Shown here piece by piece: positions 1 to 64,000 of a stretch of DNA of 64,000 nt. The stretch covers positions 64,001 to 128,000 of the forward strand of contig JAHQWH010000015.1 of the NCBI GenBank assembly GCA_029856105.1. The letters run 5' to 3'. Each line of letters begins with the position of its first letter. The stretch's first letter is position 1. The notes beneath the pieces were generated by a model. That model searched no databases and was not told the origin of the DNA. It saw only the letters and a program-made list of their open reading frames with translations. Origin of the DNA: Promethearchaeia archaeon. GTDB taxonomy: Archaea > Asgardarchaeota > Lokiarchaeia > Sigyniarchaeales > SOKP01. The position numbers were made by a program, and so were the translations under genes.

Positions 1-1
1 C

Positions 2-1768
2 TCCCCTAGAATGCACGAACCAACGTTTAGGTTGGTCTGCAAGGAAGCTGGGTTGAATCAATTTTTGTTCGAACAAGCGAATATTCGAGAACACGCTACT
101 TGGGTAAACATGAACGACACTGAAGGTGCCTATCAAATTGCTCAAGATCATATCAGAATGGCAGTTGCGAAAGCGAGGACTTTATTACCTTTAGAAGTTC
201 AAAAAGTAAGTGTAGAACCTTCGTGCTTAATTATTGGAGGTGGGATCGCTGGAATGAATTCTGCTATAGACTTAGCAAAAGAAGGATATAAAGTCTATCT
301 TGTCGAAAGAACTCCGACTATTGGTGGCCACATGGCACAGCTTGATAAAACATTCCCAACCATGGACTGTTCTGCTTGTATCATCACCCCACGGATGGTT
401 GATGTCGCCCGAGAGAAAAATATCGAACTTCTTACTTATTCGGAGGTTGTAGATGTTGCCGGTTATGTTGGTAATTTTGAAGTTACCATAATGAAAAAAC
501 CACATTACGTCGATCAAGAAGCTTGTACAGGGTGCGGTGCTTGCGTTGAGCCTTGCCCAGTATCAGTGGGTAACGAATTTGAACTTGGATTGGCCCCTAG
601 AAAAGCTATATACATTCCATTTCCCCAAGCGGTACCTGGAGAATACACAATTGATATGGAGAGTTGTATTCAATGCGGGATTTGCGCGCGTCCTGATGTG
701 TGTGAACCAGACGCAATTAGATACGACGATAAACCAGAATATCTTAAAGTAAAGGTAGGTACTATAATTATTGCTACAGGTTGGGATCCTTATGACCCAA
801 CTCCACTCAAGCAATACGGGTATGGCAGATACCCTAACGTTATCACAGCGTTTCAGATGGAACGGTTATTAAGTTCATATGGACCTGTATTAGGAAAGCC
901 AGTTAGACCTTCAGATCTCAAAGCCCCACACAGTATTGCCTTTCTCCAATGTGTTGGAAGCAGATACTTTAGAGAAGGTGGAAATAAATATTGTTCTAGA
1001 GTTTGTTGCATGTATGCCACAAAACAAGCGAGACAATACAAAGAAAAACATCCAGAAAGCGAAGTCTATATATTTTACATTGATATACGAGCGTTTGGTA
1101 GGGGATACGAAGAATTTTACGAATCTGCTTCAGAAAACTACGGAATAAATTATATTAGAGGACGAATTGGTGAAGTTTGGGAAGATAAAGATCATAACAT
1201 TGTAATTAGAGCTGAAGACACTTTAATACAAACGCCAATCGAATTAACAGTTGATTTATTTATTTTATCTATTGGGTTAGAAGCTGTGGCAGACGCAGAC
1301 AAAATTTCTTCTTTATTAAGCGTTCAGCGATCGGAAGATGGATTCTTTATGGAAGCTCATCCAAAACTTAGACCCGTAGATACATTAACCGATGGTATTT
1401 TTATCGCAGGAGTTGCTCAAGGACCGAAAGATATCCCTGACACGGTAGCTCAAGCAAAAGGAGCTGCTTCAAGCGCAGCAGCGTTAATGGCGCAAGGAGA
1501 AGTCGAAATTGAACCATATTATGCCGTTGTATTGGATCACTTATGTTCAGGCTGTAGAACTTGTCAATCCCTATGCCCATTTGGAGCTATAGATTTTGAC
1601 GAATTTAAAAAGATTGCCGTTGTGAACTCAGCTCTTTGTAAAGGGTGTGGAACTTGCGTGTCCGCGTGCCCTTCCGGAGCCATGGTACAAAATCATTTTA
1701 CTAACATTCAACTCGATTCGATAATTAATATTGCAGTAAAACAACCTACTGTTAAAAACGGTCAATAA
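2..1768 (+). CDS. hdrA: Heterodisulfide reductase subunit A (FAD, Fe-S); 5' end lies outside the window
   Basis: Frame is open from base 2 (SPR-MHEPTFR). Motifs: ANIREH, IIGGGIAG, LDKTFPTMDCSAC, QCVGSR, YCSRVCC, GPKDIPD, plus inserted and C-terminal 2x[4Fe-4S] ferredoxin motifs. Confidence 0.95.
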   Translation, partial: SPRMHEPTFRLVCKEAGLNQFLFEQANIREHATWVNMNDTEGAYQIAQDHIRMAVAKARTLLPLEVQKVSVEPSCLIIGGGIAGMNSAIDLAKEGYKVYLVERTPTIGGHMAQLDKTFPTMDCSACIITPRMVDVAREKNIELLTYSEVVDVAGYVGNFEVTIMKKPHYVDQEACTGCGACVEPCPVSVGNEFELGLAPRKAIYIPFPQAVPGEYTIDMESCIQCGICARPDVCEPDAIRYDDKPEYLKVKVGTIIIATGWDPYDPTPLKQYGYGRYPNVITAFQMERLLSSYGPVLGKPVRPSDLKAPHSIAFLQCVGSRYFREGGNKYCSRVCCMYATKQARQYKEKHPESEVYIFYIDIRAFGRGYEEFYESASENYGINYIRGRIGEVWEDKDHNIVIRAEDTLIQTPIELTVDLFILSIGLEAVADADKISSLLSVQRSEDGFFMEAHPKLRPVDTLTDGIFIAGVAQGPKDIPDTVAQAKGAASSAAALMAQGEVEIEPYYAVVLDHLCSGCRTCQSLCPFGAIDFDEFKKIAVVNSALCKGCGTCVSACPSGAMVQNHFTNIQLDSIINIAVKQPTVKNGQ

Positions 1769-1777
1769 CGACTGTAA

Positions 1778-1800
1778 TTTTTAATTTTCTTTTTTTTTTA
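1778..1800 (+). terminator. Probable archaeal oligo-T terminator after hdrA
   Basis: Run of T tracts (ttttt aa ttttc tttttttttt) starting ~10 nt after the stop. Confidence 0.45.
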
Positions 1801-1883
1801 AGTATCTTAAAAGTTTTTAAAAAGAATTTTTAAATCTTTTAAATAATTTCATTTTAATTAAAAGGAAATATTAAGGTGAAAAA

Positions 1884-2666
1884 ATGAAGATTTCGGGATC
1901 TAATCAATTCAATATTCAAAAATTTAAGGCACTTTTATCTTACTGGGTTATCCATAACAGTCAACACACGAAGGGAGTTGAAGAATGGCTTTCAAGATTT
2001 GAGAAATTGAACAATGATTATATAACTAAGAAATTGAGAAATGTTATCCATCTTTTTAAAGAAATTACTAAAGAATATGAATCAATAAAAATCAAAATAG
2101 GTAGTATTGAGAATGTACATCTTGAGAAGGAGCCACAACAAAAAGATACTTTAATCTCTAAATCCAAGGAATTACCTAATATCTTTGAATTTAAACAAAT
2201 TGGAGTGATTCATACACCTTATAAAGATAAAGCACCATTTCAGCCAATTAAGAGTGATAAAGGAGAATTTCGTATTGTTGTTAATCCCGAATATACAAAT
2301 GGTCTTTCTAAACTTGATACGTTCCAATATATTTATGTTATTTATTACATCCATCGTATAACTCGAAAAGTTAGAAATATTATCGCACCATCTTGGACTG
2401 GTGGTACAGAAGTAGGATTATTCGCAAGTAGATCTCCTGTTCGCCCAAATTTGATTGGAATTAGTATTGTTCCCATAAAAAGTATTGTAAAAAACACAAT
2501 ATTCACATCGGGTTTAGATGTTTTTGATGATACTCCTTTATTGGACATTAAACCGTATATAAAAGATTTGGATTCAAAATGTGACGCTAATTATGGTTGG
2601 ATTGAAAATCTTGACGGTTATGAACACCTTCTTTTACATATTAAAGGAATTCCTCATGACTATTAA
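1884..2666 (+). CDS. tsaA: TsaA/TrmO-family tRNA methyltransferase-like protein with an extra N-terminal helical HNxxH domain
   Basis: IGVIHTPY, GLFASRSPVRPNLIG and GLDVFDDTPLLDIKPY match the TrmO/UPF0066 family. The first ~95 aa are an additional region. Confidence 0.85.
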   Translation: MKISGSNQFNIQKFKALLSYWVIHNSQHTKGVEEWLSRFEKLNNDYITKKLRNVIHLFKEITKEYESIKIKIGSIENVHLEKEPQQKDTLISKSKELPNIFEFKQIGVIHTPYKDKAPFQPIKSDKGEFRIVVNPEYTNGLSKLDTFQYIYVIYYIHRITRKVRNIIAPSWTGGTEVGLFASRSPVRPNLIGISIVPIKSIVKNTIFTSGLDVFDDTPLLDIKPYIKDLDSKCDANYGWIENLDGYEHLLLHIKGIPHDY

Positions 2667-2705
2667 TTTAACATTTTATAGAAACTTAAAGAAACTTAAA
2701 AAAAA

Positions 2706-3332
2706 TTATTTTTTTGCTTTAATTACAACAAATGAGCCTTCTCCATAATTTGGTTTAATAGGTTCGATATCTTTTATTTCAAGTAAAGGTCGAAAGATAG
2801 TCTGAGAAAATTCAAATTTAGTGAAGTTTGCTATTTTTAAATAAGAAACCACCTCATCTACGGAATAGAAATTTGCTACATTATAGAACACATTTTCTTT
2901 TTTATGGCGCTGATATTTAATCCCAATTGAGCTATTTCTATCAATAAAACCAATAATAAACGATCCTTTTGATGTTAAGATATTATAAACTTCTTCAAAT
3001 GCCATTTTAATATCGTCAAGAAAGCAAATAGTCGTAACCATTAAAAAAAGACCAAATCTCTCCTTTCTTATGGGAAGTAGTTCTCCAACAGCATTAATTA
3101 CGTCTATTCCTCTTGTTAAAGAAAGCTGTCTCATTTTATTAGAGGGTTCAATCCCAACCATAATACCTAAAGGTGCTGCGAATTTACCACTCCCTACACC
3201 GATTTCTATACTCTTTTTTCTTTTTGGAAGTAAGCTCTTTATTGCCAAAAGTTCAGATTTGTACACATTTGGATTATCAATAAACCATTGTTCATATCGC
3301 AAAAAATATTTTTCAAAAGGTTCAATTCTCAT
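2706..3332 (-). CDS. Class I SAM-dependent methyltransferase
   Basis: Motif I IEIGVGSG, then GIEPS, VTTICFLDD and C-terminal GEGSFVVIKA. Confidence 0.9.
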   Translation of the reverse strand: MRIEPFEKYFLRYEQWFIDNPNVYKSELLAIKSLLPKRKKSIEIGVGSGKFAAPLGIMVGIEPSNKMRQLSLTRGIDVINAVGELLPIRKERFGLFLMVTTICFLDDIKMAFEEVYNILTSKGSFIIGFIDRNSSIGIKYQRHKKENVFYNVANFYSVDEVVSYLKIANFTKFEFSQTIFRPLLEIKDIEPIKPNYGEGSFVVIKAKK

Positions 3333-3471
3333 TTAAAATTCATCTTTATTTTAAAGCTTATATTTGTTATACATTAAAAGTAAGTTTTGGTATAGTATAT
3401 TTTGAAAAAAACTTAACATTTACCAATACTTCTCTTTATCAAACAAAATAATATGTTAAAATAGTATTAAA

Positions 3472-4077
3472 TTGATAAAAAATATAATATTTGATTTGGG
3501 AAATGTTCTACTGAAATTCAAACCAGAGGAATTCTTATTGCAGTATACAAACGATGAAGATTATATAAAACAATTCGTTCCAAAGATAACTCGTAGTAAA
3601 TTGTGGTTAGATTTAGATAGGGGTTTAGAATCGTTAGAAAACGCGGAAAGAATTTTTGTATCTAGATACCCTGAAGAAGAAGAGCTTATTTCGCTATTTT
3701 TTAAGCATTGGATGGAAATGCTTACTCCAATTGAGGAAAACATTAGTATTTTGTTGGATTTAAGCGAGTCAGGATATAATACCTATATTTTGTCAAATTA
3801 CATTAAGGAAGCGTTTAAATTTGTAAAAGAAAAATTCAATTTTTTTACATTATTCGACGGTCAAATAATTTCTGGAGAGGAAAACGTTATTAAACCAGAG
3901 AAAGCGATTTACGAGACTTTACTTAGACGCTACCAATTAATTCCAGAAGAAAGTTTATTTATCGACGACGTCTTTTTTTTTTTGAAGCCAGCAAAAAAGC
4001 TAGGAATAAGTACTATTTGGAATCGCCCTCATACGGATTTACGCAAAGAATTAAAAAAATTTAATATATCGATCTGA
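3472..4077 (+). CDS. HAD-superfamily phosphatase (YihX-like)
   Basis: HAD motifs I-IV: FDLGNVL, LSN, KPE, FIDD. Confidence 0.9.
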   Translation: MIKNIIFDLGNVLLKFKPEEFLLQYTNDEDYIKQFVPKITRSKLWLDLDRGLESLENAERIFVSRYPEEEELISLFFKHWMEMLTPIEENISILLDLSESGYNTYILSNYIKEAFKFVKEKFNFFTLFDGQIISGEENVIKPEKAIYETLLRRYQLIPEESLFIDDVFFFLKPAKKLGISTIWNRPHTDLRKELKKFNISI

Positions 4078-4170
4078 ATAATTACGACTTGTTTTTAATG
4101 CAATTTTTATTTAGATGAAAGACATTAAGTATTAGTAGACTAAAAACATACAAAAAACGTTAATTTATTT

Positions 4171-4800
4171 ATGATAGATAGTTGGCTCTCTAAAACGAAA
4201 TTTAAAGAAGGTTACGAGAAGTTTGTAAAGAAAGTCTTTCTTGGGAAAATATCTGCCAATCAACTTACTACTCTTGGATTGGTTTTTGGTTTAGTAAGCT
4301 CATTTTTGATATACCTTAGTGGTATTTTTTTAGCATTAGCAATAACATTTATGGTATATTCCGCAATTGTTATGACCGTTTCTTTTTTCATTGATACTCT
4401 TGATGGCTCTATAGCAAGATTAGAAGGTCCTACTATCTTTGGAGGAATATTAGATATATTTTGCGATCGGCTCGTCGAGATTTCCATAATTATAGCGATA
4501 GTAACAACAGACCCTACGAATCTAATTTGGCCGGGTTTGTTTTCTTTAGCCGCCATCGTTTTATGTATCTCTATGTTTCTTATTGTAGGAGGAATTATTA
4601 AAAGAGACAATATAGAAAATAATTCAAAAGTAATCACATATCAAAGTGGATTGATGGAGCGATCTGAAACATTTTTCTTTTTATTGGCGTTAATTGTTTT
4701 TATTCCATGGCGTTTGATTATATTGTGGATTTTTACGGTTTTAATATTCCTCACAGCGTTATTAAGGTTGAGAGACGCACACAAAATCTTTAAATCGTAG
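4171..4800 (+). CDS. CDP-alcohol phosphatidyltransferase family protein
   Basis: Signature DTLDGSIAR-x6-GGILDIFCD, an upstream ANQLT, and multiple TM segments. Confidence 0.9.
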   Translation: MIDSWLSKTKFKEGYEKFVKKVFLGKISANQLTTLGLVFGLVSSFLIYLSGIFLALAITFMVYSAIVMTVSFFIDTLDGSIARLEGPTIFGGILDIFCDRLVEISIIIAIVTTDPTNLIWPGLFSLAAIVLCISMFLIVGGIIKRDNIENNSKVITYQSGLMERSETFFFLLALIVFIPWRLIILWIFTVLIFLTALLRLRDAHKIFKS

Positions 4801-4971
4801 TCCCTAATTTATTTTTATTTTTAATACAATTTTAGATATTACATATTTAGTTCGTGATATATCCTAAGAATTCTATTGAAAAAATTAAACTTATAAATGT
4901 AAAATAAATGATTTTACTATTGATATATCATTTTATTATTGTTTTTTCTAAGCTAAACTAAATTTGTAAAA

Positions 4972-6273
4972 ATGTTCGAAAATAATTCATTTACAGAAAA
5001 AACTATTGTTTCTCGATTAAAAGAAATTAGTGAGTCCAAATACGGGTTAATCAGCATAAATTATATCTTAATAAATTGTCGAATGGAGGATTTATTAACA
5101 TTTATAAAAAATTATGGAATTTCGCTTCCGGATAAATCTTTTATTACTCGTTTTGAATACATAATAATAATTGCTTTGCACCTTACAGAAATGTATTATA
5201 CTACTGAAATTCAAAAAAAGTACGAAGATCCGTTAGAATACATAGGATATGCGATATTAAACGAAGACATATTTACTAAATATCTAATTAACCTCGACTT
5301 TATAGTTAAACAAGATCTAATTGATACATTTGCTGACTTATATGCAGATTTAGGAATTACAGTGTATAATACATCAACTGATTCCATTAGACCTAAAATG
5401 GATATGTATTCAGTGAGGAAAAAATCAGCGCTTCGAACAGAATCGGTGTTTGCAATGACTGGTTTTGATATGAACGACAAAAATTATTTAGAAATTAAAA
5501 ATTTGATTGAGAAAGCCAGTTCAGTTGCAAATGGTAGTGTTTTTGTGACTACTCCTATTGGTGTTTCTAAAATTGGATTAAGTAAAATGATATATGATAT
5601 GAATAAATTAAACTGTCAGCTATATGTAATCGACCCTTCAAGGAAGATAGTTTATGGTCTTACTAAAAACAAGAAAAATGAAGTACTAGATGATTTGAGA
5701 GAAAAATTAATTCGAAAACTTCCTAGAGCGCCCATGAGAGCGCCTTCTCATGTTTTTGACCTATCAGACTATTATTTTAATGAGTCAAACTCATTTAATC
5801 CGATTGATTTTAGGCTTTTTGATATTTATAACGATTTAGAACATAATAAATTGCTACTTAAGGAAGAAGAGACTCCTAAATACGCAGAAGTGTTCAGGGA
5901 TTTGATTATTATGGAAATAACTTCTGGAACGCCAATTATCTCTTACGCAAGTGATAATTTTAAAGAGCTAGCTTTGGCATCAGGATTTTTAGCAGCTATG
6001 GATTCCTTTGTTACACAAATTGGAGGCTCAAAAATGGAGGAGATTAATTATAAAGGGTTTTATGTCCAAGCCGCTTACGGAAAATTTACAAAATTAGCTT
6101 GTATTCTGTCTATCCCGGCAGACAAAAGTTTAAAGGAGAGATTAAAACATCTGATAAGATTATTCGAAGAACATTACGAAGATGAGATTGAAAAATTTAA
6201 GTTATCTGGCAATACCGAATTATTTGACAGTCGTGAAATAATTTATCTAATAAAAGAAATTATTGACATTTAA
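4972..6273 (+). CDS. Hypothetical protein: degenerate PD-(D/E)XK-like central domain plus C-terminal longin-like domain (paralog 1)
   Basis: C-terminal LIIMEITSGTPIISY...ASGFLAAMDSFVTQI...LKERL..L...FEEHY resembles Asgard longin-like domains. Aligns along its length with the next gene. Confidence 0.6.
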   Translation: MFENNSFTEKTIVSRLKEISESKYGLISINYILINCRMEDLLTFIKNYGISLPDKSFITRFEYIIIIALHLTEMYYTTEIQKKYEDPLEYIGYAILNEDIFTKYLINLDFIVKQDLIDTFADLYADLGITVYNTSTDSIRPKMDMYSVRKKSALRTESVFAMTGFDMNDKNYLEIKNLIEKASSVANGSVFVTTPIGVSKIGLSKMIYDMNKLNCQLYVIDPSRKIVYGLTKNKKNEVLDDLREKLIRKLPRAPMRAPSHVFDLSDYYFNESNSFNPIDFRLFDIYNDLEHNKLLLKEEETPKYAEVFRDLIIMEITSGTPIISYASDNFKELALASGFLAAMDSFVTQIGGSKMEEINYKGFYVQAAYGKFTKLACILSIPADKSLKERLKHLIRLFEEHYEDEIEKFKLSGNTELFDSREIIYLIKEIIDI

Positions 6274-6361
6274 AAAAACATTTCGACAACTAAATCACTA
6301 TTTCTGCTATTTTTAGTTTATTATAAAAATATTTTAAAACTCAAAAGATATTATATCACTA

Positions 6362-7672
6362 ATGAGTTCTGAAAAATTGACTGAAGCAGACGAATTTTTA
6401 AAGATTATAAGAAGTGATAGCGAAGGTAAAAAAGGTATTATATGCCTAAATTGTCTTATTGTTAGAAGTCGGTTTAAAGAAATTTACGGATTTATGAACA
6501 GACACAATATTCCACTTCCAGAAGAAAAAATTTTTTCAAAACTAGATCTCCTTGATTACATTAGTATTCATTTTTATAAACAATATCAAAAAAGCCCAAC
6601 GCTTAAAAAACAATTTAAGAGTCCCATTGAATACATTGGAAATTTTATAATTACCGATGAAAAATTAAGCGATTATTTAACAAGGTTTGATTTTATATCT
6701 AAACAAGAACTTATCGATGCGTTTGCTGATTACTGTGCTGATTATGGAATTTCTGTATTCAATACAGCTGATATCAAAGATTTTTCGTTAGATTTATACC
6801 TAATTAAGAAAAAACCTTTTCTGAGAACTGAGGCCGTATTCGTAAAAACAGGGGCAGAAATGACAGAAGAAAACTATAAAGAAACTTTTTACTTAATTAA
6901 CGAAGCGTCAAAAGTAGCTATATGGACGGTTTTTGTAACTACACCTCGAGGAGTTTGTAATATCGGTTTTGAAAGACTAAAGAACGATATGACAAATTTA
7001 AATGCGTGGATGTATGTAATTGATCCAATTCATCAAAAAATCTTAGGAATTTTTAAAGGTAAAAAATCAAAAACTCATGATTCCTCAATTCGAGACGAAT
7101 ATATCAAGAAATTACCTCACGAACCAATAAGAACACCTTCACAGTTAGCTAAAATTTCTGAGTATTATTTCAAAGAAAACGAGTCGTACAATCCGAAATA
7201 TTATGTGATGTTTGAGCTTTTTCCAAAGGAAAAATTAATTATGGAAGAACACGCTGTAATCGTAAAACCAAAATATAAAGACTTGTTTAGAACACTACTA
7301 ATTATCGAAAAGGCTTCAGGTTTAGCTATGATATCGCATTCCAGCGAGGAGATTCCAATGGATAAAGAATTAGTCTCTGGATTCCTATCAGCAATGGATT
7401 CATTTGTTTCAGAAATAGGCGGAACTACATCAATGAATGAAATTAATTACAAAGGTTTCTATATTCATGCAGTTTATGGAGAGTACATTAAATTAGCTCT
7501 ATTTCTCTCAAGACCGGCAAGTCAGAGTTTAAAAGAGAGGTTAGCTTATTTTTTAAATCATTTTGAAGAACATTACCACGATCAAATTTTAGATTTTAAA
7601 GAAATTGGGAATACTGCTATTTTTGATAGAGAAAGAATAATTGAACTCATTAAGGAAATTTTAAGCGTATAA
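6362..7672 (+). CDS. Hypothetical protein: degenerate PD-(D/E)XK-like central domain plus C-terminal longin-like domain (paralog 2)
   Basis: Shares KQxLIDxFAD, LRTExVF, VFVTTP, YVIDP, SGFLxAMDSFV, EINYKGFY and SLKERL with 4972..6273. Confidence 0.6.
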   Translation: MSSEKLTEADEFLKIIRSDSEGKKGIICLNCLIVRSRFKEIYGFMNRHNIPLPEEKIFSKLDLLDYISIHFYKQYQKSPTLKKQFKSPIEYIGNFIITDEKLSDYLTRFDFISKQELIDAFADYCADYGISVFNTADIKDFSLDLYLIKKKPFLRTEAVFVKTGAEMTEENYKETFYLINEASKVAIWTVFVTTPRGVCNIGFERLKNDMTNLNAWMYVIDPIHQKILGIFKGKKSKTHDSSIRDEYIKKLPHEPIRTPSQLAKISEYYFKENESYNPKYYVMFELFPKEKLIMEEHAVIVKPKYKDLFRTLLIIEKASGLAMISHSSEEIPMDKELVSGFLSAMDSFVSEIGGTTSMNEINYKGFYIHAVYGEYIKLALFLSRPASQSLKERLAYFLNHFEEHYHDQILDFKEIGNTAIFDRERIIELIKEILSV

Positions 7673-7807
7673 TAAATAAAAGGAAAAAAATCTCAACATA
7701 ATTCAAATAAATTATTTCAATTTATCGATAAAATTTATGAATAATAAGGAACAGATTAAAATTTTCAGTTAATTTCTAATTATTTAGAAAGGTTTTGTTT
7801 ATCACGG

Positions 7808-8185
7808 GTGATTATAATGAGTGAAAATAACGAAGAAAAGTTGGTTTTTGTTTATAATGCAGATTCGGGAATGGTAAATACTGTTAAAGATTTCTGGCAT
7901 AAGGCTTTAAGACCTAGCACTTATAAATGTAATCTTTGTGCTCAAACATTCAGCCCCTTCGGTATGAAGAAAGAATGGAAATCTTTTCTTGGCACGTTAA
8001 ACATAGAGACTGAATTTCTGCATAAAGACGAATTTTTGAATAACTACGACATTCAAGATGCTAAATATCCTTCTGCTTATCTATTAAAGAACGGTACTCT
8101 AAAGTTATTGATAACGCAAGAAGAGATGGATAAAGTACCATCAATTAATGAAATGGAAAAACTCGTCTCGTCAAAATTAAAATAA
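7808..8185 (+). CDS. Conserved hypothetical protein (FVYNADSG...CNLC family)
   Basis: Intact ORF with a CxxC motif. True start is probably the ATG at 7817. Confidence 0.7.
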   Translation: MIIMSENNEEKLVFVYNADSGMVNTVKDFWHKALRPSTYKCNLCAQTFSPFGMKKEWKSFLGTLNIETEFLHKDEFLNNYDIQDAKYPSAYLLKNGTLKLLITQEEMDKVPSINEMEKLVSSKLK

Positions 8186-8248
8186 GCTATAAATCTTTTT
8201 TTTATGTCCCTACTTTTGAAAAAATTGAAAATTTTTATTCCAATTTGT

Positions 8249-10354
8249 TTATCCTTTTGAACTCAAATATTCTAAAGCTTTGTTCACATCATTTGTTGGT
8301 ACCTTACAAGTTTTATTAATGCATACGTACGCAGTAGCCTTTCCGTCGAATTTATCAAAATATTGAACGAAATTGGAAAGTTCATCTATTTCTGGACCTA
8401 TTTTTTCTGTGGGTCGAAAAATTAACGATTTATTAGGCAAAAAATGTTTCTTTATCTCAGACAACATATTATTAGTATCTTCTTTGCCTGTATCTCCTGC
8501 AATAACAAGAGAATAAGTTGGTCCAACGGCGTAATCTACGGCTGTCAAAAGAAAAGTATGTGCTACGGGCGACTTTCGAACGTTTTCAGCAAAAACTCGA
8601 CTGATGTGATCAGCTTTTTTTTCGTAATCTTGATTTCCTGTTAGTTGAGCTAATTTGAGTAGGTTCAACATCGCAACAGAGTTTCCAGAAGGAATAGCAC
8701 CGTCGTAAATCTCTTTCTGACGAGCTAACAATTTTTCTCCGTCTTCCGCGGTAAAGAAGAAACCCCCTATAAAAGAATCCCAAAAATGATTTATTTGGTC
8801 TTCAGTTAAATCTATAGCAGTTTTTAGGTAGAATGTGTCAAATGTAGCCTCATATAAATTAATTAAACCCCAGATAAGAAACGAGTAATCGTCTATGTAA
8901 GCGTCAATTTCAGCAGTCCCGTCGCGATACCGATGTAAAAGACGGCCATTTGACTTCCGTAAATCTTTAAGGATGAAAGAAACGGCTTTTTTCGCGGCTT
9001 CAATGTATTTTTGCTCACTCAATACGAAACCAGCTTTAGCTAACGCGGCAATCATTAATCCGTTCCAATCCGTTAATATTTTATCGTCCCGATGAGGTTT
9101 AATCCTGGTTTCTCGTGAATTGAAAAGCTTTTGTCTCATAGCTTTTATAGAGTTATGAAAATCCTCCTTCTGAGGATTAGCTAGCTCAGATAGCCCAATC
9201 TTCAAATGAAGGATATTTTTGCCAGTTTTCTCTTTAGTAGCTTCATCTAAATAATTACCGCTAGTTTCAACATTATAAATACTTTCTATTAGTTCAGCAT
9301 CCTCTTTTTCTAAGATATTTTCAATTTCTTCTTTAGTCCAAACGTAAAACTTTCCTTCCTCTCCTTCGCTGTCCGCGTCTTGGGCCGAATAGAATCCTCC
9401 TTCAGGAGAACTCATATCTCGCAAAACATATGTAAAAATCTCTTTAACAGTGTTTCCGTACTCAATATTTCCAGTCGCTTGATAAGCTTCTAAATAGCTG
9501 AGCGCTAATAGGGCTTGATCATACAGCATCTTCTCGAAATGAGGTACTAACCAGTTAACATCAGTAGAATAACGATGAAATCCAAAACCAATTTGATCGT
9601 AAATACCTCCTCGCCTCATAGCCTTAAGAGTGCTTTCAACCATATTTAAAGCGTTTTTGTCTTCTGTTCTTTTCCAATATCTTAATAAGAATAATAAGTT
9701 ATGAGGAGAAGGAAATTTTGGTGCGCTACCAAAACCGCCTTTTATTTCGTCAAATCGCATACTTAACCGAGAATAGGCGTTTTCTATAACTTTTTCTTCA
9801 AGACTTCTTCCCGGAGACTCAATGTTGATGTCTTGTAACGCAAATGTAATTTTTTCGCTCGACGACATCAACTCTTTTCTTTCGTTTTTCCACAAATGAT
9901 TCACGCGATTTATTAAATCAATTAAGCCAATTCTTCCAAAACGGCTTTCTTTGGGAAAATATGTACCTGCAAAGAAAGGTTTTTTATCTGGAGTCATTAG
10001 AATTGTTAGTGGCCAACCCCCGGAATTAGTCATTATTTGACAGACGGTCATATATATTTTATCGATGTCAGGTCGTTCTTCCCGGTCGACTTTAATAGAT
10101 ACAAAAACATCGTTCATAATTTTAGCAACAGTAGGGTCTTCAAAAGATTCGTGCGCCATAACATGGCACCAATGACAAGTAGAGTAGCCAACTGAAAGAA
10201 ATATCGGTTTATCTTCCATTCTTGCTTTCTCAAAAGCCTCTTCCCCCCAAGGATACCAATCTACTGGATTCTCAGCGTGTTGTAGTAAATAAGGGCTTTT
10301 TTCAGTTATTAATTTATTGAATTTTCTATTTTTGTTTTCTTCTATGTTTTTCAC
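8249..10354 (-). CDS. yyaL: Thioredoxin-domain plus (alpha/alpha)6-barrel protein, YyaL/SPATA20 family
   Basis: [61 protein letters not shown]. Confidence 0.93.
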
Positions 10355-10929
10355 CTTTTAGACTTATTAAATGGTTTGGTAAATTCATCTATAAAAATGA
10401 ATTCTTTAAATTGTTTTCTTTCTGGTCTTTTATTCTCTTTAGATTTTTGTATATCAGTTAACCCTTCTTTAAATTCTTTAGAGCGTTTACCGATAACGAT
10501 TAAGGAAATTAGTCTCATATGTTCTGGAATGCCGAGCACTCTCTTCGCTCCATCTTCATTAAAACCTGCGATAGGGTGCGCAACAAGACCCAATTCTGTG
10601 GCTCGGAGTATTATAAAAGCGCTTGCTAAACCCGTATCGAAAAGATAATATTGCCTTTCTTTGATAACACAATCGTTTTTTACGTCGCTAAAAGCTGCGA
10701 TAATTAACGAACTTAATTCTACCCACTTATTAGTTGTTGATAACGACTTGTGAAGTTTTTCTAGTTGCTCTTTATCGCGAACAAATACATATCTCCATGG
10801 TTGTTTGTTAAAACAAGATGGAGCTAATCGCGCTGATTCAGCTAAATCTTCTATTAGTGTGTCGGAAACCTCAATTGGTTCAAGGGATCTATATGCTCTT
10901 CTTTTTTCAATCGCATTTTTTACATTCAA
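10351..10929 (-). CDS. Nitroreductase family protein
   Basis: [26 protein letters not shown]. Overlaps the yyaL start by 4 nt. Confidence 0.9.
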
Positions 10930-11135
10930 ATTTCAACACCCTTAAAAAGACCTTTTAAAACCTTAATTTTTAAGATTTCATTTATGATTGAAACCTAATT
11001 AATTAAGAAATATTTAAAGAATATCAATATAAGCCTTATTAGTTATTAACTTTCTAAATGAATTATTTTGAGTTATAACTCTTTGAATTGGAATATAAAT
11101 ATTTCATAAAGAAATTATTAGGAAAAAAATAAAAA

Positions 11136-11567
11136 TTACTTTGATTTCAGGGCTATAACTGCAGAACCTTGAGTAGTAATTCTTTCGTCTTGAGTTTCGC
11201 TTAGAACGCTAATTTCGACCAGATTTTCGTCGTTTTCAGAGTATTTTTTCAATATCTTTCCCTTTAATGTTAAAGTATCGTTCTCATTTGTCATACCAGC
11301 AAATCTTATTTTGTAGTCTTTTAACACGCCCCCCTTTGCCCAATCAGTAATGTAGGATCCGACTATTGACATAACAAGCATTCCATGGGCGATACATCCA
11401 GGTAGTTTTGCTACTTTCGCAAACCCCTCGTCGTAATGAATTTTATTATAATCTCCAGATGCTGATGCGTAATCTATTAATTGTTGTCGAACAATTGGTC
11501 CCCTTTTTGATGTAGGTAATTCCATTCCCGTTGATATATCTTCAAAAAACAATTCTTTTTTAGACAA
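11136..11567 (-). CDS. MaoC-type (R)-specific enoyl-CoA hydratase, catalytic subunit
   Basis: Hydratase-2 motif YASASGDYNKIHYD and IAHGM. Confidence 0.88.
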   Translation of the reverse strand: MSKKELFFEDISTGMELPTSKRGPIVRQQLIDYASASGDYNKIHYDEGFAKVAKLPGCIAHGMLVMSIVGSYITDWAKGGVLKDYKIRFAGMTNENDTLTLKGKILKKYSENDENLVEISVLSETQDERITTQGSAVIALKSK

Positions 11568-11588
11568 TTTTCAAATCACCTTTTAAAT

Positions 11589-12029
11589 TTAATGGAACAC
11601 GATTAACGAAATGATTAAATCAAAAACTTTTTCGCCAGTTTCCTTGTTTTTTCCACTTGTGACTGCCGTGATTAAATCCATTTTACCTCTTTTTCCTTCC
11701 TTTTCTACAATATTTTCGACTTTGGTTTGATATGTAATGGTATCTCCGGCACAACCTTGAGAGTAATACTTAATTTCTCTGCCACCATCTAATAATTTTC
11801 TAAAATCTATCCCCAAAGTTGAAAAAAAATTATTATCTGAGAAGGTCATTCTCGTGTAAAATGTAGTAGGAACAGGTATGTCATTAAAACCTTGATTTTT
11901 GGCTTCATTGACATCGTAATAAATTGGGTTCGATTCCCTTATCGCGTTAGCAAAATGAGAGATTCGCCAACGAGTAATAACCATTTCCTTTGGTGCAAAT
12001 TCGTAGCCAATAAATTTTCTATCAATCAT
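11589..12029 (-). CDS. MaoC N-terminal-type hotdog protein (HadA-like partner subunit)
   Basis: FANAIRESNPIYYD, VPTTF, GDTIT. Adjacent to the catalytic MaoC gene. Confidence 0.82.
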   Translation of the reverse strand: MIDRKFIGYEFAPKEMVITRWRISHFANAIRESNPIYYDVNEAKNQGFNDIPVPTTFYTRMTFSDNNFFSTLGIDFRKLLDGGREIKYYSQGCAGDTITYQTKVENIVEKEGKRGKMDLITAVTSGKNKETGEKVFDLIISLIVFH

Positions 12030-12095
12030 GTAAATTCTTAGTTCTCATTTAATTTAAATTAATTTTAATATGTTTAGATGTTTTAAAGGTTTTAT

Positions 12096-12575
12096 TTATA
12101 AACCCGCTAAAAAATCTTTAACTTCTTCAACATGTCCTTTCACTCGAACTTTTGGCCACATATGAGAAATTTTACCTTCCGGATTTACTAAATAAGTGCT
12201 TCGAGTAACTCCCATATAAGTCTTACCTCGATAAGCTTTTGATCCCCACGCTCCATATTTTTTTAATATTTCTTTTTCCACATCACTTAATAAAATAACT
12301 TTCAGATTCTTTTTTTCAATAAATTTAGCGTGAGATTCGGGACTATCAGGGCTTATACCAATAACCTCTGCGTTTAGTTTTTGAAATTCGGGTAAAATTC
12401 CTGTAAAACCAATTGCCTCAATTGTGCAGCCGGGAGTATTATCTTTAGGATAAAAATATACGATAACATATTTACCTTTGAAATCTTTTAGACACCATTC
12501 CTTGTTATCTTTGTCTGGAAGACAAAATTCGGGAGCAGCATCTCCAACCTTTAATATAACTTTTTTCTCGTTCAT
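12096..12575 (-). CDS. bcp: Peroxiredoxin, BCP/PrxQ family
   Basis: YFYPKDNTPGCTIEA, GISPD, RSTYLV. Confidence 0.93.
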   Translation of the reverse strand: MNEKKVILKVGDAAPEFCLPDKDNKEWCLKDFKGKYVIVYFYPKDNTPGCTIEAIGFTGILPEFQKLNAEVIGISPDSPESHAKFIEKKNLKVILLSDVEKEILKKYGAWGSKAYRGKTYMGVTRSTYLVNPEGKISHMWPKVRVKGHVEEVKDFLAGL

Positions 12576-12755
12576 AATGATTCTCCTCTTGAAGATTTTG
12601 GATTTTATTTTTATTGTTATTATAGAATTTTATGAAAAGAATTTCAATCTTCAGATTATCAATTATAAAAGTTTTAGATACATTTTATTAATTAATAGTA
12701 TTACAAAATTCGAAAATTAATAAAATATAAATTTAATAACACCGTGAGTTAAGAT

Positions 12756-13376
12756 ATGGAAAAAAAAAGTTTAGGACTATTCTTAGTTGTTCTGGGATTT
12801 ATCTTTCTTGGCATTGCTGTGGTTACGATTTGGAGTATGTTTTTCGGCTTTGATGCAACTAAAGGGTTATACATCATTTTAGCAATTCCCTTAATGGTTT
12901 TTAGTGTAACCACTATATTTTTCGGGTTTTATTTAATAACACGAGTTAATTTAGGTTTAAAGACTAAAGGATTAATCTTATTAGTTGATGGGCTAATTCC
13001 AATAATTGCTTCCGTGTATGCTATGTTAGATCCCCGACTTAGCGTGATTAATGACATACGAATTCTGGTATTACTACCTTTAACGCTAGTAGGCATATTT
13101 ATTGTAGTTTATAGCGTTTTTCTATTAACTGCTGATGTATATATAGACGGAATTAAAACCAGAAAAAGAGCAAACAAGATATTAGGAATAATTTCCATTG
13201 CTATAGGACTTGCTAATATAGCTGCGTTTATTGTATTAATATCAATCTCTGGGGAACAACCAGTTATTTTATCGGTATTTTGGTTATTAATTGGGGTGAT
13301 TTCGATTTATTTTGGCGTTCATTTATTTATCAAGAAAGTCGAAGAGAAACAAAAGTATACAAAAAGAAAAAGATAA
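12756..13376 (+). CDS. Hypothetical membrane protein (~6 TM)
   Basis: Six hydrophobic segments and a basic C-terminus. Confidence 0.75.
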   Translation: MEKKSLGLFLVVLGFIFLGIAVVTIWSMFFGFDATKGLYIILAIPLMVFSVTTIFFGFYLITRVNLGLKTKGLILLVDGLIPIIASVYAMLDPRLSVINDIRILVLLPLTLVGIFIVVYSVFLLTADVYIDGIKTRKRANKILGIISIAIGLANIAAFIVLISISGEQPVILSVFWLLIGVISIYFGVHLFIKKVEEKQKYTKRKR

Positions 13377-13418
13377 AAGAAATATAAAAAAATATATTAT
13401 TTATTTTTAACATTCTAA

Positions 13419-14909
13419 TTAAGGATCGTTCCTAAAGGGATGACGCGCATTTTCAGCGTTTTGAATACCGTCATCTACCGTTGGTAACCCTTCCATAGCC
13501 TTTCGAATGGCGTTTCTTGTAGCTTTATAGTTATTAATAAATACGCGTTTTCGAGCGCTCGCGCTAGGATGTACAAATACATTTACAATTATTACGATAT
13601 CCTCTGCGGCTTCTTTAGGAAGAATTCCATCCTCTACGCATTTCATTACCGCTTTTGCTACTGCTGCTTGAGCAGGACCATAAGTTAAACTTGCGTGGCG
13701 CATGGAAGTTATTTTAACAGTAGGGATCATAACTGTCGCAGGTTTGACTTGCATGTTTGGTTCGAGAATCACCTGTAACCCTTCACGCCCTTTCGCGGGA
13801 TGTGTTAAAGCACGAGCATAAGCATCACCTACGGGTCCCTTCTTATTTCCTATTAAAAGATCAATATGTGCTAACTCTGCTCTACTGCCAACGAGCGATT
13901 CACCAACTTTTAAGCTGAAATCAGAGATTTTTTCAGGTGTAACACCCACTGCGTAAAAACGGCTCGTTAATTCTTTATCATCTATCTCGAACTTAACTTC
14001 TTTCTTTTCGATATATCCTAACTTTTCAAGTTCAACTCTAAATTCGTCTTGGAGTTCGTAGGAAAGAGCGTCTCCTAAAATGATCGGGCGTCTAGTTGTG
14101 CCTACTGGAACGCCCATCAAATTCAAGCACTCTTTGGCACCTAAAGCTCCAGAATTGATTAGCATTCGAGCTAACTTTTGTACTTTTTTTTGTAGAGTCT
14201 GTGCTTCAAGTAACCGATTGTTTTTTACATGGTCGTAAATTTCGAGCCATACTTTAGGAATAACATTAGCAGAACCAAGTATGCAACCCGCAGCACCACC
14301 AGCTAAAGCACCTAATACATTTTCGTCCCACCCTATTAGAACGGAAATTTTATCACTTACTTTCTCTAAAAGCGCAGAGAAATATTTGTAGTCACCGCTA
14401 GAATCCTTTATCGCAACGAAATTATCAGTATCAACAAGATCTTCTACAACAGTCCAAGGTAATTCTACCCCCGTACAGACGGGAATATTGTACAACACCA
14501 ACGGTATATCGGTTTTTTCTGCGATCCTAAAATAATGGTCATACAACCCTTTTGCCTTAGGTTTGAGATAATAGGGTGTTACGATTATAGCCGCGTCTGC
14601 ACCGATGTCCGTTGCAGCTTTAGTAGCATCAATTACCAATTTTGTTCCAGTTTCTCCAGTCCCAGCAATTACAGGAACTCTACCATTCGTTTCATCGACG
14701 ACTATTTCTATAACTTTCAAACGTTCCTCAAAAGTCATGTTAACGAACTCTCCAGTCGTTCCTACCGGAACAAGGCCCGTAACTCCTTGATCTATGAGAT
14801 GGTTTACTAAATTTCTAAGGTTTTCTTCGTTAATTGATTCATCTTCTTTATTAAAAGGAGTTACTAATGCGGGCATAACTCCTGTTGGTCTAAAATCAAA
14901 TTTTCCCAT
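13419..14909 (-). CDS. DapA/NAL-family class I aldolase fused to a C-terminal formaldehyde-activating enzyme (Fae) domain
   Basis: N-terminal part: ALVTPF, GTTGEF, LYNIP, IKDSSGD. C-terminal part: VGESLVG, AHIDLLIG, KPATV, GPAQAAVAKAV, VFVHP, NYKAT and terminal HPF, as in Fae. ATG at 14909 follows a GAGGT RBS. Confidence 0.88.
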   Translation of the reverse strand: MGKFDFRPTGVMPALVTPFNKEDESINEENLRNLVNHLIDQGVTGLVPVGTTGEFVNMTFEERLKVIEIVVDETNGRVPVIAGTGETGTKLVIDATKAATDIGADAAIIVTPYYLKPKAKGLYDHYFRIAEKTDIPLVLYNIPVCTGVELPWTVVEDLVDTDNFVAIKDSSGDYKYFSALLEKVSDKISVLIGWDENVLGALAGGAAGCILGSANVIPKVWLEIYDHVKNNRLLEAQTLQKKVQKLARMLINSGALGAKECLNLMGVPVGTTRRPIILGDALSYELQDEFRVELEKLGYIEKKEVKFEIDDKELTSRFYAVGVTPEKISDFSLKVGESLVGSRAELAHIDLLIGNKKGPVGDAYARALTHPAKGREGLQVILEPNMQVKPATVMIPTVKITSMRHASLTYGPAQAAVAKAVMKCVEDGILPKEAAEDIVIIVNVFVHPSASARKRVFINNYKATRNAIRKAMEGLPTVDDGIQNAENARHPFRNDP

Positions 14910-14943
14910 TTTAATTAACCTCAATTTTTATTATCATCATCAT

Positions 14944-16236
14944 CTAACGATGATGTAAATTTTTAGCAGCTATAAATGTAAGTCCCTTTTTGGTTAAAGC
15001 TTCAGCTGTAGTATTAATAGCTTCATATCGGTCGAGAAGGTTTACGCGTAATGCTTCCCATATTCCCGCTTCTTCAATAGCCTCCTTAGTCATGAAATAT
15101 TCAAGAATATCCGTAGGATGTTCCCGTTTTTCGTCAACATCAACATTTGCTCCCTCATGTTTCGCACTTACATTCTTAACTTTCTTAGCTAATTCCATTA
15201 ATTCGTCTCGGCGGTCATAAGGCTGCCTTACAATACTTTTCCATGTTTCAGTTATATGGTGTTCTATTCGTACTACATCTTCAAAGCCAAATTCTTTTCT
15301 TATATAGGCAGTTACTTCAATAGTTTCGTTATTAACTGAATTGGCAAGGTTAAAGCCAATCAAGGGGCTAGTTCCATCTTCACGGGCAAACAATTTGGCA
15401 GTCATTAACGTCCATAGACAAGCGTAAGGATTATCGTTTCCTAAATAGACTGAAATTTTAAACTCATTATTAATACCAAGTTTATGGATGATATAGCCCA
15501 ATAAAACGGTACCAAGATTCACATTAAGAACTTGTTGGATTCCGTAGTTAGTATAATAATAAAGATATTCATCAAACCATTTTAATGGAAAGTTGTTTGG
15601 CATTCCAACGCCTCCAAAATAGCCAGTAATAGTTTCAGGTCCACCAAGATGTACATTTACAGGCATACCATCTGGACCAGGGGCAGTTCCCTTAGTGTCA
15701 AGAGTTTCGACCCAGGTCGAACCAATAATTTGCATTGCCGCAGCCATAGCTAGTAAATCCCCGTCTTCTTCCTGTTCTTTCATGTATCTCACGCGAATAA
15801 TTCTACCAGGTATTATCTTTTGATTTTCAACGGCGTCTCTTACCATATCCATCAAGAAAGGAAAGTATTGACACGCAGAAAGTTCTAATGTTATAGCATA
15901 GTCTTCGTCGAAAGTCATTTCAGATGTTTTGTCACCTAAAATCTTTTTTCTATAATCTGCTATGCTAATAAAAGAATTATTGTCGCGTTGAGAAATTAAC
16001 CACTCAATATCCTTAACATATTCTGGCTTTTTCTTTTTTAACTTTTCGAGCAAGTTTTCTACTTTACTGGCCTCTTCTGCCTTTCTATTAATCTCTTCTA
16101 TTCCGCCATATTTATCTACTATATCTAAAAGATCGTTTATCAATGGATTTTTTTCGTCCAATAAGAAATCGTTTATTACTTTTAATGCGTCGTCTGGAAT
16201 TTTCAATTTTTTTCTTAAATCGTTCATTTTTATCAT
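14944..16236 (-). CDS. Conserved hypothetical soluble protein (430 aa), upstream of and co-oriented with the aldolase-Fae gene
   Basis: Long intact ORF with enzyme-like stretches (ETLDTKG, NVHLGGPETITGYFGG, RIEHHITE, SAKHEG). Ends 34 nt before the next ATG. Confidence 0.8.
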   Translation of the reverse strand: MIKMNDLRKKLKIPDDALKVINDFLLDEKNPLINDLLDIVDKYGGIEEINRKAEEASKVENLLEKLKKKKPEYVKDIEWLISQRDNNSFISIADYRKKILGDKTSEMTFDEDYAITLELSACQYFPFLMDMVRDAVENQKIIPGRIIRVRYMKEQEEDGDLLAMAAAMQIIGSTWVETLDTKGTAPGPDGMPVNVHLGGPETITGYFGGVGMPNNFPLKWFDEYLYYYTNYGIQQVLNVNLGTVLLGYIIHKLGINNEFKISVYLGNDNPYACLWTLMTAKLFAREDGTSPLIGFNLANSVNNETIEVTAYIRKEFGFEDVVRIEHHITETWKSIVRQPYDRRDELMELAKKVKNVSAKHEGANVDVDEKREHPTDILEYFMTKEAIEEAGIWEALRVNLLDRYEAINTTAEALTKKGLTFIAAKNLHHR

Positions 16237-16435
16237 TTTCCTTATTTTTTTGTTAATATTTTATATATGAATTTTGAATTCTACCCAAAGAATTCCCATA
16301 ATTCCAACTTTCATTGGAAGAGATCATAAATTTAATACATTTCATTATATTATAAATTTATTTGTACAATTGCAAAAAGTTTTAACGATATCCAAAATTG
16401 ATAATTAAAAGAATTTAATTTCAAGAGTAAAGAAA

Positions 16436-17794
16436 ATGTATAAGTATAAAGTATCGATTTTAGGGACTGGATTTATCGGTTTATGTAGTGCTGCGTGTTT
16501 CGCTGGGAAAGATATACAAGTCTTAGCGTCCACTCATAACGAAAAGAAAGCTAAAATGATTAACGAAGGAAAGGCCCCCTTTTACGAAGCGGATTTACAA
16601 GAAATAATGGACGATATTAAAGCTAACAAACCAGAACTATTACACTGCTTGCTGGATCCCGTAAAAGCGGTGCTAGAAACGGATATTTCTATGATTACTC
16701 AAGGTACTCCCATGCGAGAAGATAAAAGCATAGACTTAGACTACATTGAGAGCACAGCTAGGGAAATAGGAGAGGCTTTAAAGCAAAAGGATAAATATCA
16801 CTTAGTTGTTGTAAGATCTACGGTAGTTCCAGGTACTACAAGGAATTTGATAGGAAAAATAATTACTGAGATATCTGGAAAAGTTCCTGGAAAAGATTTT
16901 GGCTTATGCATGCAACCCGAATTTTTAGCGGAGGGCCGTTCGATTGAAGATACACTTCACCCAGATAGGATCGTAATAGGTGAAATTGACGAAACGAGTG
17001 GCGCTATGCTCCAAGAGTTTTACGAATATTTCTATGGCGAACACTTACAAAATTGCCCTATTTTAAGAATGAATCTAGAAAGCGCTGAACTAGTTAAATA
17101 TGGCAACAACTGCCTTTTATCTACTAAAATCAGCTATGCAAATGAATTCGCGAATCTTGCTGAGTTAGTGCCAAATGTAGATGTAGCTCAAGTTATGAAA
17201 GGAGTAGGTTTAGATTACAGATTAAATTCTCGATTTTTAAATGCTGGAGTTGGTTTTGGAGGTTCTTGTTTTCATAAAGATGTGAACGCAATAAAAGCAT
17301 GGTCTAAATCAAAAGGATATACTTCAAGATTATTAGAAGCGGTTCTAGATATAAATGATGATCAAGCAATTCATATTGTAGATATTGCCGAGGAATTAGC
17401 AGGAAAATTAGAGGGTAAAAAAGTTACGCTATTAGGTCTTGCTTTCAAACCAGGTACAGATGATATGCGAGAAGCTGCTAGCATTAGAGTATTTAGCGAA
17501 TTAAGGAAAAGGGGAGTGACTGATATAATTGGATATGATCCTAAAGCTCTTAAAACTGCAGAAGAAGAATTAGGAAATAAAATTATATATGTTAATTCCA
17601 TCGAAGAAGCATTAAAAGACTCTGAATGCGCCTTATTAATAACAGAATGGGATGAGTTTAAAAATTTAAAACCTAAAGATTTCAAAACATATATGAAAAC
17701 GCCCAATTTAATTGATGGAAGAAGAATTTATGATTATGATCAATTCAATAAATCTATACCTTTCAGAGCAATTGGTAGAATAAATTTAGAATAA
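16436..17794 (+). CDS. ugd: UDP-glucose/GDP-mannose 6-dehydrogenase
   Basis: GTGFIG, RSTVVPGTT, PEFLAEG, GFGGSCFHKD, GLAFKPGTDDMRE. Confidence 0.93.
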   Translation: MYKYKVSILGTGFIGLCSAACFAGKDIQVLASTHNEKKAKMINEGKAPFYEADLQEIMDDIKANKPELLHCLLDPVKAVLETDISMITQGTPMREDKSIDLDYIESTAREIGEALKQKDKYHLVVVRSTVVPGTTRNLIGKIITEISGKVPGKDFGLCMQPEFLAEGRSIEDTLHPDRIVIGEIDETSGAMLQEFYEYFYGEHLQNCPILRMNLESAELVKYGNNCLLSTKISYANEFANLAELVPNVDVAQVMKGVGLDYRLNSRFLNAGVGFGGSCFHKDVNAIKAWSKSKGYTSRLLEAVLDINDDQAIHIVDIAEELAGKLEGKKVTLLGLAFKPGTDDMREAASIRVFSELRKRGVTDIIGYDPKALKTAEEELGNKIIYVNSIEEALKDSECALLITEWDEFKNLKPKDFKTYMKTPNLIDGRRIYDYDQFNKSIPFRAIGRINLE

Positions 17795-18036
17795 TCAATT
17801 TTTAATTTTTTCCATCTTAGTTTATTATCAATTAAAAAAAGCTTATATGAATTAATTAAAATCAACGATTTCTAAAGAGACGCCATAAAAAGTTGAAGCA
17901 AAGTATGATTAGAAAGAAAGGTAAAATTGGATCTGTTGGAAAAATAGTAAATCCAATTACAATTCCAACTGTAAAATACACGATACCGTAGTAGGTTATT
18001 TTATAAGTGATGTAATTAGAGATTTTAAGTTTCTTT

Positions 18037-18873
18037 TTAAGGTTTCAAAATCAAATTTATCTTTTCTAATCTTTTTTCTCTTGACATGCTGTTTTTTACT
18101 GGATTAAAACTCCCGTAAAGACTTTTATGATAAACTTCTCTTATTTCTTGGTAAAAAATTCCTATCGTAAAACGATGTGCCTGCCTAGCAATCTTTAAAA
18201 CCTCATCTTTCGACTTACCATTATTATCTATATATTCAATATTATCTTTAAATTCCTCCCATTTATGATAGGGCATGGCAGGTTGCAGGATTTCGATAAA
18301 GGAAAAGCCTTCATGCTCTATAGCTTTTACAAGAGTGTTCGTTAAATGTTTAACTTCACCAGCATAACATCTTGCCACGAATGTTGCTCCTACTTCAATA
18401 AGTAAAGATATGGGATTGAAAGGAATCTCAAAACTTCCCTTTGGAGTTGATGGGCCTTTCCAACCCTCTTGAGTTAAAGGAGAAAACTGACCTGTTGTGA
18501 GAGCATAGACTCCATTATTATGCAGTATCATAGTGATATCCATGTTGCGTTTTGCTGCAAAGAGAGTATGGGCTAACCCTTCTCCTAATCCACTCCCATC
18601 GCCAGAAAAAGTTATTACTTTTAAATTAGGATTAGAAATTTTGAATCCAGAAGCAGTGGTTATTTCTCTTCCATGCAATGAATAAATTCCACTTAAATTA
18701 AGATAATCAAACATTTTCGCATGGCACCCTATACCCGCTGTCATAACAATATTCTCTCTTTTGATCCCTCTTTGCTCTAATAGAGGAATTGCATTTCTTA
18801 TCGCAGTAAAAATTCCAAAATTTCCGCATCCTGGACACCATGTAACTTCAGCATAAGTTTTTAGATCTTCCAT
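18037..18873 (-). CDS. korB: 2-oxoacid:ferredoxin oxidoreductase beta subunit
   Basis: WCPGCG, GIGC and the TPP motif GDG...NNGVYALTTGQ. Start placed at ATG 18873, just after the alpha-subunit stop. Confidence 0.9.
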   Translation of the reverse strand: MEDLKTYAEVTWCPGCGNFGIFTAIRNAIPLLEQRGIKRENIVMTAGIGCHAKMFDYLNLSGIYSLHGREITTASGFKISNPNLKVITFSGDGSGLGEGLAHTLFAAKRNMDITMILHNNGVYALTTGQFSPLTQEGWKGPSTPKGSFEIPFNPISLLIEVGATFVARCYAGEVKHLTNTLVKAIEHEGFSFIEILQPAMPYHKWEEFKDNIEYIDNNGKSKDEVLKIARQAHRFTIGIFYQEIREVYHKSLYGSFNPVKNSMSREKRLEKINLILKP

Positions 18874-18874
18874 C

Positions 18875-20536
18875 TTATTGAAGCACCTCCTTAATCTTTT
18901 TTGATAATTCAATTGGATCAAATGGGCGTCCATCATACTTTTTAATCGTAGTTCTTATTTTTAACCTTGCTTTTTCTTTTAAAAGAGTTGTAAATTGTCC
19001 TGTAGAGCTTTGTTCAATTACTATATTATCTTGATTTTTAAATTCCGCTAATTCCCAAGTTGGTAATGGACTTAAAAATATTGGTTGAACGATTGTAGGG
19101 TTTAATCCCCCATACCTTAGAGCTTCTAAAACGCTCATGTAAGTCGAACCATACGCAAAAAGATTGGTGTTCATCTCTCCTCGAATAATATTAACAGTAT
19201 ATTGACTCTTTAAATATTCTACAAGCGCTTTAAGTTTTTTATTTCTCTTGTCATGCATTTTTGCTATCATCTCGGCATTCTCAGTCGTTACGCCAAATTC
19301 GTCGTGTTCGTAGCTATTCCACTTAATTACTTCTTTCGAGGGTGGAAATAACATTGGAGAAATTCCATCTTCAGCGTTATGATATCTTTTATAATTTTCC
19401 CCTTGATACATTTTAGGTTTTGCCCATTTTGCCTTATCTACATCGATATCAATTGTCATGCTACATTCTGATAAGTGTTTCTCTGTGAGCAGAATTCCTG
19501 GTGTTTGAAACTTCCAAACAAGATCTAGCATTTCCGCAGTTAAATAATAAGAGTCTTCTATCGTTCCCGGAGATGCTACTATTCGCAAAAAGTCACCGTG
19601 ACCAGCAGAAAGAGCAAAACTTAGATCAGCTTGTTCGGTATAAGTAGGTACCCCTGTAGCAGGTCCTGGTCTTTGTGATAAGACTATGAGAATAGGAGCT
19701 TCAGTAATCCCTGCTAAGGAAATACCTTCGGTCATAAGCGCGAAACCTCCACCACTGGTTCCAACCATTGATCTTGCCCCAGTAAATGTAGACCCAATTG
19801 CCATGTTAATTACAGCAAGTTCGCTTTCAGCATGAACAACTGCTAACCCAAAGTTTTCTGTTTGCTTTGCTAAAAAGTGCAATATTGAAGATGCTGGCGT
19901 CATAGGATATCCAAAATACGTATCTAAACCGCCAGCTATAGCTCCCAGACTTATTGATTCGTTTCCTGTAATAATTGGTCTTACTTTTTCTCCTTTAGTT
20001 AATAAAAATTTACCTTGACACCCGCCTTTTACCATATCGTAGATGGTATTTGCAAATTTAACGTTATCTTCGATACCTCTTGGATATTGATTCTTTATAC
20101 TTTCATTCATTTGCTCTTTTTTGAATCCTATTGCTGATGCTAAGATTGCTACAGCCCCTACACCGTACATCAGGTTTTTCATGGGATATTTTTCAGCTTC
20201 TGAACTGAATGGAATTCCAACGCCATCAACATCTTCTAGTTCGTCTGAGTTATAGATAATAAGTCCTCCATCAGCTAGATCGTTAATGTGAGTTTCGCAA
20301 CTTCGCTTATCAAAGTTAACTAGAAGATCCGCTTTCATGTAATAGCTACTAATCCATCTAGTGGAAGTGCTAACTATAGAAAAATTGTGTCCTCCTCTAA
20401 TTAGGCTCATATAATCGTCCATTTGAAATACACGCTGTCCTATACTAGCAAATATATGAGCTGCCACAGATCCAGCTTTTTTTACGCCTTCTCCCGCCTT
20501 TCCTCCAACCAGAAACGTAAAGATGTCATTAACCAT
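18875..20536 (-). CDS. korA: 2-oxoacid:ferredoxin oxidoreductase alpha subunit (gamma-alpha fusion)
   Basis: GGKAGEG, IRGGHN, GYPMTPAS, TSGGGFALM, QRPGPATG. Confidence 0.92.
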   Translation of the reverse strand: MVNDIFTFLVGGKAGEGVKKAGSVAAHIFASIGQRVFQMDDYMSLIRGGHNFSIVSTSTRWISSYYMKADLLVNFDKRSCETHINDLADGGLIIYNSDELEDVDGVGIPFSSEAEKYPMKNLMYGVGAVAILASAIGFKKEQMNESIKNQYPRGIEDNVKFANTIYDMVKGGCQGKFLLTKGEKVRPIITGNESISLGAIAGGLDTYFGYPMTPASSILHFLAKQTENFGLAVVHAESELAVINMAIGSTFTGARSMVGTSGGGFALMTEGISLAGITEAPILIVLSQRPGPATGVPTYTEQADLSFALSAGHGDFLRIVASPGTIEDSYYLTAEMLDLVWKFQTPGILLTEKHLSECSMTIDIDVDKAKWAKPKMYQGENYKRYHNAEDGISPMLFPPSKEVIKWNSYEHDEFGVTTENAEMIAKMHDKRNKKLKALVEYLKSQYTVNIIRGEMNTNLFAYGSTYMSVLEALRYGGLNPTIVQPIFLSPLPTWELAEFKNQDNIVIEQSSTGQFTTLLKEKARLKIRTTIKKYDGRPFDPIELSKKIKEVLQ

Positions 20537-20837
20537 TATTAATATACCTTAAATTAATCTATCAAATAAAAATTTTAAAATCTATATTATATTTACTCTT
20601 TTCGAGTAATATTTAAAAATATGCCTTATAAGTTCTTAAAATAAGGGTTTATTTTTTTTAATATCTGAGAAGGTTTTAAAGTTATAATGATATAAATTCT
20701 TATTAAGCTGACTTGATAATTTATATCCTAAATTTTTTAAAATAATCTACTTTCTAAAAATTAATTTTATATCATAATTTTTATAGACTATAAACTTATT
20801 AACTAATTTATCTCAAAAATTATATTATTGAATAACA

Positions 20838-21260
20838 ATGACCGAAAGCGAATTTAATCCGTTCATTTTAGGTATATGTTGTAATTGGTGTACATACGCT
20901 GGCGCTGACCAAGCTGGAACATCTCGCATGCAACGACCCGCAAATTTAAGGATTATGCGCGTAATGTGCGGAGGAAGAGTAGAACCACATTTTGTCTTGG
21001 ACGCACTTAGAAATGGAGCAGATGGCGTATTAGTGTCTCATTGTCATCCAGGCGACTGTCATTACGTTGAGGGAAACTTAAAAACAATGAGAAAAATTCC
21101 AATGCTTCATTTGTATTTAAAACAGTTCGGTATTAACCCTAAACGAGTTAAGTACACGTTCGTTTCTGCTTCAGAAGGTGCAGAGCTGACCGAAATTGTT
21201 GAAGAATTTGTCCACGAATTAAAAGAATTAGGACCTAATCCTATGAAAAAGGAGGCATAA
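20838..21260 (+). CDS. mvhD: MvhD/FlpD [2Fe-2S] subunit
   Basis: CCNWCTYAGAD, RVMCGGRV, GADGV, CHPGDCHY, SASEG. Confidence 0.93.
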   Translation: MTESEFNPFILGICCNWCTYAGADQAGTSRMQRPANLRIMRVMCGGRVEPHFVLDALRNGADGVLVSHCHPGDCHYVEGNLKTMRKIPMLHLYLKQFGINPKRVKYTFVSASEGAELTEIVEEFVHELKELGPNPMKKEA

Positions 21261-21264
21261 AACT

Positions 21265-21522
21265 ATGCAAATTTACGAATTAAAAATTAATAGAAATACT
21301 TGCACTGGTTGCAATGCGTGTGTTGTATCTTGTCCAATTAACTTTAACCAATTGAGGAAACAAAGTTATTTGAACGAAGAAAATGCAGTTATATTAGTTA
21401 AAAATGGTATTGCGGTACCAATTTACAATGGAGAAAGAAGTGTTAATTGCGACGGCTGTGGAGTATGCGTAAAAATGTGTCCTCAAGTTGCAATCAGAAT
21501 TGAAGTTATGGAGGGAGTTTAA
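21265..21522 (+). CDS. 2x[4Fe-4S] ferredoxin, FwdG-like
   Basis: CTGCNACVVSCP and CDGCGVCVKMCP, located in the fwd operon. Confidence 0.85.
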   Translation: MQIYELKINRNTCTGCNACVVSCPINFNQLRKQSYLNEENAVILVKNGIAVPIYNGERSVNCDGCGVCVKMCPQVAIRIEVMEGV

Positions 21523-21527
21523 AAAAA

Positions 21528-22238
21528 ATGTCGTTTCCTAAAATATCTAGAACGTTAACTCAAGAAGAGGAACATGTAAAAGTTCAATTTTTAACAGAAA
21601 GTTTAGAACTTATTTTAAATAGATCTAAATGTGTTGGATGCGGGACATGCGCAAGAGTTTGCCCAAAGGAGGCTATTTCTCGCGGACCTGTTGGAGCTTC
21701 ACGTCGATTTCCAACAACCGAAGATATTGTATCAGAATTATACGATCCTCATAAATGTGTTTTCTGTGGCACTTGCGTAGTTATGTGCCCATTTGGCGCA
21801 TTGACGCTAAAAAAAGACGGAGAAATTATCAATTTAGCAGATATTCCTATTGTTGCTCAAAAAGTAGTTCCTAAAATCGAATTTGAAGCGAAAAAGCTAA
21901 AAAATGATAGAGTAGTAAAACAATACGCTAAAGCAACTGTGAAGGTTATTGACGAAGAATGTGCTAAAGGATGTGGATCGTGCGCTGAAGTGTGTCCCTC
22001 AGGAAGTATTGAAATAGCTAAAAGACCTGAGCATGGTTGGGAAATGTCTAAAAATGTAGAAGTTGTCGACCCAGATGCTTGCGTGGCTTGCGGAGCGTGC
22101 GATAACGCTTGTCCAACGGGAGCGTTGCAGCTTGAAATTACCGAAGTGAAAACTTCTGGTGAATTTAGCAAGTTATTTTGGCCACCATTGTTAGAAAGAT
22201 TGAAAACGTTAAGATGGAGTAAAAAGGAGGGCTCTTAA
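21528..22238 (+). CDS. Polyferredoxin (4x[4Fe-4S]), FwdF-like
   Basis: Four ferredoxin-type CxxCxxCxxxCP motifs (one with altered spacing), upstream of fwdD. Confidence 0.85.
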   Translation: MSFPKISRTLTQEEEHVKVQFLTESLELILNRSKCVGCGTCARVCPKEAISRGPVGASRRFPTTEDIVSELYDPHKCVFCGTCVVMCPFGALTLKKDGEIINLADIPIVAQKVVPKIEFEAKKLKNDRVVKQYAKATVKVIDEECAKGCGSCAEVCPSGSIEIAKRPEHGWEMSKNVEVVDPDACVACGACDNACPTGALQLEITEVKTSGEFSKLFWPPLLERLKTLRWSKKEGS

Positions 22239-22240
22239 AA

Positions 22241-22636
22241 ATGAGTTTAGAAAATTTAATTTTATTAACTGGTCGAACTATTAATCAGGGAGTAGCTCTT
22301 GAAGGTGGAAAAGTAACAAAAGAGAATGTCCGAGCTGCGGGCATATGTGCCTTCGATAGAGTCGATTTTAAGAAACTAGATTGTCTTGTTGGAACTCCCG
22401 TTAAAATTACAACTGATTTTGGAGAAGTTATAGTTTATTCTACAATTTCAGAAGAGGGACCTCATCCCGGGATATTATTTGTTCCGATGGGTCCATGGGC
22501 TAATCAGCTTGTGAATCCCGATTCGCAAGGGTGTGGCACTCCAACATATAAAGGGATGAAAGCAAAGGTTGAAGTTATTAAAAGCGGAAAGGTATTAGAT
22601 GCTTTGGAATTAATAGGAAAATTGAAAGAAGCTTAA
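22241..22636 (+). CDS. fwdD: Formylmethanofuran dehydrogenase subunit D
   Basis: LLTGRTINQG, FVPMGPWAN, GTPTYKG. Confidence 0.92.
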   Translation: MSLENLILLTGRTINQGVALEGGKVTKENVRAAGICAFDRVDFKKLDCLVGTPVKITTDFGEVIVYSTISEEGPHPGILFVPMGPWANQLVNPDSQGCGTPTYKGMKAKVEVIKSGKVLDALELIGKLKEA

Positions 22637-22640
22637 AGGA

Positions 22641-23975
22641 GTGAAAAGTATGGTAGAAAGAAAGCTTAAGACGATATATGACGTTCCGTGTCCATTTTGT
22701 GGAACTTTTTGTGATGACCTAGAAATTGATATGGATGTTAAAGAAAATAAAGTTGTTGAAGTTAGAAACGCTTGCCAAATCGGTACTAAAAAATTCTTAT
22801 CCTCAAATAGCGAGCATCGTTATTTAAAGCCTTTAATTAAAAAGAAAGGAGAGTTTAAAGAAGTTTCATGGGACGAAGCACTTGATAAAGCTGCCGAGAT
22901 ATTAATTAAAGCAAAAAGACCTCTATTATATGGGTTTTCTAGTACTGAATGTGAAGCTCAAAGTAAAGGCGTTGAGTTAGCAGAAACTTTAAATGCTCTT
23001 TTAGATAATACGGCTTCGGTTTGCCATGGTCCTAGCTTATTAGCAATTCAAGATGTCGGTGCGCCATCGTCAACATTAGGAGAATATAAAAATAGAGCCG
23101 ATTTGGTAATATTTTGGGGATCTAATCCAGTTCATGCCCATCCTCGACATTTAAGTAGATACAGCAGTTTTGTAAGGGGTTATTTTAGAAATGACGGTAG
23201 AAACGATAGATTTATCGTAGTTGTAGATCCAAGAAATACTCACACTGCCCAAATTGCAGACTTATACATCAAGATAAATCCTAACGAGGATTATCAACTA
23301 CTAAATGCAATTAGAGCTATGATAAGAGGTACAGAACTAGACGTAAAAGAAGTTGCTGGCGTTCCAATAGAAAAAATGAAAGAACTAGTGAAAATATTAA
23401 AATCGTGTAAGTTTGGAGTAATCTTCTTCGGCATGGGTTTAACGCATACATTAGCACATCATCGCAATGTTGACACAGCAATATGCCTAGTTAGGGAGCT
23501 GAACGATTATACTAAATTTCTTTTAACTCCCATGCGAGGGCATTACAATGTAGCTGGAGCAAATCAAGTTTTTACTTGGAATACAGGCTACGCGTATTCT
23601 ATCGACTTTTCAAGAGGATATCCGCGTTATAATCCTGGAGAATTCTCTTCTGTCGATCTTCTAACGAGAGACGAAGTAGACGCCGCATTAATTGTAGCCT
23701 CTGATCCAGCAAGTAATTTTCCCGCAGCGTCAGTAAGAAACTTATTCAAACATCCGCTAATTTCAATAGAACCGCATGAAACCCCGACATCTGCATTTGC
23801 CGACGTAATTTTACCTGCAGCGTTTGCCGGAATTGAGTGCGAAGGAACTGCTTACCGTATGGATAAAGTCCCTTTAAGATTGAGGAAAGTAAAGGAACCA
23901 CCGGGAGAATGTTTGCCTGATAAAGAAATATTAGAAAGATTAATTGAAAAAGTGAAAGAAAAGATGGGTGAGTAA
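22641..23975 (+). CDS. fwdB: Formylmethanofuran dehydrogenase subunit B (W/Mo-pterin; Cys ligand)
   Basis: CPFCGTFCDD, DNTASVCHGPS, HAHPRH, MRGHYNV, GTAYRMD. Confidence 0.95.
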   Translation: MKSMVERKLKTIYDVPCPFCGTFCDDLEIDMDVKENKVVEVRNACQIGTKKFLSSNSEHRYLKPLIKKKGEFKEVSWDEALDKAAEILIKAKRPLLYGFSSTECEAQSKGVELAETLNALLDNTASVCHGPSLLAIQDVGAPSSTLGEYKNRADLVIFWGSNPVHAHPRHLSRYSSFVRGYFRNDGRNDRFIVVVDPRNTHTAQIADLYIKINPNEDYQLLNAIRAMIRGTELDVKEVAGVPIEKMKELVKILKSCKFGVIFFGMGLTHTLAHHRNVDTAICLVRELNDYTKFLLTPMRGHYNVAGANQVFTWNTGYAYSIDFSRGYPRYNPGEFSSVDLLTRDEVDAALIVASDPASNFPAASVRNLFKHPLISIEPHETPTSAFADVILPAAFAGIECEGTAYRMDKVPLRLRKVKEPPGECLPDKEILERLIEKVKEKMGE

Positions 23976-23978
23976 AGT

Positions 23979-24827
23979 TTGACCGATATTAAGTTAAAAA
24001 TAAAAAAGAAACTAAAATTTCCTTTAGAAGCAGATAGTATAACACCAGATAATTTCGCTGGGAAAACTTTAAGCGATATCAAGAAATTACCGTTATATTA
24101 CGCTAAAGAACTAAAGACTATTGGCGATTTTTTTGATGTTTCTGGAAAATCAGCTGAAGTTGCTAACACTAAAATTGTTATAGATGGCGATGTCTCTAAC
24201 GTAAAGCGTATTGGCGAAAAAATGAAGGGAGGAGAAATAGTGATTAATGGTGATGTCGGTATGCACGTGGGAAATAACATGTCTGGGGGAAAAATCGTAG
24301 TTAATGGAAATGCGGACGATTGGGCTGGAGCTATGCTTAAAGGTGGTGAACTTGAAATCAATGGAGATTCTGGGCATTATACGGGCTCTGCATATAGAGG
24401 ATTCTGGCAGGGAATGAGAAATGGTGTGATTCGAGTTAAAGGAAAAGTAGGTAGCGAATCAATGATATGGGCAAACGGTTCTATAATTGCTAAAAGATTC
24501 CCTACTTTATATTGTGGCGGAGCAGCAGCTTTTTTAGGGCTTCATTCACATGGTGCGACAATCGTAGTTGAAGGCGATGCAGACCGCTGCGTTGGAGCAG
24601 ACCAAATAAAGGGAACTATAGTGATTAAGGGAAAAACCCCCGTATTACCATCATTTGTAAAAATTGGGGAAGTTAAAGAAATCGAACTATTCAATGGTGA
24701 AAAAATAACCGGAAAGTTTATTGAGTACAGTGGAGACCATTCTGTAAAGAAAAACCATTCTGCTATTAGTAAAAAGACTGGGGAACTTAATATAGGTGTC
24801 AATGGTAGGTTATTTGTAGCCGCATAA
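23979..24827 (+). CDS. fwdC: Formylmethanofuran dehydrogenase subunit C
   Basis: LEADSITPD, GXGXG beta-helix repeats (G..M.GG.I.I.G), GSAYRG. Confidence 0.92.
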   Translation: MTDIKLKIKKKLKFPLEADSITPDNFAGKTLSDIKKLPLYYAKELKTIGDFFDVSGKSAEVANTKIVIDGDVSNVKRIGEKMKGGEIVINGDVGMHVGNNMSGGKIVVNGNADDWAGAMLKGGELEINGDSGHYTGSAYRGFWQGMRNGVIRVKGKVGSESMIWANGSIIAKRFPTLYCGGAAAFLGLHSHGATIVVEGDADRCVGADQIKGTIVIKGKTPVLPSFVKIGEVKEIELFNGEKITGKFIEYSGDHSVKKNHSAISKKTGELNIGVNGRLFVAA

Positions 24828-24956
24828 ATTTTAACATAAAAAATATTATTCGTTACTTTTTTTAAAAAAATTTTATAAATTAGAGTAATAAACTCTTTAT
24901 TACTAAATTGAATTAATATTTCAGCAGTTTTAGTTAAATTAAATTCGGTTTTTAAA

Positions 24957-25766
24957 TTGTATAAAAGAAAAGTAAATATTACTAAAATTCGCAAGGATCA
25001 AAGAAGCGAAGAGATAGATGTTGTTCTAATAGAGAGCCCAATCGATATTATTGTAAATTCTGAACCTTTAGTAAATATAATATGTTTAAATAAAGACTTA
25101 ATTGAATTGGCCACAGGGTTCTTGTATTCTATAGGAGTAATAAACAGTATAGAAGATATTAAAACTATCAAAATTGATAATATTGAAGGACGGGTTTACG
25201 TTGACTTAGTAGAGACTATAAATTTCAGTTCAAAAGCTTTAGATGTGAATCCCGTTAGCAGAGTGATTGATACTACGTGTGGAATTCCCTCGCCTTGGCG
25301 CGATTTAATTAAAGAAAAATTGAAGGAGACCAAATCAACATTTGATCTTAACAAACAAGAGACAATAAGCCAAGAAGTGATTTTTTCGATTATTGTTAAG
25401 ATGCAACAAGAGACAAAACTATTTAGAGAGACAGGCGGTTGTCACGGAGCTGCGATCTTTGATATGAAGGGAAATTTATTAACTGTCAGAGAAGATATAG
25501 GAAGGCACAACGCGATAGATAAAGTAATTGGGTATTTGCTATTGAAAGGAGAATCTTTCGACAATAAAATTTTAACCTCAACCGGTAGGTTAACGGGTGA
25601 TTCGGTTCTCAAGGCTGTAAGAGCGCAAATCCCTATTGTTACTTCTCTATCTGCCGCTATTGAATCTGGCATAAGATTAGCTTTTTCCTATGGCATTACT
25701 TTAATTGGTTTTGTCAGGGGTGGTACGATGAATATTTATACTCACCCCAAAAGAATTAAAATTTAG
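24957..25766 (+). CDS. fdhD: FdhD/NarQ sulfur-carrier accessory protein
   Basis: ETGGCHGAA, EDIGRHNAIDKVIG, TGR, TLIGFVR. Confidence 0.92.
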   Translation: MYKRKVNITKIRKDQRSEEIDVVLIESPIDIIVNSEPLVNIICLNKDLIELATGFLYSIGVINSIEDIKTIKIDNIEGRVYVDLVETINFSSKALDVNPVSRVIDTTCGIPSPWRDLIKEKLKETKSTFDLNKQETISQEVIFSIIVKMQQETKLFRETGGCHGAAIFDMKGNLLTVREDIGRHNAIDKVIGYLLLKGESFDNKILTSTGRLTGDSVLKAVRAQIPIVTSLSAAIESGIRLAFSYGITLIGFVRGGTMNIYTHPKRIKI

Positions 25767-25842
25767 TGATGTAAAAACTCAAACTTTTATTTTTATATTA
25801 TTGATGTTATTGATATCTTAAATAAAAAAAAAATTTAAAAAA

Positions 25843-26454
25843 GTGGGATTAATGAAAAATATAACATGGATTTTATTGTGTTTTCTAGGTGGAATTTTAA
25901 TGGTTATAGGCTCAGCAACTGGGAGTGCCGTGTTTTACGTCTATTTGGCTAATCTTGCATCTTCTTATATTAGTCCAGATTTTATGCCATTAGTTGCCTC
26001 AATATTAACTGTTTTAGAGTATATTTCCTTTTTTGGGGGATATTCTGTTATCGTAGGAGCTATCCTGATATTGATCAAGCAAATTAGATTAGGTAAAATT
26101 ATCATTACGGTTGCCACGGGTTTTGGAATGTTAGGGTTAGTCTTTTATGCGGGTACTTGGATCTTGGGAATTTCGGGTATTGCTGTCAGTCCTGCCGTTC
26201 AAGCAATTTTAAATCAAATGTACAGCCTATTTACTTACAATTCAGGGATGGCGTTTACTGGAACTGTCCTTGCTGTTCTTGGTAGATACGGAATTAAGAA
26301 ACCTAAGAAAAGGGAAAAAGAAGATTCTACAGAAAAAGCAAAAAACGACGATTCTACCACGGAAACCCTTGATAGCAAATTTTGCCCAAACTGTGGCGAG
26401 AAATTGCCTATTACAGCCAATTTTTGCAACCAATGTGGAACTAATTTCGATTAA
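25843..26454 (+). CDS. Membrane protein with C-terminal zinc ribbon
   Basis: About 4 TM segments followed by FCPNCG-x8-FCNQCG. Confidence 0.8.
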   Translation: MGLMKNITWILLCFLGGILMVIGSATGSAVFYVYLANLASSYISPDFMPLVASILTVLEYISFFGGYSVIVGAILILIKQIRLGKIIITVATGFGMLGLVFYAGTWILGISGIAVSPAVQAILNQMYSLFTYNSGMAFTGTVLAVLGRYGIKKPKKREKEDSTEKAKNDDSTTETLDSKFCPNCGEKLPITANFCNQCGTNFD

Positions 26455-26572
26455 TCAATCCTTTCTTTTATTTTTTTATTAAATTTAGTAAAGGTTTATA
26501 TCTCAATTGTTTTATAATTCTATTTAGGGTTATTATATTTATATCTACAATTGATTTATCCATAGTGTAAAA

Positions 26573-28156
26573 ATGAATCTTGAAATTTTTGGTGGATTGA
26601 ACGAAATTGGAGGAAATAAAATCTTCATTAATATAGGAGATAAAAAGTTTCTCTTTGACTTTGGTCTTTCTTTTAGTGAGAATCAAAAATATTTCTCAGA
26701 ATTCCTCACTCCACGCAAACTAAATGGAATTATTGATTATTTGTATTTAGGTCTTATACCCTCTATTAATAAATTATATCGGAACGATCTAATTACCCCA
26801 TTTTCTGATATTTTGAATTCAGAACCATATAAAATTATTACTACTAATGAAAATATTGTGGATGCATTTTTTCTTACGCACGCACATATGGACCACTACA
26901 AATTCATATGCTTTCTCAAACAAAACACACCAATCTATATGAACTGGATTTCAAATACGATAATCGAGCATATCACAAGCACTTCAAATGACCCTCTCTT
27001 ACATGAAGTTTTAAATTTTTATGACACTTTTAAAATCGTACCAAAAAAAAGACAACGTAAAGATAGTGAAATTGAATATAAGAGAGCAACCAAACCGGAT
27101 TACAAACAATCAGAAATTAAGAGACCAATTAAGATTATAAAAGAAGGCATACCTATATCGTTTAAATCGTCTCAGGGAGAGGTCATTATTACTCAGTTTC
27201 AAACGGACCATTCAATTCCAGGCGCTTGTTCCTATATTATTGAGTGCGATGGGAGAAGTGTCATTTACACAGGCGATTTTAGACGGCATGGATCTCATAG
27301 TGCTTGGGTGGACGATTTTATTAAAAAAGCTTGTGAATCCAACCCAATAGCAATTATTACTGAAGGCACAAGAGTTCCGAATATTGAGGATTTCAAGAAA
27401 GGCAAATATCGTAGGGGTGAACAATCTGAAAGCGATGTAGAAGTTCGCTCAAGAGAAACTATTAGGAATCATCCGGGGTTAATTCTCGTGAGATGTCCTT
27501 CTAGAAGTCTCGATAGGATTTTATTATATTATTCGCTTGCAAAAAAGTTCAATCGAAGATTCGCGATTACTCCCAAAATATTTCACTTAATCGATTGCTT
27601 TAGAATGAGACTTGATAATATGGACGAAAGCGTTATAAAACAATATTATAACAATTACGATCTTCCTGATTTTAGTGATAAAAACTTCGTTATATATCTA
27701 CCGCGAAAAGGTTGGGGCATATTCGAATCCGCAGATTATAAAGGGTATCAAAAAGATATCCTTAAAATTGGTAACTATGTTACATACAAGGATGTTAAAA
27801 AAGAACCTGAAAAATATTTACTCTATCTTGATTATTTTATGCTGAGTGAATTAATAGACTTAGATCAAAAACCTGGTAAAACTCTATTTCTAAACTCTGT
27901 TACTGACCCATTTAATGAAGAGATGACAATAAAAGAAGAGAAGTTAGATATGTGGCTAAAAAGATTCGGAATATCGAAAACTGAAACAGTTCATTCATCA
28001 GGGCATTGCACCGTAGATGGCCTAATGGATTTTCTTCAAAAAATTGATGCCGAAAATATAATACCCGTACATACGGAACATCCCGAAACATTTCAAGAAT
28101 TTGGATTATCTGGAAAAGTAATTTTGCCTGAAAAAGGAAAAAAATATACATTTTAG
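26573..28156 (+). CDS. Metallo-beta-lactamase/beta-CASP protein (RNase J-like)
   Basis: GGLNEIGGN, THAHMDH, DHSIPGA, YTGDFR, HSSGH, PVHTE. Confidence 0.88.
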   Translation: MNLEIFGGLNEIGGNKIFINIGDKKFLFDFGLSFSENQKYFSEFLTPRKLNGIIDYLYLGLIPSINKLYRNDLITPFSDILNSEPYKIITTNENIVDAFFLTHAHMDHYKFICFLKQNTPIYMNWISNTIIEHITSTSNDPLLHEVLNFYDTFKIVPKKRQRKDSEIEYKRATKPDYKQSEIKRPIKIIKEGIPISFKSSQGEVIITQFQTDHSIPGACSYIIECDGRSVIYTGDFRRHGSHSAWVDDFIKKACESNPIAIITEGTRVPNIEDFKKGKYRRGEQSESDVEVRSRETIRNHPGLILVRCPSRSLDRILLYYSLAKKFNRRFAITPKIFHLIDCFRMRLDNMDESVIKQYYNNYDLPDFSDKNFVIYLPRKGWGIFESADYKGYQKDILKIGNYVTYKDVKKEPEKYLLYLDYFMLSELIDLDQKPGKTLFLNSVTDPFNEEMTIKEEKLDMWLKRFGISKTETVHSSGHCTVDGLMDFLQKIDAENIIPVHTEHPETFQEFGLSGKVILPEKGKKYTF

Positions 28157-28227
28157 AAATAATTGAGAAAAAAAAATACTTTAACACCTAAAAGGTGCTA
28201 ATGTTAATTTGTTGGATTTTTGATTTG

Positions 28228-29355
28228 TTATCTGGATCCACAGACAATTTGGCGTTTTTTGGTAAAAATTAACCAAATTACGCTAAATCCAATGAATAAT
28301 AAGAAAGAATTACCAAATGGAATTATCGGGTCGGAAATATCAAAGACCGCCAAACCGGAACGATCATCCGCCACATAGGCGTAATCTCCGCTCACGTAAA
28401 CACCAATTGCATATCCTGTCGTGTCTTCGTAGATGGGTGTTCCCGGGTTTGTCGGGTTAGAAACATCAATGATCGCCAAACCGGAATCGCCATCCGCCAC
28501 GTAGGCATAATTTCCACTCACATAAACGCTCCATGCATATCCGGTCGTGTCTTTGTAGACGGGTGTTCCCGGGTTTGTCGGGTTGGAAACGTCGATGACT
28601 GCCAATCTATCGGTACATGCCATGTAGACGTAATCTCCCCTCACATAAACGCCTCGTGCATTTCCAGTCGTGTCTTCGTAGATGGGCATTCCTGGGTTTG
28701 CCGGGTTGGAAACATCGATGACTGCCAAACCAGAATCGTAATCTGCCACATATGCGTAATTTCCGCTCACATAAACGCCATTTGCACCTCCGGTCGTGTC
28801 TTCGTAGACGGGCGTTCCTGGGTTTGCAGGGTTGGAGACATCGATGACCGCTAAACCCGAATCGTAATCTGCCACATAGGCGTAACCTCCGCTCACGAAA
28901 ATGCCACGTGCAGATCCTATCGTGTCTTCGTAGACGGGCGTTCCCGGGTTTGCCGGGTCGGAAACATCGATGATCGCCAAGCCCGAATCGTAATCTGCCA
29001 CAAAGGCGTAACCTCCACTCACATAAACGCCACGTGCAGATCCTGTCGTGTCTTCGTAGACGGGCGTTCCCGGGTTTGCAGGGTTGGAAACATCGATAAC
29101 CGCCAAACCCGAATCGTAATCTGCCACATAGGCGTAACCTCCGCTCACATAAACGCCACGTGCAGATCCTGTCGTGTCTTCGTAGTAAACAGTAGATGCT
29201 TGGAGTGGTTGCGTATTAATATTCTCGTTAGGATTCTTCTCTTCAATGGGAATTAAGATATCTCTCTGTAAACTTATTAACAAATTTGGAATTACGATAA
29301 ACATTGAAATAAATAAAATAATCAGCGAGATTTTATTTTTTTTTGATTTCTGCAT
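28228..29355 (-). CDS. Secreted, surface-anchored LVIVD-repeat beta-propeller protein with Loki-CTERM-like tail
   Basis: N-terminal basic plus hydrophobic signal, seven ~42-aa repeats (YAYVAD..SGLAVIDVSNP.NP), and a C-terminal IPFGN-TM-KKR tail. Confidence 0.88.
   Translation of the reverse strand: MQKSKKNKISLIILFISMFIVIPNLLISLQRDILIPIEEKNPNENINTQPLQASTVYYEDTTGSARGVYVSGGYAYVADYDSGLAVIDVSNPANPGTPVYEDTTGSARGVYVSGGYAFVADYDSGLAIIDVSDPANPGTPVYEDTIGSARGIFVSGGYAYVADYDSGLAVIDVSNPANPGTPVYEDTTGGANGVYVSGNYAYVADYDSGLAVIDVSNPANPGMPIYEDTTGNARGVYVRGDYVYMACTDRLAVIDVSNPTNPGTPVYKDTTGYAWSVYVSGNYAYVADGDSGLAIIDVSNPTNPGTPIYEDTTGYAIGVYVSGDYAYVADDRSGLAVFDISDPIIPFGNSFLLFIGFSVIWLIFTKKRQIVCGSR
28330..29184 (-). repeat. 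Seven tandem ~126-bp coding repeats, near-identical at DNA level
   Basis: Recurring gtcgtgtcttcgtagacgggcgttcc and aatcgtaatctgccaca units at ~126-nt spacing. Visibly more GC-rich than the flanks. Confidence 0.92.
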
Positions 29356-29822
29356 TTATTTACACCACCGTCTTAAATTTTCTTAAAGATATCTTTTTAA
29401 TATTAAGATGTTATTATTTTTAAAGAATGTGATCAGTAATTGAAAAATGACAGTTATGCGTTGCCCCCGATATAATAGAAAGAAAATTACAGCGGAATTT
29501 TCGAACGTGCTGAATATAATTTAGAATTTAAGAAAGGCGTTTTAGAAAAGTTTGGTAAATTGAACATATTAGCCATTGAAGAAAAGAAAAGTACTTTAGA
29601 AGTGTTAAAGAAAATGAAGAAATTAAGGAATAAAAGTAATTTTATATTTATTTAGTCAAGTATTGAAACATATATTAGAAAAAGATTTCTTCTAATTTCA
29701 GAAGTAAATAAAAGAGATTAAACTAAATTTTGATTTACCAAATTTTTTAATAAATTTTGCATTAAAACAATATAATTATTATATAAAATAAGATATATGA
29801 TTGTATTGAGGAGATTATAAGA

Positions 29823-31226
29823 ATGCCTGTACCCGTTGCGTTTATGCAGTTAAGTTCGTGTTGGGGTTGTCATCAGAGTTTATTAAACGCCCATCTAGGA
29901 CTACTCGATATTTTACCTAATTTAGATATCGTCTATTGGCCGGCTGTAGTTGATTTCAAGCACGATTCATTGAAAGCAAGGAAAGATGGAAGTATTGTTG
30001 TTGGATTCTTAGAAGGTGTAGCTAGAACTAAACAAGATACAGCCAATATTAAATTAATGAGAAAGAAATGTAGTATAATAGTTGCTTTTGGGACTTGCGC
30101 TTGTTACGGAAGTGTAGCAGGTTTAGCAAATTTGTTTGATAAAGACGAATTGATAAAAAGAAAATTTATGGAAACCGAATCTATTACTGATAAAGAACCT
30201 AAGGAACCAAGCCAACATGTACCTGGAATCGAGGAATTTATTGTTAATGTAAAAGATATAATTGATGTAGATGTATTTATCCCGGGATGCCCACCAACGA
30301 CGGATAACATAGTAGCTGCGATAACCTATTTGTTTACATTAGTTGGCGAGGGACCAAGCTCTCTCGACAAAAATAAGTGCGTATGCGATAATTGCGACCT
30401 TTTCAAAGAAGGCTGTTTTTTAGATAAAGGTAAATTGTGTTATGGTCCAATTACAGCTGCGGGATGTGAATTAATGTGTCCCCACGAAGGAGATATGTGT
30501 CTAGGCTGCTTTAAACCCACAAATAAGCCGGGTGAGAAGTTTAAGCTATTAAAACAGATATTAGATGGTGTAGAAGAATTAGACGCTGAAACAGGAGCTA
30601 GTTTACAGCATTTTCTTAATCTGTACTTAGGCGCGTCAAATATTACCAACTTTTATTTTAGGGGAGATTTATTGCAGCGACTAGCCTACGAACCCGATAG
30701 TTTCAAAGTAAAGGAAATTGAAACTGAGAAAGGCCCAAAACTAATTTTAGATGTCGAACCAACTGGGACTAATGCTATTGATGAAATTGTAGGAGCTTCA
30801 TTGTTCCTATTAAAGAACGATCCATATTTTAAATTCAGTTCTAAAACGGTTTGTAGCCATTGCGATAGAGAAGTTGCTGATAAAGTTCCAACTGAATTGA
30901 AAAGAGACTACGAAGGATTACCCTCCATGGATACGTGTTTTTTAGAGCAAGGTTATATATGTTTGGGACCTGTAACACAAGCCGGTTGCGGTGCAATTTG
31001 TCCAAATAAAGCGAACGCACCTTGTTTAGGATGTTATGGCCCTCCAGTGGGAGTAGAGGATCAAGGTCTAAAATTTATTAGTTCTTTAGGTTCTCTCTGT
31101 GCCGACCGCGATGTCGACGAAGTAATGAAAGCGATAAAAGATCCAGCAGGGTTGTTTAATAGATTTACTTTAGCAGCTAGCGTCTTGGGTCATAAATACC
31201 ACGATAAGATAGAGGAAGAAGAATAA
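29823..31226 (+). CDS. mvhG: MvhG-like [NiFe]-hydrogenase small subunit with duplicated C-terminal Fe-S domain
   Basis: SSCWGC, FLEG, AFGTCACYG, IPGCPP, then two copies of the distal-cluster block (VCxxC...CFL..G..C.GP.T.AGC...CP.....CLGC). Confidence 0.85.
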   Translation: MPVPVAFMQLSSCWGCHQSLLNAHLGLLDILPNLDIVYWPAVVDFKHDSLKARKDGSIVVGFLEGVARTKQDTANIKLMRKKCSIIVAFGTCACYGSVAGLANLFDKDELIKRKFMETESITDKEPKEPSQHVPGIEEFIVNVKDIIDVDVFIPGCPPTTDNIVAAITYLFTLVGEGPSSLDKNKCVCDNCDLFKEGCFLDKGKLCYGPITAAGCELMCPHEGDMCLGCFKPTNKPGEKFKLLKQILDGVEELDAETGASLQHFLNLYLGASNITNFYFRGDLLQRLAYEPDSFKVKEIETEKGPKLILDVEPTGTNAIDEIVGASLFLLKNDPYFKFSSKTVCSHCDREVADKVPTELKRDYEGLPSMDTCFLEQGYICLGPVTQAGCGAICPNKANAPCLGCYGPPVGVEDQGLKFISSLGSLCADRDVDEVMKAIKDPAGLFNRFTLAASVLGHKYHDKIEEEE

Positions 31227-31723
31227 TGGTAATGATCGATTACGAATTAAAAAAAAAGGTAATGGATGCTAACATTCACGACGCTTTAAAATATTGCTAT
31301 CAATGCAATCGTTGCACAGATGTTTGTCCCGTTGCGGATCTCGCACCAAATAGATACAACCCTCGAGATTTAATCTTAAATTCTTTTCTGGGATTGAGAG
31401 AGAACATATTTAGAGGGGACGATAATTTTAATATATGGGGTTGTACTATGTGCGACACATGTGACGAGATATGTCCTCAAAAAATCGAATTAACTGGCAT
31501 ATTTACTGTACTAAAAAATATGTCAATTGCTATGGGTGAAGGACCAGAATATTATACGATTCAAGCTTCAGCGATTTACGATAGTGGAAAAGCCATCCCA
31601 CCCCAACCCGCAATTGAAAGAAGAAGAGAACAATTAGGACTTCCTAAAGTTGAAACTCCAAACATTGAAGAAGTCAAAACAATATTAAATGAAACTAAAT
31701 TAAATAAAATTATAAATAAATAA
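31226..31723 (+). CDS. hdrC: Heterodisulfide reductase subunit C
   Basis: CYQCNRCTDVCP and WGCTMCDTCDEICP. Start overlaps the mvhG stop. Confidence 0.9.
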   Translation: MVMIDYELKKKVMDANIHDALKYCYQCNRCTDVCPVADLAPNRYNPRDLILNSFLGLRENIFRGDDNFNIWGCTMCDTCDEICPQKIELTGIFTVLKNMSIAMGEGPEYYTIQASAIYDSGKAIPPQPAIERRREQLGLPKVETPNIEEVKTILNETKLNKIINK

Positions 31724-31739
31724 GAAAAGAGAATTTATT

Positions 31740-32630
31740 ATGGCTAAAGTTGAAGAAGAATATAAACTGTTTCCTGGTTGCACTATTGGCAACAGAATTC
31801 CGTTCATAGAAGCTAGCGCCCGTAAAGTATTTGATAAGCTAGGAATAAAGACTTCTGACGCTGCTTTTGCGTGTTGTCCCGATCCAGTTGGCTTTAATTC
31901 TGTTGACCATACGAGTTGGTTGGCAATGGGCGCTCGTAACCTAACGCTTGCCGAAGCTGAAGGAAAAGATATTGTTTCGCTATGTAATGGTTGTTTTCAA
32001 ACCCTAAAGCTCGTGAATGTAGAGTTAAACCACAACGAACACGAAAAAGAAAAGATAAACAAAATTTTAAAAGAGGTTGGAAAAGAATTCAAGGGTTCAA
32101 TTAACGTAAAGCATTTTGTAGAGGTCTTACACGATTACGGTCCCGAGAAAATAAAAGAATTTGTTACTCACGATTTTTCAGGGTTAAAAGTTGCGTGCCA
32201 CACAGGGTGCCATTATAATAGGCCTTCTGAAATTGTTCAAACGGACGACCCAATGGAACCTGTAAAATTAAGGGAATTAGTAGCTGCAACAGGAGCAACA
32301 CCAATAGATTACGCCGAAGAGATGCTTTGTTGTGGTTCTGGTGTTGGTAACGCTGAAGAAGCACCATCGATGCAAATGTTAGCAAATAAATTTTCTAGCG
32401 CGGTAAAGGCTGGGGCGGATGTTTTTGTCGTTATTTGCCCCGCTTGTTTCCAACAAATGGATACCAACCAAAAGAAAGCAGGAACTCAATCTAATAACGA
32501 ATTTAAGATACCAATCTTATATTTAACCGAATTATACGCTTTAGCTTTCGGAATGAACCCCGACGAACTTGGATTAAAGTTTCACCGTGCTAGACTAACG
32601 GAATTTCTAGAAAAAAACGGGCTTAAATAA
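31740..32630 (+). CDS. hdrB: Heterodisulfide reductase subunit B
   Basis: FPGC, CCPDP, ARNL, CNGC, HTGCH..RP, CCG, CPACFQQMD. Confidence 0.93.
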   Translation: MAKVEEEYKLFPGCTIGNRIPFIEASARKVFDKLGIKTSDAAFACCPDPVGFNSVDHTSWLAMGARNLTLAEAEGKDIVSLCNGCFQTLKLVNVELNHNEHEKEKINKILKEVGKEFKGSINVKHFVEVLHDYGPEKIKEFVTHDFSGLKVACHTGCHYNRPSEIVQTDDPMEPVKLRELVAATGATPIDYAEEMLCCGSGVGNAEEAPSMQMLANKFSSAVKAGADVFVVICPACFQQMDTNQKKAGTQSNNEFKIPILYLTELYALAFGMNPDELGLKFHRARLTEFLEKNGLK

Positions 32631-32649
32631 TTTATTTTAATAATATATT

Positions 32650-33963
32650 TTATTTTAAAAAGCCATATGAGTTGAACCCGTCTATTTCATAAATTTTAAT
32701 TTTAACAAATTTCCCAAAATCTCCTGTATAATCCTCTACAAACACATTTTTATAAGCGATATTTCTACCAAAAGCTTGATTTGGTTTAAGTCCTTCATGC
32801 AATACTAAAATTTCCCCTTCCCAATTTTGCCATTTTTCGTTTATTGTAATCAAGGATTCCCTGAAAATTTTTGATAGTCTAATTGAACGTTCCTTGATTA
32901 CTCTGCTATTAACTTGTTCCATATCCTTTGCTTTTGTTCCTGGTCGTGGAGTAAATTTTGAAATGTTGAGAATTTCGGGTTTTAGCCATTTAATTAAATT
33001 TATAGTTTGATTAAAATCTTCTTCGGACTCTCCCGGGAAACCACATATTATATCCGTCGAGATGGTCATGTAAGAAAATTCTTTCCTCAAAATTTTTAGC
33101 TTTTCTGCTATATCTGAAATTAGGTAAGGACGGTTCATTTTTTTGAGAACAGCATCGCTTCCAGATTGAATGGGGATATGTAAAAATTGGTACACTTTAT
33201 CAAGTTTGAAAATAGAAATTAATTGATCAAAATTATCAACAATAAACTTTGGATTTAGCATTCCAATTCTTAAGAAGAACTTGTAATCCAAATACACAAT
33301 GTCTCGAACTAAATCGACTAATCTCGTGTTATTATATATATAAGTACTACAATCCTGAGATGTTAAGTATATTTGCTTAATTCCTTGTTTTAACTGATGT
33401 TTTACATTCTCTACAATATTTATCGGATCATAACAGTTTAATCGACCCCTAGCGTTTTTAACGCAGCAATAAGTACAAGAACCTAAACATCCCTCCGAAA
33501 TTGGCACAATTCCAGTAATTTTTTCTTTAGGGTGTTCGATTAAAAATGTTGATTTGTCAATCGAACTTTTGGACTTAAAAACGAGATTATTTTTTCCAGA
33601 TTTGATATCTTGAAAAATTAAAGGAAGGTCGTTTAAATTATCTAAACCAATAATAGCAGAAAAGTTTGGGATTATTTTTTTGACCACATCAATATAATTG
33701 GGTTCTATATGTGGTAAACAACCCGCGATGATGAAATATTTATTTGATTCTTTTTTGTAAGTGTTATACAATTCTTTCAGACGAGATTTTATTTTATTTT
33801 CGGTTTGTTGCTTTACGGCACATGTATTAATTATTACGAATTCAGCGCCTTCAAGCGTTGTTTCAGTGTATCCCGATTTAAATAAAAGGTTAGAAATAAT
33901 GTTGGAATCCGCCTTATTTGACGTACATCCGTAAGTTTCTATGTAAAATAAATTCTTTTCCAT
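32650..33963 (-). CDS. tRNA methylthiotransferase (archaeal/eukaryotic MtaB-CDKAL1 type radical SAM)
   Basis: ETYGCTSN, NTCAVK, SEGCLGSCTYC, HIPIQSGSD, TDIICGFPGE, C-terminal TRAM-like region. Confidence 0.9.
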   Translation of the reverse strand: MEKNLFYIETYGCTSNKADSNIISNLLFKSGYTETTLEGAEFVIINTCAVKQQTENKIKSRLKELYNTYKKESNKYFIIAGCLPHIEPNYIDVVKKIIPNFSAIIGLDNLNDLPLIFQDIKSGKNNLVFKSKSSIDKSTFLIEHPKEKITGIVPISEGCLGSCTYCCVKNARGRLNCYDPINIVENVKHQLKQGIKQIYLTSQDCSTYIYNNTRLVDLVRDIVYLDYKFFLRIGMLNPKFIVDNFDQLISIFKLDKVYQFLHIPIQSGSDAVLKKMNRPYLISDIAEKLKILRKEFSYMTISTDIICGFPGESEEDFNQTINLIKWLKPEILNISKFTPRPGTKAKDMEQVNSRVIKERSIRLSKIFRESLITINEKWQNWEGEILVLHEGLKPNQAFGRNIAYKNVFVEDYTGDFGKFVKIKIYEIDGFNSYGFLK

Positions 33964-34154
33964 ATTTTTTAAAATCTGTACGAGTATATAACTATTAAAA
34001 TGATATATGCGTAAAAAGTTTTTATTAAGGAGTAAAGTAATAATTTTTCAAATCAAGAAATAACGATCTTCTTTAAATAAAGGAAATTTTTTTAATTAAA
34101 CTAATCTATTATTAGAATTAGAATTAATATATTTTAATTAATCAGTGGAAAATT

Positions 34155-34601
34155 ATGACAAAGTACATTTACTGTAAAGTTTGCGATAAAGAAATCGATC
34201 ACGCCGTAAAAAAGCCAATGGAAACTTTTCAGAAAATAATATGGGTGATGTTAACGATTGCAACAGTAGGAATCGCGGGTATCGTTTTTGCTTTTTATTA
34301 CATGAATAAGAAGAAGGTTTATTGTCCTACCTGTCGAGCTAAAGTAGATTTTTCAAAAAAACCACATAAAAAACCTGAGGAAGAAACGGAGCCGCTCACC
34401 ACAAAAGAAAAAATTCTCAAAAAAGCTGGAGAAAAAATAGAAGCTAAGAAGAGAGCAGAAAAGGAGGAAGAAGAAGCGCCATCGGAAATAACCGATGAGA
34501 AAAAAGAAGATCAAACATTTTGTCCCTACTGCGGAGAAGATATAAAACCCGACGCTGTGAAATGTCCATATTGCCATTCTTCACTAAAAACACCTTATTA
34601 A
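34155..34601 (+). CDS. Zinc-knuckle membrane protein with LITAF-like layout plus C-terminal double zinc ribbon
   Basis: CKVC, a ~23-aa hydrophobic stretch, CPTC, a charged linker, then CPYC-x10-CPYC. Confidence 0.75.
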   Translation: MTKYIYCKVCDKEIDHAVKKPMETFQKIIWVMLTIATVGIAGIVFAFYYMNKKKVYCPTCRAKVDFSKKPHKKPEEETEPLTTKEKILKKAGEKIEAKKRAEKEEEEAPSEITDEKKEDQTFCPYCGEDIKPDAVKCPYCHSSLKTPY

Positions 34602-34735
34602 TTTTAATTTTTAGAATCTTATCAATTAAGTATTATTTAATAATTAAATAGTAAAAATTCAAATAAACTAAAAGACATATAATATAATAAAAATTTGAAA
34701 ATCTAATTAAAAATATTTGATAGAGTGAAAAAATT

Positions 34736-35506
34736 ATGCCAAGAAAACCAAGAAAAGAACCAACGAGAGCAGCTAATCCCTTAGACGAGTATTCAACTTG
34801 GGATTTACGCATTGCTAAAACGATTTACTACTCAATTATAGTTTCTTCAGCAACCACGATTTTAGGTATTTGGCTAACGATTATTGGATGGTTAATAGAA
34901 TCGGGTAGATGGGATAAGATAGCAGATTTGGGTGCAGGTGTCGTCGCTTTAATTATCGTTGGGATAATCGTGTTACATATGTTTTTACTCGTCCTATTTT
35001 ATATTTTATTTCGAGGAGGTATACTTAGATTATGCCAGAGACTCTTCAAGGATAGAGTATTAGCCAAGAAGTACGAAGACTACACAACGCTAAGACTTTT
35101 AATAGCAGTAACACTAATTAGTGTTTATTTATTTCTCATAACATTATTTGTCGTAATAGTTCCTTCATTTTTCTTAGAAATCGTTAGTGCCTTTTGGTAT
35201 TACATTATAACGCATTTCAACCCTGGAGAGTGGGTTTTGTTTGTCGGTTTAATGCTATTTATTATTGTGATGCTTGTGTATGTGGGTTTTGCTATTTGGA
35301 ACCATGGAGTCTTTATCGTGCTCAAACGCGTTAAAAGAATAGAAGAAGAAGAAGAAATCGAAGAAGAGATTAAAAGGGAAGAGTTAAAAGGGGAAGACGA
35401 CGAAAGTCTTCAAAAAGTCTACGAGAAACAAACTGGAAAAAAAGCGATGTATCGAGGAAAAGAAACTAAAGCGTACAAGTCTTGGAAACGCAAAATGTTG
35501 AGCTAA
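34736..35506 (+). CDS. Hypothetical 4-TM membrane protein
   Basis: Four hydrophobic helices and an acidic coiled-coil-like C-terminal region. Confidence 0.78.
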   Translation: MPRKPRKEPTRAANPLDEYSTWDLRIAKTIYYSIIVSSATTILGIWLTIIGWLIESGRWDKIADLGAGVVALIIVGIIVLHMFLLVLFYILFRGGILRLCQRLFKDRVLAKKYEDYTTLRLLIAVTLISVYLFLITLFVVIVPSFFLEIVSAFWYYIITHFNPGEWVLFVGLMLFIIVMLVYVGFAIWNHGVFIVLKRVKRIEEEEEIEEEIKREELKGEDDESLQKVYEKQTGKKAMYRGKETKAYKSWKRKMLS

Positions 35507-35658
35507 ACTCAAAAAATAAAAAAGATTCTTTCTTATTTTTTTTCTTAATTTTTTATTAATTTTTAAATAAGTATTAAATTGTTTATCTGCTTGTAAAAGT
35601 CTTTTTAAAAAAATTAGAAAAAATAAAAAAGTTTATTATAGTTTGTTAAAAGTAAAAT

Positions 35659-36570
35659 TTACCTTCTCATCATTCTGGGGTTGCGGAAAAGGTCAAGCTC
35701 AGTTTTAGGTATCTTGTAATCCGTAGTACCTGTTGATTTCATCTTTTTATACAATCTTTTAATTATTTTTTTAGCCTCGTCCATAAAGTTACAAGCCAAG
35801 CCAAAAAGTATCATGTAGCGCATAAAAGTTTTGTCTTTTGCGTAATCTTCGTCGAAGATTTCAATAACATATTCTTTTTGTATAGGATGCCCATCTACTC
35901 TCGCAATTACTTTCTTTCCGATTAAAAATTTATAGTTCCTCCCGGGACCGATAACTCCTTTTGCCAAAACCATTTGTAGCTTATCGCCTTTTTCTTCGGG
36001 AAGGAGGGGGAACGTCCAACGTGAACCCCAGAATCTCCATCCTCTTACGAATCGAATTAAACTTTTTACTCCTGGGACTTGTGCGTAAAAAACCGGTCCG
36101 GGGTGTTTAATTTCAAAACTCTGAATGAGAGAATGAGCTATGCTTAACTCTATTCCCCCTTTAAAATTACCACCTTTAGCCGTTGATTCCATGGTCTCTT
36201 CCATAATCGTAAAATAGCGGCATATGAGTCTTTTCTCCTCTAACGGGTTCTCTTCCCATTGCTCCTTATTAAAAGCAATGATATTTTTCTTTTGGCCGTC
36301 TATTTCAATTACGCCTTCGATATCGAAGTTTTTAGAGAACCAACGTGTTTTTGCGGTGTATTTGAGCTGTTGATGTATGCCCAATTCCTCGTCGTGCAAA
36401 CGAGTTCTCCAAAAATTGACTTTTATCTTTTTATAAACAGTTTTTCCTCGGGGTTTTTGAACTTCCTCACCTTTTTTTGGTGCTGGTGCTTTTTTTTTTT
36501 TAGTAGGAACAGCCCTTGCCTTCGCTCTTGCCTTTCTCGTTTTATTATCTTCTTCAGGATCATTTTCCAT
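35659..36570 (-). CDS. Hypothetical protein, possibly Tubby-C/LURP-one/scramblase-like
   Basis: Basic disordered N-terminus and beta-rich body ending ARVDG...EYVIEIFD..YAKD...MILF (strands then a buried helix). Confidence 0.55.
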   Translation of the reverse strand: MENDPEEDNKTRKARAKARAVPTKKKKAPAPKKGEEVQKPRGKTVYKKIKVNFWRTRLHDEELGIHQQLKYTAKTRWFSKNFDIEGVIEIDGQKKNIIAFNKEQWEENPLEEKRLICRYFTIMEETMESTAKGGNFKGGIELSIAHSLIQSFEIKHPGPVFYAQVPGVKSLIRFVRGWRFWGSRWTFPLLPEEKGDKLQMVLAKGVIGPGRNYKFLIGKKVIARVDGHPIQKEYVIEIFDEDYAKDKTFMRYMILFGLACNFMDEAKKIIKRLYKKMKSTGTTDYKIPKTELDLFRNPRMMRR

Positions 36571-36786
36571 ACTTATTCACTCTTCCATTATTTTATTCTT
36601 GTATTAAAATTAAATTTTTTAGATAGCTTTTAATTTTTTCTTAATAAGACTTTTTTTTCTTAAGAATTTTATTAGTTATACAAATATTGTTTGAAGTTAA
36701 TAATTTTATCGTTTTAAGTTAACAATTTTTAAGCAAGATATCCGTTAAGAAAAGAGAAAAGATATTACAATTAACTAAATACTAAA

Positions 36787-39555
36787 TTAAAGTTGAATTT
36801 CACAAGACTCCGAATCACAGAACTTACTTCCTATTGCTCTGTCTTTTGTTTTATCCAAATCTAAAGGTTTAAGTTTTGAAATCATTTCCTCGAATTTTTC
36901 TTTTGTGATTTCTTCGTAAGGAGCTTGTTTATAGCCGTGTTCTTTAATCGGTAGAAAACTTACGCTTTTTAGCTTATCCTCAAAACACTCCAACACGTGT
37001 TTAATCTGATTTGCCTCGTCTTGTTTAAAAGTAATCGTTATTGACACTTGGTTGTCGGACCAATATTTTTGATAGTCTGCGGCATTTTCCGCTTGTTCCC
37101 ATATAGAAACATCGTCCTTGGAACGTTCGAATAATTGTTCGTGGACAGGGAATTCGACTACTATAGTATTAGGAGAATAAGAATCTTCCTCTATGTAATA
37201 ACCCGCATTTTTAATGGGTTCTATCAAATCAGAATTAGTTGAAATGCGAATTCTTCTAATATAGTATTCTGAATGAGGATAATGAATTCCTGGAGGTACT
37301 CCCGGAAGTAAGCTAACGGTTCCGCTCGGTTTAACCGTTGTGATTTTTATCGATTTTGGGATACACAACCAATCGGAATAATCCTCGTCCAATTCCCGTA
37401 TATATTTATAGCCTTTATCACACCAGTCTAACATAGTCCTTCTCCCATGTTTCACAAAAGCTTCAATTATTCCCGTTTGTGAAATTCCCATTCGCCTATT
37501 CTTAAGCATAACTGCGTTAGTTTCTTGCCAATGCGTATTTACGAGCGTTACAGATTTGGCGTACAAATAAGCGGACTTTAGAGTGTCTTGATACTCTTTG
37601 TATGATTCATGCCTTGAAGGGAAGGTCTCCACAAGGCAGCAAAGCTCGAATGACTCCAACGTCTGTTCTCCGCAATTCGCTGTAAAAATCATTTCTAATT
37701 TTGGTCTATTTGTTTTAGTTTTCTTCTCATTTAATACGATTCCATAATTATGGTAGTCGTCTACAGTACCATTATAAACAACATCATATCCTAATCGTTT
37801 AACTGAGGCTATTTTATGATTATAAATTAAGCCATTTTCAATTAGCAATTCAGCTATTTTTTTAGCATATTGCTTATTCTGTGTTATTTTTTTAGAGCTT
37901 ATTTTAGGGATTCCAGAAATCATAAGACTATCTCCAATTCTTAAATCTCGCGCTTCAACTTGTAACATATCCCTTAGAAAAAATTTATGATTTCCTGTGC
38001 ATTTTATTGTGCTATCATCATCTAATTTTACTTCATATATTTTCTCATTATAGCCTGTAATTCTTGGATTTCTCATCATTCTTATTGCTGTTAATCCTTT
38101 ATCATCTTTACAGTACACAGGAACATCGTTTCCTTCTTCTGCCAATAATTTTATTGCTACAGCATTCCTACCATCAGCGACAGCAATCAATGTATTACCT
38201 GTAATGCAAGGGTTTACGCCAGCAGCTTTCTTATCTTTATGATCTGGCGGGTTTCCCATTCGAGAATATGCTTTTGCGTTTTCTACCCAAAGAATTCCAG
38301 GTTCTCCATTCACAGCAATCTGATCTGCTATGAAAGAATAGTCTAATCCTTTTACTGCGAATATGCTGTTATTGCTTGCCCATCTATGCGAATATAGTTT
38401 TTCTTTGTCTTGTTTGCACTTAATGAACTCTAAATCGGTGGCTTCCCCTAAGGCTATCTCAGCGCTGCGCCTAACATTGCCTGCGACGACGCATTTTCCA
38501 ATGAGATTCATAATATCCAAAATATCAAGTGATCTTATTGGTTGACCAATTCGAGCTTCTAAGATTTTTTGAATATTCATCAACATATCCTTTAAAGGGT
38601 CTGGACCGCTGGCAATTCCTCCAAAGCCTCTAATTGGCTGACCTGCAGACCTGATTAAGCTAAAATCAAACTTTGGAATTCGCTTACCTAAAAGATACGC
38701 TTCTATAACAAGTTTAAGTGCTTCCACCCAACCTTCTCTGCTATCGGGTATTTGAAAAGTAAAATGATCTTCTATAGGTTTTTTAATTGTAATTTTACCC
38801 GCTCCTTTCGTATCAAAACCGACCCCCACACCTAACATTAGCGCATCCATCACGAATTGAAACGCTTTCGAGTATTTTAAGTTAATATCGTCGGTAGAGG
38901 CAAAACCACAGTTATTGAGCGACATAGAACCGTGCCGCGCGATAAATTCGGTCCCCATCATCCATAATCCTCGACCAGGTGGCAGAAATTTAAAATTCCA
39001 GATTTTATCGTACATTATTTGAGCAGATTTCTGAGCTTTAGCATCGGTCCAAGGTAAACTTAACTTAATACAGTGCTCCTTTTGGATTGAATAACAACCT
39101 TCGACAACTCTTCTGATCGTTTCCCAGAACTCTTCTTTTCTGTTCTCTCCTTCTACAACTCTTGCGTAGGTTCTTTTGTACGTAATATACCCTAAAGGCC
39201 CCCAATCAGGTTGTTTCCCTATAAATTTAGCAAGAAAATTGTCGTCTAATGTGAAAGATATATTTTCCAAATTAATAGCTCGCGCGAACAGATTTCGATA
39301 TTTATTTAAACCTCGTTGGGTTAGCTCGACACACACTAATTCTCTAATGTAATTAGTAGTGATCTCGTCAACTCCTAAACCAATAATTATTCGAATAACA
39401 TCTTCCGTAACTTTTTCCGCAATGTTTATATCAAGACCAGTTTCTTTGTTTAATACTTTTGCTATGTTAGAAACTTCGAATTTTTTCTTTTCGCCTTTCG
39501 AGTTTATTACATATTTTGGATACAAATCTACTAATGAAAACGAATTATCAGTCAT
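36787..39555 (-). CDS. nrdJ: Class II (adenosylcobalamin-dependent) ribonucleotide reductase with N-terminal ATP cone and an intein
   Basis: TYKRTYAR, PPGRGLW, NNC, GVGVGFD, VVAGNVRRSAE, NP[intein]CGE, TTVKPSGT and C-terminal CDSESC. Confidence 0.93.
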   Translation of the reverse strand: MTDNSFSLVDLYPKYVINSKGEKKKFEVSNIAKVLNKETGLDINIAEKVTEDVIRIIIGLGVDEITTNYIRELVCVELTQRGLNKYRNLFARAINLENISFTLDDNFLAKFIGKQPDWGPLGYITYKRTYARVVEGENRKEEFWETIRRVVEGCYSIQKEHCIKLSLPWTDAKAQKSAQIMYDKIWNFKFLPPGRGLWMMGTEFIARHGSMSLNNCGFASTDDINLKYSKAFQFVMDALMLGVGVGFDTKGAGKITIKKPIEDHFTFQIPDSREGWVEALKLVIEAYLLGKRIPKFDFSLIRSAGQPIRGFGGIASGPDPLKDMLMNIQKILEARIGQPIRSLDILDIMNLIGKCVVAGNVRRSAEIALGEATDLEFIKCKQDKEKLYSHRWASNNSIFAVKGLDYSFIADQIAVNGEPGILWVENAKAYSRMGNPPDHKDKKAAGVNPCITGNTLIAVADGRNAVAIKLLAEEGNDVPVYCKDDKGLTAIRMMRNPRITGYNEKIYEVKLDDDSTIKCTGNHKFFLRDMLQVEARDLRIGDSLMISGIPKISSKKITQNKQYAKKIAELLIENGLIYNHKIASVKRLGYDVVYNGTVDDYHNYGIVLNEKKTKTNRPKLEMIFTANCGEQTLESFELCCLVETFPSRHESYKEYQDTLKSAYLYAKSVTLVNTHWQETNAVMLKNRRMGISQTGIIEAFVKHGRRTMLDWCDKGYKYIRELDEDYSDWLCIPKSIKITTVKPSGTVSLLPGVPPGIHYPHSEYYIRRIRISTNSDLIEPIKNAGYYIEEDSYSPNTIVVEFPVHEQLFERSKDDVSIWEQAENAADYQKYWSDNQVSITITFKQDEANQIKHVLECFEDKLKSVSFLPIKEHGYKQAPYEEITKEKFEEMISKLKPLDLDKTKDRAIGSKFCDSESCEIQL
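37675..38208 (-). mobile_element. Mini-intein (178 aa, no homing endonuclease) in the nrdJ active-site NPC motif
   Basis: Begins CITGNT, block B CTGNHKF, block F VYNGTVDDYHNY, ends FTAN before CGE. Removing it restores NPCGEQ. Confidence 0.92.
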
Positions 39556-40002
39556 TATTTTACTCCTTAATTGCGATAATGGTTAATACATTAATTTTAT
39601 CGGCGTTATACAAAATATCTAAATTTTGAGTGCCTTAACCTAATTTTTAATTTAAGTTATAATATAATATAAAATTATTGATTCAATCTTATTAAGCGAT
39701 TGATGAATCTGTTAAAATCTTGCGTATTTCATATAATTTTACATCTACTATTCAATTACCCAATTAGTTTAAATTTTTAACGATTAATCTATATTACATC
39801 TCCTATGGTTTTCTAATCTATTTACGTCGGTTTTTTTAACATATAGAAACCATCATTAACAATATGTTTTTATTGATTAGCACATTTAAAAAAAAATTGA
39901 AATTGATTACAATATTATTAATATTAATAATTTTAAATTCGATTTAGAAAGTGCAAATACTAAAAATAATTGATTTTAACGATAATATTGGTGTAGTAAA
40001 AA

Positions 40003-40956
40003 TTGTTAGACGAAATTGAACCGCCTGATATGAATGACTCTGATGGTGAAGTTGCTAAAGAAAAAATAAAACTCCAATTCCATTGGTATTTGAGTATATT
40101 TTTTGTTATATACTATTGTTCATATGTAATACCGGGAATTGTCTTTATGATGTATGTGATATTAGTTTTTATCCCTCTCTTTTTAAGGGTAGATAACTTG
40201 TTTGTTGTCTTTACGAACCTTGATTCTTTAATAGCTTTTTTAGCCTTACCGTTAGTTCTTATTGTGAGTTATTTAATCCACTTATTTTTAATAGGTTTGA
40301 TCTCGCGAATTTTCTGGAGATACACTGAAAAAATCTCACCAAGTAAAGACGGCGTCATTCCAAGAAACATCCCTTCTAAAACGGCTAATTTATACCATAT
40401 AAGATCCTTTATGATTAAATACGGAAAGAATGCTTTCATGAAAGGGATATTCCCGTGGCTTTCCAATTGGTTCTTCAACTTCGTAGGAACAAGCGTGATT
40501 GCAAAGGGCTCTACACTCGAGGAATCAGTAGTTACGGATAGAAACGTAAATGTCGGAAAAAACTGCTATATTGGAGTTAATTCGGCGCTCTCTAGCCATT
40601 TTGTCGAGGGAATCTTCGGAAATATAGTGTATTTCGAAATAAAGCTAGGAGAAAACGTTACTTTAGGAGGTTTTAATAACATTGCGCCAGGATGCGAGCT
40701 AAGAGATAATTCGTATTTATTGCCAATGGCAGCAGCAACTAAGCACAATTTACTGAAAGGAGATAACTACTACTTTGGTATGCCTTTACGCAGGATATTC
40801 AGGAAGAAAGTTATGAATTACTTAAAGATTAGCGAAGATAATTTAATTCAAGCTGAAGAATTAAGAGTTAAGCAGGAAAACGCAAAGTTAGAAAGGATAC
40901 AAAAAGAAGTAGAAAAAAATGAAAAAAAAAAAGTAAAAAATGAAGGCGTGAGATAA
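40003..40956 (+). CDS. Membrane protein with 2 TM plus left-handed beta-helix (acyltransferase-like) domain, type A, copy 1
   Basis: Hexapeptide repeats (VGKNCYIG, LGENVTLG), SSHFVEG, YFGMP. Confidence 0.8.
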   Translation: MLDEIEPPDMNDSDGEVAKEKIKLQFHWYLSIFFVIYYCSYVIPGIVFMMYVILVFIPLFLRVDNLFVVFTNLDSLIAFLALPLVLIVSYLIHLFLIGLISRIFWRYTEKISPSKDGVIPRNIPSKTANLYHIRSFMIKYGKNAFMKGIFPWLSNWFFNFVGTSVIAKGSTLEESVVTDRNVNVGKNCYIGVNSALSSHFVEGIFGNIVYFEIKLGENVTLGGFNNIAPGCELRDNSYLLPMAAATKHNLLKGDNYYFGMPLRRIFRKKVMNYLKISEDNLIQAEELRVKQENAKLERIQKEVEKNEKKKVKNEGVR

Positions 40957-40957
40957 A

Positions 40958-41869
40958 ATGAATGAAGATATAGAAAATGAGAATAAAAGCTCTGAAAACA
41001 TAGATGATGACTCTGACTTTAACATTGATTTTACTACGAGTTCTGCTATTAACAGAGTTAGTCTTAAGTTTTTAATAGTATATATACCAATCTTTTGGTT
41101 TTCAGGTATTATTGTAGCAACTTTTTGGTACGGCTACACTGTGGGTACAGAACCATGGATTATTAAATTGTTATTTTTACCCATTTTATTGTTAGCATTT
41201 ATGTTTCTTTTCATTATTAGTTGCTTCTTTTTTAGTAAGCTTCTGTTAATTTTAATAAATTTAATACACCTTCCCAAAGAAGGAATTTTCCGAACTGAGA
41301 AGGGCGACACGGATTTTGAATTTTGGAGATTAAGAAACGAAATAAAAAAAATTGTTTTGTGGTTGATAAGAAACTGGCCTCTACCTTGGATAGACGTATT
41401 AGCTTTTCGCTGGTTTGGGGTAAATATGGATTTTTCGAGCCACTTGAACGATGCGTGGTGCGACGCTGAATTTATTAAGTTTGGAAACAACGTAACAATC
41501 GGCCAAGGGGCCGTTTTAATGAGCTCAATGGTTGTAGGTAATTATCTAATCATTAAAAGAATAACATTCGAAGATTTCTCCCTTGTTGGAGGACAAAGCA
41601 CGATTGCTCCTGGAACTCACTTTGGAAAAGACACTGTTTTAGGTGCGGTATCAGTTACCACTCTTAATCAAAAATTAGAAGACGGGTGGATATATTCAGG
41701 TATTCCTGCTAGGAAATTAAAGCCTAATCAATACGCTGAAATGAGAAGAGATATTATACAAAAAGTAGATGTTGACGAAGAAGAAAAAACTGAAGTAGAG
41801 CACGAAGTTAATATTGACGAAGATAAAAAACATTTAATTAAAGGAAACAAGGAGGGCGTTAAAAAGTGA
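40958..41869 (+). CDS. Membrane protein with 2 TM plus LbH domain, type B, copy 1
   Basis: PKEG, FRWFGV, FGNNVTIGQGA, IAPGT, WIYSGIPA. Confidence 0.8.
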   Translation: MNEDIENENKSSENIDDDSDFNIDFTTSSAINRVSLKFLIVYIPIFWFSGIIVATFWYGYTVGTEPWIIKLLFLPILLLAFMFLFIISCFFFSKLLLILINLIHLPKEGIFRTEKGDTDFEFWRLRNEIKKIVLWLIRNWPLPWIDVLAFRWFGVNMDFSSHLNDAWCDAEFIKFGNNVTIGQGAVLMSSMVVGNYLIIKRITFEDFSLVGGQSTIAPGTHFGKDTVLGAVSVTTLNQKLEDGWIYSGIPARKLKPNQYAEMRRDIIQKVDVDEEEKTEVEHEVNIDEDKKHLIKGNKEGVKK

Positions 41870-42792
41870 GCGTTCCGAATTCAATGCGAGTTGGTCCTTT
41901 TTGTGCAACCGTATTGGCTAAGAAAAAATATTTGCTTTTGTACATTTTTTTAATATGGATAAGTCTACTTCCTGCGATATTGGAAATTTGGTGGTATTGG
42001 CAGATCTTGTGGTACGATTTAAGACCACTTCATTTTTATGTGTTTTTACCTCTTTATTTTATTGTGATGTATATCACAACTGTGTTTGCTGCGATTTTCT
42101 TTGCTAAAATTTTATTAATTATAGTTAATGTCTTTCACAAACCAAGAGAAGGCGTTTTTCTAAGGGATTCCGCAGACAAAGATTATAGATATTGGAGCCT
42201 TAGAAATACGATTAAAAAGTGGCCAACCTGGCTTGCGCATAAATTTCCCTTTCCATTTTTAGACAATATTTGTTTCAAGGTGTTTGGAGTAAAAACAAAA
42301 TTTTCTAACTCTCTTTTTGAAGGTTGGGTGGATACTGAATATATCGAGTTCGGTAAAAATGTAGTTGTTGGTCAGGGTGCCATAATTCAATCTTCGGCTA
42401 TTATAGGAAACTTTTTAATTATTAAAAAAACTATCATTGAAGAAAACGTTAGAATAGGCGCACATGTAATAATTATGCCAGGCACCCATATAGGAAAAAA
42501 CTGCATTTTAAACACTTGGTCGTCTACAATGGTAGGTCAAGAACTAGAAGAAGGTTGGGTGTACAATGGGGGTCCTGCGAAAAAATTCAAGAAAAATAGA
42601 TTTTTTGAAGACATTCCAATCGAAAAACTTACTAAAACCGTTGGAGACCTTGACGGACTATTAAAGAAATACGATGAGCAATATGTTAAGCGGCAAGTCA
42701 AAAAAAAGGTACCTCTCAAAGAAAGAAGAATCCATATAAGAAAAGAAAAATCCGAAGAAAAACCGGAAGAAAAAACTAAAAAAAAGGATTAA
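41866..42792 (+). CDS. Membrane protein with 2 TM plus LbH domain, type C, copy 1
   Basis: PREG, FKVFGVK, FGKNVVVGQGA, IMPGTHIG, YNGGPA. GTGA overlap with the type B stop. Confidence 0.8.
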   Translation: MSVPNSMRVGPFCATVLAKKKYLLLYIFLIWISLLPAILEIWWYWQILWYDLRPLHFYVFLPLYFIVMYITTVFAAIFFAKILLIIVNVFHKPREGVFLRDSADKDYRYWSLRNTIKKWPTWLAHKFPFPFLDNICFKVFGVKTKFSNSLFEGWVDTEYIEFGKNVVVGQGAIIQSSAIIGNFLIIKKTIIEENVRIGAHVIIMPGTHIGKNCILNTWSSTMVGQELEEGWVYNGGPAKKFKKNRFFEDIPIEKLTKTVGDLDGLLKKYDEQYVKRQVKKKVPLKERRIHIRKEKSEEKPEEKTKKKD

Positions 42793-42794
42793 TC

Positions 42795-43580
42795 ATGAAA
42801 ATTGGTTATGTTCAAACCTCTCCAACCTTTAACGAAAAAACTCAAAACTTTGAACAAGTAAAGAACTTATTAACCAATATCAAAGCAGAATTAATTGTAT
42901 TACCCGAACTTTTCGCAACCGGTTATACATTCATCTCTAAAAAAGAAGCTGAATCTTTATCGGAAGATATTAACGGGCAAACCGCTCAATTTCTAAAGAA
43001 ATTATCAAAAGATACAGGTGGAGTCGTAATTGGAGGGTTTGTTGAAAAAGATGGCGATGAAATATTCAATTCTGCGATGATAGTTTCAAGAAATGAAGTT
43101 ATCGGTACATATAGGAAAATCCATCTATACTATAAAGAAAGCTTATGGTTCTCTCCCGGAAACAAGCCTTTACGAATTTACGAAGTAAACAACATGAAAA
43201 TCGGAATAATAATTTGTTTCGATTGGATATTTCCGGAGACAATTCGTACGCTCACGCTTCTTGGAGCTGATATCATTGCGCATCCCGCTAATTTAGTACT
43301 TCCATATTGCCAAAAAGCTATGATCACTCATTGTTTGGTAAATCGCGTTTTTGCTGTAACTTCTAACAGAATTGGCAACGAAGTAAGGGGAAAAGACGAT
43401 TTTAAGTTTACGGGGGGAAGTCAAATCACGTCTTATAACGGGGACATACTCTCGTCCGCACCAATGGATAAAGTCTACATTAAATTTATAGAAATTGATG
43501 TAATCCACGCGAGAAATAAAAAGCTTAATAGTTATAACGATTTACTAAATGATAGAAGACCAGAATTCTATCTTCAATAA
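42795..43580 (+). CDS. Carbon-nitrogen hydrolase (nitrilase superfamily)
   Basis: Triad regions LPELF, YRKIHL and ICFDWIFPE; NRIG. Confidence 0.92.
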   Translation: MKIGYVQTSPTFNEKTQNFEQVKNLLTNIKAELIVLPELFATGYTFISKKEAESLSEDINGQTAQFLKKLSKDTGGVVIGGFVEKDGDEIFNSAMIVSRNEVIGTYRKIHLYYKESLWFSPGNKPLRIYEVNNMKIGIIICFDWIFPETIRTLTLLGADIIAHPANLVLPYCQKAMITHCLVNRVFAVTSNRIGNEVRGKDDFKFTGGSQITSYNGDILSSAPMDKVYIKFIEIDVIHARNKKLNSYNDLLNDRRPEFYLQ

Positions 43581-43621
43581 TCATAAAAATCTTGAAAATA
43601 ATCCAGATCACATAAAAACAA

Positions 43622-44020
43622 TTATCTTAATTTAGAAAAAACTACTTGGTTCTCCAAGAAACTTATTATCTTTTTGCAAGTTTTTCGAACTATATTCTTA
43701 TTTGGATAAAAAATTTCTGGTCTTGGACATTCGCTATCAAAAACACACGAGTTCTTATCTGAATCGTAAATTAAAGGGTAAAATCGGCATCCTTGAGGTC
43801 TTATCTCGTAAATTTTACATAATTTTGTTTCCCCATCGAAAAAGAAGCAATGTCCGTTAATATTTTTTAATTGATAAAAGTTATCTTCAGTTTTTTGTAC
43901 AAAATCTGTTTTTCTCAAGGTTGTTTTATGACTACTAACGATAACTTCGATGTCTTGGTCAGAGAGAATCATCTCTGTCTCGATACAGCAATTTCCACAA
44001 TCTTCACATCTATTCTTCAT
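43622..44020 (-). CDS. YkgJ/CxxCxxCC Fe-S/zinc cluster protein
   Basis: CEDCGNCC, CFFF, CKIYEIRPQGCRFYP. Confidence 0.9.
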   Translation of the reverse strand: MKNRCEDCGNCCIETEMILSDQDIEVIVSSHKTTLRKTDFVQKTEDNFYQLKNINGHCFFFDGETKLCKIYEIRPQGCRFYPLIYDSDKNSCVFDSECPRPEIFYPNKNIVRKTCKKIISFLENQVVFSKLR

Positions 44021-44203
44021 ATTATCTTTTCTATTAGTATATGTGATTTTAAGGTTAGTTCTTAATCGTTTTGGTAGTTTTGTTGTTAATATAACTTTAA
44101 AAAGTAAAAAACATATCTATTTTACTGATGTCTAATTTATGATTGAGTAAATAATTGAAAGAACTCACTAAGTAACTTATCAATACTTTTCGTATGATAG
44201 AAA

Positions 44204-46042
44204 ATGCTTGAAGAAATAAAACCAGAATCATTGGATGAATCAGAGGATTCTCAAGAAGCCGTTATTAAAGAAACTGTGAAAATACAATTTAAAATCTACA
44301 TATTAGTATTTGCTTTTATTTACTATTTCTCTTGGATAATCCCTGGTATAATCTTAATGGCATATTTTTTTATGATTTTTCGAGTGTACTTTTTAGATAC
44401 CAGCAATTTTGTTATGCTTTTCACAGAACTGTATCCCCTCCTCTCATTGATTCTAATGCCGCTTTTAATAATAGTTTGTTATCTTATACACCTATTATTA
44501 ATTGGATTAGCAACAAAATTGTTTTGGAGTATTACTGAAAAAATTTCCCCTTCAAAAAATGGTATAATCCCAAGAAACATACAAAGTAAGACGGCAAATT
44601 ATTATCATATGAGAAGTTTCATGATCAAATATGGAAAAAATGTATTTACCAAAGGAATGTTCCCGTGGCTTTCCAATTGGTTCTTTGACTTTGTAGGTTC
44701 AAGCAAAATTGGAAAAGGGTCCACAATTGAAGAATCTGTAGGATCAGATAAATTTATTGATGTTGGGAAAAACTGTTATATCGGTGTAAACGCTACGTTA
44801 GCGTCTCATTTAGTGCAAGGCATATTCGGGAACATATCCTATTTCGAAATAAAGCTTAAAGACAACGTTACCCTCGCTGCGATGAATCAAATTGGTCCAG
44901 GAACCGAAATTGGCAAGGATTCTATTTTATTACCCTTAGCCTCATGTACTAAACACAGCGTATTAAAAGGGGGGAAATATTATGTAGGAATCCCCCTACG
45001 TAAAATTTTCAAAAAAAAAATTTTGGATTATTTAAGTTTGACACCTGAAGACTTAGAGCGAAACGATACTCTTAATGAATTTATTACAAAAAATAAAAAA
45101 GACAAAACTAAAGAAAAAACTAAAGAAAAATCTGAAGAAGATTTTACTGTTAAGCAGGAAAAGGAAGAACCAGTTGATGTAGATTGCCTTACAAAAGAAG
45201 ATCTAGCTTTGGACTTTACAACTAGTAGCGCTATCAGTAGAATAAATGTTAAATTTTTGGCAGTATATGTTCCCATTTTCTGGTTAAGTGGATTAATGGT
45301 AGCAATATATTGGTTTGAATACACAAGATATTTTGGACTAGAAACGATTTTGTTTTTACCAGTCGCAATCTTTTCTATGTTGTACATATTCATCTTAGGA
45401 GTGTTATTTTTTAGTAAAATGCTTTTAATTCTTGTAAATTTAATACATAAACCGCGAGAAGGTATTTTTCTCGCTGAAATTGGAGATAGAGATTACGAGT
45501 TTTGGATGTTGAGAACAGAACTAAAAAAGATCAGCCTCTGGCTAATTAGAAATTCTCCATTTCCTTGGGTAGATGTAATAGCGTTTAAATGGTTTGGAAT
45601 AAATATGGATTTTTCGAGCCATTTAAACGATGCGTGGTGCGATGCCGAATTTGTAAACTTTGGTCGATATAATTTAATTGGACAAGGAGCAACAATTATG
45701 TCCTCGATGGTAGTCGGCAAATACTTAATAATTAAAAAGGTTATAATTGACGATTATGTTATGATTGGCGGTCACACAACTATCGCCCCTGGCACGATAA
45801 TGGGACATGATTCGGTTATGGGCGCTATCAGTTCAACTACATATAATCAAATTTTAGAACCAAATTGGATATATTTTGGAATTCCCGGAATTAAACTAAA
45901 AGAAAATAAATATGCCGAAGAAAGAAGAGATATTATAATAAAGCGCGATGTTGACGAGCAAGTGAAAGTTGAGATGACTTACGAAGTTAATATTGATGAG
46001 GATAAAAAGAAATTAATAAAAACGGAAAATAATAAGGGGTAG
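44204..46042 (+). CDS. Fused type A + type B membrane/LbH protein, copy 2
   Basis: N-half matches 40003..40956 (IPRNI.SKTAN.YH.RSFMIKYGKN, FPWLSNWFF). C-half matches 40958..41869 (DFTTSSAI, MDFSSHLNDAWCDAEF). Confidence 0.85.
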   Translation: MLEEIKPESLDESEDSQEAVIKETVKIQFKIYILVFAFIYYFSWIIPGIILMAYFFMIFRVYFLDTSNFVMLFTELYPLLSLILMPLLIIVCYLIHLLLIGLATKLFWSITEKISPSKNGIIPRNIQSKTANYYHMRSFMIKYGKNVFTKGMFPWLSNWFFDFVGSSKIGKGSTIEESVGSDKFIDVGKNCYIGVNATLASHLVQGIFGNISYFEIKLKDNVTLAAMNQIGPGTEIGKDSILLPLASCTKHSVLKGGKYYVGIPLRKIFKKKILDYLSLTPEDLERNDTLNEFITKNKKDKTKEKTKEKSEEDFTVKQEKEEPVDVDCLTKEDLALDFTTSSAISRINVKFLAVYVPIFWLSGLMVAIYWFEYTRYFGLETILFLPVAIFSMLYIFILGVLFFSKMLLILVNLIHKPREGIFLAEIGDRDYEFWMLRTELKKISLWLIRNSPFPWVDVIAFKWFGINMDFSSHLNDAWCDAEFVNFGRYNLIGQGATIMSSMVVGKYLIIKKVIIDDYVMIGGHTTIAPGTIMGHDSVMGAISSTTYNQILEPNWIYFGIPGIKLKENKYAEERRDIIIKRDVDEQVKVEMTYEVNIDEDKKKLIKTENNKG

Positions 46043-46044
46043 AA

Positions 46045-47004
46045 ATGTCAATTCCTAATACTATGCGCATAGGTCCATTTATACCGACAGTTTTAGTAAA
46101 GAAAAAATATTTACTTTTCTATCTAATTATCGTTTGGTTCAGTTTTATTCCTGTTTTTTTAGAATTTTGGGTTTATTGGCAATTTTTGTGGAATTATAGT
46201 AGACCAATTCACTTTTATACATTCTTACCTCTTGTAATTCTACCAATGTATATTACCCTTGTATTCAGTGCAATTTTTATTGCCAAAATCTTATTTATAG
46301 CCGTTAATGTCATTCAGAAGCCACAAGTTGGCGTATTTTTAAGACATCCAAGCGATAAGGATTATCGGTATTGGTGTATTAGGAATATAATAAAAAGATG
46401 GCCATTTTGGTTAAGTCATCGATTTCCTTTTCCTTTTTTAGACAACATCTGTTTTAAAGCGTTTGGAGTAAAGACAAAATTTTCAAATTCTTTATTTGAA
46501 GGCTGGGTGGATACTGAATTTATTTCGTTCGGACAAAACGTTGTTGTTGGTCAAGGAGCAATCGTACAATCTAGTGTGATTATCGGTAATCTCCTCATAA
46601 TTAAGAGAACTGTTATTGAAGACGATGTTAGAATTGGTTCTCACGCAATAATCATGCCTGGTACTTATATAGGAAAAAGAAGCGTCTTAGCTGCTAATTC
46701 AATAACAACGGTGGATCAAAAACTCGAGGATGATTATATCTACGTAGGAATTCCAGCAAAAAAATTTAAAAGAAATTATTTCTTTGAAGATGGTTTACAA
46801 GATAAAATAGGACAAGTTGAAGATGTAGAAGCTTTAAGGGCAAAATATGAAAAAATTTATACTAAACGCTACGATGAAAAACCAAAATATAAAGAACGAA
46901 AGAAAATAAAAAGAAAGACGAAAGCGCAAGAACAATATTGGTACGGGGTTGAACTAGAAGAGGGAGAAGAAGACGATATGTATGATGATCCATTTAACAT
47001 TTAA
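46045..47004 (+). CDS. Type C membrane/LbH protein, copy 2
   Basis: Shares FPFPFLDNICFK.FGVKTKFSNSLFEGWVDTE with 41866..42792. Confidence 0.85.
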   Translation: MSIPNTMRIGPFIPTVLVKKKYLLFYLIIVWFSFIPVFLEFWVYWQFLWNYSRPIHFYTFLPLVILPMYITLVFSAIFIAKILFIAVNVIQKPQVGVFLRHPSDKDYRYWCIRNIIKRWPFWLSHRFPFPFLDNICFKAFGVKTKFSNSLFEGWVDTEFISFGQNVVVGQGAIVQSSVIIGNLLIIKRTVIEDDVRIGSHAIIMPGTYIGKRSVLAANSITTVDQKLEDDYIYVGIPAKKFKRNYFFEDGLQDKIGQVEDVEALRAKYEKIYTKRYDEKPKYKERKKIKRKTKAQEQYWYGVELEEGEEDDMYDDPFNI

Positions 47005-47162
47005 TTATTAAATTGCCTATTGAATTATCTACTAGTTTGAAAAACATTACGCTTTTAAACATAAACAGCATAATTTATACTAAATTATTATTTTATGTAA
47101 ATCCTAAGAATAATAATTATAAAAGAGAGACAGAATTAGGAAAATTAGATGGAGTTAAGATT

Positions 47163-48284
47163 ATGCCTATTTTAGAGCAACTTAAGGAAGCAACTCAACT
47201 TACAAATCCTTGGATTAATAGCTGGAAAAATGAAGGAAAAAAAGTATTAGGATATTTTTGTTCTTATATTCCCGAAGAGATTATCTACGCTGCAGATATT
47301 TTACCGATCAGGGTTAGAGCAAGAACGTGCACGGATACACCAATGGGAGATGCTTATCTAAGTCCCACCGCATGTAGTTATACAAGATGTTGTCTTGAGC
47401 AAATCAATAGAAAGGAATTTGGATACTTTGATGGAATTGTTTCGTGTAATTGCTGCGACCAGATTAGGAGACTCTACGATAATATAAGATATAAGGCTCC
47501 GTTTTCTTATCATTATATAATGGGAGTTCCCGGTTATGTCAGTGAAATTACATTAGATTGGTTTAAATATGAACTCTCTAAATTTAAAGTAAGTATTGAG
47601 AAAAATTTCAATACTAGTATTACTAACGAAAAGTTAAGTGATACGATTAGATTATTTAACATTTCTCGTAAATTGCTTAAAGAGTTATATGAGCTCAGAA
47701 AACATGAGTCTCCACCTATTACAGGTAGTGATGTATTAAATATCATTTCAGCAGGACTCTCTATTCCGAAAAATGAGTTTAATGCTTTACTGACGCAGCA
47801 ACTTGAGGAGATTAAGAATAAAGAGGGTATTTCTGATTATAAATCGAGAATAATGATAATCGGAAGTATGCTTGACGAACCAGAATATTTACAAATTATA
47901 GAGGATCTCGGCGGATTAGTAGTCACTGATTCGGTATGTTTAGGGACTCGATATTTTTGGGATATGGTTGATGAAACTACGAGTCCTCTTGATGCTCTTG
48001 GAGAGCGTTATTTATCGAAAATCTCATGTCCTCGTATGACTGATGGTCATATGAAAAGAGCGCAATTTATGATGGATATGATTAAAGAGTTTAATGTTGA
48101 TGGAGTAATTTTTCAAAGAATGAAGTTTTGTGCGATATGGTGGGCTGAGATTTTCATGCTTAGGGACAAATTAAAAGAAGAGGGTATTCCATTTCTTGAT
48201 TTAGAAAGAGATTACATATTAAGCGGCGCTGGAGCTATGAAAACTCGTGTTCAAACCTTTATAGAAATTTTAGAAGCGAGGTGA
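47163..48284 (+). CDS. 2-hydroxyacyl-CoA dehydratase subunit (HgdB/FldC family)
   Basis: GYFCSYIPEE, CCDQIRR, SCPRM, VDGVI...KFC, TRVQTFIE. Start placed at ATG 47163 after a GGAG RBS. Confidence 0.88.
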   Translation: MPILEQLKEATQLTNPWINSWKNEGKKVLGYFCSYIPEEIIYAADILPIRVRARTCTDTPMGDAYLSPTACSYTRCCLEQINRKEFGYFDGIVSCNCCDQIRRLYDNIRYKAPFSYHYIMGVPGYVSEITLDWFKYELSKFKVSIEKNFNTSITNEKLSDTIRLFNISRKLLKELYELRKHESPPITGSDVLNIISAGLSIPKNEFNALLTQQLEEIKNKEGISDYKSRIMIIGSMLDEPEYLQIIEDLGGLVVTDSVCLGTRYFWDMVDETTSPLDALGERYLSKISCPRMTDGHMKRAQFMMDMIKEFNVDGVIFQRMKFCAIWWAEIFMLRDKLKEEGIPFLDLERDYILSGAGAMKTRVQTFIEILEAR

Positions 48285-49609
48285 AAAATTTGGATATAGA
48301 ATTATTTAATAAATATAAAAAACTTGGAAGAGGTAATTGGGGGAAAGATCTTACTATGTGGAAAATGATGTATTTGGGATTTCTAAATCGATATAGAGAT
48401 GAAGAATTTACCCCAGTTTTGGATTTATTACTTAATATCTTCCTTGACCTCCCTAAGGCAAGGAAAGAAGGAAAACTTGTTATAATGCATCCATTTAATT
48501 ATGGTCCTGAATTATTTCACGCAATGAACTTAGCACCTCTTATGCAGGAATTATTTAGTGTTGGATTAGCCCCGTTACATCTTAATGAACCTTATATAGA
48601 TTTTACCAATAAAATTGGATATGGAGACAATCCAACAATCTGTAATGCTCAAAGACCATTGATTGGTTCTTTTATGCAAGGTGTTTCACCAATTCCAGAT
48701 TTACTATTTTTTCTTTCAACGCCTTGTAATTCTCTTGCTATGACTTATCAAGTTTTTGAACATTTAGCTAAAATCCCTGCACATAACATAGATGTTCCCT
48801 ATTGGGCTTATGAACAACAAGATAACGAATTTTATGATGAGAATACTATTGCATATATGGTAAATCAAGTAAAGGATTTAATAATATGGTTAGAAAAAGA
48901 AAAAAAGCAGAAGTTAGATACTGAAAAGCTCCAAGAGACAATGAAAAATGTGAATCAATCAAGGGAATATATATTAGAGTTTAACGAACTTTTAAAAACG
49001 GTTCCTTGCCCAGTACCTAGCCTAGCAGGTTTTGGGAACTTTATTTCCATGGTGACTCGTGGCGGTACTGATGATGCTGTTAAAGCTACCAAATGGCTAC
49101 GTGATTCTGCATTAGAAAATGTAAAAGATGGGATAGCCGGTGTACCTGATGAGAAGATTAGAATTGCTTGGCCTTATACTCATGTCTTCTTTGATGCTGA
49201 CCTTCTCACTTGGTTAGAAGAAACATTCAATGCAGTGGTGATTATGGATATTCTTGGATACTACCAAGTCCTACCTCACGATATATCTACAACAGAAAAA
49301 TGTTATGAGAGTTTAGCTAAGGGAACTTTAGATTTCTCAATGGTGGGAACCTGTCGTGGCCCAATTGAGTATTATATCGAATTTTTATTAAACTATGTAA
49401 AAGAATATAAAATAGATTGTGTGATTATGCCAATGCAATTTGCGTGTAAACACGCATATGCGATGGCTCGAGTTGCTTCTGAAGCTGTGCGAGAACAAAC
49501 AGGAATTCCGGTTTTAATTTTTGGTTGTGATCCTTATGATTCACGAGAAGTAACTTCAGATGCTATAAGAGAGAGGATTTCAGAGTTTCTCACTCAAGTA
49601 GTTTTATAA
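48281..49609 (+). CDS. 2-hydroxyacyl-CoA dehydratase subunit (HgdA/FldB family)
   Basis: PELFHAMNL, TICN, STPCN, IDVP, EKIRIAW, IDCVI...ACK. Confidence 0.85.
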   Translation: MKNLDIELFNKYKKLGRGNWGKDLTMWKMMYLGFLNRYRDEEFTPVLDLLLNIFLDLPKARKEGKLVIMHPFNYGPELFHAMNLAPLMQELFSVGLAPLHLNEPYIDFTNKIGYGDNPTICNAQRPLIGSFMQGVSPIPDLLFFLSTPCNSLAMTYQVFEHLAKIPAHNIDVPYWAYEQQDNEFYDENTIAYMVNQVKDLIIWLEKEKKQKLDTEKLQETMKNVNQSREYILEFNELLKTVPCPVPSLAGFGNFISMVTRGGTDDAVKATKWLRDSALENVKDGIAGVPDEKIRIAWPYTHVFFDADLLTWLEETFNAVVIMDILGYYQVLPHDISTTEKCYESLAKGTLDFSMVGTCRGPIEYYIEFLLNYVKEYKIDCVIMPMQFACKHAYAMARVASEAVREQTGIPVLIFGCDPYDSREVTSDAIRERISEFLTQVVL

Positions 49610-49627
49610 AGGAGGTTTATTATAGAA

Positions 49628-50401
49628 TTGTTAGTAGCTGGATGTGATGTTGGTTCATTAACAGGAAAAGTTGTAATATTACAGGATGGTGAAATTTTAT
49701 CTTATAGTATTGTTCCTACAACACCTAAACCTGAAAAGACTGCTCAAAATGCGATGGATGCGGCACTTCAAAAAAATAACTTATCTTTGAATGATATCGA
49801 ATTCATTGTAGGGACGGGATATGGTAGGATTAAAATTCCCTTTGCCAATTCTCAAATATCAGAATTGTCATGTCATGGTAAAGGTGCCCACTCGGTTCTC
49901 CCATCAGTTAGAACGATAATTGATGTGGGAGGTCAGGATTGTAAGGTAATTAAAGTGGATAAGAACGGAAAGATTCTGGATTTTGCTATGAATGATAAGT
50001 GTGCCGCAGGAACTGGAAGATTTTTGGAAGTAATGGCTAGAACTCTGGAGCTCAAGCTTGAAGAGCTCGGTCCTATATCTTTAGAATCAAAGAATCAGGC
50101 TAAAATAACTGCTCAATGTAGTGTCTTTGCTGAAACAGAGGTAGTTAGTCTTATGGCTGATGGTATAGAAGTAGCAGATATAGTAGCAGGGATCCACGAT
50201 GCTGTAGCCTCTAGAATTATGTCTCTTGTGTATAGAGTTGGCCTTGAAGAAGATTTGACAATAACTGGAGGAGTAGCAAAGAATATAGGAGTTGTAACCT
50301 ATTTAGAGAAAAGGTTGGGTGTCACATCAAAAAAATTATCGGTTGATCCTCAAATAATAGGAGCTTTAGGAGCTGCTTTAACAGCAAAAGAGCAAAAATA
50401 A
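49628..50401 (+). CDS. hgdC: ATP-dependent dehydratase activator (HgdC/archerase)
   Basis: GCDVGS, TGYGR, IDVGGQDCK, MNDKCAAGTGRFLE, CSVFAETE, TGGVA. Confidence 0.93.
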   Translation: MLVAGCDVGSLTGKVVILQDGEILSYSIVPTTPKPEKTAQNAMDAALQKNNLSLNDIEFIVGTGYGRIKIPFANSQISELSCHGKGAHSVLPSVRTIIDVGGQDCKVIKVDKNGKILDFAMNDKCAAGTGRFLEVMARTLELKLEELGPISLESKNQAKITAQCSVFAETEVVSLMADGIEVADIVAGIHDAVASRIMSLVYRVGLEEDLTITGGVAKNIGVVTYLEKRLGVTSKKLSVDPQIIGALGAALTAKEQK

Positions 50402-50439
50402 TAAAATATATTTTAAGAAAAGGTCTATTTAATTCTATT

Positions 50440-51681
50440 TCATTTGATTGTTTTCTCAATTAGCTGAGAAATATCGTATGCCTTGATTTCGTCATTTTTA
50501 ATATTAGTTTTGAATTGATTTAGGCAAAATGGGCAAGATGAGACTATTGCTGATGCATCGGTATCTTTAGCTTCTTCAATACGTTCACGAGCAGCGAATT
50601 CTGACAGATCTTTGAACGCAGCTCTCACTCCACCGCCAGAGCCACAACACCACGCATTATGTTTATTTCGATCCATCTCAACGAGTTCAATCCCAGGAAT
50701 TTCTTCTAAAACAGCTCTAGGTTCTTTATACATTCCCATATGACGACCTATATGGCAAGGATCATGGTAGGTTATTTTCATATTAACATTTTGTTTAAAT
50801 TTTATTGTCCCATTTTTTAAGTTTCTTAGTATAAACTCAGGTAAATGTAAGATTTCAATTCCATGCTTAATTCCAAACTTTTTAGGATAAATGTCTTTTA
50901 ACGCTCTATAACATCCAGCACAGGAGGTTATTATCTTTTCTACCCCCGAATTCTTAAACATCTCAACATTATCTTCTGCTATTTTTCTTGCATAATCCAC
51001 TTGACCCGTCATATACACAGGAGAACCACAACAACTTTCGTTTTCAAGAATCTTAAAATCAATACCAAGTGTATTCAATATTCTAACGGTAGAAATAGCA
51101 ATTTCTTTTTCTCGATAACTAGATGTACAGCCAACAAAGTATGCTAATTTTGCGTTTGGAGATTGGAAAGCATCTGAAGGAAACCAATCTTGTCGACTTT
51201 CATTTTTTTCTCCATAGGGGTTATGAAGCTCTTCTACATATTTTGTATACTGTTTTTGTTCGGGCATTGGACCATATCCCGCTCGAACGGCTTCTTCTCT
51301 CATCGCCATTAACCACTCACCAGCATAAGTGTGAAGCTCTGGAATTTGACATTGCTGAGTACACGCTAAACATAAAGAACATTCGTAAAAAATCCGAGCT
51401 AGGTTATCGGTCCATTTAAGTTTATTTTGTTGAATACCCCAAGTAAGTAAATTTTTTCCACCCAAATAGTACGCTTCAAACTGCCCAAATTCACCTGAGG
51501 GACAAACCCGAGCCCAATTGACATCTTGAAAAACAGTTCTACAGGTTCCACATTTCCCACATTGGTATACTATATCCTTATAATGTTCAATCCCTTTATA
51601 CTTATCTAACTTATGATCTTCTTGTTTTAAATCTATTTTTTCTATACCCGTACCTCTTATATATCTAATCTTTTTTGCCAT
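50440..51681 (-). CDS. Fe-S oxidoreductase with CCG domains (GlcF/HdrD-like), copy 1
   Basis: CGKCGTC, CSLCLACTQQC, YFVGC, CCG, SCAGC, YHDPCHIGR, CCGSGGG, SCPFC. Confidence 0.9.
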   Translation of the reverse strand: MAKKIRYIRGTGIEKIDLKQEDHKLDKYKGIEHYKDIVYQCGKCGTCRTVFQDVNWARVCPSGEFGQFEAYYLGGKNLLTWGIQQNKLKWTDNLARIFYECSLCLACTQQCQIPELHTYAGEWLMAMREEAVRAGYGPMPEQKQYTKYVEELHNPYGEKNESRQDWFPSDAFQSPNAKLAYFVGCTSSYREKEIAISTVRILNTLGIDFKILENESCCGSPVYMTGQVDYARKIAEDNVEMFKNSGVEKIITSCAGCYRALKDIYPKKFGIKHGIEILHLPEFILRNLKNGTIKFKQNVNMKITYHDPCHIGRHMGMYKEPRAVLEEIPGIELVEMDRNKHNAWCCGSGGGVRAAFKDLSEFAARERIEEAKDTDASAIVSSCPFCLNQFKTNIKNDEIKAYDISQLIEKTIK

Positions 51682-51682
51682 A

Positions 51683-53119
51683 CTAACTACCCCAACCATG
51701 TCCTGGATTCATTATCATATTTGGATCCAAAAGCTTTTTTATTTTTTTGATCAATTCGTTAGTAGCGGGTAATGTCTTTTCCTCATATACCTCATGAGCC
51801 CAAAGTGGAGCCTTATACATTACAACCCCATCAATTGATTGAACTTCTTCATGGATTTCCTTTAATACTTGTCGAGCAGACTCAATTTCCTTAGGATCGT
51901 CTTTATTAAAATTTATGTTAGTTCGAGCAACACAATAATGACCACCAAATAAAATTCGGGAATAAAATTGCGGAGTACGCCCGTATTTTAAGGCTTTTTC
52001 TCTTGCTAAAGCGTAAAATTTCGCGATATCTCGAGTTGAACAATAACTCCCAATCCATTGACCCCCACCGCCCCTAGAGAAATTCCAACACCCCCATAAT
52101 TGAATTGGTATCGTACTGAGAAGATCTGTATCAATTCCTTGGGGTTCGATAAGCCTACCTTCTTTTAAAATGGTTTCAATTGCTTCGCATTGAGCTTCAT
52201 GTTGTTTTTGGGTATATGCCTGTGTGGTAATAATTCCTGTGAAATCGGGTAATTTTTTTTCTAAGGGATCTATAGGAATATTTTTTTCATTTGCAGCTAA
52301 TGTCGATTGAAGCCACCCATAGTTTTGAATTACAAGATCACATATACCTAACCCCACCTTCGAAAGTTTAAGCATAACTGGGACTCCAACATCCATAGTC
52401 CTCCCAACCACAATATAATTCCTTCGATATGGTAGTTTTGGCCATAGTTTTATGGCTGCTTTAGTCACGATTCCTGTAGAGCCTTCCCAACCAATGAACA
52501 AACCTGCTAAATCGGGTAATGGTTGTCTTCCGTACCAGTAATCAGAAAGACAACAAGAGCCTACTTTCACTAATTCACCTGAACCTAAGACAGCTTCTAA
52601 ACCATTGATGAATTCTGCTCCAGTTCCACCAAGCATTCCCAAGTCAAACATACCATAGCATAAGCAAGAAGCTACTACTCCCGTTCCGGGTGGTGACCAC
52701 GTTACGCCCGCTCTTAAATCTGGATTGTTTTTTTGAAGGAAACCTTGTAAATCGGCCCATGTTGTTCCGCCTTCGACTAAAGCATACATATCATCTTCAT
52801 TCACTTCAATTATTCGATTCAGCCTTCTCAGGTCAACAACGATCCCTCCCTTTACTGGTGTAGCAGTAGAACCAAAGTTGATCCCCGAAACCCAAGGTAT
52901 TATTGGAATTTTGTGATTATTTGCAATTTTAACGATTTCTTGGACTTCTTCCGCTGAATTTGGCATTATTACAATATCACATATTCCTTCTGGTTCAGCC
53001 GTGATAAAATCATAGTGGTAGAGAAATGTTATTTCAGGTTGATCTGAGACATATTTTTCTCCAACAACTTTTCCTAATTCATTAACTATTTCGCTATTAA
53101 TCATAATTAATTCACCCAT
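51683..53119 (-). CDS. FAD-binding oxidoreductase (GlcD / VAO-PCMH family), copy 1
   Basis: GGIVVDLRRLNRI, VEGGTT, GLEAVLGSGE, DLAGLFIGWEGSTGIVTK, LDPNMIMNPG. Confidence 0.9.
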   Translation of the reverse strand: MGELIMINSEIVNELGKVVGEKYVSDQPEITFLYHYDFITAEPEGICDIVIMPNSAEEVQEIVKIANNHKIPIIPWVSGINFGSTATPVKGGIVVDLRRLNRIIEVNEDDMYALVEGGTTWADLQGFLQKNNPDLRAGVTWSPPGTGVVASCLCYGMFDLGMLGGTGAEFINGLEAVLGSGELVKVGSCCLSDYWYGRQPLPDLAGLFIGWEGSTGIVTKAAIKLWPKLPYRRNYIVVGRTMDVGVPVMLKLSKVGLGICDLVIQNYGWLQSTLAANEKNIPIDPLEKKLPDFTGIITTQAYTQKQHEAQCEAIETILKEGRLIEPQGIDTDLLSTIPIQLWGCWNFSRGGGGQWIGSYCSTRDIAKFYALAREKALKYGRTPQFYSRILFGGHYCVARTNINFNKDDPKEIESARQVLKEIHEEVQSIDGVVMYKAPLWAHEVYEEKTLPATNELIKKIKKLLDPNMIMNPGHGWGS

Positions 53120-53215
53120 TAAATATTATTAATTCAATCCCATTATTTATACAATTTTTATTTAACCAAATTATTATTTAAATATATAGAAACATGAATA
53201 GAAATCTCGTCAGTA

Positions 53216-54316
53216 ATGAGAAAAAAAATTAAAGTATTTGGAGCGTCAGTTGATGCGAGTGACTTCCCTCTTAGTATTCAGATGAAACTTTCCTACTTAA
53301 ATCAATTAACTCAAAATATTGGTAATAAATCAAATTTCATTGATCCCTATGAAGCTTTTCTTATGCATTCTAATATTTTAAAAGAGCAAAAATTCCTCAA
53401 GATTGGTAAATTCCCTATTGACTCTTGGCTAACACCTAAACCCAAACTGGAGGACTTCCACCTAATAAATCAATTTAATTTCTCAAAATTTACAAATGAT
53501 GGCTTATTAAAACCAATTTCTGATAAACTTAAGAGATATATAAACGTTAATGTATTACCGGACATTCCCTTAATGATTGGAGTCGACCACTCGTTAACGG
53601 GAGGTGTTTTAACTGCTCTTTCCAAAGAATATGGATCTGAAAATCTATTAGTCTTAATTTTTGACGCTCATTTTGATGGGTTACCAGCAAATATATCACT
53701 CGATATCTCAAAATACACAAGCGATCATCCCAATGAAGTAAATCCTTTAATACCTGAATATAATTATTCACAAATGGAAGGTATTGAGATTAATAATACT
53801 TACACTTGTGCTTCTTTTCTAAATAATTTGATAAATGATAAAATCATAAGACCTGAAAATTTGATAATTTTTGGATGTCAAGATTATCCAGATGAAAAAT
53901 ATCGAGCTTTAAATGATCCAAGAATTGTAGAATTTGTTGAGTTTTATGATACAATGGAAAGAAACGGTGTTAAATTCATACCCAAAGCAGAAACTTCACA
54001 AATGCTTGATAGACTAAAGCAAATCCTAAAGGATACAGTGAGATCAAATTTTTATCTGTCCTTTGACGTAGATGTTGGTGCCTTAAAAGAAATTATTGCT
54101 TGCCGATTTAGAAATGCTCTAGGACTTGATCAATCAACAATCATTAGTGCTGCTAAAATTATTAACAACATAATAAAAACATCAGATAATAAGCTAGTCG
54201 GTCTTGATGTGATGGAAATTGAAACTCATTTATTAAATAGGGTTTTTCCTAAGTCAGGTAGGGAAGATCAAACAATTGAAGTGGTGGATAATTTTCTTAG
54301 AATCTTATTTTACTAA
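53216..54316 (+). CDS. Arginase/agmatinase (ureohydrolase) family protein, divergent
   Basis: GVDHS, DAHFD, SFDVD, GLDVME. Confidence 0.8.
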   Translation: MRKKIKVFGASVDASDFPLSIQMKLSYLNQLTQNIGNKSNFIDPYEAFLMHSNILKEQKFLKIGKFPIDSWLTPKPKLEDFHLINQFNFSKFTNDGLLKPISDKLKRYINVNVLPDIPLMIGVDHSLTGGVLTALSKEYGSENLLVLIFDAHFDGLPANISLDISKYTSDHPNEVNPLIPEYNYSQMEGIEINNTYTCASFLNNLINDKIIRPENLIIFGCQDYPDEKYRALNDPRIVEFVEFYDTMERNGVKFIPKAETSQMLDRLKQILKDTVRSNFYLSFDVDVGALKEIIACRFRNALGLDQSTIISAAKIINNIIKTSDNKLVGLDVMEIETHLLNRVFPKSGREDQTIEVVDNFLRILFY

Positions 54317-54359
54317 ATCTTAAAAATAAATGTAAAAAAAATAGGAATTATTTTAATAA

Positions 54360-54758
54360 TTATTTCTTTTCTTCTCTTAGATAGAAATAAGTATTGAAGA
54401 CTATTAATACTATCATTACTATGGTGTCTAACCAATGAAAGATGAGATTAGTTGCTGAGCGAGTTACGTAAATAATCGATGTAACATTGACAAGGACAAA
54501 TATAATAAGGCCAATAATTGCATACTGGAAAAACAATTTGATATAATCCCAATCTCCCTTAATTATTCCAAGCAAAACTGTAATTCCCATAGCTAATAAA
54601 GCTCCACCAAAAAGTCGCCAAAAGTGAGGGTCAAAATACGGTGCATCATTAAGAGAATAAACAGTTTCTGGAAGAAACACATACATTATACCATAGACAA
54701 ATGCGACGATCATGTTAATAATTAACACAATTTTCATTTCTTTTGAGAATTCTGCCAT
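54360..54758 (-). CDS. Small 4-TM membrane protein
   Basis: Four hydrophobic helices and RLFGGALL. Confidence 0.78.
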   Translation of the reverse strand: MAEFSKEMKIVLIINMIVAFVYGIMYVFLPETVYSLNDAPYFDPHFWRLFGGALLAMGITVLLGIIKGDWDYIKLFFQYAIIGLIIFVLVNVTSIIYVTRSATNLIFHWLDTIVMIVLIVFNTYFYLREEKK

Positions 54759-54922
54759 GATTTATATACCTTGAATTTCGTTTTATTAAAAAATTATAAA
54801 TAAATAATATGCTATATGAATATAAAAGTTTTTACTAAAAAGTAAATTAAAGTGCAATACTGAAATAATTTAATAATTTAATAGCTTGATATTTTATACA
54901 AAATTATAAAAAGAAATAAAAG

Positions 54923-54990
54923 GTATATAGAATAGGAGGAGGATTGGTCTGAGAAGAATCAAACCAAACTCAATCCTCTGTTCTATATGC
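54923..54990. other. Long intergenic stem-loop (candidate structured RNA or terminator)
   Basis: gtatatagaatag+gaggattg pairs with caatcctc+tgttctatatgc; an alternative inner stem ttggtctga/tcaaaccaa overlaps it. Confidence 0.5.
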
Positions 54991-55238
54991 AGATTAAAGA
55001 TTTCAACCCTCGATGAGACTTTCTCTCCTTAAGTGCTATCTCTTACCTATGGATACTCAATAAGAAATGAGTATTTAATTCTATTTATAGTTTTTATTGT
55101 GGAATATTCATGGAAGTTCTGAATCGTAATGGAATTATGACTATTAAAATGAATAGAAAATAAGATTTTATAAATTCTCATGGGGATTCTGAGAAGAATA
55201 AAGCAGTCTAGTAAATACAATAAAGGTAAAATTTTGAA

Positions 55239-55946
55239 TTATTTGAGTATGAAATATAATCTCCTGTTGTTCTTTCCTTTATTTGCAGTTTTAAGGATTT
55301 CAATCTTACCTATTTCGTTCAAATTTTTAACGTGCGTTCCACCATCTACTTGTTCGTCTATATCTCCAATTTTAATAATACGAAATTCCTTAATGTTTTT
55401 CGGTAATCCTATTGCTAATCTGGCCAGTTCTGGTTTTTGTAGAACTTCTTCTCGAGACATATAACCTATTGTAACAGGTAGATCTTTTTGGATGATTTCG
55501 TTTGCTTCATTAACATAAGCCCGTAGCTTTTCAGGTGAATAATCCTCCATTGAGAAATCCATTCTTGCTTTATCTAATTCAATCTGGTTGCCTGTGATTT
55601 TAGCGTTCGCTCTTCGGAATAGAAGATTTGAGACGAGGTGACAAGCAGTATGGTAACGCATATAAGTATATCGCCTTTCCCAATCAATTTCGCATGTAAC
55701 CAAGTCTCCTTTTTTCAATCCCAGTTTTTCTACTTCGTGGCTAATTTCCCCAGAAAATTTGCCTACATAAACAACCTTGAATTTTTCACCGTCTTTAATT
55801 ATATAACCCTCGTCCCATGGTTGACCGCCTCCTTTAGGATAGAAAGCTGTTTTATCAAGGATAATATATTTATCATCTTTCACAGAAACAACTTTAGCGT
55901 TCCAATTCTTTAAATAGGAATCTTTCATGTATAATGCTTCTGTCAT
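55239..55946 (-). CDS. alaX: AlaX-M trans-editing (alanyl-tRNA editing) protein
   Basis: LYMKDSY, LDKTAFYPKGGGQP.D.G, IDWERRY..MRYHTACH, DGGTHV. Start placed at ATG 55946. Confidence 0.9.
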   Translation of the reverse strand: MTEALYMKDSYLKNWNAKVVSVKDDKYIILDKTAFYPKGGGQPWDEGYIIKDGEKFKVVYVGKFSGEISHEVEKLGLKKGDLVTCEIDWERRYTYMRYHTACHLVSNLLFRRANAKITGNQIELDKARMDFSMEDYSPEKLRAYVNEANEIIQKDLPVTIGYMSREEVLQKPELARLAIGLPKNIKEFRIIKIGDIDEQVDGGTHVKNLNEIGKIEILKTANKGKNNRRLYFILK

Positions 55947-56201
55947 AGAGAATAAGAAAGTAGTTACACTTATAACTTTATTCTTAAGATTTTCTGGCAA
56001 TTATCCAAAATCTCTAAAATCAACCAGTTGGTAATTGAAGAGATAAGCAATATGGACGAAAATATTGAATCTTATTTTCACATGGAAATTTGAAGCGTTA
56101 CCCTAAAACCCTAGCGGGGGTTGTCAACACACATCTAATATTTATATGTATATCTCATTCAAAAAAGGGTATATTATATATATTTAAGCGGAATCTATTT
56201 A

Positions 56202-56312
56202 TCATTTGAATCTTAGCGTAAAAAAGCGCGTAATCTTTTTGCATACTTTGCAATAGTAGTAACCTTCTTCTGTACCAATTGTTTTAGTTTTACAGTTCGG
56301 ACAAAATATCAT
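56202..56312 (-). CDS. 36-aa zinc-ribbon microprotein (absent from the ORF track)
   Basis: Manual translation: MIFCPNCKTKTIGTEEGYYYCKVCKKITRFFTLRFK*, with two CxxC knuckles. Confidence 0.65.
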   Translation of the reverse strand: MIFCPNCKTKTIGTEEGYYYCKVCKKITRFFTLRFK

Positions 56313-56493
56313 TCTAAATCAATTGATAAAGGTTGCGATTTATTTTAAAGTTTGAAATTATAGGAAAAAAGTACGCTTTAATTTTGATTAATATTTAAAA
56401 AAGTTAGTGTTTAAAGAAAAACTATAAATTTTAAATAATTTAATATAAATCTCAGAGATATCAATTTGAAAAATAACCGAATTTTTTATTCAA

Positions 56494-57534
56494 GTGAAGC
56501 GCATGAAATTTGTTGAATATAAGAACGAAAAATTTGAAATCAAGGATGGTTTTCTAGATCTTGGTTTATTAGAAATTAAAGATATCTCTGAAATTGAAGG
56601 TTTAGACAAAGTTGATATAATTCATTTAGAACTCAGTTCAAATGAGATTACGGAAATTAAAGGACTGGAAACGCTTCAGAGCCTAGAAATGTTAAATTGC
56701 GGAAGCAATAATCTTACCGAAATTTCGGGATTAGACGAATTAGTAAACCTAAAAATCTTGCATTTAGCATCAAATCAAATTACAGAAATAAATGGGCTAG
56801 ATAGTCTTACCGAGTTAAAGGAATTATATTTAAGAGGGAATCAAATTAATAAATTGAGCGGGTTCAATTCCTTAACTTCGCTTCAAAAATTAGATTTGTC
56901 TTGGAACGTAATTAGTAATGTAGAAGGGCTTGAATTACCAAATTTAGAAGTGTTATGGCTTGCTGGAAATCAGCTAGCAAAAATCGGGGGACTTAAAGAT
57001 CTAAAAAATTTGAAAGTTTTGAATGCGGCAGGTAATCTAATAACTGACATTAAGGGGCTTAAAAACCTGAAAAATTTAAAGGAATTATATCTAAATGATA
57101 ACCAAATACAAGAATTAAAAGGTTTAGAATCTCTTACTCAGTTAGAAACGTTGTGGATTACGGCAAACCAAATTGAACTGATTAAAGGTCTAGATAACAG
57201 TAAAAATTTGCAAGTTTTAAATTTAAAGGATAATAAAATTCGCGAGATTAACGGATTATACTCGTTAACGAAATTAAATAAGTTATTTCTTTCGGGGAAC
57301 GAGATAACTTTCATAAAGGGACTTGAGACCCTTCAAAATTTAGAGACATTAGATTTAGGAAATAATCAAATCAAAAATATAAGTGGTTTAGAATCTTTAA
57401 CTATTTTAAAGGACTTATGGCTTCATGGGAATCAAATTGAAGAAAATTTACTCGCGCAATTAGGAGGAATTGATTCTAGCGGATGCGCTTTAGAACCGTT
57501 AAAGTTTGTAGAATATTGTTTAATTAATCTATAA
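56494..57534 (+). CDS. Leucine-rich repeat protein (SDS22-like 22-aa repeats)
   Basis: About 12-13 repeats of LxxLxLxxNxIxxIxGLxxL. Confidence 0.92.
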   Translation: MKRMKFVEYKNEKFEIKDGFLDLGLLEIKDISEIEGLDKVDIIHLELSSNEITEIKGLETLQSLEMLNCGSNNLTEISGLDELVNLKILHLASNQITEINGLDSLTELKELYLRGNQINKLSGFNSLTSLQKLDLSWNVISNVEGLELPNLEVLWLAGNQLAKIGGLKDLKNLKVLNAAGNLITDIKGLKNLKNLKELYLNDNQIQELKGLESLTQLETLWITANQIELIKGLDNSKNLQVLNLKDNKIREINGLYSLTKLNKLFLSGNEITFIKGLETLQNLETLDLGNNQIKNISGLESLTILKDLWLHGNQIEENLLAQLGGIDSSGCALEPLKFVEYCLINL

Positions 57535-57558
57535 AAGTTCGTTTTAAGAGATAAAAAA

Positions 57559-58335
57559 TCAGATTTCCAATATATCAATTAAACTTTTTTTTATCTCCTG
57601 AAAGCATTTTGATTCTTCGGGAATTTCAATTATAGATTTACCTTCTAAATCATATTTAGTAATGACATCATCTTCAGGAATTGATGCGATTAATGGTAAA
57701 TCGAATTCTCTAAGCGTATCCAGAATATTACTAATATCACCTTTAACTCTATTTATTATAATGCCTATTTTTTTATAATTTGTAAATTTATTAGCGCTTT
57801 TTCTAATTGACTTTGCAGTGTCTATACTCCTTAGAGATATATCTGAGATAATTAAGATAATATCAACAGATTTAATTACCATACGGTTAATTTGTTCAAG
57901 TCCCGCTTCACAGTCGATCAAGACGACGTCAAAGTCGCTAGAGATTGATTCTATAACTTTTCGAAGCAAAGCGTTCGAAGGACAGAAACACCCTGGACCT
58001 TCGGGCTGACCAATTGAAAACAGGCTATAGTCTTTACTCTCCTTAATAGCACTATAGACCTCAAAATCTATGTTCTCTGCTAACGTTTTGATATCTCTTT
58101 TTTTATTTATTGTTTTATCAATTAATTCGGCTCTGACCATCTCGAGACTTTTCTCTGGAAGTAAATTAACCATTTTACTAAGATGTGGATGAGTAGGGTC
58201 TGCATCAATTAGTAATAATTTATAATTATAAGAGATTGAAATTGCTTTAGCAATAAGAGTTGTTACAATCGTTTTACCAACGCCTCCTTTTCCGACAATA
58301 GCAACTATAAGCGGTTTTTTTATCTGGTTATTCAT
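57559..58335 (-). CDS. cooC: CooC/AcsF-type nickel-insertion ATPase
   Basis: GKGGVGKT, IDADP, GPGCFC (CxC), DCEAGLEQINR. Confidence 0.9.
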   Translation of the reverse strand: MNNQIKKPLIVAIVGKGGVGKTIVTTLIAKAISISYNYKLLLIDADPTHPHLSKMVNLLPEKSLEMVRAELIDKTINKKRDIKTLAENIDFEVYSAIKESKDYSLFSIGQPEGPGCFCPSNALLRKVIESISSDFDVVLIDCEAGLEQINRMVIKSVDIILIISDISLRSIDTAKSIRKSANKFTNYKKIGIIINRVKGDISNILDTLREFDLPLIASIPEDDVITKYDLEGKSIIEIPEESKCFQEIKKSLIDILEI

Positions 58336-58358
58336 TTAATATACCTTAATTTATTCGT

Positions 58359-59126
58359 TTATTTCTCAATCTCCTCTCTTGAGACTAATACTTGCTTAAT
58401 ATCTAAACATTCTTTTTGATAAGGACATATTTCACATCCCCAATCGTAATCACAGTCAATCCTTTTTTTCCATTCTTCTATTTTCTTTCTCCATTTCTCT
58501 TTAAATTTATCTGTAATTTCTGACGATAACCTAATGAATTCTTCAATAGAATCAGGATATGAACTGATTAATATAACTTCTATAGTTTTAATTAAACCTT
58601 TAAATTTTTGTTTGTATAGTGAAATAATAGCATTTCCTAAAAATTCGAACGAAAATCCTTTCTGTAGGGCTGATGTACTTAATCTGCACCAAAACCTGCG
58701 AGGAATAGTTCGAATGGAAAACCCTTCTATGCCATTTGAGATAAAACTCAATTGCCTTAACTCATTTATATCCTTCTCTGTGCTGTTCTCGACTCCAATT
58801 AGAATCATCATCCCAAAATCCATATTATTATCCAAATTTTCATCAATTTCTGGACCTAATAAACTGATCTTTCCAGTTTCGATTAGTTGAGCCTCTTCAA
58901 TTGGAAATACTATTGAGAAGGATTTCTTTTTCATCCCACCAAGTTCTATACCCGTCTCTTCTTCAAGGATGATTTCTTTAAATTTATTTAATTCAACTTT
59001 GAGCCCAAAATTATTTAAAAAAGCAGTGTGATTCGAGTCTGAACGATAAAAGATCAAGGGCTTTCCGCGCTTTCGTTCCTTTTCCAAGAAATCTCTTATC
59101 TTTTCTATAATAATTTTGTTTTGCAT
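58359..59126 (-). CDS. Stand-alone protein resembling the acetyl-CoA synthase (CdhC/AcsB) middle domain, with a C-terminal 4-Cys motif
   Basis: IELGG, GKISLLGPEID, IEGFSIR, W.R.S..A.QKGFSF..LG; ends CDYDWGCEICPYQKEC. Confidence 0.7.
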   Translation of the reverse strand: MQNKIIIEKIRDFLEKERKRGKPLIFYRSDSNHTAFLNNFGLKVELNKFKEIILEEETGIELGGMKKKSFSIVFPIEEAQLIETGKISLLGPEIDENLDNNMDFGMMILIGVENSTEKDINELRQLSFISNGIEGFSIRTIPRRFWCRLSTSALQKGFSFEFLGNAIISLYKQKFKGLIKTIEVILISSYPDSIEEFIRLSSEITDKFKEKWRKKIEEWKKRIDCDYDWGCEICPYQKECLDIKQVLVSREEIEK

Positions 59127-59271
59127 TAATTATAATAAACCTTCTTTACTTTTTAAAGAGGATCTTAATATTTTCATAAAAAAAGATTTTAAATTCCCAA
59201 ACGATTAACTATTTAAATTCTAAAGTCAATTTTACTTTTATATATACTAAAATACTAGTAGGAATATAAAA

Positions 59272-59694
59272 ATGATTTCGATTCAAAAAGGAGAAGATTT
59301 GATTACAATTACATTGCAAAATATTTTAAGTTATAGGAAAGACGATGAGGATTTCATAAATCTAGTCTTAAACTGGAATAAAACAGTTTTAATTGAGATT
59401 GATGGTTTTTACCCAGTCGAAGTTATATTTGACCGCAACGAAATAAAATTTAAAACAAAAGATTTTGATAAAAAGATAAATCTGAAAGTAAAAATGGGCA
59501 TATACACATTTTTAGATTTGGCATTTGGTAGATTAAATCCTATAAAAGCATTTCTTAAACGTAAGTTTAAAATAAAAGGATTGTTTAAAATTGGAACTGT
59601 GTTAAAATTCATGAAAATCTTTTTAGTAACGATGAAAATGGTTGCTTCAGACCCTAACAATAATTATTTTGAATTAAATAAGGAAACAAGATAA
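59272..59694 (+). CDS. SCP2 sterol/lipid-carrier domain protein
   Basis: FLDLAFGRLNPIKAFLKRKFKIKG matches the SCP2 C-terminal pattern. Confidence 0.8.
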   Translation: MISIQKGEDLITITLQNILSYRKDDEDFINLVLNWNKTVLIEIDGFYPVEVIFDRNEIKFKTKDFDKKINLKVKMGIYTFLDLAFGRLNPIKAFLKRKFKIKGLFKIGTVLKFMKIFLVTMKMVASDPNNNYFELNKETR

Positions 59695-59712
59695 TGAGGT
59701 GAAAAAAAATAC

Positions 59713-61194
59713 ATGACCGAAACAAAAGAAAGAAACATGTATGAGAAGATAAGCAAAGAGGATGTGTTTAAAAAGTTAGTTGAAATATTTGGAGAAAAAT
59801 ATGTAACCAATAAATCAGGAGATTTATACCCATATTCGTACGATATGACCGAATGTAAGCCTCACATGCCTGATTTCATAGTTATTCCTGAAAAGACCTC
59901 GCAATTAATCGAATTAGTTAAGTTTTGTAATTCCAATTTAATTCCAATTGTTCCTTACATATCTGGAAATAATGTAGGGGGTTTAACGATTCCGGAAAAC
60001 GGTGGAATTCTCGTTGATTTTGGTAAAAAGATGAACAAAATTTTGCATATTGATAACATTATGATGTACGCTCTATTAGAACCTGGAGTTACCTTTGGTC
60101 AATTGAAAAAACACTTAGACGAAAATTACCCTCACCTAAGATATAGTTATCCTTATGCCCCTCCATACGCAGGGGTTGTTGGAAATGTGATATTGAGTGG
60201 TATGAATAATCTCTCGTGTAAAATTGGATCGATGGGCGATTCAATTAACGGTTTAGAAGTAATTACTGCTGGCGGCGAAATCGTTAGGATAGGTTCGTGC
60301 TTTTATGGAAAGAACGAGGCATCACCCGATAGTTGGTGGAGTAGATATCCTATGCCAGATTTAATGGGCCTCTTTATAAATTGGCAAGGTATGACAGGTT
60401 TAGTAACCAAATGCGCCGTTCAACTATGGCCTAATCTACCCATCAAACAAACCTATATCGCAGTAGTTTTTAGACTCACAGATGTAGCTTCAGTAATGAG
60501 AGAAGTTGGTAGAACTGATGTTATAGACGATATTTCAGCAGTTAGCATCGAAGTAGTAAAGATGGCTGTAGAAATTCCTGAACCTAAAAAATTTCCGGGT
60601 GAACCCTATTTCGCAGTAATGTTTTCAATCTCGGCAAAAACAAAAAATCAATTCAATGCTAGAATGGAAATTTTATCCAGCGAAATCGAGATTTTAAATA
60701 AACAAGGAAAAAAAGTTATTTTGATTAATGCTGACGAGTACGTCAAATTATTTAATTTAAGACTTAGGTGTTACCTCGATTTACCGTCCGTAGTACTTCC
60801 ACTAGTAGAGTATTCAGGCTTAACTTGGTTTGGTTCGTACGCTCCAAGTCACAAACTCGAGGAACTAATCGAAAAGGTGTATAAGTTATTTAATAAACAC
60901 GATATAACTCCATTTATTTACATGAAAATGATGAAATCAAGTCATTACGCGATCTTTCGTCCTATTATGCGTTATAACAAGTTTAAAGAAGGCGAAGAAG
61001 AAAGATACCACAAGTTGTTAGAAGAAATAACTGATGTAAGCGTCGATTTGGGATGTATACCATACAAAACTCCTGCTTGGATGACAGAAAAGATGCGCAA
61101 GAAGATTAACCCAGGATGGATTAACCTATTTGAAAAAATAAAGAAATGCATGGACCCACACAGCATATTTAACCCCGGAAGGTGGAATACATAA
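59713..61194 (+). CDS. FAD-binding oxidoreductase (GlcD / VAO-PCMH family), copy 2
   Basis: YSYD, GGILVDF.KKMN, EPGVT, GLEVITAGGE, PDLMGLF, DPHSIFNPG. Confidence 0.9.
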   Translation: MTETKERNMYEKISKEDVFKKLVEIFGEKYVTNKSGDLYPYSYDMTECKPHMPDFIVIPEKTSQLIELVKFCNSNLIPIVPYISGNNVGGLTIPENGGILVDFGKKMNKILHIDNIMMYALLEPGVTFGQLKKHLDENYPHLRYSYPYAPPYAGVVGNVILSGMNNLSCKIGSMGDSINGLEVITAGGEIVRIGSCFYGKNEASPDSWWSRYPMPDLMGLFINWQGMTGLVTKCAVQLWPNLPIKQTYIAVVFRLTDVASVMREVGRTDVIDDISAVSIEVVKMAVEIPEPKKFPGEPYFAVMFSISAKTKNQFNARMEILSSEIEILNKQGKKVILINADEYVKLFNLRLRCYLDLPSVVLPLVEYSGLTWFGSYAPSHKLEELIEKVYKLFNKHDITPFIYMKMMKSSHYAIFRPIMRYNKFKEGEEERYHKLLEEITDVSVDLGCIPYKTPAWMTEKMRKKINPGWINLFEKIKKCMDPHSIFNPGRWNT

Positions 61195-62376
61195 ATGGTA
61201 GAAATTGATAAAAGTCTCATGGGAAAAGATGTTTTGCAATTAGCATTTGATAACTGTATCCGTTGTTCTACGTGTAAATATTCTTATAAGGGTTTCGAGC
61301 CTTCGTGTCCTTCGGGAGAGAAGTTTTTATTCGAATCGTATTGGGCATCTGGGAAAATAAGAATAATAAGAGGAGTCGTAACCGGCGAATTGGAATGGTC
61401 TGAGGATTTAAAAGACGCTATTTTTGCTTGTCCAACTTGTGGGGCTTGTATGGACGCTTGTCAAGCGCCTCACGCCGATTACATCGTAGATATGATAGAA
61501 GCTTTAAGAGAATTAGCTGTAAAACATATTGGGCCAGCTAAAAACCAAGAACTTCTGGTTTCTCGTTGCGAAGAGAATTATAATCCTTATGGAGAGCCTA
61601 ACTCTGATAATGAAGAATTGAAAAAACAATATGACTTACCAGATAAAGCAGATTGGGTTTATTATATTGGATGTACTTCTAATTACCGCCAACAAAGTTT
61701 AAGGGACTCAACCTTAAGATTCCTAAAAAAAAGCGGTATAAATTTCACTTTAATAGACGAACATTGTTGTACGAGCCCTATGATTCGAACTGGGCAACTT
61801 AGCTTTGTTAAAGATTACATGAGCTATAATATCGCTCAAATTAAAAATACCGGCGCTACTAAAGTTATTACTTCATGTGCGGGTTGTTATAGAACATTTA
61901 AGAAAGATTTCGAAAAGTTTGGCGAAGAATACGATTTTGAAGTATTCCACTCTTTAGAATTAGTAAAACAACTATTAGACGATAACAGATTAAAATTTAA
62001 ATCGGAGTATAATAAAACAGTGACTTATCACGACCCTTGTCATCTTGGAAGGCATATGGGTGTTTACGAACTTCCTAGAGCGATTTACAAGCAAATCCCA
62101 GGGTTAAAGTTAGTAGAAATGAGAAGGAATAGGAATTTTGCTTGGTGTTGCGGCGCTGGAGGTGGCGTAAAAATTGGGTACCCTGAATGGTCTGTAGAAA
62201 TATCAAAAGAACGCCTTGAAGAAGCGAAGGAGACCGAAGCAACGGTAATATCGTCAGTATGTCCCTTTTGTAGGACGAATTTAAGCGATGCAAACGAACA
62301 TTATAACTTCGATTTTGAAGTATTAGATTTAATGGAAATTTTAGATCAGATTGAAATCAATGTTTTAAACAGATAA
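61195..62376 (+). CDS. Fe-S oxidoreductase with CCG domains (GlcF/HdrD-like), copy 2
   Basis: CIRCSTC, CPTCGACMDAC, YYIGC, SCAGC, YHDPCHLGR, CCGAGGG, CPFC. Confidence 0.9.
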   Translation: MVEIDKSLMGKDVLQLAFDNCIRCSTCKYSYKGFEPSCPSGEKFLFESYWASGKIRIIRGVVTGELEWSEDLKDAIFACPTCGACMDACQAPHADYIVDMIEALRELAVKHIGPAKNQELLVSRCEENYNPYGEPNSDNEELKKQYDLPDKADWVYYIGCTSNYRQQSLRDSTLRFLKKSGINFTLIDEHCCTSPMIRTGQLSFVKDYMSYNIAQIKNTGATKVITSCAGCYRTFKKDFEKFGEEYDFEVFHSLELVKQLLDDNRLKFKSEYNKTVTYHDPCHLGRHMGVYELPRAIYKQIPGLKLVEMRRNRNFAWCCGAGGGVKIGYPEWSVEISKERLEEAKETEATVISSVCPFCRTNLSDANEHYNFDFEVLDLMEILDQIEINVLNR

Positions 62377-62406
62377 TAATAATAATAAAAAAGTTATTTT
62401 AATTTT

Positions 62407-62694
62407 TTATAAATCCTTAGGAATGATTCCTAGTGTAAATAAAGAAAACGAAGAGAAGAGAACATACAACGTTGGCAAGAGAATATAAAGAAAACCGAGA
62501 AATCCTATCATACCCATAAACATCAATCTATGTCCTCTTTTTTTAGGATTTTGGGGATTATAAGGGATAAACACTAAGAATATCAAGAGAAATAATAAAA
62601 ATAGGTAATATAATGGATAGTAGATAGAACCTATGAACCCAAGCCATCCTAAATGAGTTAACCAGCCAAGTGGATTTAGTTTCACGCAATACAC
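62407..62694 (-). CDS. Small membrane protein with two G-x-L/I-G-F-L/I-G repeats
   Basis: LGWLGFIG and GMIGFLGFL, each followed by a hydrophobic stretch. Start position uncertain. Confidence 0.6.
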   Translation of the reverse strand: MYCVKLNPLGWLTHLGWLGFIGSIYYPLYYLFLLFLLIFLVFIPYNPQNPKKRGHRLMFMGMIGFLGFLYILLPTLYVLFSSFSLFTLGIIPKDL

Positions 62695-62982
62695 CTTTTA
62701 TTTGTAACTAATTGAATTTGTTTTAAATTTATTACTATTTAATATTTTCTGTTTAAGAAAGTTTACCATATTAATTCCTCTTTTATTGATTATTTATTTT
62801 AAATTATGATGGAAATCATAGATCAATTAGATATTGAAATTGAGAAGTAAAAATAAAGGGAATTATCAATTTTCCTTAATTTTATCTAAAATTACTTTTT
62901 AGTAAAAACTTTATAAACTAATTTAGCAAATCTAATAGTAATAATTGATTTTGAAGAGAGAGATCGTATAAGGGTGTATAAT

Positions 62983-64000
62983 ATGGAATTAGAAGATGAA
63001 AGATTTTCGGAAGACGAAAACCTATGGGAAGAACATAAGATTCCATTAACTTATGATCAAGAGAGTATGACAGAATGGTTTAATGAAAAAAGAGGGGGAA
63101 TTAAAGGAAGAGCAGATGTCTTCTATCTTATGTTTGGTATAACGTACAATTGTCAACTTAAATGTCCACATTGTTGCGTGGGTAATTATAAAAATGAGCC
63201 ACGTCGAGAACTTTCGACGGATGAAATTAAAGACATATTAGATCAATCTGCTAAAGCTTTTGTGGTCAACTTCTTTGGGGGTGAACCAACCATGAGAGCA
63301 GATATAATGGAATTAATAAAGTACGCTTCAGAAAGAGCTGTGTACGTATTTTGTGATACAAATGGATTAAAAATCACGAAGGATTTTGCAAGACAATTAA
63401 AGGATAGCGGTTTAGAAATGCTTTATGTTAGCATCGATAGTCCAATTCCAGAAAAACACGACCAATTGCGCGGAATGAAAGGAGTATATAATAAAGCCGT
63501 TCAAGGTATAAAAAATGCGCTTGAAGTAAGACTAAAATGTACTCTTTCTACTTATGTAACCAAAGAAACTCTAGCTAACGGTGAATTTGAAGATGTAATC
63601 AAATTAGCAAGAGAGTTAGGTGCAAATGGAGTAAGATATTTATTACCTACCCCAGCTGGTAGATGGTTATACAATCCTGAGGTAAAATTGACGCCTCAAG
63701 AAGAGAGAAAAGTTAGAAAAATTGCGAAATTTCCATTTGTATGTAGAGATTTTTATTTTCAAACTCAAAGTTCAAGTCAATGCAGGGGAATAGCAGATAA
63801 AGTGTATTTTTATATTTCGCCCTATGGAGATGTCCAACCTTGCTGCTTCATGCCACTTACTTTCGGAAATACTAGGGAAGAACCTCTAAAAACAATTTTA
63901 GAAAGAATGTGGGGGCATCCAATGATGTGCGAATCTTGGACAAAAAAAGAATGCCCGATGTTAAACGAAGAATTCAGGAGCAAATATATAGAGACTATTC
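62983..64000 (+). CDS. Radical SAM protein with SPASM/twitch-like C-terminus; runs off the window end (absent from the ORF track)
   Basis: Manual translation from ATG 62983 gives ITYNCQLKCPHC, FFGGEP, TNG, VSIDS..PEKHD.LRG, C.G, YISPYGDVQPC. No stop before 64000. Confidence 0.9.
   Translation, partial: MELEDERFSEDENLWEEHKIPLTYDQESMTEWFNEKRGGIKGRADVFYLMFGITYNCQLKCPHCCVGNYKNEPRRELSTDEIKDILDQSAKAFVVNFFGGEPTMRADIMELIKYASERAVYVFCDTNGLKITKDFARQLKDSGLEMLYVSIDSPIPEKHDQLRGMKGVYNKAVQGIKNALEVRLKCTLSTYVTKETLANGEFEDVIKLARELGANGVRYLLPTPAGRWLYNPEVKLTPQEERKVRKIAKFPFVCRDFYFQTQSSSQCRGIADKVYFYISPYGDVQPCCFMPLTFGNTREEPLKTILERMWGHPMMCESWTKKECPMLNEEFRSKYIETI

Follow-up and report, generated by a model that had tools for sequence, protein, structure and literature searches.

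A DHDPS-family aldolase fused to a formaldehyde-activating enzyme domain in Asgard archaea, a candidate link between the H4MPT C1 pool and homoserine metabolism

In a 64,000-nucleotide stretch of a Promethearchaeia archaeon genome (the window), one gene encodes a DHDPS-family pyruvate-aldolase barrel fused to a complete formaldehyde-activating enzyme (Fae) domain, directly downstream of a gene for a 430-aa orphan enzyme. From domains, motifs and gene context, we judge it somewhat probable that this fusion catalyses the reversible reaction 4-hydroxy-2-oxobutanoate (HOB) + H4MPT <-> pyruvate + methylene-H4MPT + H2O, feeding or draining the homoserine node. The features of the locus are as follows.

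16255..16268 (-), A/T-rich, TATA-like sequence ahead of the first gene, a candidate archaeal promoter by by-eye reading only
14944..16236 (-), gene (P0002) for the 430-aa orphan enzyme (the partner); homologues begin at the second ATG, 16227, giving 428 aa
14910..14943 (-), 34-nt spacer between the partner and fusion genes, containing a ribosome-binding site (GAGGT) and nothing that resembles a terminator
13419..14909 (-), DHDPS-family aldolase::Fae fusion gene, 496 aa from ATG 14909; the open frame extends to TTG 14924
14079..14888 (-), class I (Schiff-base) pyruvate-aldolase barrel, DHDPS/NAL family, by Pfam, alignment to 2yxg and codon check
14490-14492 (-), codon of barrel residue Tyr145, in LYNIP
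14475-14477 (-), codon of Cys150, at the DHDPS Arg position
14406-14408 (-), codon of the barrel Schiff-base Lys173, in IKDSSG
13908..14078 (-), conserved linker that extends the barrel at its C-terminus, with the motif LSYE..R.ELEKLG, common to all aligned fused proteins
13434..13907 (-), Fae domain, with AHIDL (His353 and Asp355) and a C-terminal ARHPF, by Pfam and alignment to 1y5y
13866-13868 (-), codon of Fae His353, in AHIDL
13340..13418 (-), T-rich tract past the fusion stop codon, a candidate archaeal terminator by sequence reading

Pfam searches of the window ORF 13419-14924(-) matched DHDPS at residues 13-282 (E 1.5e-74) and Fae at residues 340-497 (E 3.6e-58), the latter with 196.5 bits (cut-off 27) over profile positions 1-158 of 159. 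The fusion also passed the NCBIfam models TIGR00674 dapA, with 232.6 bits (cut-off 206.15), and TIGR03126 fae, with 193 bits (cut-off 118). The Fae-Hps model NF009833 was matched by the Fae part alone, with 159.8 bits, below the cut-off of 274, and no Hps domain was found; likewise, the Pfam search detected no PanB domain (PF02548) in the fusion and no PanB sequence relationship. Together with GTTGE at residue 55 (Thr57, Glu59), the LYNIP Tyr, the IKDS Lys and the AHIDL His, these matches bear out the sequence-only reading of a complete DapA/NAL barrel followed by a full Fae domain, the two being joined by a conserved linker of 57 residues. The Fae domain aligns end to end with the solved Fae of M. 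extorquens, 1y5y (E 8.6e-31), whose AHIDL aligns with His353/Asp355 of the fusion, both invariant in the fusion alignment; we take these to be the residues that line the H4MPT site of Fae. Across fusions of 41-100% identity, GTTGE, the Tyr, the Lys and the Fae His/Asp motif are all invariant.

The real start of the fusion is probably ATG 14909, because the GAGGT site lies 9 nt upstream of it and the resulting length is that of the homologues (495-496 aa); TTG 14924 falls within that site. The partner and fusion genes look like one operon, since the spacer between them holds a ribosome-binding site and no terminator-like element, and the pair is also adjacent in relatives. Beyond the T-rich tract, on the 3' side of the fusion, the next gene is convergent. 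FwdD, FwdB and FwdC, which had been noticed about 6 kb away, indeed lie at 22241-24827 in this window, that distance being measured from the upstream end of the operon.

In public sources, homologues of the fusion are named 4-hydroxy-tetrahydrodipicolinate synthase (DapA). That it is a genuine DapA with an incidental Fae domain is favoured by its score above the dapA cut-off and by its nearest solved relatives, which are true DHDPS enzymes, but we regard this as very improbable. The Arg that binds aspartate semialdehyde (E. coli Arg138) is gone, with Cys, Leu or Val at this position in 12/12 fused proteins aligned; the fusion reads YNIPVCTG where the M. jannaschii DHDPS 2yxg has YNVPSRT, and the replacement already seen in the sequence thus extends to every fused protein aligned. 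By comparison, the DapA of the same genome keeps the Arg (YNVPSRTG), scores higher (334 bits) and is encoded next to dapB elsewhere, on contig C110, whereas lysine genes were never neighbours of the fusion in the loci examined. Since the genome has this separate dapA-dapB pair and the Arg is lost in the fused orthologues examined, the original view that the fusion is something other than the lysine-pathway DHDPS is supported. A separate canonical Fae-Hps (541 bits) is also present in the same genome.

Of the 301 Asgard genomes sampled, 143 have fused matches, and the fusion also occurs in a few Chloroflexota. That the fusion is an assembly artefact, a possibility to be checked in relatives, can be rejected because there are hundreds of fused homologues, more than 120 of them near full length (495-496 aa), because 143 Asgard genomes have fused matches, and because the fusion lies on long contigs. 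Its distribution follows that of Mch, which served as our marker for the H4MPT pathway. Among Asgard families, the fusion was found only in those with Mch (f1, f9, f11, f14, f15, f18, f20, f23, f29 and genus g11 of f2) and was not found in the Mch-less families (f7, 0/28; f24, 0/21; none in f16, f19 and f22); in the window's own genome, Mch is on contig C225. Because it was found only in families with Mch, a tie between the fusion and H4MPT metabolism, as first proposed from the proximity of the Fwd genes, is supported. Our literature search found no description of a DHDPS-Fae fusion, of Fae in Asgard archaea/Lokiarchaeota or of natural archaeal HOB aldolases.

The partner consists of an N-terminal helical domain (residues 1-106) and a (beta/alpha)8 barrel (residues ~115-420), modelled by AlphaFold2 with a pLDDT of 91.8 and a pTM of 0.91. 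It belongs to a family of more than 8000 homologues, with 60-70% identity between archaea and bacteria, and is present in 175/301 Asgard genomes. Sequence and profile searches of Pfam, NCBIfam and the PDB gave no match, and language-model look-alikes were uninformative. The structure prediction and Foldseek search that had been suggested for this protein therefore yielded a confident TIM barrel, but only generic similarity: the top Foldseek matches are class II aldolases (E ~2e-4, TM 0.3-0.45), VIA-align returned a flat list at Z 11-12, with the U32 structure 5d88 at Z 10.9, and the best shape matches in the ESM Atlas are U32-type clusters (TM 0.55 by query and 0.69-0.74 by target). Although the partner has the (beta/alpha)8 barrel in common with class II aldolases (FBA, TBA, YdjI) and U32 enzymes, it has no sequence match to either, its structural scores are in the generic TIM-barrel range, and it carries the extra N-terminal helical domain. 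Its alignment shows no invariant Cys and no Cys cluster like that of U32 enzymes, and Pfam detects no PF01136 (U32) domain in it. Conserved in the alignment are His196, His326, His327 and His360. Our guess is that the partner is a metal-dependent isomerase or lyase whose substrate is the C4 2-oxoacid of the fusion, or one closely related to it.

Co-occurrence of the fusion with the 430-aa family had been suggested as a check. The partner is directly upstream of the fusion in Asgard families f1, f2 and f29, and the fusion follows the partner gene in three Anaerolineae loci, but the two genes are unlinked in f9 and f18, and the fusion occurs without the partner in f14, f15 and f23. In the partner-less lineages f11, f14 and f15, the fusion is preceded by a 320-aa protein, also modelled as a TIM barrel, for which the Foldseek top matches are again class II aldolases (E 1e-8). 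Homology between the partner and this protein is only suggestive (hhalign probability 32%, E 5e-4; same top matches). Upstream of Thor-type tandem fusions are two proteins of 817-869 aa, for which no family and no PDB match was found.

The gene neighbours of the partner point to C1 and 2-oxoacid chemistry. Of 80 mostly bacterial loci, 49 have a PanB-family gene (identity confirmed by Pfam for L037) within 1.5 kb of the partner, and in 46 it is upstream in the same orientation. Where Asgard lineages lack Mch, the partner is the first gene of an operon that also has an aminotransferase, homoserine dehydrogenase (HSD), AOR and a second aminotransferase, and further bacterial neighbours are HSD with AOR, ALDH and an amino-acid dehydrogenase. 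These aminotransferase and dehydrogenase neighbours, with AOR and ALDH, would be the enzymes that link HOB to homoserine, aspartate semialdehyde and aspartate. Distant partner homologues lie beside an ILVD_EDD dehydratase, a metallo-beta-lactamase-fold protein, Dak1/Dak2 and an IclR regulator, and others beside MFS, GntR, PfkB kinases and a sugar-isomerase-type barrel.

In the mechanism that we propose, the DHDPS-fold domain would form a Schiff-base enamine with pyruvate and make or break the C3-C4 bond of HOB, and the Fae domain would interconvert the formaldehyde unit and 5,10-methylene-H4MPT. The fused protein would thus be bifunctional, which we hold to be somewhat likelier than an even chance, a judgement made on the HOB/H4MPT proposal as a whole. 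It may do with H4MPT what PanB-type 2-oxoacid hydroxymethyltransferases do with their own carrier, in an arrangement that follows the principle of Fae-Hps, and, with the 430-aa TIM-barrel enzyme, may form a conserved module joining the H4MPT C1 pool to the homoserine/aspartate-semialdehyde node. The earlier idea of pyruvate and formaldehyde as the products or substrates of the aldolase has gained independent comparative support from the partner's PanB and aminotransferase/HSD/AOR neighbours, although we infer HOB as the substrate from context only, and formaldehyde channelling and the physiological direction likewise. Synthesis of the homoserine skeleton and catabolic cleavage of HOB seem about equally probable. 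The solved Fae is a pentamer, and DHDPS enzymes form dimers or tetramers; this mismatch was counted against our proposal, as were the dapA score and solved relatives of the barrel, and, for the partner, its unlinking or absence in several families and its sugar-cluster neighbours. The chemistry is feasible because pyruvate and formaldehyde are converted to HOB and then homoserine by promiscuous aldolases in the engineered homoserine cycle (PMC8879981); the same review calls HOB a non-native metabolite.

Two other substrates have to be weighed. The aldolase might use a 2-keto-3-deoxy sugar acid, larger than HOB, or a different 4-hydroxy-2-oxoacid, with Fae serving as an oligomerisation scaffold, a binder of another pterin or a scavenger of stray formaldehyde, and the module would then belong to sugar-acid catabolism. 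The distant partner homologues beside ILVD_EDD, Dak1/Dak2 and IclR, or beside MFS, GntR and PfkB, would fit, and the DHDPS family includes KDG-type aldolases, to whose NCBIfam models the fusion barrel has weak matches. We nevertheless find this unlikely, in view of the Fae catalytic motif and full length kept across deep divergence, the restriction of the fusion to families with Mch, and the fact that the commonest bacterial neighbour of the partner is of the C1-transferring PanB type rather than a sugar-acid enzyme. Our preferred proposal would fit these sugar and sugar-acid clusters only if HOB arises there by tetronate dehydration, which is speculation.

The PanB neighbours suggest another substrate, alpha-ketoisovalerate. 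The fusion would then be an H4MPT-dependent ketopantoate hydroxymethyltransferase (alpha-ketoisovalerate + methylene-H4MPT -> ketopantoate) for pantothenate/CoA, and the partner an enzyme of the pantoate pathway. Besides the frequency of this neighbour, it is in agreement with one of five bacterial genomes tested, where the partner-adjacent PanB is the sole copy; the other four have a second copy, clearly higher-scoring than the adjacent one in two of them. Replacement of PanB by the fusion is weakened by the canonical PanB that coexists with it in most Asgard genomes (f9, 67/76; f14, 18/19; f29, 11/11; g1, 24/27; g2, 20/22) and that, in the two genomes compared, G075 and G259, lies away from the partner gene. 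HSD, AOR and aminotransferase contexts would also be out of place in pantoate synthesis. DHDPS-family enzymes typically use pyruvate, not branched 2-oxoacids. Taken together, these points make the ketopantoate reaction quite improbable.

The distribution of HSD bears on the HOB proposal. HSD is nearly absent from fusion-rich families (f9, 3/76; f14, 0/19; f15, 0/3; f29, 0/11) and present in the fusion-less families f5, f10, f21, f7 and f24, counts that come from related genomes and are thus not independent samples. An HSD search of the window's own genome, which has the fusion, gave no match. This complementarity is a trend, not a rule: at least 14 genomes of the window's own family f1 have both HSD and the fusion, and in genus g2 both are missing from three genomes, G049 (99% complete), G195 (95%) and G291 (88%). 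Homoserine kinase ThrB (TIGR00191) is missing from G000 and 9/10 good Asgard genomes with or without HSD, and its presence was discarded as a test of the anabolic direction, being not discriminating. We put forward only tentatively, as less likely than the reaction itself, that a natural C1 + C3 -> C4 route operates in Asgard archaea and some Chloroflexota, leading from methylene-H4MPT and pyruvate via HOB to homoserine and the aspartate family, aided by the orphan barrel enzyme and replacing HSD where it is lacking; bacteria would use methylene-THF via a PanB paralogue.

If true, these proposals would mean that a gene annotated as DapA across hundreds of Asgard genomes is a different enzyme, and that the fusion joins the Wood-Ljungdahl C1 pool directly to pyruvate and C4 amino-acid metabolism. 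HOB, which the papers that we found describe only for designed routes of formaldehyde assimilation, would then occur in nature and have an aldolase of its own, coupled to a C1 carrier. The orphan barrel family, almost always beside a C1/2-oxoacid enzyme, would mark a so far undescribed pathway of anaerobes that abound in sediments. Metabolic reconstructions of Asgard archaea, as relatives of the eukaryotes, would change, natural enzymes would be on offer for synthetic C1 biology, and the C1 + C3 -> C4 route would be nature's equivalent of the engineered homoserine cycle.

Several known systems resemble the fusion. It has its fold, GTTGE, Tyr and Schiff-base Lys in common with DapA/DHDPS (TIGR00674) and other class I DHDPS/NAL pyruvate aldolases, yet, as a paralogue of the dapA-dapB copy of its genome, it lacks the aspartate-semialdehyde Arg despite passing the dapA cut-off and has the linker and Fae domain in addition. 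In Fae-Hps (5,6,7,8-tetrahydromethanopterin hydro-lyase / 3-hexulose-6-phosphate synthase, NF009833), Fae is likewise fused to a carbon-carbon lyase with formaldehyde as the aldehyde partner, linking a central carbon skeleton to methylene-H4MPT. However, Fae is N-terminal there and C-terminal in the fusion, the lyase is an OMP-decarboxylase-fold Hps rather than a class I DHDPS-fold pyruvate aldolase, and the carbon partner is ribulose-5-phosphate/hexulose-6-phosphate rather than, probably, pyruvate/HOB. PanB (PF02548), whose genes take the equivalent place beside the orphan barrel gene in the 49 loci, resembles the fusion in the proposed chemistry, in which a hydroxymethyl group passes between a pterin that carries C1 units and the C3 position of a 2-oxoacid. 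PanB, however, is a metal enzyme with one domain that uses methylene-tetrahydrofolate, whereas the fusion would be a Schiff-base aldolase with a separate H4MPT domain. Finally, in the engineered homoserine cycle, the promiscuous RhmA and related aldolases of E. coli carry out the reaction that we propose for the fusion, followed by amination to homoserine (PMC8879981), but that designed pathway relies on side activities and free formaldehyde, whereas the fusion would be a natural enzyme dedicated to this step and linked to a C1 carrier.

The fusion and its 430-aa partner are encoded in the same orientation on the minus strand of the window, near genes for three formylmethanofuran dehydrogenase (Fwd) subunits:
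13419-14924, minus strand: open frame of the fusion, translation of 501 aa
14944-16236, minus strand: partner ORF, 430 aa, stopping 34 nt before the ATG at 14909
22241-24827: FwdD, FwdB, and FwdC

The ATG at 14909 is probably the true start of the fusion, since a GAGGT site lies 9 nt upstream and the resulting 496 aa match the length of homologues. Pfam assigns residues 13-282 to DHDPS (E 1.5e-74) and residues 340-497 to Fae (E 3.6e-58), and the NCBIfam dapA and fae models are both passed. All the motifs that the sequence-only reading had assigned to the barrel and the Fae domain are found in the translation: GTTGE at residue 55, Tyr145 within LYNIP, Lys173 within IKDSSG, and AHIDL with His353 and Asp355. 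The claimed loss of the aspartate-semialdehyde-binding Arg of DHDPS was likewise borne out, that position being occupied by Cys150. Since the 34-nt spacer contains no terminator-like element, a T-rich tract follows the fusion, the next gene downstream is convergent, and the gene upstream of the partner (for UDP-glucose dehydrogenase) is divergent, the pair looks like a two-gene operon. That convergent gene, a 206-aa ORF (12756-13376, plus strand), has no match in Pfam or NCBIfam. Two subunits of a 2-oxoacid:ferredoxin oxidoreductase (alpha, 553 aa; beta, 299 aa; 18037-20536, minus strand) are encoded 2 kb from the operon, a position kept in at least one relative (locus L006).

The fusion is present in relatives and is thus real and widespread. 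Matches spanning both domains occur in 143 of 301 sampled Asgard genomes (41-100% identity), and more than 120 fused homologues of 495-496 aa (84-98% identity) come from metagenome-assembled genomes (MAGs) labelled Promethearchaeota, Hodarchaeota, or Thorarchaeota, which places the window in an Asgard archaeon of Loki type; public sources name fused homologues DHDPS. Twelve fusions drawn from eight Asgard families were aligned, and all conserve the pyruvate Schiff-base residues, the His/Asp motif of Fae, and a linker of 57 residues. The window's own genome (3.66-Mb assembly, 92% complete) also encodes a canonical Fae-Hps (541 bits) and a second DHDPS (334 bits on the dapA model), whose gene directly adjoins dapB. 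In the same genome, a third domain of the DHDPS family (74 bits) is joined to a phosphotransferase domain of APH type, a further aldolase fusion of unusual make-up:
contig C191:26878-28959 (locus L003:1492-3573), plus strand: DHDPS::APH-type fusion, 693 aa

Using Mch (PF02289) as a marker of the H4MPT pathway, we found that all fusion-bearing families possess it (f1, to which the window belongs, f9, f11, f14, f15, f18, f20, f23, f29, and genus g11 of f2), as does the window's own genome, and that no fusion turned up in families without Mch, namely f7 (0/28), f24 (0/21), f16, f19, and f22.

The partner sequence has no match in Pfam, NCBIfam, or PDB, and its family numbers at least 8,000 homologues at E ≤ 0.001. 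Members were found in 175 of the 301 Asgard genomes (63-96% identity) and in Chloroflexota/Anaerolineae, Coprothermobacterota, Bacillota, Spirochaetes, Thermodesulfobacteriota, and Acidobacteriota, one bacterial member (P0243) being 62% identical to the window partner. A confident AlphaFold2 model (pLDDT 91.8, pTM 0.91) predicts a (beta/alpha)8 barrel preceded by an N-terminal helical domain. With this model, Foldseek placed class II aldolases on top (TM 0.3-0.45), VIA-align returned a flat list (Z 11-12), and an Atlas shape search gave U32-type clusters as best (TM 0.55 by query, 0.69-0.74 by target); judged on the predicted fold, these resemblances are generic barrel similarity only. On the barrel strands, many charged residues vary little or not at all, including Glu118, Arg150, Lys182, His196, Lys260, Asp268, His326, His327, and His360, and the partner looks like an enzyme from an undescribed family. 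A 385-aa homologue (46% identity, L036:7001-8158) lies on a 41-kb contig flagged by a virus-sorting tool, among many small ORFs and ERCC4, Vsr, and clamp-loader-like genes, and may therefore be a viral auxiliary metabolic gene.

Three kinds of neighbors recur beside the partner gene: 1) the fusion, directly downstream in f1, f2, and f29; 2) a homoserine-node operon, in which the partner gene of the Mch-less f7 and f24 is followed by genes for an aminotransferase, homoserine dehydrogenase (HSD), aldehyde:ferredoxin oxidoreductase (AOR), and a second aminotransferase; and 3) a PanB-family gene, within 1.5 kb in 49 of 80 mostly bacterial loci (upstream and on the same strand in 46). Three Anaerolineae loci among the 80 have tandem DHDPS-Fae fusions in place of the PanB-family gene, and another three have HSD and AOR. 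At least two PanB copies were found in four of five bacterial genomes tested, the partner-adjacent copy scoring clearly below the other in two. Further bacterial neighbors encode an ELFV-type amino-acid dehydrogenase, an aldehyde dehydrogenase, CoA-transferase subunits, and MFS transporters. In f9, the gene divergent to the partner encodes a PALP enzyme that resembles threonine synthase and ends in a winged-helix domain of PadR/HxlR type (L027:5715-7193, minus strand); the same architecture is listed in the window's own genome (contig C12, L118:1600-2763), and f15 has threonine-synthase-family genes comparable in length, domain make-up aside, 10-13 kb from the fusion.

Some lineages deviate from this layout. 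In f9, the partner gene is not linked to the fusion, which occurs as two copies in tandem; within each pair, the Fae domain of the upstream copy is degenerate and truncated. Tandem DHDPS-Fae pairs are found at:
L025:8428-11339 and L026:6608-9519, f9
L032:8303-11191, f11
L059:7270-10171, Anaerolineae
Chloroflexota MAGs have such pairs too, their contigs reaching 525 kb. Since neither the AHIDL His/Asp nor the C-terminal tail of Fae is retained in the upstream copy, the sequences suggest that tandem fusions assemble into a hetero-oligomer whose Fae sites are divided. Directly upstream of Thor-type tandem fusions, on the same strand, lie genes for two conserved proteins (817-869 aa; L026:1103-6162 and L025:11755-16757) that have no match in Pfam, NCBIfam, or PDB. 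The partner is absent from f11, f14, and f15, where a conserved protein of about 320 aa precedes the fusion:
L024:10026-11015, minus strand: orphan family of ~315-330 aa
L032:7340-8287, plus strand: same family
L023:6421-7359, minus strand: same family
This family has at least 1,688 members from Asgard archaea, Bathyarchaeia, and Chloroflexota. A TIM barrel was predicted for it as well, its best PDB matches being class II aldolases such as YdjI, and hhalign gave weak similarity to the partner (probability 32%, E 5e-4).

Despite its match to the dapA model, the fusion is unlikely to be a true DapA: the DHDPS Arg is Cys, Leu, or Val in all 12 aligned fusions and Arg in the DapA of the window's own genome, where dapA-dapB form a separate pair, in agreement with the earlier proposal that this is not a lysine-pathway enzyme. 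An analogue of ketopantoate hydroxymethyltransferase is a weakened alternative because most Asgard genomes have canonical PanB alongside the fusion, and in those compared it is not beside the partner gene. An aldolase acting on sugar acids, its Fae domain being non-catalytic, is a less likely reading, given that the Fae motif is conserved, the fusion is restricted to Mch families, and the partner is associated with PanB.

For the reading that we prefer, interconversion of 4-hydroxy-2-oxobutanoate (HOB) plus H4MPT with pyruvate plus methylene-H4MPT, evidence on direction is divided. HSD is nearly absent from fusion-rich families (f9, 3/76; f14, 0/19; f15, 0/3; f29, 0/11) and present in families without the fusion (f5, f10, f21, f7, and f24), which fits an anabolic role in which the homoserine skeleton is built from pyruvate and a C1 unit. 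The window's own genome, 92% complete and fusion-bearing, has no match to HSD (PF00742) or PanB (PF02548); among 27 genomes of its genus, PanB is found in 24 and HSD in 15. The complementarity between HSD and the fusion is only a trend with exceptions: at least 14 f1 genomes have both genes, and in genus g2 both are missing from three genomes (G049, 99% complete; G195, 95%; G291, 88%). The genomes, being related, are moreover not independent samples. Homoserine kinase ThrB (TIGR00191) does not discriminate, since it is missing from the window's own genome and from 9 of 10 good Asgard genomes with or without HSD. Cleavage would instead be favored by the transporters and catabolic regulators beside partner genes and by analogy with archaeal Fae-Hps, which is thought to run in the formaldehyde-releasing direction.

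The literature searched holds no account of a DHDPS-Fae fusion or of a natural, carrier-coupled HOB aldolase. A review describes HOB as a metabolite that is not native and that promiscuous aldolases form in the engineered homoserine cycle (PMC8879981). With HOB as product, the other neighbors of the partner would tie it to homoserine, aspartate semialdehyde, and aspartate. PanB transfers a hydroxymethyl unit from methylene-tetrahydrofolate to C3 of a 2-oxoacid, and the fusion has the design that would be expected for such chemistry with pyruvate and H4MPT. From sequence comparison, predicted structure, and gene context, we infer that this Fae-lyase fusion, accompanied by an orphan partner family, would work like PanB but with pyruvate and H4MPT as its pair.

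Follow-up and report, generated by a model that had tools for sequence, protein, structure and literature searches.

The window analysed here, a stretch of 64,000 nt from a Loki-type Asgard archaeon, contains at positions 40003–47004 five plus-strand genes that encode six related modules. The first set consists of subunit A (40003..40956, 317 aa, TTG start), subunit B (40958..41869, 303 aa) and subunit C (41866..42792, 308 aa, GTG start), each composed of two transmembrane (TM) segments, a linker and a left-handed β-helix (LbH). The second set is made up of an AB fusion (44204..46042, 612 aa), in which a low-complexity linker joins an A-type to a B-type module, and of subunit C′ (46045..47004, 319 aa). 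The A/B junction reads TAA-A-ATG and the B and C genes share a GTGA start/stop overlap, both as given in the initial annotation. In pairwise blastp comparisons, A is 53% identical to the N-terminal module of the fusion, B is 60% identical to its C-terminal module, and C is 62.5% identical to C′ (E 1e-122 to 1e-140), vs cross-type identities of 36–40% between B and C and 20–25% between A and either B or C. Judged by this pattern, the modules are of three types with two copies of each, well beyond chance.

The first ~110 residues of every module hold two long hydrophobic segments, and the Pfam Hexapep matches cover the C-terminal half. PF00132 scores reach the cut-off in A, C, AB and C′ but not in B (19.2 bits); together with the strand ladder of the AF2 models, these matches identify a hexapeptide LbH, as in the acyltransferase superfamily of PF00132/PF14602. 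The open reading frames, the blastp pattern and the Hexapep matches thus agree with the modular layout first proposed from the DNA, that is, six units of TM pair, linker and LbH ordered A, B, C and then AB, C′. The two motifs singled out at that stage also hold when scored over 98–137 homologues per type. The P-x-(E/D)-G motif following TM2 is conserved in A (P113..G117), B (P106/E108/G109) and C (P93/E95/G96), and so is the terminal Y-x-G-x-P (A, Y257/G259/P261; B, Y246/G248/P250; C, Y233/G235/P237). Both modules of the AB fusion share one layout in an AF2 model of this protein alone (pLDDT 65.9, pTM 0.60).

The three types differ in their histidines. Subunit A carries H199, present in 100% of the 137 A-type sequences, which the A profile places at LacA His115, followed by a LacA-like extended loop; the corresponding H202 of the fusion's A module is invariant in the alignment columns. 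A His occupies the LacA-His115 column in 30 of 30 A modules and in 0 of 60 B and C modules. At this position B has a conserved MSSM in place of the SSH of A, and C has QSSA, with another conserved His (H200) one coil on. The conserved His are, overall, H132 and H199 in A, H104 in B, and H91, H125 and H200 in C, with at most one per LbH body. In LacA, His115 is essential, the H115A substitution costing ~90% of activity (PMC12775004). Subunit A thus shares with the LacA/Maa-type acetyltransferases (e.g. E. coli galactoside acetyltransferase, PDB 1KQA/1KRR) the LbH, the catalytic His and the extended loop that follows it, and the terminal Y-x-G-x-P region of these enzymes aligns with the Asgard modules. 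Unlike the latter, LacA/Maa enzymes are soluble, cytosolic proteins free of the TM hairpin and helical linker, and they are homotrimers with three active sites, whereas the Asgard sequences point to an assembly of three subunit types, one of them His-bearing.

Two further genes lie between and beside the sets. A CN_hydrolase (nitrilase-superfamily) gene that the initial annotation does not mention (42795..43580, plus strand; PF00795, 5.5e-36) starts 2 nt past C and scores 274 bits against NF040852, under the cut-off of 500. It follows a C gene in 21–22 of 79 Asgard loci and, in some lineages, shares an operon with the split A-B-C set. A small CxxCxxCC protein (43622..44020, minus strand; PF03692, 5.1e-15), divergent from AB-C′, is the best-conserved non-module neighbour, occurring in varying arrangements at 59–61 of the 79 loci. 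A 2-hydroxyacyl-CoA dehydratase operon begins 8 nt 3′ of C′. This operon was considered as a conserved supplier of the donor and rejected, as Hgd adjoins the modules in just 2–4 of 79 loci.

The closest known system is the terminal domain of the ε-poly-L-lysine and δ-poly-L-ornithine synthetases Pls and PosA (NCBIfam TIGR02353; TM1-2/C1, TM3-4/C2, TM5-6/C3), as the initial annotation had suggested. The two systems have in common three modules of TM hairpin, β-strand, two helices and ~5-turn LbH, ~700–800 residues in total, with a His at the catalytic column in one module of three. The arrangement of three tandem TM pair plus LbH modules, with six TM helices, is provided by the gene sets A+B+C and AB+C′ and, within one chain, by natural CAB fusions. 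One such fusion, P0121, was modelled by AF2 with pLDDT 85.1 and pTM 0.86; each of its modules consists of two long TM helices, a strand, two helices and an LbH, the order of elements that has been described for the terminal domain of PosA (PMC10522769). P0121 as modelled in the Atlas matches clusters labelled Pls/PosA or 'amino acid adenylation' with TM-scores of 0.71–0.73 over 677–689 aligned residues, and the AF2 model recovers the same Pls/PosA clusters at 0.48–0.50. Outside Asgard, Pls/PosA-type NRPS clusters are the only multi-module structural matches of P0121. At the profile level, hhalign of an Asgard alignment restricted to fusions (A3, register checked, in which the fusions are collinear) with P0298, an A-T-(TM-LbH)x3 protein, gives a probability of 98.3% and E 1.4e-14 over 526 columns. 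An alignment mixing single modules and fusions (A2) was dropped, since MAFFT piled every single module onto module 1. TIGR02353 is the top NCBIfam match of B (1.6e-9), C (3.8e-11), C′ (1.2e-10) and likewise P0121. The modules are thus not confined to matches with ordinary soluble LbH enzymes, and the whole 6-TM/3-LbH arrangement matches Pls/PosA models.

It should be noted that this likeness has bounds. TIGR02353 scores are 36.7 bits for B, 42.1 for C, 40.4 for C′, 35.9 for AB and 67.2 for P0121, far under the cut-off of 423.1; subunit A has no match to this model, and weak matches also occur in 13 of 14 control genomes, so that a match alone is non-specific. The TM and linker region on its own is a weak hhalign match (E 0.008, probability 5%). 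In a maximum-likelihood tree the Asgard modules form one clade (100/98) and those of bacterial stand-alone proteins another (100/100). The resemblance to Pls is real, yet because of the low scores, the missing adenylation and carrier (A-T) domains and the separate clade, the Asgard proteins are not members of the TIGR02353 family. HMMs of the three types give no one-to-one match to NRPS-type or bacterial modules, and orthology of A, B and C to C1–C3 therefore did not stand, while the shared fold did. Neither the collinearity suggested by hhalign (C=C1, A=C2, B=C3) nor the cyclic permutation B-C-A suggested by the His positions was supported by type HMMs or tree, and both were rejected. At the level of module phylogeny, the tree shows that Asgard A, B and C had an origin separate from that of the bacterial and NRPS modules. 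The His lies in the middle module of Asgard CAB fusions and in module three of the two NRPS-type proteins that were examined, both of which score under the TIGR02353 cut-off. Further differences from Pls/PosA are the division into two to three separate genes, single-chain forms being rare, and the absence of adenylation and carrier domains from the Asgard proteins and locus, with no carrier domain genome-wide. A tblastn search of plasmids with the triple fusion, seeking Pls-type sequence, returned gamma-carbonic-anhydrase (gamma-CA)-like matches only. The PDB entries searched include no solved structure of the Pls/PosA membrane polymerisation domain, and no published description of a split carrier-free Asgard system was found in the literature.

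Uncharacterised bacterial stand-alone proteins of three modules and ~680 aa (P0230, P0214 and P0283–P0296) resemble the Asgard system in having a Pls-like domain free of A-T domains and a His in the middle module only, as in Asgard C-A-B; they differ in always being a single chain and in their own module clade. P0214 and P0230 score 181–184 bits against TIGR02353 and match the Asgard triple fusion P0121 in phmmer (E 2.5e-20 and 3e-17); in sequence they bridge the Asgard fusions and TIGR02353, to which they are much closer. In the phylum of P0230's host, TIGR02353 finds nothing at E <= 1e-40 over 301 genomes. The bacterial relatives have neighbours of two kinds, GT1/glycosyltransferase genes together with genes for dTDP-sugars, or a FemAB-like gene together with a pair of half-EamA genes; no A-T genes stand beside them in the contexts examined.

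The initial annotation had remarked that no carrier or adenylation gene is nearby and that the donor may be acyl-CoA, and had proposed a genome-wide search for stand-alone genes of both kinds. The five proteins contain no AMP-binding or PP-binding domain. The search found no PP-binding domain (PF00550) in the source genome, which is 92% complete, and 18 AMP-binding genes, all on other contigs; across the family, PF00550 occurs in just 7 of 61 genomes. An 881-aa PP-binding ORF of a related genome was considered as an Asgard Pls and rejected as an ordinary A-T-TE protein. Because carrier domains are so scarce, and in view of the LbH superfamily, a CoA thioester is our best guess for the donor.

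The same evidence bears on a second explanation, a true Pls-like polymerase that would form amide bonds iteratively, fed by a free-standing adenylating enzyme with no carrier, and release a homo-poly(amino acid) or polyamide outside the cell. In the only relatives that have been characterised, diamino acids are indeed polymerised, the acceptor being free to diffuse (PMC9205021; PMC10522769); the known enzymes form isopeptide bonds iteratively and yield a cationic homo-poly(amino acid) (PMC9205021). A family of ~545-aa proteins that carries no annotation lies within the module super-locus at 24 of 79 loci and has ANL/GH3-like motifs, its Atlas look-alikes bearing GH3/AMP-binding; an AMP-binding enzyme adjoins in 12 of 79 loci; and an amide, if that is the product, could be trimmed or recycled by the CN_hydrolase of the same operon. 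However, the carrier domain that would present an aminoacyl thioester is missing. The ~545-aa family is absent from the window, has a member at genome contig C227:65518–67125, is encoded on the opposite strand and has no significant match in Pfam or, as a profile, to PDB sequences, so that its ANL/GH3-like nature is a lead suggested by motifs. The bacterial relatives stand in glycoconjugate, not amino-acid, contexts, and we know of no polymer from Asgard archaea. We therefore regard a polymerase as an unlikely explanation, the best of those we do not favour.

The distribution of the genes bears on how the subunits associate. Subunit C has 707 homologues, and the taxon names are all Asgard among the 120 matches listed. 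Subunit A is found in 54 of 54 sampled genomes of the source organism's family, mostly with several matches per genome, which argues for a core physiological role over a sporadic secondary metabolite. A survey of synteny and fusions across Asgard genomes, as first proposed, showed that A, B and C co-occur in the fixed order A>B>C across 79 loci. Every C gene having an upstream neighbour (94 of 94) is preceded by B or AB, the median spacing ranging from -4 to +7 nt, and the natural fusions AB, CA and CAB (the last rare, 797–805 aa) all fit one cyclic order. Because of this linkage, the short gaps and the single cyclic order, a 1:1:1 assembly of A, B and C is strongly supported by gene arrangement, and the suggestion that the AB fusion and the preserved order reflect obligate assembly has held up. 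The source genome has three further loci of related modules, which the initial annotation does not mention, and its tally of four A-like, four B-like and four C-like modules fits such an assembly. Some loci are unbalanced, with two or three A genes, or orphan AB fusions, per one C, which counts against a strict A:B:C complex.

Classical LbH acyltransferases are homotrimers. A, B and C might accordingly be independent homotrimeric membrane-anchored acetyltransferases that act on different substrates and have only an operon in common, a reading with which the unbalanced gene numbers would agree. The top Foldseek matches of single modules are maltose and galactoside O-acetyltransferases, AntD and CysE (best TMt 0.5–0.6), and the closest solved single-module structures, those of the two O-acetyltransferases, are homotrimeric. 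Against this stand the lack of a catalytic-type His in B and C, the restriction of the fusions to one cyclic order, the strict gene order at 79 loci, and the folding of the triple fusion, as modelled, into one compact unit that matches single-chain Pls-type domains. Independent homotrimers are in our opinion highly improbable, and the heteromeric A+B+C arrangement first proposed is favoured.

That the proteins form a non-enzymatic structural, transport or gamma-CA-like membrane module is barely credible: plant and protist complex I bear attached LbH subunits, weak sequence and fold matches to gamma-CA and CA-like subunits of complex I exist, and two of the three subunits lack the catalytic His, but the hallmark of the gamma class, three metal-binding His at the subunit interface, has no counterpart in LbH bodies with one (A), no (B) and one (C) His, the invariant His of A lies at the acyltransferase catalytic column and precedes a LacA-like loop, and the homologues nearest to these proteins, Pls-type domains, are catalytic.

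Our preferred reading, to which we give a probability of roughly 0.6, is that A+B+C, or AB+C′, constitute a pseudo-trimeric membrane LbH acyltransferase with a CoA donor and its site at the His of A; the heterotrimer itself, its topology, donor, acceptor and product are what we infer. The three subunits would join 1:1:1 in the membrane, their six TM helices (three hairpins) forming a bundle and their β-helices packing on the cytoplasmic face with pseudo-threefold symmetry, in the way that the Pls/PosA polymerisation domain has been modelled. This predicted packing, and the placement of the His at an interface, are based on pTM and fold matches. The complex would have a single canonical active site, centred on the His that is invariant in subunit A (H199, or H202 in AB), and B and C, having lost theirs, may have structural or substrate-binding roles. 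The acyl (or aminoacyl) donor would most likely be a CoA thioester, because these genomes are without phosphopantetheinyl carrier proteins. An amine or hydroxyl group at the membrane-proximal helix end is the probable acceptor, carried for example by a lipid, by a lipid-linked glycan or by a small molecule that is exported, and exchangeable A (or AB) paralogues probably determine specificity. Several observations count against this acyltransferase: AB by itself is modelled with only moderate confidence, sequence similarity to Pls-type proteins is weak beyond the LbH, CoA-related genes are not conserved as neighbours, and polymerases, rather than simple acyltransferases, are the nearest relatives of characterised function.

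A more speculative proposal, which we regard as doubtful, is a carrier-independent modular Pls-type machine of Loki-type Asgard archaea in which exchangeable A or AB specificity subunits sit on a B/C core, possibly fed by a GH3/ANL-like acid-activating enzyme, and which would build or decorate a lipid or polymer of the envelope through amide or ester linkages. The free-standing membrane LbH trimer would then be ancestral, and bacteria would later have fused A-T domains to it, giving rise to Pls/PosA.

The membrane polymerisation domain is the least understood part of the Pls/PosA synthetases, and a split, carrier-free version suggests that this domain needs no NRPS front end to function. Small, separately expressible subunits are suited to structural and mechanistic work, with the single His-bearing subunit as a test point. 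In the archaea most closely related to eukaryotes, the system also points to a product associated with the membrane. Independent triplication in Asgard, bacterial stand-alone and NRPS-type proteins, with one His-bearing module each, would represent parallel evolution from homo- to heterotrimers.

These genes belong to a real, conserved, multi-copy Asgard system, a variant of the Pls-type membrane domain that is split and carrier-free. Matches to its triple fusion at E <= 0.001 number 564 among 1.84 billion representative proteins, and the taxon names attached to relatives are all Asgard among the matches listed. In a sample of the phylum, the A subunit is present in all 54 genomes sampled from the window's family, in 5/5 of one sister family, in 10/16 of one further family (mostly as weak matches), and in one genome of roughly 175 sampled in the remaining families. 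Source annotations describe these proteins only as 'DapH/DapD/GlmU-related' or 'hypothetical'. Full-text literature searches returned no paper on TIGR02353, the NCBIfam model of the Pls/PosA terminal domain, and none tying Asgard to membrane hexapeptide acyltransferases; the PosA survey is limited to proteins of 1100-1800 aa (PMC10522769).

The five open reading frames lie exactly where the initial annotation placed them: A (40003-40956), B (40958-41869), C (41866-42792), the AB fusion (44204-46042) and C' (46045-47004). The tight coupling it described is present as well, the A/B junction reading TAA-A-ATG and B and C sharing a GTGA overlap. Pairwise blastp bears out three module types in two copies each: A is 53% identical to the N-terminal part of AB, B is 60% identical to its C-terminal part, and C is 62.5% identical to C', with identities between types of 36-40% (B and C) and 20-25% (A and B or C). 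Every module has the proposed pattern, with Hexapep repeats behind two long hydrophobic segments, and its P-x-x-G and Y-x-G-x-P motifs are kept, as P-x-(E/D)-G behind TM2 and at the terminus, respectively, across 98-137 homologues per type. A CN_hydrolase gene starts 2 nt past C, a small CxxCxxCC gene is divergent ahead of AB, and a 2-hydroxyacyl-CoA dehydratase-like operon (47013-50401, + strand; two HGD-D subunits and a BcrAD/BadFG activator) starts 8 nt past C'. By comparison of lengths, the ribonucleotide reductase at 36787-39555 (-) has 922 aa versus about 745 aa at related loci.

The likeness to a Pls terminal module, also proposed initially, is backed by fusions, fold matches, bacterial proteins and profile alignment. 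TIGR02353 is the best NCBIfam match of B, C and C', with scores of ~40 bits where the cut-off is 423. Since weak matches to this model turn up in nearly all unrelated control genomes (13 of 14), such a match alone proves nothing. Natural Asgard fusions were found, some with three modules (P0121 and P0123, 797-805 aa). The ESM Atlas model of P0121 matches NRPS-type clusters at TM 0.71-0.73 over 677-689 residues; these are named 'Pls/PosA family non-ribosomal peptide synthetase' or 'Amino acid adenylation' and contain PP-binding and Hexapep domains. Its AF2 model, computed from a register-checked alignment of fusions, is confident (pLDDT 85.1, pTM 0.86), and in each module two long TM helices are followed by a strand, two helices and the left-handed beta-helix (LbH). 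This predicted order of elements is the one described for the PosA terminal-domain model (PMC10522769). The sole non-Asgard multi-module structural matches of the AF2 model are Pls/PosA clusters, and its PDB matches are soluble LbH acetyltransferases only, with a single module per match. By hhalign, the Asgard fusion profile aligns with P0298, an NRPS-type protein with the architecture AMP-binding / PP-binding / three modules, at 98.3% probability (E 1.4e-14, 526 collinear columns). The TM and linker region by itself gives a weak hhalign match (E 0.008, probability 5%), so it is architecture and fold, rather than sequence, that support homology of the membrane part.

Bacterial stand-alone relatives form a Pls-like family of about 17 clusters, in which a single chain carries three modules without A/T domains. 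Two members of ~680 aa, P0214 (L105:3511-5562) and P0230 (L104:10001-12043), match the Asgard triple fusion with E 2.5e-20 and 3e-17 and TIGR02353 with 181-184 bits in three stretches, TM regions included. They are encoded either beside dTDP-sugar genes and a GT1 glycosyltransferase gene or beside a FemAB-like gene with a pair of half-size EamA genes, contexts which hint at membrane-linked glycoconjugate acceptors. Because type HMMs give no one-to-one match of A, B and C to bacterial or NRPS-type modules, and because an unrooted ML tree with long branches places all Asgard modules in a single clade (100/98) and all bacterial stand-alone ones in a second (100/100), each lineage either evolved its three-way specialisation or homogenised it independently. 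Orthology of A/B/C to the C1/C2/C3 modules of Pls is ruled out by the same HMMs and tree.

The system is most probably a heterotrimeric acyltransferase that has a single active site, as gene order, fusions and the distribution of a single His indicate, in agreement with the heterotrimeric A+B+C transferase first suggested. The anticipated A-B-C synteny holds across 79 loci from Asgard species genomes, where all 94 C-type genes with an upstream module gene stand behind B or AB (45 A>B>C, 44 AB>C, 4 B>C with A unseen, and 1 ABB>C; 5 more C genes are at contig ends and outside the 94). Median gaps between module genes are -4 to +7 nt, and the fusion forms seen (AB, CA and CAB) all fit the single cyclic order A>B>C>A. 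By HMM typing, each type has four representatives (A-like, B-like and C-like) in the window's genome: on contig C19, A, B, C and AB, C'; a CA fusion and B adjoining an acyl-CoA dehydrogenase (G000:C45:6349-8749, -); a B-like then C-like pair with a metallophosphoesterase after it (G000:C136:2547-4166, -); and a lone, unlinked A-like gene with an MFS transporter on one side and an ADP-forming acyl-CoA synthetase on the other (G000:C161:110650-111453, +). The AB fusion modelled by itself reaches pTM 0.60, below CAB, which fits an incomplete assembly and is not decisive.

Subunit counts are sometimes uneven, with 2-3 tandem A genes per single B and C or with orphan AB fusions, which suggests that A or AB subunits are exchangeable on a shared partner, i.e., alternative A subunits on one B/C core. 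At L029-L036 (e.g., L029:6254-10912), a single B and a single C come after a tandem array of two or three A-type paralogues. Orphan AB fusions without a C of their own (L057:5749-7560, L087:3838-7536 and L047:5765-7561) are positioned between an A-B-C-Nit set and a CxxCxxCC / AB-C' set.

In the A-family profile, the invariant His of A (H199; H202 in AB) aligns with His115 of LacA, the E. coli galactoside acetyltransferase, and the loop behind it aligns with the LacA extended loop. The H115A substitution in LacA abolishes ~90% of activity (PMC12775004). Read from the stacked module alignment, a His occupies this column in 30/30 Asgard A modules, in 0/60 B and C modules, in only the middle module of Asgard CAB fusions and of bacterial stand-alone proteins (7/7), and in only the third module of NRPS-type proteins (2/2). 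One His-bearing module in three thus holds for each group examined. C has a different conserved His (H200), one coil past the LacA-His115 column.

It is possible that the complex is instead a polymerase whose monomers are activated in trans. A family of ~545 aa that lacks annotation and shows ANL/GH3-like motifs (consensus HTSGTTN / YVASEIG / IDIGD) would suit such a role, being found inside the module super-locus at 24 of 79 loci, on the strand opposite to the modules (L072:144-1781 (-) and 23 other loci); its Atlas look-alikes carry GH3/AMP-binding (0.94-0.96). Neither Pfam nor the PDB gave a significant match for the family, which is not present in the window, the genome's own member being located at G000:C227:65518-67125. 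It may act as an acid-activating partner that needs no carrier.

For the acyltransferase, the donor would by default for an LbH enzyme be a CoA thioester. The lack of a carrier gene nearby, noted in the initial annotation, extends to the genome (92% complete), in which no PP-binding domain was found. PP-binding occurs in 7/61 genomes of the window's family, one match being an ordinary A-T-TE protein. A carrier-bound donor is very unlikely, since PP-binding is missing here and rare in a family with the A subunit in 54/54 genomes. The N-terminal tail and the stretch after TM2 are rich in Lys/Arg and the inter-TM loop is not, a distribution that would place the LbH in the cytoplasm.

CoA-related genes adjoin three of the four module loci of the window's genome. 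No CoA-related neighbour is conserved over the 79 loci, 2-hydroxyacyl-CoA dehydratase-type genes (Hgd) standing next to modules in 2-4. Among the non-module neighbours, only the CxxCxxCC gene is robust (59-61/79 loci), and CN_hydrolase is downstream of C in 21-22/79. A convergent AlaX-like (tRNA_SAD) gene lies just past C' in 28/79 loci (e.g., L058:10987-11691 (-)), and in 12/79 its position is occupied by an AMP-binding enzyme of ~608 aa.
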